From Candidatus Saccharimonadota bacterium (GTDB lineage Bacteria > Pseudomonadota > Alphaproteobacteria > Rickettsiales > Anaplasmataceae): a DNA stretch of 32,000 bases. The stretch covers positions 180,001-212,000 of the forward strand of contig CP085695.1 of assembly GCA_029715105.1 (NCBI GenBank), in the 5' to 3' direction. Position 1 is the first letter of the stretch, and every line of letters begins with the position of its first letter. Of this stretch, positions 1 through 32,000 are shown in pieces. Made by a program: the position numbers and the translations under genes. The notes below the pieces were generated by a model. The model was not told the DNA's origin. It searched no databases and saw nothing but the letters and a program-made list of their open reading frames with translations.

Positions 1-63
1 AAAATTAATGATATAAAAAGTGTAGGGGCAATATGTTAAGTAAGTTGCAGTAGTTTAAAAATA

Positions 64-1257
64 TTATATTTCCAAGATTAGTCTACTTGGATCCTCTATG
101 AAGTTTTTTATTCTAATTAAGAAGGCTATTGCTCCCTTACCATCAACTATTCTATGATCATAGGAAAGTGCAATATACATCATTGGTCTAATCTCAATTG
201 AATTGCCTACGACAACAGGTCTATTTTGTATTGAATGCATACCTAGTATTCCAGATTGCGGAGGATTTATTATTGGAGTAGATAGGAGTGAGCCATACAC
301 TCCTCCATTTGAAATGGTAAATGTTGCACCTTCCATTTCTGATACTTGTAACTTGTTTTCCCGCGCTTTTTTACTAAGAGTGGTAAGAATTAATTCGATT
401 TTAGCAAGTGATATTTGATCTGCATTTCGAATAACTGGTACAACAAGGCCCTTATCGGTACTAACAGCAACGCCTATGTCATAGTAATATTTATATATAA
501 TTTCATTGCCAGAAATTTCGGCATTAATCTCAAGAATTTCTTTTAAGGCTTGTACTGTTGCTTTTATAAAAAAAGACATAATACCCAATTTTATTCCGTA
601 TTTTTTTTCAAAAACCTCTTTATATTTCATTCTAATATCTACAATGTTTTTCATATCAACTTCATTAAATGTTGTTAATATTGCTGCAGTATTTTGTGAT
701 TCTTTTAAGCGTGTAGCAATTATTTGTCTTATTTTACTCATTTTCACTCGTTTTTCTTTTTTGTTTACTGTATTTTCAACTGTTTTGACTTCTGCGCGTT
801 CAACATTTGTGTTATTTATATAGTTGATTACATCTGCTTTGGTTATTCGGCCTCCAATGCCGGTTCCGTCAATATTTTCTGTAGTAATTTCATTTTCTTT
901 CATTATTCTATATGCTGAAGGAGCATTTTTTTTAGTAGTAATCTTGTCGTCTTTATTTTTTTCTTTTTTTATTTCTTCTTTTTCTATATCTTCTATAGAG
1001 CTTTCTATATCTTCTGTAGAAATTTTTGCTAGTAATTGGTTTGGACTTATTATATCATTTTCCTTTACGAAAAATTCGGTTATTTGACCTGAGACTTCTG
1101 CAGTTAATTCAAGTGCTGTTTTATCAGTTTCAATTTCAAAAATTGAATCATCGGTTTTTATTGGTTCGCCAATATTTTTTTTTATTTTAATTATTCCCTC
1201 TGTAATTGATTCGCCTCCTAGAGTTTTTGGTGCTCTAATTTCTATAATTTTGCTCAT
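64..1257 (-). CDS. sucB: Dihydrolipoamide succinyltransferase, E2 component of 2-oxoglutarate dehydrogenase
   Basis: 397-aa ORF. It has an N-terminal lipoyl domain with the lipoyl-lysine motif ([12 protein letters not shown]), a peripheral-subunit-binding domain ([17 protein letters not shown]) and a C-terminal catalytic core. The core ([30 protein letters not shown] ... [11 protein letters not shown]) is nearly colinear with what I recall of E. coli SucB. No sucA is adjacent in the window. Confidence 0.9.
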
Positions 1258-1494
1258 AATTAATTTAATATATTACACAAGCTTTGTTATAAACTATTTT
1301 ATACTCTAAAAAAATATATAATAAACTAATAAAATTAGTTATCTATTATAGATTAGAAAAATTTTTTTAAAATATCAAAACATTTTAGAATTATTTTACA
1401 ATTTTATCGTCTTGTTTAAACAAAATTAAAAAAATTGAGTTGATTTGTTGTTAAGTGGTAAATTTTTAGGCATCAAGTAAATAAATTAAAATTA

Positions 1495-2445
1495 TTATTC
1501 TTGGTAAAAAGAGGGTATATACTTAAATATAGGTGGTAACATTTTAAGGGAGTTTTTAAAATGTTCAGGAAGAATAGCTAAGATAGTATTTATTTTTCCA
1601 TTTGGAAGTTTTAAGGATAAGGAATGTGAATGGAGATGTATTTTGTTTATTATGCCATTTATAAAAGCTTTTTTACCACCATATTTACCATCACCTAGAA
1701 TAGGACATTTTATATAGGCTAAATGCGCTCTTAGTTGGTGAGTTCTACCGGTAATTGGTTGTAATTTTAAGTAAGCAACATCGTGTTTTAATTTTGCTAT
1801 AATTGAGAAGTGTGTGGTAGCATTTTTAGATGAATTTACATCAACTATTACTTTTTCTTGACCTGAAATATATTTCTTTATTAATGGACGTTCTATTATT
1901 CCTTTATTTTTTTTTGGTATACCAGAAGTTAGTGCTAGGTAAATTTTTTTTATTCTGTGTGCTTTGAATTCTTGCATAAGATATTTAGCGACATTTGTAT
2001 TACGCGCAAATATTATTGCTCCACTTGTGTCTTTATCTAGTCTATGGACAATTTTAAATGTTTCTCCATCTTTAATTTGATCGAGTAAATCATTAATGCT
2101 GGTTTTTGTTTTTGTACCACCTTGAACTATTATTCCTGCAGGCTTATTTATAGCTAATATGTATTCATCTTCATATAGAATATTATTTCTTAACAGATTT
2201 AATAGTTTTTCTTTATGTTTGTATTCTAAATTATTATTAATAATATAGTTTGGATGTTTTATTGTTATGGTTTGTTGGGAGCTCACTCTATTATTAGATT
2301 TTGCCTTATGACCGTCTACTTTGATTAGTTTTTTTCTTAGGGATTTTTCAATTATAGATTGCCTTAAATTAGGGAAGATTTTTCTAATATATCTATCTAA
2401 TCTAACATTATCATTCTTTATAGGTATATTTTTTATATCCTTCAC
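1495..2445 (-). CDS. rluC: RluA-family 23S rRNA pseudouridine synthase (RluC-like)
   Basis: 316-aa ORF. It has an N-terminal S4-like RNA-binding region (RLDRYIRKIFPNLRQSIIEKSLRKKLIKVDGHKAKSNNRV) and the catalytic-Asp motif HRLDKDTSG. The downstream KxY..L and HQLR motifs are typical of RluC/RluD enzymes. The choice of RluC over RluD rests on the N-terminal pattern only. Confidence 0.7.
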   Translation of the reverse strand: MKDIKNIPIKNDNVRLDRYIRKIFPNLRQSIIEKSLRKKLIKVDGHKAKSNNRVSSQQTITIKHPNYIINNNLEYKHKEKLLNLLRNNILYEDEYILAINKPAGIIVQGGTKTKTSINDLLDQIKDGETFKIVHRLDKDTSGAIIFARNTNVAKYLMQEFKAHRIKKIYLALTSGIPKKNKGIIERPLIKKYISGQEKVIVDVNSSKNATTHFSIIAKLKHDVAYLKLQPITGRTHQLRAHLAYIKCPILGDGKYGGKKAFINGIINKIHLHSHSLSLKLPNGKINTILAILPEHFKNSLKMLPPIFKYIPSFYQE

Positions 2446-2907
2446 TAATTTCGTTAAAAGCTACCGATAAAAGAATATAATATAAAACATATTTTGTAAA
2501 TTTTTATATGAGTTCGAAATTTAATATTTATTAAAATATTTAATTTTTATTATTTAAAGCATAGAAAATATAGAATTTACTATTGTTAAATATGTAAGGT
2601 AGAGAGTAGGAAAGAAGAGTAATAGTTATTTTATAATAATAATAGTCCCCTAAGGGGATAAGTTTATTTATTATTAATTTGTAAAAATATAAAAAGAGGT
2701 AAGATAGTATTACTATTATATATGATGTGTTTATTTTAATTTTAATGTTAGGGTTAAAAAGAATATAATTTTCATTCCTTTATTTTATATTAGAGAGTCG
2801 TTTTAAAGACATAAAGAGTGTGCTCTTTTTATTTTAAAACTTTTGTGAATTTCATGTTATAAATTATTAAGTTAAAATTGATCTAAAGATAATTCTATAT
2901 TATGTAT

Positions 2908-4620
2908 TTATTTCATTTCTTCTAAAGGTTTTATATTAAAAATAAAAAGTCCAGAAGCTATCACGTGTGCTAAGGCTTGAACGAGGAATATTCTTGCAGA
3001 GGTGAGGTTTAAGTTATTTTTTAATATAAATCGCATATTTGAATCGTTTTTACCATATCCCCATAAAGCATGAAATGCTTCTGCAGCTTCTAGTAAGTAA
3101 AAAGTGATTCTATGTGGTTCATATAGTTTAGCTGCTGTTTCTACTACAGCAGGCCATCTTGCTAGGGTTTTTATGAGAAATAATTCTTCATTTGTTTTTA
3201 AAAGTGAAAGGTTTATGTTTGGGAGTTTTTTTGGTGCATTGCGCATTAATGAATGAGCGCGCGCATATGCATATTGTATATAAAAAATAGGATTATCTTT
3301 AGATTGTTCTTTAACTTTAATTAAATCAAAATTTAAGATCATATCATTTTTTCGTGTTAGCATTACAAAACGTGTTATATCTTTACCAATTTCTTTTATT
3401 ACATCTTTTATAGTAAGGAAATTTCCTGATCTTTTTGACATTTTAACAGGTTTACCATTTTTGAAAAAATTTACAATATTATGCAATTTTATTTCTATTT
3501 TTGCTTTGTTATCACTTAGCGCAGAGACAACTGCTTTAAGTCTTTTAGCGTAACTACCATGATCACTACCTAACTCTACAATCATATTATTGAAACCACG
3601 TGATATCTTATCAAGATGGTATGCAATATCAGAGGCAAAGTAAGTCCAATTACCATTTTCTTTTTTTAGTACGCGATCAACATCATCGCCAAATTTTGTA
3701 GAACGAAATAATATCTTTTTTTTAGAAGTCCAATTTTTACCTTTTTTACTTTTTGGTTTTTCTAAGTATCCTTCGTATATTAAACCTTTTTTTGATAAAA
3801 TTTTTATACTTTCTTCTATTTTACCTTCTTTTTGTAATTTATCTTCCGAAGTAAAAACGTCGTGGTTTACTCCAAGTAAATTCATATCTTTTTTTATAAG
3901 TTTTAAAATAAAATTTAAGGTATATTTTTTTATTATTTGATTATCTTGTTTATTTATAAGTTTTGAGCCATATTCCTTGGCTAGTTTTTTGCCTATTAGT
4001 TTTGAATACTTATTAAAGTATAGGTTACTACTATTTTTAGTATTAATTTTTTCTCCTAGAGTTTCTTTATATTGAAGGTATACTGACTCAATTAAAGTAT
4101 CTATTTGAGCTCCAGTATCATTGATATAGTATTCTTTAGTAACTTTATAGCCAACTTTTTTAAGTAAATTTGCCAAAACATCACCGAATACTGCTCCTCT
4201 TGCATGACCAATATGTAATGGACCAGTTGGGTTTGCTGATACGAATTCAATATTGATTGCTCGATTATTTCCAATATTTAAAGCACCAAATTCTATTTTT
4301 AATTCGTTTATTTGTTTGAGGATTTCATGCCATATTTCTATTTTTAAGTAGATATTGATAAAACCTGGATTTACAACTTTTACTTTTTCAACTTCATTGA
4401 ACAGCGCAAATTCATTTGCTAATATTTCTACAATTTCAACCAATTTTTTGTTTTCGTATTTTGCAAGTACCATTGCAACATTTGTATAAATATCTCCATA
4501 CAATTTATTACTTGGAGGTTCTACAACAAAATTTTTTGTAATCGTATTTATAATACCTCTTTGTTTTAATTCATTTAATTTGTCAAGAATTAACAAGAAA
4601 ATTTTTTTAAAAATATTCAT
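2908..4620 (-). CDS. argS: Arginyl-tRNA synthetase
   Basis: 570-aa ORF. It has the class I HIGH motif (SANPTGPLHIGHARG), a KMSKS-like motif (VKMSKRSGNF) and a C-terminal DALR-type anticodon-binding region. Length is typical of ArgRS. Confidence 0.92.
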   Translation of the reverse strand: MNIFKKIFLLILDKLNELKQRGIINTITKNFVVEPPSNKLYGDIYTNVAMVLAKYENKKLVEIVEILANEFALFNEVEKVKVVNPGFINIYLKIEIWHEILKQINELKIEFGALNIGNNRAINIEFVSANPTGPLHIGHARGAVFGDVLANLLKKVGYKVTKEYYINDTGAQIDTLIESVYLQYKETLGEKINTKNSSNLYFNKYSKLIGKKLAKEYGSKLINKQDNQIIKKYTLNFILKLIKKDMNLLGVNHDVFTSEDKLQKEGKIEESIKILSKKGLIYEGYLEKPKSKKGKNWTSKKKILFRSTKFGDDVDRVLKKENGNWTYFASDIAYHLDKISRGFNNMIVELGSDHGSYAKRLKAVVSALSDNKAKIEIKLHNIVNFFKNGKPVKMSKRSGNFLTIKDVIKEIGKDITRFVMLTRKNDMILNFDLIKVKEQSKDNPIFYIQYAYARAHSLMRNAPKKLPNINLSLLKTNEELFLIKTLARWPAVVETAAKLYEPHRITFYLLEAAEAFHALWGYGKNDSNMRFILKNNLNLTSARIFLVQALAHVIASGLFIFNIKPLEEMK

Positions 4621-5097
4621 TAATCAAAATGCAAATTATATGCAGTTATAATGGATAAATAGAGTTAATTGAAGATTTATTTCAATTTTTAATTAAAAAT
4701 TAATAAATGGTTTTCTATAAATAAGAGAAAAGTAGAGTAATAATAAAATAAATAAAAAAGGAAAAGGGGCTCTAGAGAAGAGGAGGGGAGAAAAGTTATA
4801 AAAATTATCTTTACTGAGATGATTTTATATTGCAAAAGGAAGCTAGTATTAGTTCAAGGATTATTTTATGAATTTATATATTTGAGCTTTGTATAAGTAG
4901 ACTTTAATAAAATTGCTATAATTCTGTTTTTTAAATTTTTAAGATTTAAACTTTTCACGCTAAGTATAGAGCATATATTTAAATATAATTTTCATTAACT
5001 AGATTTTTATAAAGAAAAATTATGGGGCTAATATATAGTAAGTTTTATTCTACCATTGCATAGTAGTTGCTAAAACTCTTTATAGGGCCCCAACACA

Positions 5098-5124
5098 ACA
5101 TACACCACAAGTCATGGTGTATGT
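5098..5124 (-). terminator. Perfect 10-bp stem hairpin 23 nt downstream of the outer-membrane protein stop codon (candidate intrinsic or bidirectional terminator)
   Basis: ACATACACCA (5098-5107), a 7-nt loop, then TGGTGTATGT (5115-5124) form a perfect inverted repeat read directly from the sequence. On the minus strand no clean U-tract follows. On the plus strand it is followed by GGTTTTAGGTGTTCTATTTTA, so the functional orientation is ambiguous. Confidence 0.35.
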
Positions 5125-5146
5125 GGTTTTAGGTGTTCTATTTTAA

Positions 5147-7516
5147 TTAGAAAGAAAATTTTACACCGGTCAGAAAAAGACCTCCTTCTTCTTTATTAGA
5201 AGAGAGGTTTACCTCTTGGTTATATTTTTCTACATGATTGTTATCTCGTTTTTCTTTACTTGTAAAGTAATGAAAGACTGCATACGGAATGAATTTACTT
5301 TTACTATAAGCTGGAGAGAGATCATATTGAATGCCAAGTGCAATATCATGAAGTTTATCTCCATCGTTCATCTTACTACTAAAATATGTTAAACTTGTAT
5401 AAAAATTCTCATACTGGTAACCAGCACCAGCAGTCCAATAGGTAATATTTTCACTATTAATCACAAGTTGATCCAGTATATTAGTTTTCTTATCAGGCTT
5501 ATGAAAATTATCATGATCAGCTTCTCTTAGATGTTCTTCGGCAATTTTTGATTGACCAGACTTACCTAAATATGCAAAAGAAGCAGCGAACCTTATGTTA
5601 TGATCTTTATTTATCATATAGTCAGCGCTAACACCAAGATTAGTTCCTATTAAATCATTGTGTTCAAATTCTTTGTAAGAATGTTCGGTATCTAGTGTTT
5701 TTGCCTTACCATATTCCCCGACTATAGAAGTTTTAATTTTTATATTATTTTGATTGAAATCATACTCATATGATGCACCCGCACTTATTATATGTTCATA
5801 ATCTGGACCAATATGTCTTGCTAAGTCTGTTATACTTTTTTCATATATCATTGTATTTATGGCCTTTTCGAGAAATATTTCTTTTATTTTTGATTTAATA
5901 TCTACAGCTGAAAGTCTTGTGTTTAAAAGTTTACTCACTGCTTCTTTTAGATCTTTAACAAATTTATCTTTGCTACCACCTGTTTCATTAAGAGATGGTA
6001 TTTTATTTATGAGTTCGTCTTTCATTGTATTCTTACTTTCAAGAACTGTTATATCTGTAACATCTACAGCAGGAACAGTGTTTGTTTTGTGGGTTTCATT
6101 GTATTTGGTAGGAAGAATTACAGTAGTTACATCAATTGCGGGTAAGATTTTGTCGATTATTCCGACAAGAGCTTCATTTTTTTCAGTTTGGGTAGCGGAA
6201 TTACCAGTAAATTTTACATTTTTGACTAGGTCGTCAATTGCTTCGTCTGCTGACTTATATTTTTTACCATCAATCTCGACTTTATTATTGAATCTAAATT
6301 TACTAGCGTTAATGAGTTTAGTAGTAATAATGTCAATTTCTTCTTCAGAAGGGTTAGTATTTATTATACCGTTATTAACATTAGTATTATTAATATAGGA
6401 TAGGCTATTTTCATAGCGAGGTGAATAACTGATACCAAATTTTGCACCCATGTAGTTCGGTGAGTAGTAAGCAATTCTAAATGGGAGCGTAGTTATAGTG
6501 CTTTTGTTATATTTTTCTGCTATGCTAAAAGAAAGCTTTTTACCTCCATTCGAGAAACTTTCGGTATAAAGACGTGGAGTTACATAAAATGGAAATGTTA
6601 AAGCTTTTTCTTTTAAATTTGCTTTTCTAAACCAGTTGCTATCTGCAGCCCCATCAATAGTTGCGATTTTTGTTGCATCAAGTCTCATTAAAGCTTCAGG
6701 ACCAAATTGATAACCAAATCTTAAACTACCATATTTTGAATCCAAAAATATATGTGCATTTTTACTTTTTCCCGCGTTTATATCTTGCAAAGTTCCCATA
6801 TTTTCAGTAACAGGAACGTGGAATTGTATATCAGCGCCATAAAGAATACCAATGCTTTCATTTTTATTTTCAGCTCTCAAATGTAATACTGTATCTGTAA
6901 TCATGCCCATGTTTTTATAATCATCAACACTTCTTACTTTTTCTAGAAACGATAATGGACTTATTTTTACAGAGGTATTATCATTATTCAATTTGACATC
7001 ATGTGATTTATGATTTTTATTACTTAATTTTAATTTATTATAACTTTGGGTGTCGATAACACCACTAAAAGTAATTTTTAAGTCACTTGTCTTTTGATTA
7101 ATGCCAGCAATATTAACACTATTAGTAATTGGAACAATTGGATTGGTTTTATTTTTTTCGTTAATTCTATTATTGATAATTTTAGTTTTGATTCCAGATT
7201 TTTTAATTTTATAATTTTCAGTTTTTAAAGTTTCTACGTTAGAATTTTTATTTTTAAGAACTTTTGCTTTTTTTATTAATTTTATTGTTTCTTTTTTTTT
7301 ATCAAGTTGTTCCATAACAGGATCTAGTTTTAAATTTGTATTACATACTCTTTTTATTTTGTCTTTTAGTTTTCTATTTTGTGTTTTTAAAACTTCTATT
7401 CTTTTAGAAATTGCTGCGTTATCTTGTTTTTCATAAAAATCAGCAGTAAAGCCACTGAAAGAACATAAAGCTAGCAAAGAAGCTAGAGCAGTTTTAGTAT
7501 AGGTAGATTGTTTCAT
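5147..7516 (-). CDS. Outer-membrane beta-barrel (porin-like) protein with N-terminal coiled-coil extension and a large internal insert
   Basis: 789-aa ORF with a Sec signal peptide (KTALASLLALCSFSGFTA). A Lys-rich helical region follows. Alternating-hydrophobicity strands resemble alphaproteobacterial porins (GAKFGISYSPRYEN, YWTAGAGYQYENFYTSLTY). The C-terminus ends in Phe (LTGVKFSF), as is typical of beta-barrel outer-membrane proteins. A GGGGGA Shine-Dalgarno-like element lies 8 nt upstream of the ATG. Confidence 0.6.
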   Translation of the reverse strand: MKQSTYTKTALASLLALCSFSGFTADFYEKQDNAAISKRIEVLKTQNRKLKDKIKRVCNTNLKLDPVMEQLDKKKETIKLIKKAKVLKNKNSNVETLKTENYKIKKSGIKTKIINNRINEKNKTNPIVPITNSVNIAGINQKTSDLKITFSGVIDTQSYNKLKLSNKNHKSHDVKLNNDNTSVKISPLSFLEKVRSVDDYKNMGMITDTVLHLRAENKNESIGILYGADIQFHVPVTENMGTLQDINAGKSKNAHIFLDSKYGSLRFGYQFGPEALMRLDATKIATIDGAADSNWFRKANLKEKALTFPFYVTPRLYTESFSNGGKKLSFSIAEKYNKSTITTLPFRIAYYSPNYMGAKFGISYSPRYENSLSYINNTNVNNGIINTNPSEEEIDIITTKLINASKFRFNNKVEIDGKKYKSADEAIDDLVKNVKFTGNSATQTEKNEALVGIIDKILPAIDVTTVILPTKYNETHKTNTVPAVDVTDITVLESKNTMKDELINKIPSLNETGGSKDKFVKDLKEAVSKLLNTRLSAVDIKSKIKEIFLEKAINTMIYEKSITDLARHIGPDYEHIISAGASYEYDFNQNNIKIKTSIVGEYGKAKTLDTEHSYKEFEHNDLIGTNLGVSADYMINKDHNIRFAASFAYLGKSGQSKIAEEHLREADHDNFHKPDKKTNILDQLVINSENITYWTAGAGYQYENFYTSLTYFSSKMNDGDKLHDIALGIQYDLSPAYSKSKFIPYAVFHYFTSKEKRDNNHVEKYNQEVNLSSNKEEGGLFLTGVKFSF

Positions 7517-7550
7517 GAAATATCCCCCAAAATCAAACGTTATATTTTGT

Positions 7551-7578
7551 ATAATAGCACAAAAATGCTAAGATTCAA
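7551..7578 (-). promoter_or_regulatory. Candidate sigma70-type promoter for the outer-membrane protein gene
   Basis: On the minus strand the sequence reads TTGAAT, a 16-nt spacer, then TGcTATTAT (an extended -10), about 35 nt upstream of the ATG at 7516. In such AT-rich DNA, matches of this quality arise by chance. Confidence 0.3.
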
Positions 7579-7998
7579 CTTAAGGCGGTTTGCCTAATTA
7601 AATAAAAGTAGAATTCAACATTTTAAGAATAAATTTGTGCCTAATACTGTTTTAGTGTAGTATAAGGGCTTGTACTTTGCAAGTATCAAAATAAAATTAT
7701 TTAAATAATCTAGTGTAATATTTTGATAATGAATCTTTTAATAAAGGTTTCAATACTATTATTGATTTGTTAAAAATCTCATTTTAATGAATAAATTTTC
7801 TTTACCTTTAAAGGTATTGGGAATTATTTAAACAAATTTTATTAAATAAGGTTAATATAATTTTATTTTATAACATTCAAAGTTAAGAGTAGAAGAAATA
7901 ATGATATAAGAAAAGACCTATTTTGTATATGTAAAAATTAGGAAGTATTCAATAAAATATGTGCATTAATTGCAGATTAATTAAATTAATGTTATGAA

Positions 7999-8763
7999 TT
8001 AAATTAGAAAATTATCTATTAATGTAGTTTTTCCTATTCGGATTGAGCCATATCTTCTTCCGTTTATTTCTTCTATGTAGTTAACTTTAAAGCCTAACTT
8101 CTCAAGTTCGATTTTTATTTGATTAGATGAAAGTTGCTTAGATGATAATAATAATGGAAAATTCTTTGCTAAGTTTATTTGTTTTTTGTTAAGATTTCTA
8201 TTTCTAGAACTTAATGCAATTCCGTTTTTATCTCTAATGGTAGGACACGGAATAATTTCCGTGTTAATAAAAAAAGCTTCTTTCATTCCTTTAATTAATT
8301 CATACTGTTGATAATCTTTTTCACCAAAATAAGCTTTATTTGCTCCTATAATAGTAAGAAGTTTTAATACCACAGTTAGCATCCCAGTAAAATGACCCGG
8401 ACGATATATTCCTTCTCTTACTAAACTAGTGTTATTTTCTATCACTTTATAACGAAATCCGTCAGGATATATATCATTATGTGTTGGAATGATGACTGCG
8501 TTTACTTTTTCACGCTCAGCTATTTTTAGATCTTCTGATATTGTTTTTGGATAATTTTCATAGTCAGATTTTTCAGAAAATTGGGTTTTATTAATAAAGA
8601 TGCTCAAAATAGAAAAATCGTTTTCTAAGACTGATCTTGCAATTAAGCTGCAATGACCTTCGTGTAAACAACCCATTGTTGGAATAAAACCTATGGTAGT
8701 GTTATTAAGTAGAGAGTTTTTAAAAGTTTTCCATTCTTCTATCAAGTTAAAAATTTTTAACAT
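7999..8763 (-). CDS. panC: Pantoate--beta-alanine ligase (pantothenate synthetase)
   Basis: 254-aa ORF with the signature N-terminal nucleotide-binding motif GFIPTMGCLHEGH. The downstream blocks (GEKDYQQ, SSRN) are typical of PanC. Confidence 0.9.
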   Translation of the reverse strand: MLKIFNLIEEWKTFKNSLLNNTTIGFIPTMGCLHEGHCSLIARSVLENDFSILSIFINKTQFSEKSDYENYPKTISEDLKIAEREKVNAVIIPTHNDIYPDGFRYKVIENNTSLVREGIYRPGHFTGMLTVVLKLLTIIGANKAYFGEKDYQQYELIKGMKEAFFINTEIIPCPTIRDKNGIALSSRNRNLNKKQINLAKNFPLLLSSKQLSSNQIKIELEKLGFKVNYIEEINGRRYGSIRIGKTTLIDNFLI

Positions 8764-8832
8764 GTGTATTTTTGATAATTTGTAGTATTTTTATATTAAA
8801 ATGTATAACACGCAAATAAATATTTAGAAATT

Positions 8833-9708
8833 TTATTTTATATCAAAAGTTTTGAGAAGGTTTTTGTTAAAAGAAAGAAGTTTTTCTATATTTTTATTAT
8901 ATTGGTTAGAAATCAACTTTAAACCTAGTATCCTATACAAGACTAGTAATGATGGAGTGGATTTTAAAAAATTAATGTGATTTTTTATTATATTTATATC
9001 GCCTCTCTGTATTGGGCCGGTAATAGACATGTCGAGGGATCGGCATTTTTTGATATTTGTTAGGGTGCTCGAAGATAAACTGTGAATAATATCTAGGATG
9101 TATTCTTTCTTTACGCCTGATCTATAATAAAGATTATATGATATCTTTAATAATGAGATTAGATAATTTGAAGCAAAAATGTTTCCTATGTGATATGAAC
9201 TTTTTGTTTTCCGGTTAATTTTAAAAATTTTTGCTCCAATTTTTTTGCAGAGACGTTTTATGACTGAAAAAGCTTGTTTGTCACCTTCGTAGGCACAATA
9301 AGTTCCCTTGAACGTACTAACGCTTATTTTAGGATCTGCAAAAGATTTTATGGGGTGTAATGATCCAATAAAACACCCCATCTCTTTTGCGGAATATAAA
9401 GCCCCTGAGTTTAAAGTACCACTAAAATGAATTACAATATCTCCTCTTGAAAGTTTTTCATGGTTTACTAGCGTTTGACAGACGTTAGAGATTAGTGAAT
9501 CTTGTGTTGATATTAACCATAAATTAGACCTTATTAATTCTTTGTAATTTTTACAAGCATAACCCATACCTATAAACTTAATAGCACTCTTAGAAGAAGA
9601 AAAACTTTTATTTAATATTCCTTTGATGTCGCAATTAGCTTTTTTTGCTAAAAGATATCCAATTGTCTTTCCTACTTTTCCACATCCTATAATAGAAACT
9701 TTTTTCAT
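8833..9708 (-). CDS. Rossmann-fold plus DUF2520-type oxidoreductase; putative ketopantoate reductase (PanG-like) by context
   Basis: 291-aa ORF with an N-terminal dinucleotide-binding motif (KVSIIGCGKVGKTIG). The blocks SLHPIKSF, YHIGNIFASNYL and ITGPIQRGDINIIKNHINFL match my recollection of the Rossmann+DUF2520 family. It sits between panB and panC on the same strand. No panE or ilvC is present in the window. Confidence 0.6.
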   Translation of the reverse strand: MKKVSIIGCGKVGKTIGYLLAKKANCDIKGILNKSFSSSKSAIKFIGMGYACKNYKELIRSNLWLISTQDSLISNVCQTLVNHEKLSRGDIVIHFSGTLNSGALYSAKEMGCFIGSLHPIKSFADPKISVSTFKGTYCAYEGDKQAFSVIKRLCKKIGAKIFKINRKTKSSYHIGNIFASNYLISLLKISYNLYYRSGVKKEYILDIIHSLSSSTLTNIKKCRSLDMSITGPIQRGDINIIKNHINFLKSTPSLLVLYRILGLKLISNQYNKNIEKLLSFNKNLLKTFDIK

Positions 9709-9907
9709 ACATTTTATATTATATATATCTATTTTAAAAGATTACTAATCTTATAGTGTTTAAAAATTATTATTCAATTAAAAAAGTAGACAAAGTGATT
9801 GTATATAGTTTTCTATGTAAAATAAGAATCTTATATTTTTATTTTATTTTATATTTTTGCTATTTAATAAGGTGTAAGTTTGTATGTTAAAAAGCATTTT
9901 ATTTTTC

Positions 9908-10696
9908 TTAATAAGAATGATTGTCTTGTGGAAATATTCCAGTTTTAATTTCGTTATCGAAGTTATTTAAAGCATTTCTTATTAATTGATACCCATTTAA
10001 ATAAGTTTTGAGAAATTTGGGGTGAAAATTATGATTCATACCCAGCATATCTTGTAACACTAATATTTGTCCAGATACACTAGATCCAGCTCCGATACCA
10101 ATCGTGGGAATTTGCAGCTTTTCTGTTATTGTTTCAGCCAATTTCATCGGGATGCATTCGAGTACTATTGAAAAGCAACCAGATTTTTCTAATTCGATAG
10201 CTGATTGAATAATTTCTTTAGCTTCATTTTCTAGTTTACCTTGTACTTTAAATTTTCCAAAATGGTTGATATGTTGAGGCATTAATCCCAAATGTCCCAT
10301 TACTGGAATACCTGACTCAACTATATGGGAGATTAATTTTAAATTTCCCTTTGCACCTTCTATTTTAATCGCGTGAGCACCGCTTTGTATAATTTGTAAT
10401 GCATATTCAACAGTATCTCTTAAACTTTTTCTAAATGATAAAAATGGCATATCCCCAATGATAATTTTGCTTTCCGCTCCTTTTGAAACTGCATTTATAT
10501 GAGTGCACATTAAATCTATAGTTGTAAACGTAGTATTTTTATAACCATGCATTATCATGGCCAAACTATCTCCAACTAAAATAGCATCTATATTTGTTGT
10601 ATCGATAATTTTTGCTAACCAATAATCATAACAAGTAATCATACTAATTTTTTGTGATGTATTTTTCATATTTTGAAACTTTAGAATATTTGTCAT
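9908..10696 (-). CDS. panB: 3-methyl-2-oxobutanoate hydroxymethyltransferase (ketopantoate hydroxymethyltransferase)
   Basis: 262-aa ORF with diagnostic PanB blocks: KISMITCYDY, AILVGDSLAMIMHGYKNT, IIIGDMPFLSF, IKIEG and GHLGLMPQ. Confidence 0.9.
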   Translation of the reverse strand: MTNILKFQNMKNTSQKISMITCYDYWLAKIIDTTNIDAILVGDSLAMIMHGYKNTTFTTIDLMCTHINAVSKGAESKIIIGDMPFLSFRKSLRDTVEYALQIIQSGAHAIKIEGAKGNLKLISHIVESGIPVMGHLGLMPQHINHFGKFKVQGKLENEAKEIIQSAIELEKSGCFSIVLECIPMKLAETITEKLQIPTIGIGAGSSVSGQILVLQDMLGMNHNFHPKFLKTYLNGYQLIRNALNNFDNEIKTGIFPQDNHSY

Positions 10697-10861
10697 ATTT
10701 GTACCAAATCTTATATATTTTAAGAATAAACTTTACATAATGAAATTAATTGGTTATAGCATGTCAAGATAAAATTCGTTATTTAGTTTTGTTAAGTATT
10801 ATAAAATGACGACCGTAATTTTGGATTTCTCTAGATGAAATTTTATTTCACTACAAAATTT

Positions 10862-10889
10862 TATTTTACCCAAATATTTTACCCAAATA
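10862..10889. repeat. Tandem direct repeat, 2 x 13 bp (TATTTTACCCAAA) plus a partial third unit
   Basis: Read directly from the sequence: TATTTTACCCAAA at 10862-10874 and again at 10875-10887, followed by TA. An imperfect related copy (AAATTTTATTTCAC) lies just upstream at about 10838-10852. The repeat is 166-193 bp upstream of the panB start codon. Confidence 0.6.
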
Positions 10890-11581
10890 AGAGTGGTATT
10901 TTCTTCTAAGAGAGTTCGTTTTATGTTTGTTATATGATAAAGTTGATTTTATTTTGTAATAATTTTATTTGATTAGGATTGTCGTTTTTATTTATTTGTA
11001 ATTATTATATAATTTTTATAAAAGTTTTTATAACTTTCTACAAAATCAAGTTTGAAAATTTGTGCTTAAATTTATAATTAATTAATAGGAGAGTAAATTA
11101 AAAATTTGTAAATATAATTTAAAATAATAATGAGATTTCTTTCTTTTGTTTATATTAATTTTGTTTTAAGGGGGGGTAGTTATTAATAAGTAGAAAGAGT
11201 TTTGACATTTTATAGTGTTGTTATAGGAATTTTAAATTATATTTGTTTTGTTTTATTTTATTTTGTATGTAATATATTTACGAGAATAATGATAAAATTT
11301 AATAATTAAAGTGATATCTGATAATGATTTTTAATAGAATTTAGATTCTATGTGTTTTAGTAGTTATTGAATAGGTGAAAAGTTATATTTTAATAGTTTT
11401 CATTATTTTAGTTTGAGGGTGATAGGAGTTTTCTTCTATCTCTTAGTAGGATGGTAGTTTTATCCGTAGGTGTTCCCCTATGGAGTCGTATGTATTGTAT
11501 GTGTAAAGATATAGAAGTTGTTATCAATTGTTTAATTAATTTTACTGTATGATGAATGTGAGTGTTTTTTTAATTTGTAAT

Positions 11582-12118
11582 TTAATTTTTAATTCTACTT
11601 TCCAACTCTAATTTAATTAGAGTATTGATTCTATCGATGTTATTAAGAAAATCTTTGCATTCTTTATTACTATATTTTTTGCCAGACGCCTTTTTTTCAA
11701 TAAAGAACTTTTTAAGTTTTTTTATATCAGTATTTTGATGTGTACTTAGTACAATATTTTTTTCTACAAAACTAAGATCTGATAGCAGTAAACTAACTTC
11801 TAGTAAATCATTGCTTTTAATCTTTGTAAGATTATCAAGATTGTTTAATATATCGAATACTTTGAATTCTTCATGAGCAATCTTTTGATCTTCTTTATCG
11901 AGTTTAGACAATAATTTTTTGTTATTTGCAAATTTCTTCTTAAGAGCTTTATTAATTTTTAAAAGATTAATATCATCTTGTTCAACACTATCAAGTAATA
12001 AGTTTACTTTTGCTCTACGTGCGTTTATGATATCATTATAGTTGTTTAATTTTAAATTACCGTTTTTGTCTAAATATAATCGATAATAATTAAAACCTTT
12101 AAAGTTTTTCGTTTTCAT
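11582..12118 (-). CDS. Hypothetical Lys-rich, predicted helical protein encoded 56 nt downstream of the last VirB6 paralog
   Basis: 178-aa ORF on the same strand as the T4SS operon. It has no signal peptide or transmembrane segment and no motif I recognise. Composition is heptad-like and charged. Coding status is supported only by ORF length in a stop-rich AT-rich background and by its position. Confidence 0.5.
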   Translation of the reverse strand: MKTKNFKGFNYYRLYLDKNGNLKLNNYNDIINARRAKVNLLLDSVEQDDINLLKINKALKKKFANNKKLLSKLDKEDQKIAHEEFKVFDILNNLDNLTKIKSNDLLEVSLLLSDLSFVEKNIVLSTHQNTDIKKLKKFFIEKKASGKKYSNKECKDFLNNIDRINTLIKLELESRIKN

Positions 12119-12174
12119 TGTTATTTCAATTTTATTGATTTTATCAACATATTTTGATGATGTATCTTTATTAT

Positions 12175-15100
12175 TTAATATTCCCTATTATTTTTTGTTT
12201 TAAATCTGATATGTACTTGATTGCTATCTTTTTTGTTTTCATATTTTTCTGGGTCTTTTTTACGTCCTATGAGATACTCATGAAGTTTATCTAGAAATTC
12301 TCGTCTATGCGACTTAATTCTATAGAGCAAGTTATCATTATATTTGTTACGTATAGAATCAATACTATGTTTCCATGTAAATTTCATGATATCTTCTATT
12401 GTGTAGCCTAAATGTGATCCCATATATCCTTTATAGTAATTTATATATCTGCTAATTTTTCTATGTGTAATATTTTCTTTATCAATTCCAAACGCTTTAT
12501 AAATCTTTTCTTCAAGTCTATCAACATTGTTTTCAGTAGTTGTTATAAATTTCGTTGTTTCTATAGAAGTATTTATAAATTTTCGTGGTACATCAATAGT
12601 ATATTTTAATATATTCCCAACTTGTGGTATTCTACTAAATAAGTTGGCAGTACCTTTGGTTAATTTATTCGGTAGGCGAGTAGTCCAATTTTCTAAAGAT
12701 TCCAGTTTATTACCAATTGTATCTTGCCAATGTGATTTAAGTGTATAAATAATATCTTTTAGGTTAATGTTTTGTCCATTCACTTTAAATGGTAAACTAA
12801 TTATATTGCTTTTTTCATAAATACTAGATATAGTATAAACGCTATAACCGACATCTATGAGATTTGTGCCCATTTGTTGTACAAATTCTCGTAAGGAGAA
12901 CATTAAGAATGAGAGCAGAAATAATATGAAAACTTCACTGATATTAATTAGGTAACCTCTTTGTATATCTTGTACTCTTTGATAGTCATTATTTTCCTGA
13001 TATTTATCATTTAACATATGAAAATTTTGTAATTGACAATCTACATCTCGTTTAATTTTATTTTTTATTAAAGTTTTTATTTTGCTTACTATTATATCTT
13101 TATGTTTGCTGCATATATTTATATCTTGACAGTAGAGTTTTAATATATGATTAACATCATTACCATCTATTTTGTTATTAATATTTTCTATTAGCGATAG
13201 GATATCGGATTTTTCTGATGCATGGGACAGACTGTTTATTAGACGTACTAAATTTTTTGTATTTTCATTACAATTAGTATTAACCACTATATCGTTTTCT
13301 GTTATGTAATGATCTGCTGGATTATTTTTAATTCCAGGAATTGGATTGAAAAAGGGATAATCTACATAACGAAAACCTTTATTATGGTAATTTGGTGGAA
13401 TATAGATATATTTGACTCCACCAGTAAACTTTACTGTGCCAGCTTTTAACATGAAGTCTTCATCTATTTTTAATGAAGAAGATTTTCCTATAGAGTAGGG
13501 TATTAAAATTTGTCCCGGAGTCCAGTGAAAAAGTTGTTTTTCAAAAAAACAAGAACCACCAAGTATTTCTGGAGTACAAAGTTTTATATCAAGCCATTTA
13601 TTATAACATACCGTGAAGCCTAGATTTCTATAAAAGGTATCCATTATCATTTCAGCTAATAACGAGAGTAGAGTAAATATCATGATTGATTGTAGACAAA
13701 AACTAATACAAAACTTTATCCAACCTTCGAATAGACTCTTTAGAGGTGAAAATAGAATAGAAATTAAGAAAATTGGCATTATCGCTATAAGAAAAGCTAT
13801 ACCAATAAAGCCAGAAAGGAATATTATGTAGGCATATACACATAGTAGAAAATATAAAATAATTCCTCCTAAGATAGCTGGTATTATGAGCACACTTGTC
13901 CACATTTGATAGCTTAAGAGAGCTGCAAATTTTCTCCAAACAGAGTAGGAAAAGAATTTATTAAACATAATATTCATAAAGTTAAATAGTTCAATGTGAG
14001 TTTCTTCATAATTTTCATTGGGTAATAAACTATTATCTGTATTTATATTAGAATTAAAGTTAGTGATTAAATTTAATATGTATTCAAGTCCTTCAACAAA
14101 TAAGACAAGAAAATGGTTATAGAAAAATTTAAAGCTTCCTGGGGATATAAGGACTATTATTAGAGTAATTTTCATCATTCTAATAAGAATATCATGCTTA
14201 ATTTCTTGTATCATACCAAAAAGATAAAGAAGAGATGTGATTATTATGAATAAAATAAGTGAAGAAAGAACAAAATTGTGGAAGCTTACACTTTTTTCAA
14301 CGATATTTTGAAATATTGTTTGTGCAGCTGCAGGCTTATTAGTAAGAAAATATTTTTTACAATTTTTGTTATTAATTAACAATACACATTTTAGGTAGTT
14401 ATAGATATAATCAAAAAAATTAAAATTACTAGGTTTTTGAACTCCGCTTAAAAATTCGAAAGAATAGCCTCCTACATTATTTAAGTAATGTTTGTCTAGT
14501 ATTTTTACATATATTTTCCATCCTTTTTCTAGTTCTAGTGAATTACAACTTTTGTCTCTTAGTTTAGTTTTATCTCCTTTTCTTAAAATAAAAAGTCCGT
14601 TTTCATTTTCTGTTGTTGTGTTGTAATCCAAATGTATGGTAGGAGAGTCTGGATTATGCATAGATTTTAAACTTTCATTGGGATTTTTATCACCAGGTCT
14701 CTTAAATAGGAAGTAGGCACCATAACCATTAGTGAACCAGCATGTTCTATGTGATATTGTGTTTTTGATATTGTTACCTTCATCAGAGTAGTTATAACCT
14801 GCACAATTTGTGTTAAGATTGTTTGAGGGTTTTTGTATATTATTGAGTTTGTAACTATTACATATCAAATGAGGATCAGGTAAGTTGTTGTTTTGTTTAT
14901 TTTCAAATTTAGCTGTATATTTTATTTGCTCTAAGCTTTGTAAGCTATAATTTTCAGATTTTGTTTTTTTATCATTCCAAGATGTCCAGGCACCATTAAT
15001 TCGTACTATTAGGTCGTTTCCATTAGTTTCAAATTCTGTATCCTTCCACTTTACCACTTGGTCATGGTGAAAACTATAATCAATTTCATTTGTTTCTGGA

Positions 15101-15306
15101 TTAATTTGTTTTTTATTTTCGCTTTCGGGAAAAAATGCATTATGACCTATTGGAAAATGAGCACTAATTGTAATTGGTTCAGGACCGAAATAGTCAGCAG
15201 ATATACATCTCGGAAAAGGCATATCATTTTTGTTGCAACTTGTTATCAATATATAAATTGTAAAAATCAATAATTTAAACCAAAATGTATAGAAGTGTAG
15301 TTGCAT
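12175..15306 (-). CDS. virB6: Enlarged VirB6/TrbL-family T4SS inner-membrane channel protein, paralog 4
   Basis: 1043-aa ORF. It starts with a lipobox-like signal (ILITSC, Cys24), followed by a roughly 315-aa hydrophilic domain and a polytopic core (about res 340-560). The core carries the paralog-conserved block PIFLISILFSPLKSLFEGWIKF, which includes the invariant Trp. A roughly 220-aa loop, a final transmembrane helix (about 788-806) and a 237-aa tail follow. Confidence 0.8.
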   Translation of the reverse strand: MQLHFYTFWFKLLIFTIYILITSCNKNDMPFPRCISADYFGPEPITISAHFPIGHNAFFPESENKKQINPETNEIDYSFHHDQVVKWKDTEFETNGNDLIVRINGAWTSWNDKKTKSENYSLQSLEQIKYTAKFENKQNNNLPDPHLICNSYKLNNIQKPSNNLNTNCAGYNYSDEGNNIKNTISHRTCWFTNGYGAYFLFKRPGDKNPNESLKSMHNPDSPTIHLDYNTTTENENGLFILRKGDKTKLRDKSCNSLELEKGWKIYVKILDKHYLNNVGGYSFEFLSGVQKPSNFNFFDYIYNYLKCVLLINNKNCKKYFLTNKPAAAQTIFQNIVEKSVSFHNFVLSSLILFIIITSLLYLFGMIQEIKHDILIRMMKITLIIVLISPGSFKFFYNHFLVLFVEGLEYILNLITNFNSNINTDNSLLPNENYEETHIELFNFMNIMFNKFFSYSVWRKFAALLSYQMWTSVLIIPAILGGIILYFLLCVYAYIIFLSGFIGIAFLIAIMPIFLISILFSPLKSLFEGWIKFCISFCLQSIMIFTLLSLLAEMIMDTFYRNLGFTVCYNKWLDIKLCTPEILGGSCFFEKQLFHWTPGQILIPYSIGKSSSLKIDEDFMLKAGTVKFTGGVKYIYIPPNYHNKGFRYVDYPFFNPIPGIKNNPADHYITENDIVVNTNCNENTKNLVRLINSLSHASEKSDILSLIENINNKIDGNDVNHILKLYCQDINICSKHKDIIVSKIKTLIKNKIKRDVDCQLQNFHMLNDKYQENNDYQRVQDIQRGYLINISEVFILFLLSFLMFSLREFVQQMGTNLIDVGYSVYTISSIYEKSNIISLPFKVNGQNINLKDIIYTLKSHWQDTIGNKLESLENWTTRLPNKLTKGTANLFSRIPQVGNILKYTIDVPRKFINTSIETTKFITTTENNVDRLEEKIYKAFGIDKENITHRKISRYINYYKGYMGSHLGYTIEDIMKFTWKHSIDSIRNKYNDNLLYRIKSHRREFLDKLHEYLIGRKKDPEKYENKKDSNQVHIRFKTKNNREY

Positions 15307-15531
15307 ATTTATTTCTAAAATGAGAAATAAAGTTTATTAGTTAGAATAAAATTCTATGCTTTAAGAATATTTTATATGATATTACTTATTTTGTATTTTT
15401 CTAATTTTAGAATTTGATATTTTTACTTTTGTAGTAGCTTCTATATTATTTTACTATATTTAGTATTAATTCTAAATTTTTTATTTAGATCAATAAAATT
15501 TTTCAGGATTTTATAATTTTGGTATTTTTGT

Positions 15532-18462
15532 TTAATTTTTGTTGTTAGTTATGTTTCTAACGTGTGGTATTATACCTTTAATTCCACTTCTTTTGTTTCC
15601 TTGAGTCATATCATCAAGTCCTACGGTTGAGAGTAGGGCTTGTGACGCATTGTAAGTAACTTGACTAATACTATTAGCAACGGCGAAACCAACATTAAAT
15701 ATTGTTTGAGTTATAGTTTCTGATGTAAAAACGAAGACTCTTATCGCTTTAGTTATAATAAGATATATAATTGCTTGAATTAAATCTATTGGTAATTCTG
15801 CAAAGTATCCAATAGTTTTATTGCTGTTTAATACCGTACTAACATCAGTGTTGGGGCTATATCCAAGTGGGAGCATAGATTTCATAAAACAAAAATCATG
15901 TGACAAAAAGTTTACACTAATTATGCACTGGTAGCATACGGAAAAGTTTGTTAAATTGTATAAGACTGAATACATCAATTGATTTAATATTGATAAGAAT
16001 GATAATAAAATTATTGGTTGTACAGCTATATGAGCGAGCGCTTTTATCCATCCATCAAATAAGAATTTAGTTTGTTGAAATAAAATAAATATAGTAAATA
16101 AAGGTGTTAATGATAATAAAAATGCTACTAAAATAGTAGATATCATATATTTAAATATAGCACTGATAATGCATTTTAAGAATACGAAACTAGCATGAGA
16201 TATTATTAAAAAGGCGATAAAACCAAAAGGACCAGCAAATATTAAAGACAAAAATTTTAACCATGTTTCTCCTGTAAATAACGTTCCTGCTGTTAAATCC
16301 AGAAATGCAAATTTTTTGTTTTCTTCTCCTATATAACCAGAAAAGCTATCTACTAAATGAATGCTGCTATTTATAAAAAGTTTTGATAAAGTTTCTCCAA
16401 GGAATTCCCAGCTCTTATTACTAAAAGAGAAAGTTATAAATGTTACTTTCATTATTCTTATGATAAAATCTAGTTTACTTAATTGTATTGTTCCAAGCAT
16501 ATAACTAACGATAGTATGTATGATATATAATGTAAGTAAGACTCTTATACTCTTAAGAAGACCTTTAGCATATCCTTTATGTAATTCTTTAATATTATCT
16601 TCGATTATCTTTTTTTTTGTAAAGTCGAATATCATGTTTATATTTGATGAAACAAAATTATTAATTTTTTTATTAATAAATAAGGTTATATTATATCCAT
16701 TGTTTTTGTAATATTTACCTTTTTCGTCTGTTATATCTTCTTTTTTTATATTGCTTACGTCGATACCAAAATATATCTTTTTAGATTCTCCATCTTGAAG
16801 ATGTTCTCCGCTTATTATATTAGTAGATTTATCTTTTTCATTTATCCTTATTGGTTTAAAACTAGCATTGGCTTCAATGTTATTTAAATCTTTAGGTGCA
16901 TTATCACCTATATATATGTATAATTTTTGACCGTTGATGTATTCACAAGATCTACTTACTTCAACGTGATACCCGCCTCTTTTATTAAATTCATAAAAAC
17001 CGTGATTTGCGATAGCTAACATTACATCACTATTAGGTAATACATTTTCATTTACTTTATAGCTATGATTTAATCTTAAGGAAAAATCTTCAAAATTATT
17101 GCTGGGTTTTGAACATTTAAGCATAGAAGAATCATACTTCTTTTGTTCGTAACTACCTGTGGTGTTTTTTTCTTTTGGAAGACATTGAACACTTTTAATG
17201 TTATCGTTTTTTGTGTCAAATTCAAGGTTTTTTATCAGGTCTGAATTACCTATTTTTGCGACAAGAGCTTCAGCCCAAATGATATCGGTATTTTTTTCAT
17301 CCATTAATATGGTGTTAGAATTATTTTCATTTTCTTTAATTTTTTTGAGTTTATTTTCAACTGTTTTAAGATGTGAATACATATCACATCTTTCAAAATT
17401 TTTTTTGTCATATTTTTTATATCTTATAGAGGAGATACAATTTCGAATTCCTTTTTTATGTAAGTGTTCATTGAATATACCTTCTTTAGTAAAACATATA
17501 TTCTGGTAGTAACAATTGAGTTCATAAGAATCATACTTCTTTATTTCGTTGATAATATTATGATAGTTTTTTTTGTTATATAGTTGTTCTAATCCAATTA
17601 GAGTAGAGTTATACTGTTTTATTTTATTAAAATCGCAGTTTTTTTTATCGCATAATTCGTTTAAACCTATTTTTGTTTGTCGTAAGTCCAATAGTGCACC
17701 ATTTATCCATGGTTCATCATCCTGAACGAAATATTTATTAAAATGGATCTTGTTATCGTACGGAGTGTATCCATTGCCAACTAATACTTTTCTTTTCTTA
17801 TCAAGAAGAGGAAAAAATTCTGTTTTATTTCTTTTTCCGCTTTTATTTTCGCAATAAAATACCTTTCCCTTTTTATCATTAATATTAAGTATTTCATTTG
17901 CTAATACTTTTTCATTTCCTATTCTAGTTTTGTAACAGTTATCGTCAATACTGATTTTTTTCCCTAGATTATTAGGATTGATTTCTATTTCTCTAGGAAC
18001 TAAGTTAAAGTTTAATTTATCGCCAGGATTTACTTTAATTCCTGTATTTACGTAACGTCTATTACTACCAAACCCCTTACTACCACATAATTCGTTTTCA
18101 TTTATTTTTTTTTCATCGATACCATAATTATCAGGTACATCATCAATATTTGCAGCTCTACTATAGTTTGGAATTGAGCCATCAGTACAAAATGTAGCAG
18201 GAACAAGTACTTTTTTTATATTTTTATTTTTGTTGGGGCAAAAATTTATTGACCCATTGAGATTAAATTTTATTTTTTCATTTTTATTAATTGTTTGACC
18301 AGAATCGACCCAATGAATTTTGATTTTTTCGTCGGATTTATGAACAGGAATGTTTATGTTAACACTGATATTTCCTTTTTGGATTCCTGCTTCTATACAG
18401 TCCATATTACAGTTAGTAATTATAAGATACATTACCAATAATAGTGATTTTTTATTTATCAT
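15532..18462 (-). CDS. virB6: Enlarged VirB6/TrbL-family T4SS inner-membrane channel protein, paralog 3
   Basis: 976-aa ORF. It has a signal peptide with a lipobox-like LIITNC (Cys18) and a roughly 615-aa Cys-rich hydrophilic domain. The polytopic core contains LSLTPLFTIFILFQQTKFLFDGWIKALAHIAVQPIILL, which aligns with the other three paralogs. Confidence 0.8.
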   Translation of the reverse strand: MINKKSLLLVMYLIITNCNMDCIEAGIQKGNISVNINIPVHKSDEKIKIHWVDSGQTINKNEKIKFNLNGSINFCPNKNKNIKKVLVPATFCTDGSIPNYSRAANIDDVPDNYGIDEKKINENELCGSKGFGSNRRYVNTGIKVNPGDKLNFNLVPREIEINPNNLGKKISIDDNCYKTRIGNEKVLANEILNINDKKGKVFYCENKSGKRNKTEFFPLLDKKRKVLVGNGYTPYDNKIHFNKYFVQDDEPWINGALLDLRQTKIGLNELCDKKNCDFNKIKQYNSTLIGLEQLYNKKNYHNIINEIKKYDSYELNCYYQNICFTKEGIFNEHLHKKGIRNCISSIRYKKYDKKNFERCDMYSHLKTVENKLKKIKENENNSNTILMDEKNTDIIWAEALVAKIGNSDLIKNLEFDTKNDNIKSVQCLPKEKNTTGSYEQKKYDSSMLKCSKPSNNFEDFSLRLNHSYKVNENVLPNSDVMLAIANHGFYEFNKRGGYHVEVSRSCEYINGQKLYIYIGDNAPKDLNNIEANASFKPIRINEKDKSTNIISGEHLQDGESKKIYFGIDVSNIKKEDITDEKGKYYKNNGYNITLFINKKINNFVSSNINMIFDFTKKKIIEDNIKELHKGYAKGLLKSIRVLLTLYIIHTIVSYMLGTIQLSKLDFIIRIMKVTFITFSFSNKSWEFLGETLSKLFINSSIHLVDSFSGYIGEENKKFAFLDLTAGTLFTGETWLKFLSLIFAGPFGFIAFLIISHASFVFLKCIISAIFKYMISTILVAFLLSLTPLFTIFILFQQTKFLFDGWIKALAHIAVQPIILLSFLSILNQLMYSVLYNLTNFSVCYQCIISVNFLSHDFCFMKSMLPLGYSPNTDVSTVLNSNKTIGYFAELPIDLIQAIIYLIITKAIRVFVFTSETITQTIFNVGFAVANSISQVTYNASQALLSTVGLDDMTQGNKRSGIKGIIPHVRNITNNKN

Positions 18463-18477
18463 GTTTGTGATATTTTC

Positions 18478-26545: not shown

Positions 26546-28093
26546 ATGAACAAAAGTTGGCCGCTTCAAGAAGCTGAAAAAATATTGCAAAGGTTTCCTG
26601 ATAAAAAAGAGATAATATTTGGAACTGGATATGGACCTTCAGGTTTGCCACATATAGGTACTTTTGGAGAAGTTTTTCGTACAACTGCTGTCGCAGATGC
26701 ATTAAAAAAGATATCTCCTGGTATAAAAATTAAAATTATTGTAGTATCTGATGATATGGATGGTTTGCGAAAAATACCTAATAATATTCCAAATCAGGAG
26801 ATGCTAAAAAAGCATTTAAATAAACCACTGACTATGATACCTGATCCCTTTGATTCTCATGAGAGTTATGGTCATCATATGAATTCGTTGTTATGTAAAT
26901 TTCTTGATTTATTTAAATTTGAGTATGAATTTAGAAGTGCTACGGAGTGCTATAGATCTGGTGTTTACGATGAAAAGCTCTTGCTTTTGTTAAAAAATTA
27001 TGATAAAGTGATGCACGTAATGCTGCCTTCGTTTCGAGAAAAAAGACGGAGAACTTATAGTCCATTTTTACCGATATGTCCGAGAACTTCTCAACTTTTA
27101 CAGGTTCCAGTAATTGAAAGGAATATAGATAAAGGAACAATTACATATAAAGATGTAAATGGAGAAAAGGTAGAAGTTCCAGTGACAAAAGGGAGATGCA
27201 AATTGCAATGGAAATCTGATTGGGGAATGAGATGGGCTGCATTTGGTGTTAATTATGAAGCTCATGGAAAAGATTTAGTTCCATCTTCTATACTTTCAAG
27301 TCAAATATGTAATATCCTTGGAGGAAAACCACCCCTTTTATTTTGTTATGAGTTTTTTCTTGATAAGGAAAAAAAGAAGATATCAAAATCAAGAGGAAAT
27401 GGTATTTCAATTGAAGAGTGGCTTACTTATGCACCAGCAGAAAGTTTGGCTTTGTATATTTTTCAGAGTCCTAAAAAAGCTAAACGTTTGTGTTTTAGTG
27501 TTATACCAAAATCAATTGATGAATATTTGCATCTTGTTAGGCGCTATAACGAAAGTGGAAAAGAAGATTTAAATAATCCTGTCTGGTATATTCATCATGG
27601 TAGTGTTCCTAATATTGAAATTTCTGGTATGAGTTTTTCTTTGCTTTTAAATTTAGCAACAGTTTGTAATGCCGAAAATAAAGAAATTCTTTGGAGTTTT
27701 GTATCTACTTATTTATCGAATATTACGCCAGAGAATAATAAGATTATTGATATGCTTCTAGGTTTTGCAGTTAAGTATTATATTAATTTTATTAAACCAA
27801 CTAAGATATATAGGTCTCCGAATGAAAATGAGAAAGAGATATTGTTAGATTTAAGGGAAATTTTAAATTCTCTACCTGTTGCTACCACTGCTGAAGAAAT
27901 TCAATCTTTATTTTTTTCTATCGGAAAAAAATATAATTATAATTTACGTGATTGGTTTCAGTTGCTGTATGAAGTATTACTTGGTCAAAAGACTGGTCCA
28001 AGAATTGGATCTTTTATAAAGTTTTATGGAATAGATAATACTATTTCTCTTATAGAGGGAGCTATTAAACGTACACTTTATTCTTGTATTTGA
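26546..28093 (+). CDS. lysS: Lysyl-tRNA synthetase, class I (archaeal/alphaproteobacterial type)
   Basis: 515-aa ORF with the class I motifs HIGH (GLPHIGTFGE) and KMSKS (KISKSRGNG). Length and layout fit class I LysRS (LysK type) rather than the class II enzyme. Confidence 0.9.
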   Translation: MNKSWPLQEAEKILQRFPDKKEIIFGTGYGPSGLPHIGTFGEVFRTTAVADALKKISPGIKIKIIVVSDDMDGLRKIPNNIPNQEMLKKHLNKPLTMIPDPFDSHESYGHHMNSLLCKFLDLFKFEYEFRSATECYRSGVYDEKLLLLLKNYDKVMHVMLPSFREKRRRTYSPFLPICPRTSQLLQVPVIERNIDKGTITYKDVNGEKVEVPVTKGRCKLQWKSDWGMRWAAFGVNYEAHGKDLVPSSILSSQICNILGGKPPLLFCYEFFLDKEKKKISKSRGNGISIEEWLTYAPAESLALYIFQSPKKAKRLCFSVIPKSIDEYLHLVRRYNESGKEDLNNPVWYIHHGSVPNIEISGMSFSLLLNLATVCNAENKEILWSFVSTYLSNITPENNKIIDMLLGFAVKYYINFIKPTKIYRSPNENEKEILLDLREILNSLPVATTAEEIQSLFFSIGKKYNYNLRDWFQLLYEVLLGQKTGPRIGSFIKFYGIDNTISLIEGAIKRTLYSCI

Positions 28094-28324
28094 GTATCTT
28101 GAAGATAATTATAATTAACATATTTTTGTCATTTGTTAGAGTTCATATCTAAATATAATGCAATTTTAACATCATTTTGTAATAATGTTAATTATTAATT
28201 TTAATTGATGTTTTAATGATACTTTAATATGTATATATTATATGTATAAAAATGAGATATTAGTATTCTGATTTAAATTATTATTAGGGTACTTGTATAT
28301 ATTAGAGCAAGGGTACACATTAAG

Positions 28325-28353
28325 TTGACTTTATATACTTTATATAAAATAAT
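28325..28353 (+). promoter_or_regulatory. Candidate promoter for tRNA-Glu
   Basis: TTGACT (28325-28330), a 17-nt spacer, then AATAAT (28348-28353), ending about 30 nt before the tRNA 5' end. The -10 element is weak and this is a sequence match only. Confidence 0.25.
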
Positions 28354-28383
28354 TAATGAGATATAGCTGGGTAAAGTAGCATT

Positions 28384-28455
28384 GACTCTTTCGTCTAGTG
28401 GTTAGGACACCACCCTTTCACGGTGGTAACACGGGTTCAAATCCCGTAAGAGTCA
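28384..28455 (+). tRNA. tRNA-Glu (anticodon UUC)
   Basis: The cloverleaf was folded by hand. The acceptor stem is GACTCTT/AAGAGTC. The anticodon stem CCACC/GGTGG carries the loop CTTTCAC, giving anticodon TTC. The T-arm is GGGTTCAAATCCC and the discriminator is A. CCA is not encoded. The sequence closely resembles bacterial tRNA-Glu. Confidence 0.9.
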
Positions 28456-28746
28456 CATTATACTTTTATATTATTTTCAATATGAGTGGTTTATTTGTAA
28501 TAAATGAAGGTTTTATTTCATTTGTAATGTTTCAGGTAATTGTAATCCTTGATAAGGACCATTTTTGTTATAAAGATTACAAGTGTTGATGCTCATTTTA
28601 TTTAATGAGGGATAATATTTGATTATATGATTACAAAAAAAAGGGGGGGCTTGTGGGTTGTGTTTATTCTGAATTTTTAGATTTGTTTCTATAATACTAT
28701 CTTATTCATTCGAATAAAAGCATCTTACGATCTTTAAGCATTTGAT

Positions 28747-29841
28747 TTAAGATGTAGAAATTTGTTTATTCGTTTTATTATTAGTTTTTATTAGTTCAGT
28801 GATTTGATTTAGTTGATTCATAAAATCAGTAGCAGATAGCTTTCCTATAAAACTTGATCTTATGTTATTGTTATATTTTATTGAAAATTGAACGTTTTTA
28901 TTAGTTATTTTTTCTGATAAAGAAAATATTAATTTTTTAAGTATATTTGAAATTTTTGGATATTTTTCTTTGTTTATTATAAATGAAATTAGTTCTTCAT
29001 AATTTAATATGATCAATTTAATCTCGTCTTCAAATGAAGATGTAACTAGATTATAGTTTCTTATTTTACCATTTGCGATAAGAGAAAAATTATTACCTTG
29101 AATTAAAAATTTTTCTATATTGAAATGGGCTTTAGAAGCTGAGATGTGATTCATGAAATCATAATTAAACTTGATATCGATGTTTAAGTGATTTTTAAGA
29201 TTTAAAGTATCTTTATATTTATAAATAAGTAAATTAAATCCTAGTTTAGTTTTATTTAGTTTTTCATTGATATAGAATTCAATATAGTTATTACTACTTT
29301 TATCGTTTGTTTCAGTTACAATATAATGCTGATCTTTTGAATTAGAAATGCATTTCAAGCCATAATCTTCGTAGCGAAATGTATTTATAATATGGTGTAT
29401 CATTATTACATCGTTATTTTTGTTAAAATTTATTAAGAAGGGTGAGATATTTAGTTTAAAAATAAAGTGATTATTATTATTTGTATAGCATTTTACATCT
29501 TTTTTTTTGTTGTTATAATGAATTGCAATATCAATTTCGTTGTTTGGTATACTAACATATATCGATTTATTAAATAATTTATTTTTTATTGTTAAAGTTT
29601 CTAGTGAGATAGTTAGTTGTTTATCAGAAAATTTTGGGTTTTTTATGTGAAAAATTAAGTTGAAAGGAAATCCACTAAAGTCATGCAGAATGCTAAATTT
29701 TTTGTCGTTAACATGTATTATTTCTTTTAAAAGATTCTTTATTTTGTATGCAGAGAAATACCAAAAACCACTATAGATTAATAAGAATGAAACCAAAAAA
29801 ATTGCGATATAGTACAAAATATAAGTATAGGTTTTACGCAC
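28747..29841 (-). CDS. Hypothetical N-terminally membrane-anchored protein, GTG start overlapping the ferredoxin stop codon
   Basis: 364-aa ORF with a single N-terminal transmembrane helix (ILYYIAIFLVSFLLIYSGFWYF) and an Asn/Lys-rich remainder. The start codon is GTG, embedded in GGTGCGTAA at the end of the ferredoxin gene (8-nt overlap). It may belong to the alphaproteobacterial DUF2125-like group, but that is only a guess from layout. Confidence 0.55.
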   Translation of the reverse strand: MRKTYTYILYYIAIFLVSFLLIYSGFWYFSAYKIKNLLKEIIHVNDKKFSILHDFSGFPFNLIFHIKNPKFSDKQLTISLETLTIKNKLFNKSIYVSIPNNEIDIAIHYNNKKKDVKCYTNNNNHFIFKLNISPFLINFNKNNDVIMIHHIINTFRYEDYGLKCISNSKDQHYIVTETNDKSSNNYIEFYINEKLNKTKLGFNLLIYKYKDTLNLKNHLNIDIKFNYDFMNHISASKAHFNIEKFLIQGNNFSLIANGKIRNYNLVTSSFEDEIKLIILNYEELISFIINKEKYPKISNILKKLIFSLSEKITNKNVQFSIKYNNNIRSSFIGKLSATDFMNQLNQITELIKTNNKTNKQISTS

Positions 29842-30202
29842 CGTAATGATTATTTCGCTTGTTAAGCGAAATATTTCTTGTACATCTTGGTACTATTACG
29901 TGCAAACCATCAATATCTTTTGTAATTTTTATCTGACATCCAAGTCTTGACGTTTCCGTTAAATTAAAAGCTAGGTCTAACATATCATTTTCTTCGTCAG
30001 ATATAGGATTATGCATTTCTACATTATCGTAAAATTTTGGATCGACAATCACATGACACGTGGAACACGCAAGGGAACCATTGCATGCACCTTCAAGTAT
30101 GTCTGGATTATTTCTACAGGCTAAATTGAGAAGAGTTTCTCCCTCTATAGCTTCATAACTTTTTTTATTTCCATTAGGAAAAGTAAAAAAAACTAGTGGC
30201 AT
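29834..30202 (-). CDS. 2Fe-2S ferredoxin, adrenodoxin/ISC type
   Basis: 122-aa ORF with the cluster-ligand pattern GACNGSLACSTCHV (C-x5-C-x2-C) and a distal Cys in SRLGCQIKI. This is typical of vertebrate-type [2Fe-2S] ferredoxins (Fdx/FdxB). Confidence 0.88.
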   Translation of the reverse strand: MPLVFFTFPNGNKKSYEAIEGETLLNLACRNNPDILEGACNGSLACSTCHVIVDPKFYDNVEMHNPISDEENDMLDLAFNLTETSRLGCQIKITKDIDGLHVIVPRCTRNISLNKRNNHYGA

Positions 30203-30330
30203 ATTTAATTATATATTAAGATATCAATTTTAATTGATATGCAATATAATTTGAATGCATGGATATTGCAAATTTTTTATAATAGACATCCATAACTTTA
30301 TATAGTGATGTGTAAATAACATTAGAGAAA

Positions 30331-31686
30331 ATGCAGTTGAATAAATATAAGAATCAAAATATTGCAGTTTTTGGTCTTGGTAAAACTGGTTTATCCGTTA
30401 TTAATGTTCTGATTAATAGTGGTGCGAGGGTGTATGTTTGGGATGATAGTATTGAAAAAATAATAAGTTTTAAAAAAATATATCGAATGTGTAGTTTTAT
30501 TCACCCAGGTAGGTATTATTGGTCAGAGATGAGAATGCTAGTTTTAAGTCCTGGAATTCGAGTTTCATATCCAGAACATTGGATAGTAAAGCTTGCGAAA
30601 AGTTATGGTTGCAAAATAAAGTCAGATATCGAGTTATTCTTTGAGGTTAAAACCGTTAATCAGAAAGTAATAGGTGTTACTGGAACGAATGGTAAATCAA
30701 CTACTGTGTCGCTAATAGGACATATATTAAAATCTGCAGGAAAAAAGGTAGCCATTGGAGGAAATTTGGGTATTCCTGTTTTAGATTTAGAAGAAGATGT
30801 AGAGATTTATATAATTGAGTTTTCATCTTTTCAATTAGAATTGATTGATAAAGTCAACGTAGATATTGCTATATTACTCAATATAACACTAGATCATATA
30901 GATAGACATGGAAGCGTAGAGAATTATATAGCAACTAAATTAAAATTAATAAAAGGCAGCAAAATTGCTGTGATAGGATGTGATAGTGAGATTACTGCTA
31001 ATATTTTTAATAAATTTACAGGAAATAAAATTTCGATTTCAGCTTCGATGCTATATTCTTTGTTATTTCAGTGTTCTAAAGCTGAGATTCAATTATATCA
31101 TGTATGTGATATAAAAATAAATTTAGTATCTAATGCGGAAAATATAGTAGCTGCATATATTGTGTTATATAAGCTATTTAAAATAGATAATGTTATTATT
31201 GTAAATGGAATTAAATCTTTTCAGGGCCTGAGGCATAGAAATGAGATGCTTGGTAAGATAAAAAATGTGTTCTTTGTTAACGACAGCAAAGCAACTAATG
31301 TTGAATCTACCAAAAAAGCGATTTTATCTTATAAAAATATATATTGGATACTTGGTGGAAGAAGTAAAAGGGGTGGTAATATAGGGTCATTATGTAGTAA
31401 GTATTTTACGAGAATTAAGAAAGCTTTTTTAATTGGGGAATCAACGAAGATATTTGCAAGTATTATGAAGAGAAATAGAATAGATTATGTAAGATGTTTT
31501 AATTTAGAGAATGCATTTAGAATAGCTTTTAAGGAAGCTATAAGAAGCAAAGAAGAGATATTTATATTGTTTTCTCCTGCATGTTCTTCTTTTGATCAAT
31601 GGAAGAGTTTCGAAGAACGTGGCAATGCCTTTTGTAATGCATTTGAAAATTTAAAGCGTGATTATAATAATATACGTATTGTTTAA
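30331..31686 (+). CDS. murD: UDP-N-acetylmuramoyl-L-alanine--D-glutamate ligase
   Basis: 451-aa ORF with an N-terminal Rossmann-like motif (IAVFGLGKTGLS) and the Mur ligase ATP-binding P-loop (GVTGTNGKSTT). DHxDRHG-like and C-terminal Mur ligase blocks (NDSKATN) are also present. Confidence 0.9.
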   Translation: MQLNKYKNQNIAVFGLGKTGLSVINVLINSGARVYVWDDSIEKIISFKKIYRMCSFIHPGRYYWSEMRMLVLSPGIRVSYPEHWIVKLAKSYGCKIKSDIELFFEVKTVNQKVIGVTGTNGKSTTVSLIGHILKSAGKKVAIGGNLGIPVLDLEEDVEIYIIEFSSFQLELIDKVNVDIAILLNITLDHIDRHGSVENYIATKLKLIKGSKIAVIGCDSEITANIFNKFTGNKISISASMLYSLLFQCSKAEIQLYHVCDIKINLVSNAENIVAAYIVLYKLFKIDNVIIVNGIKSFQGLRHRNEMLGKIKNVFFVNDSKATNVESTKKAILSYKNIYWILGGRSKRGGNIGSLCSKYFTRIKKAFLIGESTKIFASIMKRNRIDYVRCFNLENAFRIAFKEAIRSKEEIFILFSPACSSFDQWKSFEERGNAFCNAFENLKRDYNNIRIV

Positions 31687-32000
31687 TAGGTATTATGTTA
31701 ATGATATGAAGCAAGATGAAATAGGTTTCGATAATTGATAAATTAATTATGGTTATTCGCTTAAAGAAGCAGTGAGTAATATAGTTTTGTTTAAGATATG
31801 TGTTGAACTTGGTTACTAATGGTTTTCATAAATTCCAGAATGGGGTTGTGATGCTTTGGAGTATATAAGTATAGAAAAAAAATTTAAATGGTAATGAAAA
31901 TTAAGTTGAAAAACTTTAATTAGAAAGTATGAAGATGCATGAACGGATAGAAGAATTATCTATTCAAACAATATTTCTTTCGGATTACGCTAGTTGCCAC

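Follow-up and report, generated by a model that had tools for sequence, protein, structure and literature searches.

A pantothenate gene cluster in Wolbachia wMeur1, probably the functional remnant of a laterally acquired mobile island

The window, a 32,000-nucleotide stretch of contig CP085695.1, contains at positions 7999-10696 three co-oriented minus-strand genes which encode PanB, a reductase with Rossmann and DUF2520 domains (PanG type) and PanC. The source genome matches that of Wolbachia wMeur1, a supergroup F symbiont of the chewing louse Menacanthus eurysternus; it is closed in a single contig of 733,850 bp, 97% complete, and has a GC content of 28.0%. We consider it very probable that the three genes are the still functional remains of a mobile pantothenate island which originated outside the Rickettsiales, and that the vitamin they yield is directed to the host.

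The cluster and its lateral origin are already known, as Mahmood et al. (2023, Microbiome 11:22; PMC9903615) reported the panB-panG-panC triad of this same genome as horizontally acquired and sister to that of wCfeT, with a Coxiella sp. (RIFCSPHIGHO2) as the next closest relative. Their triad and our cluster are the same object, and the genes, the GC content of about 28% and the interpretation as horizontal transfer agree. We add approximately unbiased (AU) tests against the native Anaplasmataceae genes, a comparison with a five-gene island, the absence of remnants of the missing genes, and the loss of coaD and coaE; neither the main text nor the examined supplements of PMC9903615 mention CoA or these two genes.

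Gene content and the candidate reductase

The sequence-only reading had described a compact, co-oriented panB-reductase-panC cluster covering the pantoate branch of the pathway and its final ligation. Its open reading frames are exact, and family matches for PanB, DUF2520 and PanC support the assignment:

7999..8763, minus strand: panC, pantoate--beta-alanine ligase, short form (254 aa; PF02569, TIGR00018)
8833..9708, minus strand: panG-type ketopantoate reductase candidate (291 aa; Rossmann-like plus DUF2520)
9709..9907, no strand: spacer of 199 bp, 15% GC, at the position of panD in wCfeT, wCori and DFT4
9908..10696, minus strand: panB, 3-methyl-2-oxobutanoate (ketopantoate) hydroxymethyltransferase (262 aa; PF02548, TIGR00222, NF001452)
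10697..11581, no strand: non-coding gap of 885 bp upstream of panB, at the position of an amino-acid dehydrogenase gene in other strains

PanB matches PF02548 with an E-value of 8e-101 and exceeds the cut-offs of both TIGR00222 (292.6 bits vs 207.55) and NF001452 (340.4 vs 272). It is 79% identical to the PanB of wCori and retains 46 of the 48 columns conserved at 95% or more across 41 PanB sequences from outside Wolbachia, including D43, D82, K111, E113 and E180, which by analogy with E. coli PanB are putative metal-binding or catalytic residues. The two changes at conserved columns are V250I and G148K, the latter also present in another Wolbachia.

PanC matches PF02569 (E 1e-68, 231 bits vs 20.7), while its TIGR00018 score (214.7 bits vs a cut-off of 212.75) is marginal because that model describes the long form. 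The TIGR00018 match stops at position 213 of 283, and truncation was considered and rejected: the form of about 254 aa is common, with more than 100 homologues of 251-258 aa. The protein retains 42 of 43 conserved columns, including H34-G36-H37 and S185-S186-R187-N188 of the HxGH and SSRN signatures; the exception, D88N, is unique to wMeur1.

The 291-aa middle protein matches PF10727 (Rossmann-like, E 4e-10) and PF10728 (DUF2520, E 1e-26) and none of the NCBIfam models. It carries a GxGxxG motif at G8-G13 and retains 27 of 29 conserved columns, and its AlphaFold2 model is confident (pLDDT 92), with the DUF2520 structures 2i76 and 3d1l as best fold matches, followed by P5C reductases, imine reductases and KARI. 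Its nearest named relatives are proteins of Coxiellaceae and Legionella, at 37-42% identity. The protein is neither of the PanE nor of the IlvC type, as had been read from the sequence: it has no ApbA match (TIGR00745 / PF02558 plus PF08546). The DUF2520 gene is single-copy and is the only candidate for a ketopantoate reductase in the wMeur1 genome, which lacks KARI/IlvC. The sole ApbA-like match in the genome is GpsA. We therefore regard the protein as a putative ketopantoate reductase of the PanG type, the name that RAST also gave it in the supplement of PMC9903615.

It is unlikely that the protein is some other oxidoreductase and that the host or another enzyme provides the pantoate. Pantoate synthesis is not known in animals. 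The DUF2520 family has no curated functional model, and the fold is no closer to KARI than to P5C and imine reductases. In most non-Wolbachia genomes the gene lies away from panB and panC, so that a ketopantoate reductase role for every member of the family is only presumptive. However, the gene has kept its place between panD/panB and panC in the islands of wCfeT, wCori and DFT4, and it has been retained in a genome of only 0.73 Mb. Among 17 genomes that bear a DUF2520 gene (3 Wolbachia, 12 Legionellales and 2 others), PanE scores above cut-off in none and a true KARI occurs in one, so both are missing from the other 16, as they are from wMeur1, and all but one of the 17 contain panB. The published genetics of Francisella FTT1388 and Enterococcus EF1861, proteins which the secondary literature links with DUF2520 (cited in PMC4572677, PMC4684696 and PMC4494066), also favour a ketopantoate reductase role.

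A shortened form of a five-gene island

Searches of 60 Wolbachia species genomes detected panB in four and none in the other 56. The closest homologues of the cluster proteins are those of wCori, wCfeT, a Wolbachia sp. MAG and the Wolbachia of Aleurodicus. In wCfeT, wCori and the Wolbachia MAG DFT4, the genes form a full island (PMC9894559, PMC10438800) with the order amino-acid dehydrogenase-panB-panD-panG-panC, in which an ELFV-family dehydrogenase of 336-351 aa precedes panB. PanB, PanG and PanC of wMeur1 are orthologous to those of the full island (66-79% identity), and the order and orientation of the shared genes match. The islands differ in that wCfeT, wCori and DFT4 have panD and the dehydrogenase and a GC content of 33%, against 28-30% for the wMeur1 genes.

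The wMeur1 cluster is thus a trimmed island, with the dehydrogenase and panD missing from both the window and the genome. The absence of panD from the window, pointed out from the sequence, extends to all 733,850 bp, where neither PF02261 nor tblastn with Wolbachia PanD gave a match. Remnants of the two genes were sought in the gaps of 199, 885 and 482 bp and genome-wide, by tblastn at word size 2, by blastn at word size 7 and by scanning six-frame translations with HMMs of the Wolbachia proteins; all that came back was AT-rich noise. The 885-bp gap (10697..11581) contains no Rfam family and no open reading frame of at least 40 aa, and scans of 7400-11700 detected no Rfam families, tRNAs or small open reading frames.

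These losses could mark the cluster as a relic of prophage cargo, no longer functional and still eroding. In keeping with this, only three of the five island genes remain, long AT-rich gaps flank and interrupt the cluster, PanC carries the D88N change, and expression signals are not recognisable: no terminator was recognised inside the cluster or just past its end, no Shine-Dalgarno sequence is visible for its genes, and the promoter scan is uninformative, since its 36 promoter-like sites barely differ from the 31.8 expected. We nevertheless find decay quite improbable. Three full-length open reading frames persist in a genome stripped of almost everything dispensable, they retain 115 of the 120 family-conserved columns, and the structure model of PanG has high confidence. 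The louse is moreover reported to encode both of the steps that were lost, and wMeur1 is fixed in its host and resides in bacteriocytes (PMC9903615).

Origin and genomic setting

In each of the three protein trees, the Wolbachia sequences form a single Wolbachia-only clade (support 100/97 for PanG, 100/99 for PanB and 100/100 for PanC), and the nearest neighbours of this clade include proteins encoded on Logan contigs. PanC groups with Legionellales (95/83). PanG shows an affinity to the same order, on a weak backbone (85/82) and with a deviant composition of the wMeur1 sequence, while PanB falls in a polytomy with Coxiellaceae, Chlamydiales, Oligoflexia and Melioribacteraceae, which points to no single donor. 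The Legionellales affinity also appears in the eggNOG data of the supplement of PMC9903615. The island probably came from outside the Rickettsiales, its most likely donor being a Legionellales-like intracellular gammaproteobacterium.

The sequence-only reading had left the choice between lateral acquisition and lineage-specific retention open; the trees, the AU tests and the presence of panB in just 4 of 60 genomes argue for the former and against the latter. Vertical retention would require the pan genes to be ancestral to Anaplasmataceae or Wolbachia and lost in nearly all Wolbachia, which we judge very unlikely. In its favour, panB and panC exist in other Anaplasmataceae genera, the GC content of the cluster equals that of the genome, and strains differ more in their pan proteins (66-79% identity) than in VirB4 (86-88%), a difference which argues that the presence of these genes in Wolbachia is not recent. 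However, the genes of the other Anaplasmataceae are of a different kind: panB is scattered, panC is long, DUF2520 is missing in all seven genomes, and identity to the wMeur1 proteins is only 38-42% for PanB and 33-35% for PanC. A joint clade with these genera is rejected by the AU test for both PanB (delta lnL 150, p 7e-87) and PanC (delta lnL 72, p 4e-4). Among the 56 genomes without panB are the closest VirB4 relatives of wMeur1, and the panB carriers rank 43rd to 52nd. Relationships among the islands also depart from those of VirB4, with Pan identities of 90/80/91% between wCfeT and DFT4 against 78/69/79% between wCfeT and wCori.

The suggestion that the composition is ameliorated to the host genome holds, with the pan genes at 28-30% GC vs 28.0% genome-wide. 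So does the impression of a Rickettsiales-like genome: the genes on both sides belong to Wolbachia-specific families, the WD0745 porin and the WD_0853 family. A mis-join of a cluster from another bacterium of the louse metagenome into the Wolbachia contig has a negligible probability, since, even though the source metagenome contained a second Wolbachia strain (PMC9903615), these Wolbachia-specific genes lie on both sides within one contig, the cluster shares the unusual 28% GC of the genome, which was closed with Illumina, PCR and Nanopore data (PMC9903615), three further Wolbachia genomes, each assembled independently, contain orthologous islands, and long reads across 5147-12118 speak against it.

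The cluster does adjoin a type IV secretion system (T4SS) block (virB3-virB4, four virB6 genes and WD_0853), as had been noted. In wMeur1 the island lies at the junction of virB6/WD_0853 and the porin. The wCfeT island has the BOOM biotin operon and IS66 as neighbours, and that of wCori is surrounded by ankyrin/RadC prophage cargo and has been placed inside the EAM region of prophage WO (PMC10438800). Because the context differs in this way from strain to strain, the T4SS adjacency looks incidental, with no detectable meaning. The virB6-WD_0853 arrangement is kept in five relatives, and in all five both the porin and ArgRS are missing from the roughly 11 kb around it; the junction is therefore a rearrangement breakpoint rather than a clean insertion site.

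Predicted metabolism, loss of the CoA tail and comparison with known systems

We propose that a mobile pantothenate island spreads among a few Wolbachia strains. In the full island, the Leu/Val-type dehydrogenase could turn valine into alpha-ketoisovalerate and PanD would make beta-alanine. PanB is predicted to hydroxymethylate alpha-ketoisovalerate to ketopantoate, the DUF2520 protein to reduce this to pantoate with NAD(P)H, and PanC to ligate pantoate with beta-alanine. Having lost both the dehydrogenase and PanD, wMeur1 would need the louse for alpha-ketoisovalerate and beta-alanine. Its genome also has no panE, ilvC or ilvE. The retained island genes would then be the three that an insect cannot replace, and the discarded ones those whose products the host can supply.

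The genome-wide search, in which panD, panE and ilvC were not recognisable, also covered the route from pantothenate to CoA. PanK III, PanK I, DFP (CoaBC), CoaD and CoaE are all unrecognisable in wMeur1, and no remnants of them were found; a search for type II PanK (Fumble), which lacked a positive control, gave no match either. PanK and CoaBC are likewise missing from five other Wolbachia genomes that were checked. CoaD, however, is present in 59 of 59 and CoaE in 58 of 59 other Wolbachia genomes, and of the 60 species genomes searched wMeur1 is the only one that shows no vestige of either gene; in a few other reduced genomes, broken copies are all that remain.

With none of these enzymes, wMeur1 should be unable to convert its own pantothenate into CoA. 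Host provisioning is thus the only coherent role for the cluster: the vitamin would be made for and exported to the louse, and CoA or a late precursor would be imported back. We lean towards a scheme in which wMeur1 is a one-way pantothenate producer in a metabolic loop, having coupled the gain of a B5 island with the loss of the CoA tail and importing finished CoA or dephospho-CoA. The gain and the loss would be linked steps towards obligate nutritional symbiosis. Both predictions, provisioning of the host and uptake of CoA or of a late precursor, are open to testing in lice. The cluster, whose genes demonstrably differ from the native Anaplasmataceae ones, is a leading genomic clue that the chewing-louse Wolbachia reached a bacteriocyte-housed obligate nutritional mutualism through horizontal gain, a view already in the literature.

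Two systems outside Wolbachia invite comparison. Francisella tularensis PanG (FTT1388) is reportedly a ketopantoate reductase, as Miller and colleagues are said to have described in 2013. According to the secondary literature it shares the Rossmann plus DUF2520 architecture of the wMeur1 protein, and the likeness, drawn from descriptions of architecture, extends to an association with pan genes and to the role of sole ketopantoate reductase candidate in a genome without panE and ilvC.

The second is Riesia pediculicola, a symbiont of the human louse which contributes panB, a reductase and panC, ilvE and panD being encoded by its host (PMC9903615). For wMeur1, the same paper reported ilvE and panD matches in the louse genome and proposed that these host functions complete the pathway, so that, as far as the two can be likened by description, the division of labour with the louse is the same. 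Riesia, however, is a gammaproteobacterium with plasmid-borne genes, whereas wMeur1 is an alphaproteobacterium which carries them on its chromosome through horizontal transfer.

The panB-panG-panC cluster of wMeur1

The genome of Wolbachia wMeur1 (G000) is a single contig of 733,850 bp with 28.0% GC and is 97% complete, and the window covers its bases 180001-212000; Mahmood et al. 2023 (PMC9903615) described it as closed, with 733,850 bp and 28% GC, from the chewing louse Menacanthus eurysternus. ORF positions and family matches agree for all three genes of a pantothenate cluster proposed in a sequence-only reading, and its coordinates and gene calls are therefore correct. The three genes are co-oriented:

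Pantothenate genes and other features of the window
9908-10696, minus strand: panB, 262 aa; PF02548 (E 8e-101), TIGR00222 and NF001452, the latter two both over cut-off
8833-9708, minus strand: panG-type gene, 291 aa; Rossmann-like PF10727 and DUF2520 PF10728, without an NCBIfam model
7999-8763, minus strand: panC, 254 aa; PF02569 (E 1e-68) and TIGR00018 (214.7 bits, cut-off 212.75)
5147-7516: WD0745-type porin flanking the cluster, Wolbachia-specific family
11582-12118: WD_0853-family protein flanking the cluster, Wolbachia-specific family
64-1257: E2 acyltransferase, CoA-dependent enzyme

The genes appear well preserved at positions at least 95% conserved among 34-41 non-Wolbachia homologues in each protein alignment: wMeur1 keeps 46 of 48 such columns in PanB, 27 of 29 in PanG (both changes are common to all Wolbachia copies) and 42 of 43 in PanC, whose 254 aa are usual for the large short-form class. 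The single PanC change, D88N (window 8500-8502), is unique to wMeur1, the residue being Asp in 34 non-Wolbachia and four other Wolbachia PanC proteins.

The middle gene had been read as a putative ketopantoate reductase of Rossmann and DUF2520 architecture, not PanE or IlvC, and its two Pfam domains bear out this architecture. It is the only DUF2520 gene in the genome and the sole candidate for ketopantoate reductase, a predicted function: the genome has no IlvC, and the only ApbA-like match is GpsA. DUF2520 proteins have been tied to the PanG enzymes Francisella FTT1388 and Enterococcus EF1861 in secondary papers, which also mention that Coxiella and its tick symbionts, organisms without panE, have PanG homologues (PMC4572677, PMC4684696, PMC4494066); in the supplement of PMC9903615 the middle gene is listed as ‘Ketopantoate reductase PanG’. 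A survey of 17 DUF2520-bearing genomes, 12 of them from Legionellales, 3 from Wolbachia and 2 from other groups, found no PanE over cut-off, a real KARI in only one and panB in all but one, with the caveat that in non-Wolbachia genomes the DUF2520 gene mostly lies apart from panB and panC. The structure model of the protein is confident (pLDDT 92) and best matches the solved DUF2520 proteins 2i76 and 3d1l, followed by P5C reductases, imine reductases and KARI. The modelled fold fits an NAD(P)H-dependent reductase that would act on a 2-oxo or imine substrate.

A trimmed form of a five-gene island

Of 60 Wolbachia species genomes, 4 carry panB: wMeur1, wCfeT (1,495,538 bp), wCori (CP116769) and the MAG DFT4. 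Protein searches added a fifth pan carrier, the Wolbachia of Aleurodicus dispersus. The same GTDB genus includes a genome smaller than wMeur1 (G029, one contig of about 0.6 Mb, 93% complete), which lacks panB, has coaD and coaE, and yielded neither a VirB4 match at E ≤ 1e-100 nor a candidate in the initial screen.

In wCfeT, wCori and DFT4 the full unit comprises an ELFV-family dehydrogenase, panB, panD (119 aa), panG and panC. The dehydrogenase (336-351 aa; L007:10383-11429 in wCfeT, L008:8460-9515 and L009:3224-4234 in the other two) has as its best NCBIfam match the Leu/Phe/Trp-dehydrogenase-like ScyB model, below cut-off; it may convert valine to α-ketoisovalerate, its predicted reaction, and so feed PanB. 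wMeur1, in contrast, has neither the dehydrogenase nor panD, and gaps of 885 bp and 199 bp, respectively, lie at their positions. No remnant of either gene was found in the gaps or elsewhere in the genome, which extends the earlier remark that panD is absent from the window. The larger gap (10697-11581, 21% GC) contains no ORF of at least 40 aa, matches no Rfam family and does not resemble the dehydrogenase gene. ilvE is also absent from wMeur1; both ilvE and panD were reported as missing from the symbiont and present in the louse (PMC9903615).

The cluster had also been noted to sit beside the T4SS locus. The adjacency is real, as a virB6x4-virB4-virB3 operon lies beyond the WD_0853-family gene, but island context differs in every strain: that of wCori lies among ankyrin and RadC genes and that of DFT4 near pyrF, while that of wCfeT (L007, 7323-19165) has the BOOM biotin operon (from bioB on) as well as IscS-like and EamA-transporter genes directly beside it, with IS66 transposase and Bro-N genes on its other side. 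The porin/WD_0853 junction is, moreover, not seen in relatives of wMeur1. The adjacency is best read as incidental. The wCfeT region looks like a composite ‘vitamin island’.

Vertical or lateral origin

The sequence-only reading had left two options, lineage-specific retention and lateral acquisition. PanB is common among Rickettsiales in the broad sense of GTDB (231 of 400 genomes) and is also present in two further genera of Anaplasmataceae. These native genes are scattered, paired with long-form PanC and without DUF2520 (G119 and G365 of genus g6; G207, G246, G258 and G386 of genus g8), and their products share only 38-42% (PanB) and 33-35% (PanC) identity with those of Wolbachia. Another Anaplasmataceae genome, G346, has panB and panC only as broken copies. 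AU tests reject a joint clade of Wolbachia and native Anaplasmataceae for both PanB (ΔlnL 150, p 7e-87) and PanC (ΔlnL 72, p 4e-4). Vertical retention is thus rejected, and lateral acquisition is the option supported.

In maximum-likelihood trees the Wolbachia proteins form one strongly supported clade each for PanG (100/97), PanB (100/99, with two contigs of public sequencing runs) and PanC (100/100, with one such contig). PanC clusters with Legionella and Coxiellaceae in a starred group and PanG falls in a weakly supported Legionellales group, while the group around PanB, which includes Coxiellaceae, Chlamydiales, Oligoflexia and Melioribacteraceae, has no resolved order. The supplement of PMC9903615 gives an eggNOG assignment to Legionellales and ranks a Coxiella sp. 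MAG second to wCfeT; our homologue searches reproduce this. The closest relatives outside named Wolbachia (P0066 and P0067 for PanB, P0185 for PanC, P0006-P0008 for PanG) are on short contigs of public sequencing runs, some inside the Wolbachia clade, and could stem from additional carriers or from a lineage close to the donor.

Within Wolbachia, the nearest VirB4 relatives of wMeur1 (90-91%) lack panB, and pan carriers rank near the bottom (86-88%). Island identities (90/80/91% for wCfeT-DFT4 versus 78/69/79% for wCfeT-wCori) do not track VirB4. As the comparison is built on this one marker, it is only suggestive of island spread that does not follow strain kinship; the mismatch agrees with the location of the wCori island in a WO prophage cargo region (PMC10438800).

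Fate of pantothenate and relation to published work

The wMeur1 genome encodes no recognisable pantothenate kinase of type I or III and no recognisable CoaBC, CoaD or CoaE, and tblastn with Wolbachia CoaD and CoaE found no remnants there. Of the 59 other Wolbachia species genomes, 58 have CoaE and all have CoaD; wCfeT, wCori, DFT4 and two further Wolbachia strains likewise lack PanK III and CoaBC. wMeur1 still encodes enzymes that depend on CoA, the E2 acyltransferase among them. Judged by gene content, wMeur1 thus has no recognisable way to turn pantothenate into CoA: its product would pass to the louse, and CoA or dephospho-CoA would come back. In three reduced Wolbachia of 0.9-1.0 Mb (G008, G020 and G045), coaD/coaE matches are either partial or interrupted by in-frame stops, suggesting repeated decay of the CoA tail in such genomes.

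The observation of the pan cluster is confirmed and its interpretation supported, and the panB-panG-panC finding is already published for this very sequence (PMC9903615). In the accessible parts of that paper, CoA goes unmentioned in the main text and coaD and coaE are unlisted in the supplements. Their loss may be a new nuance, an extension of the described system rather than a new kind of system.
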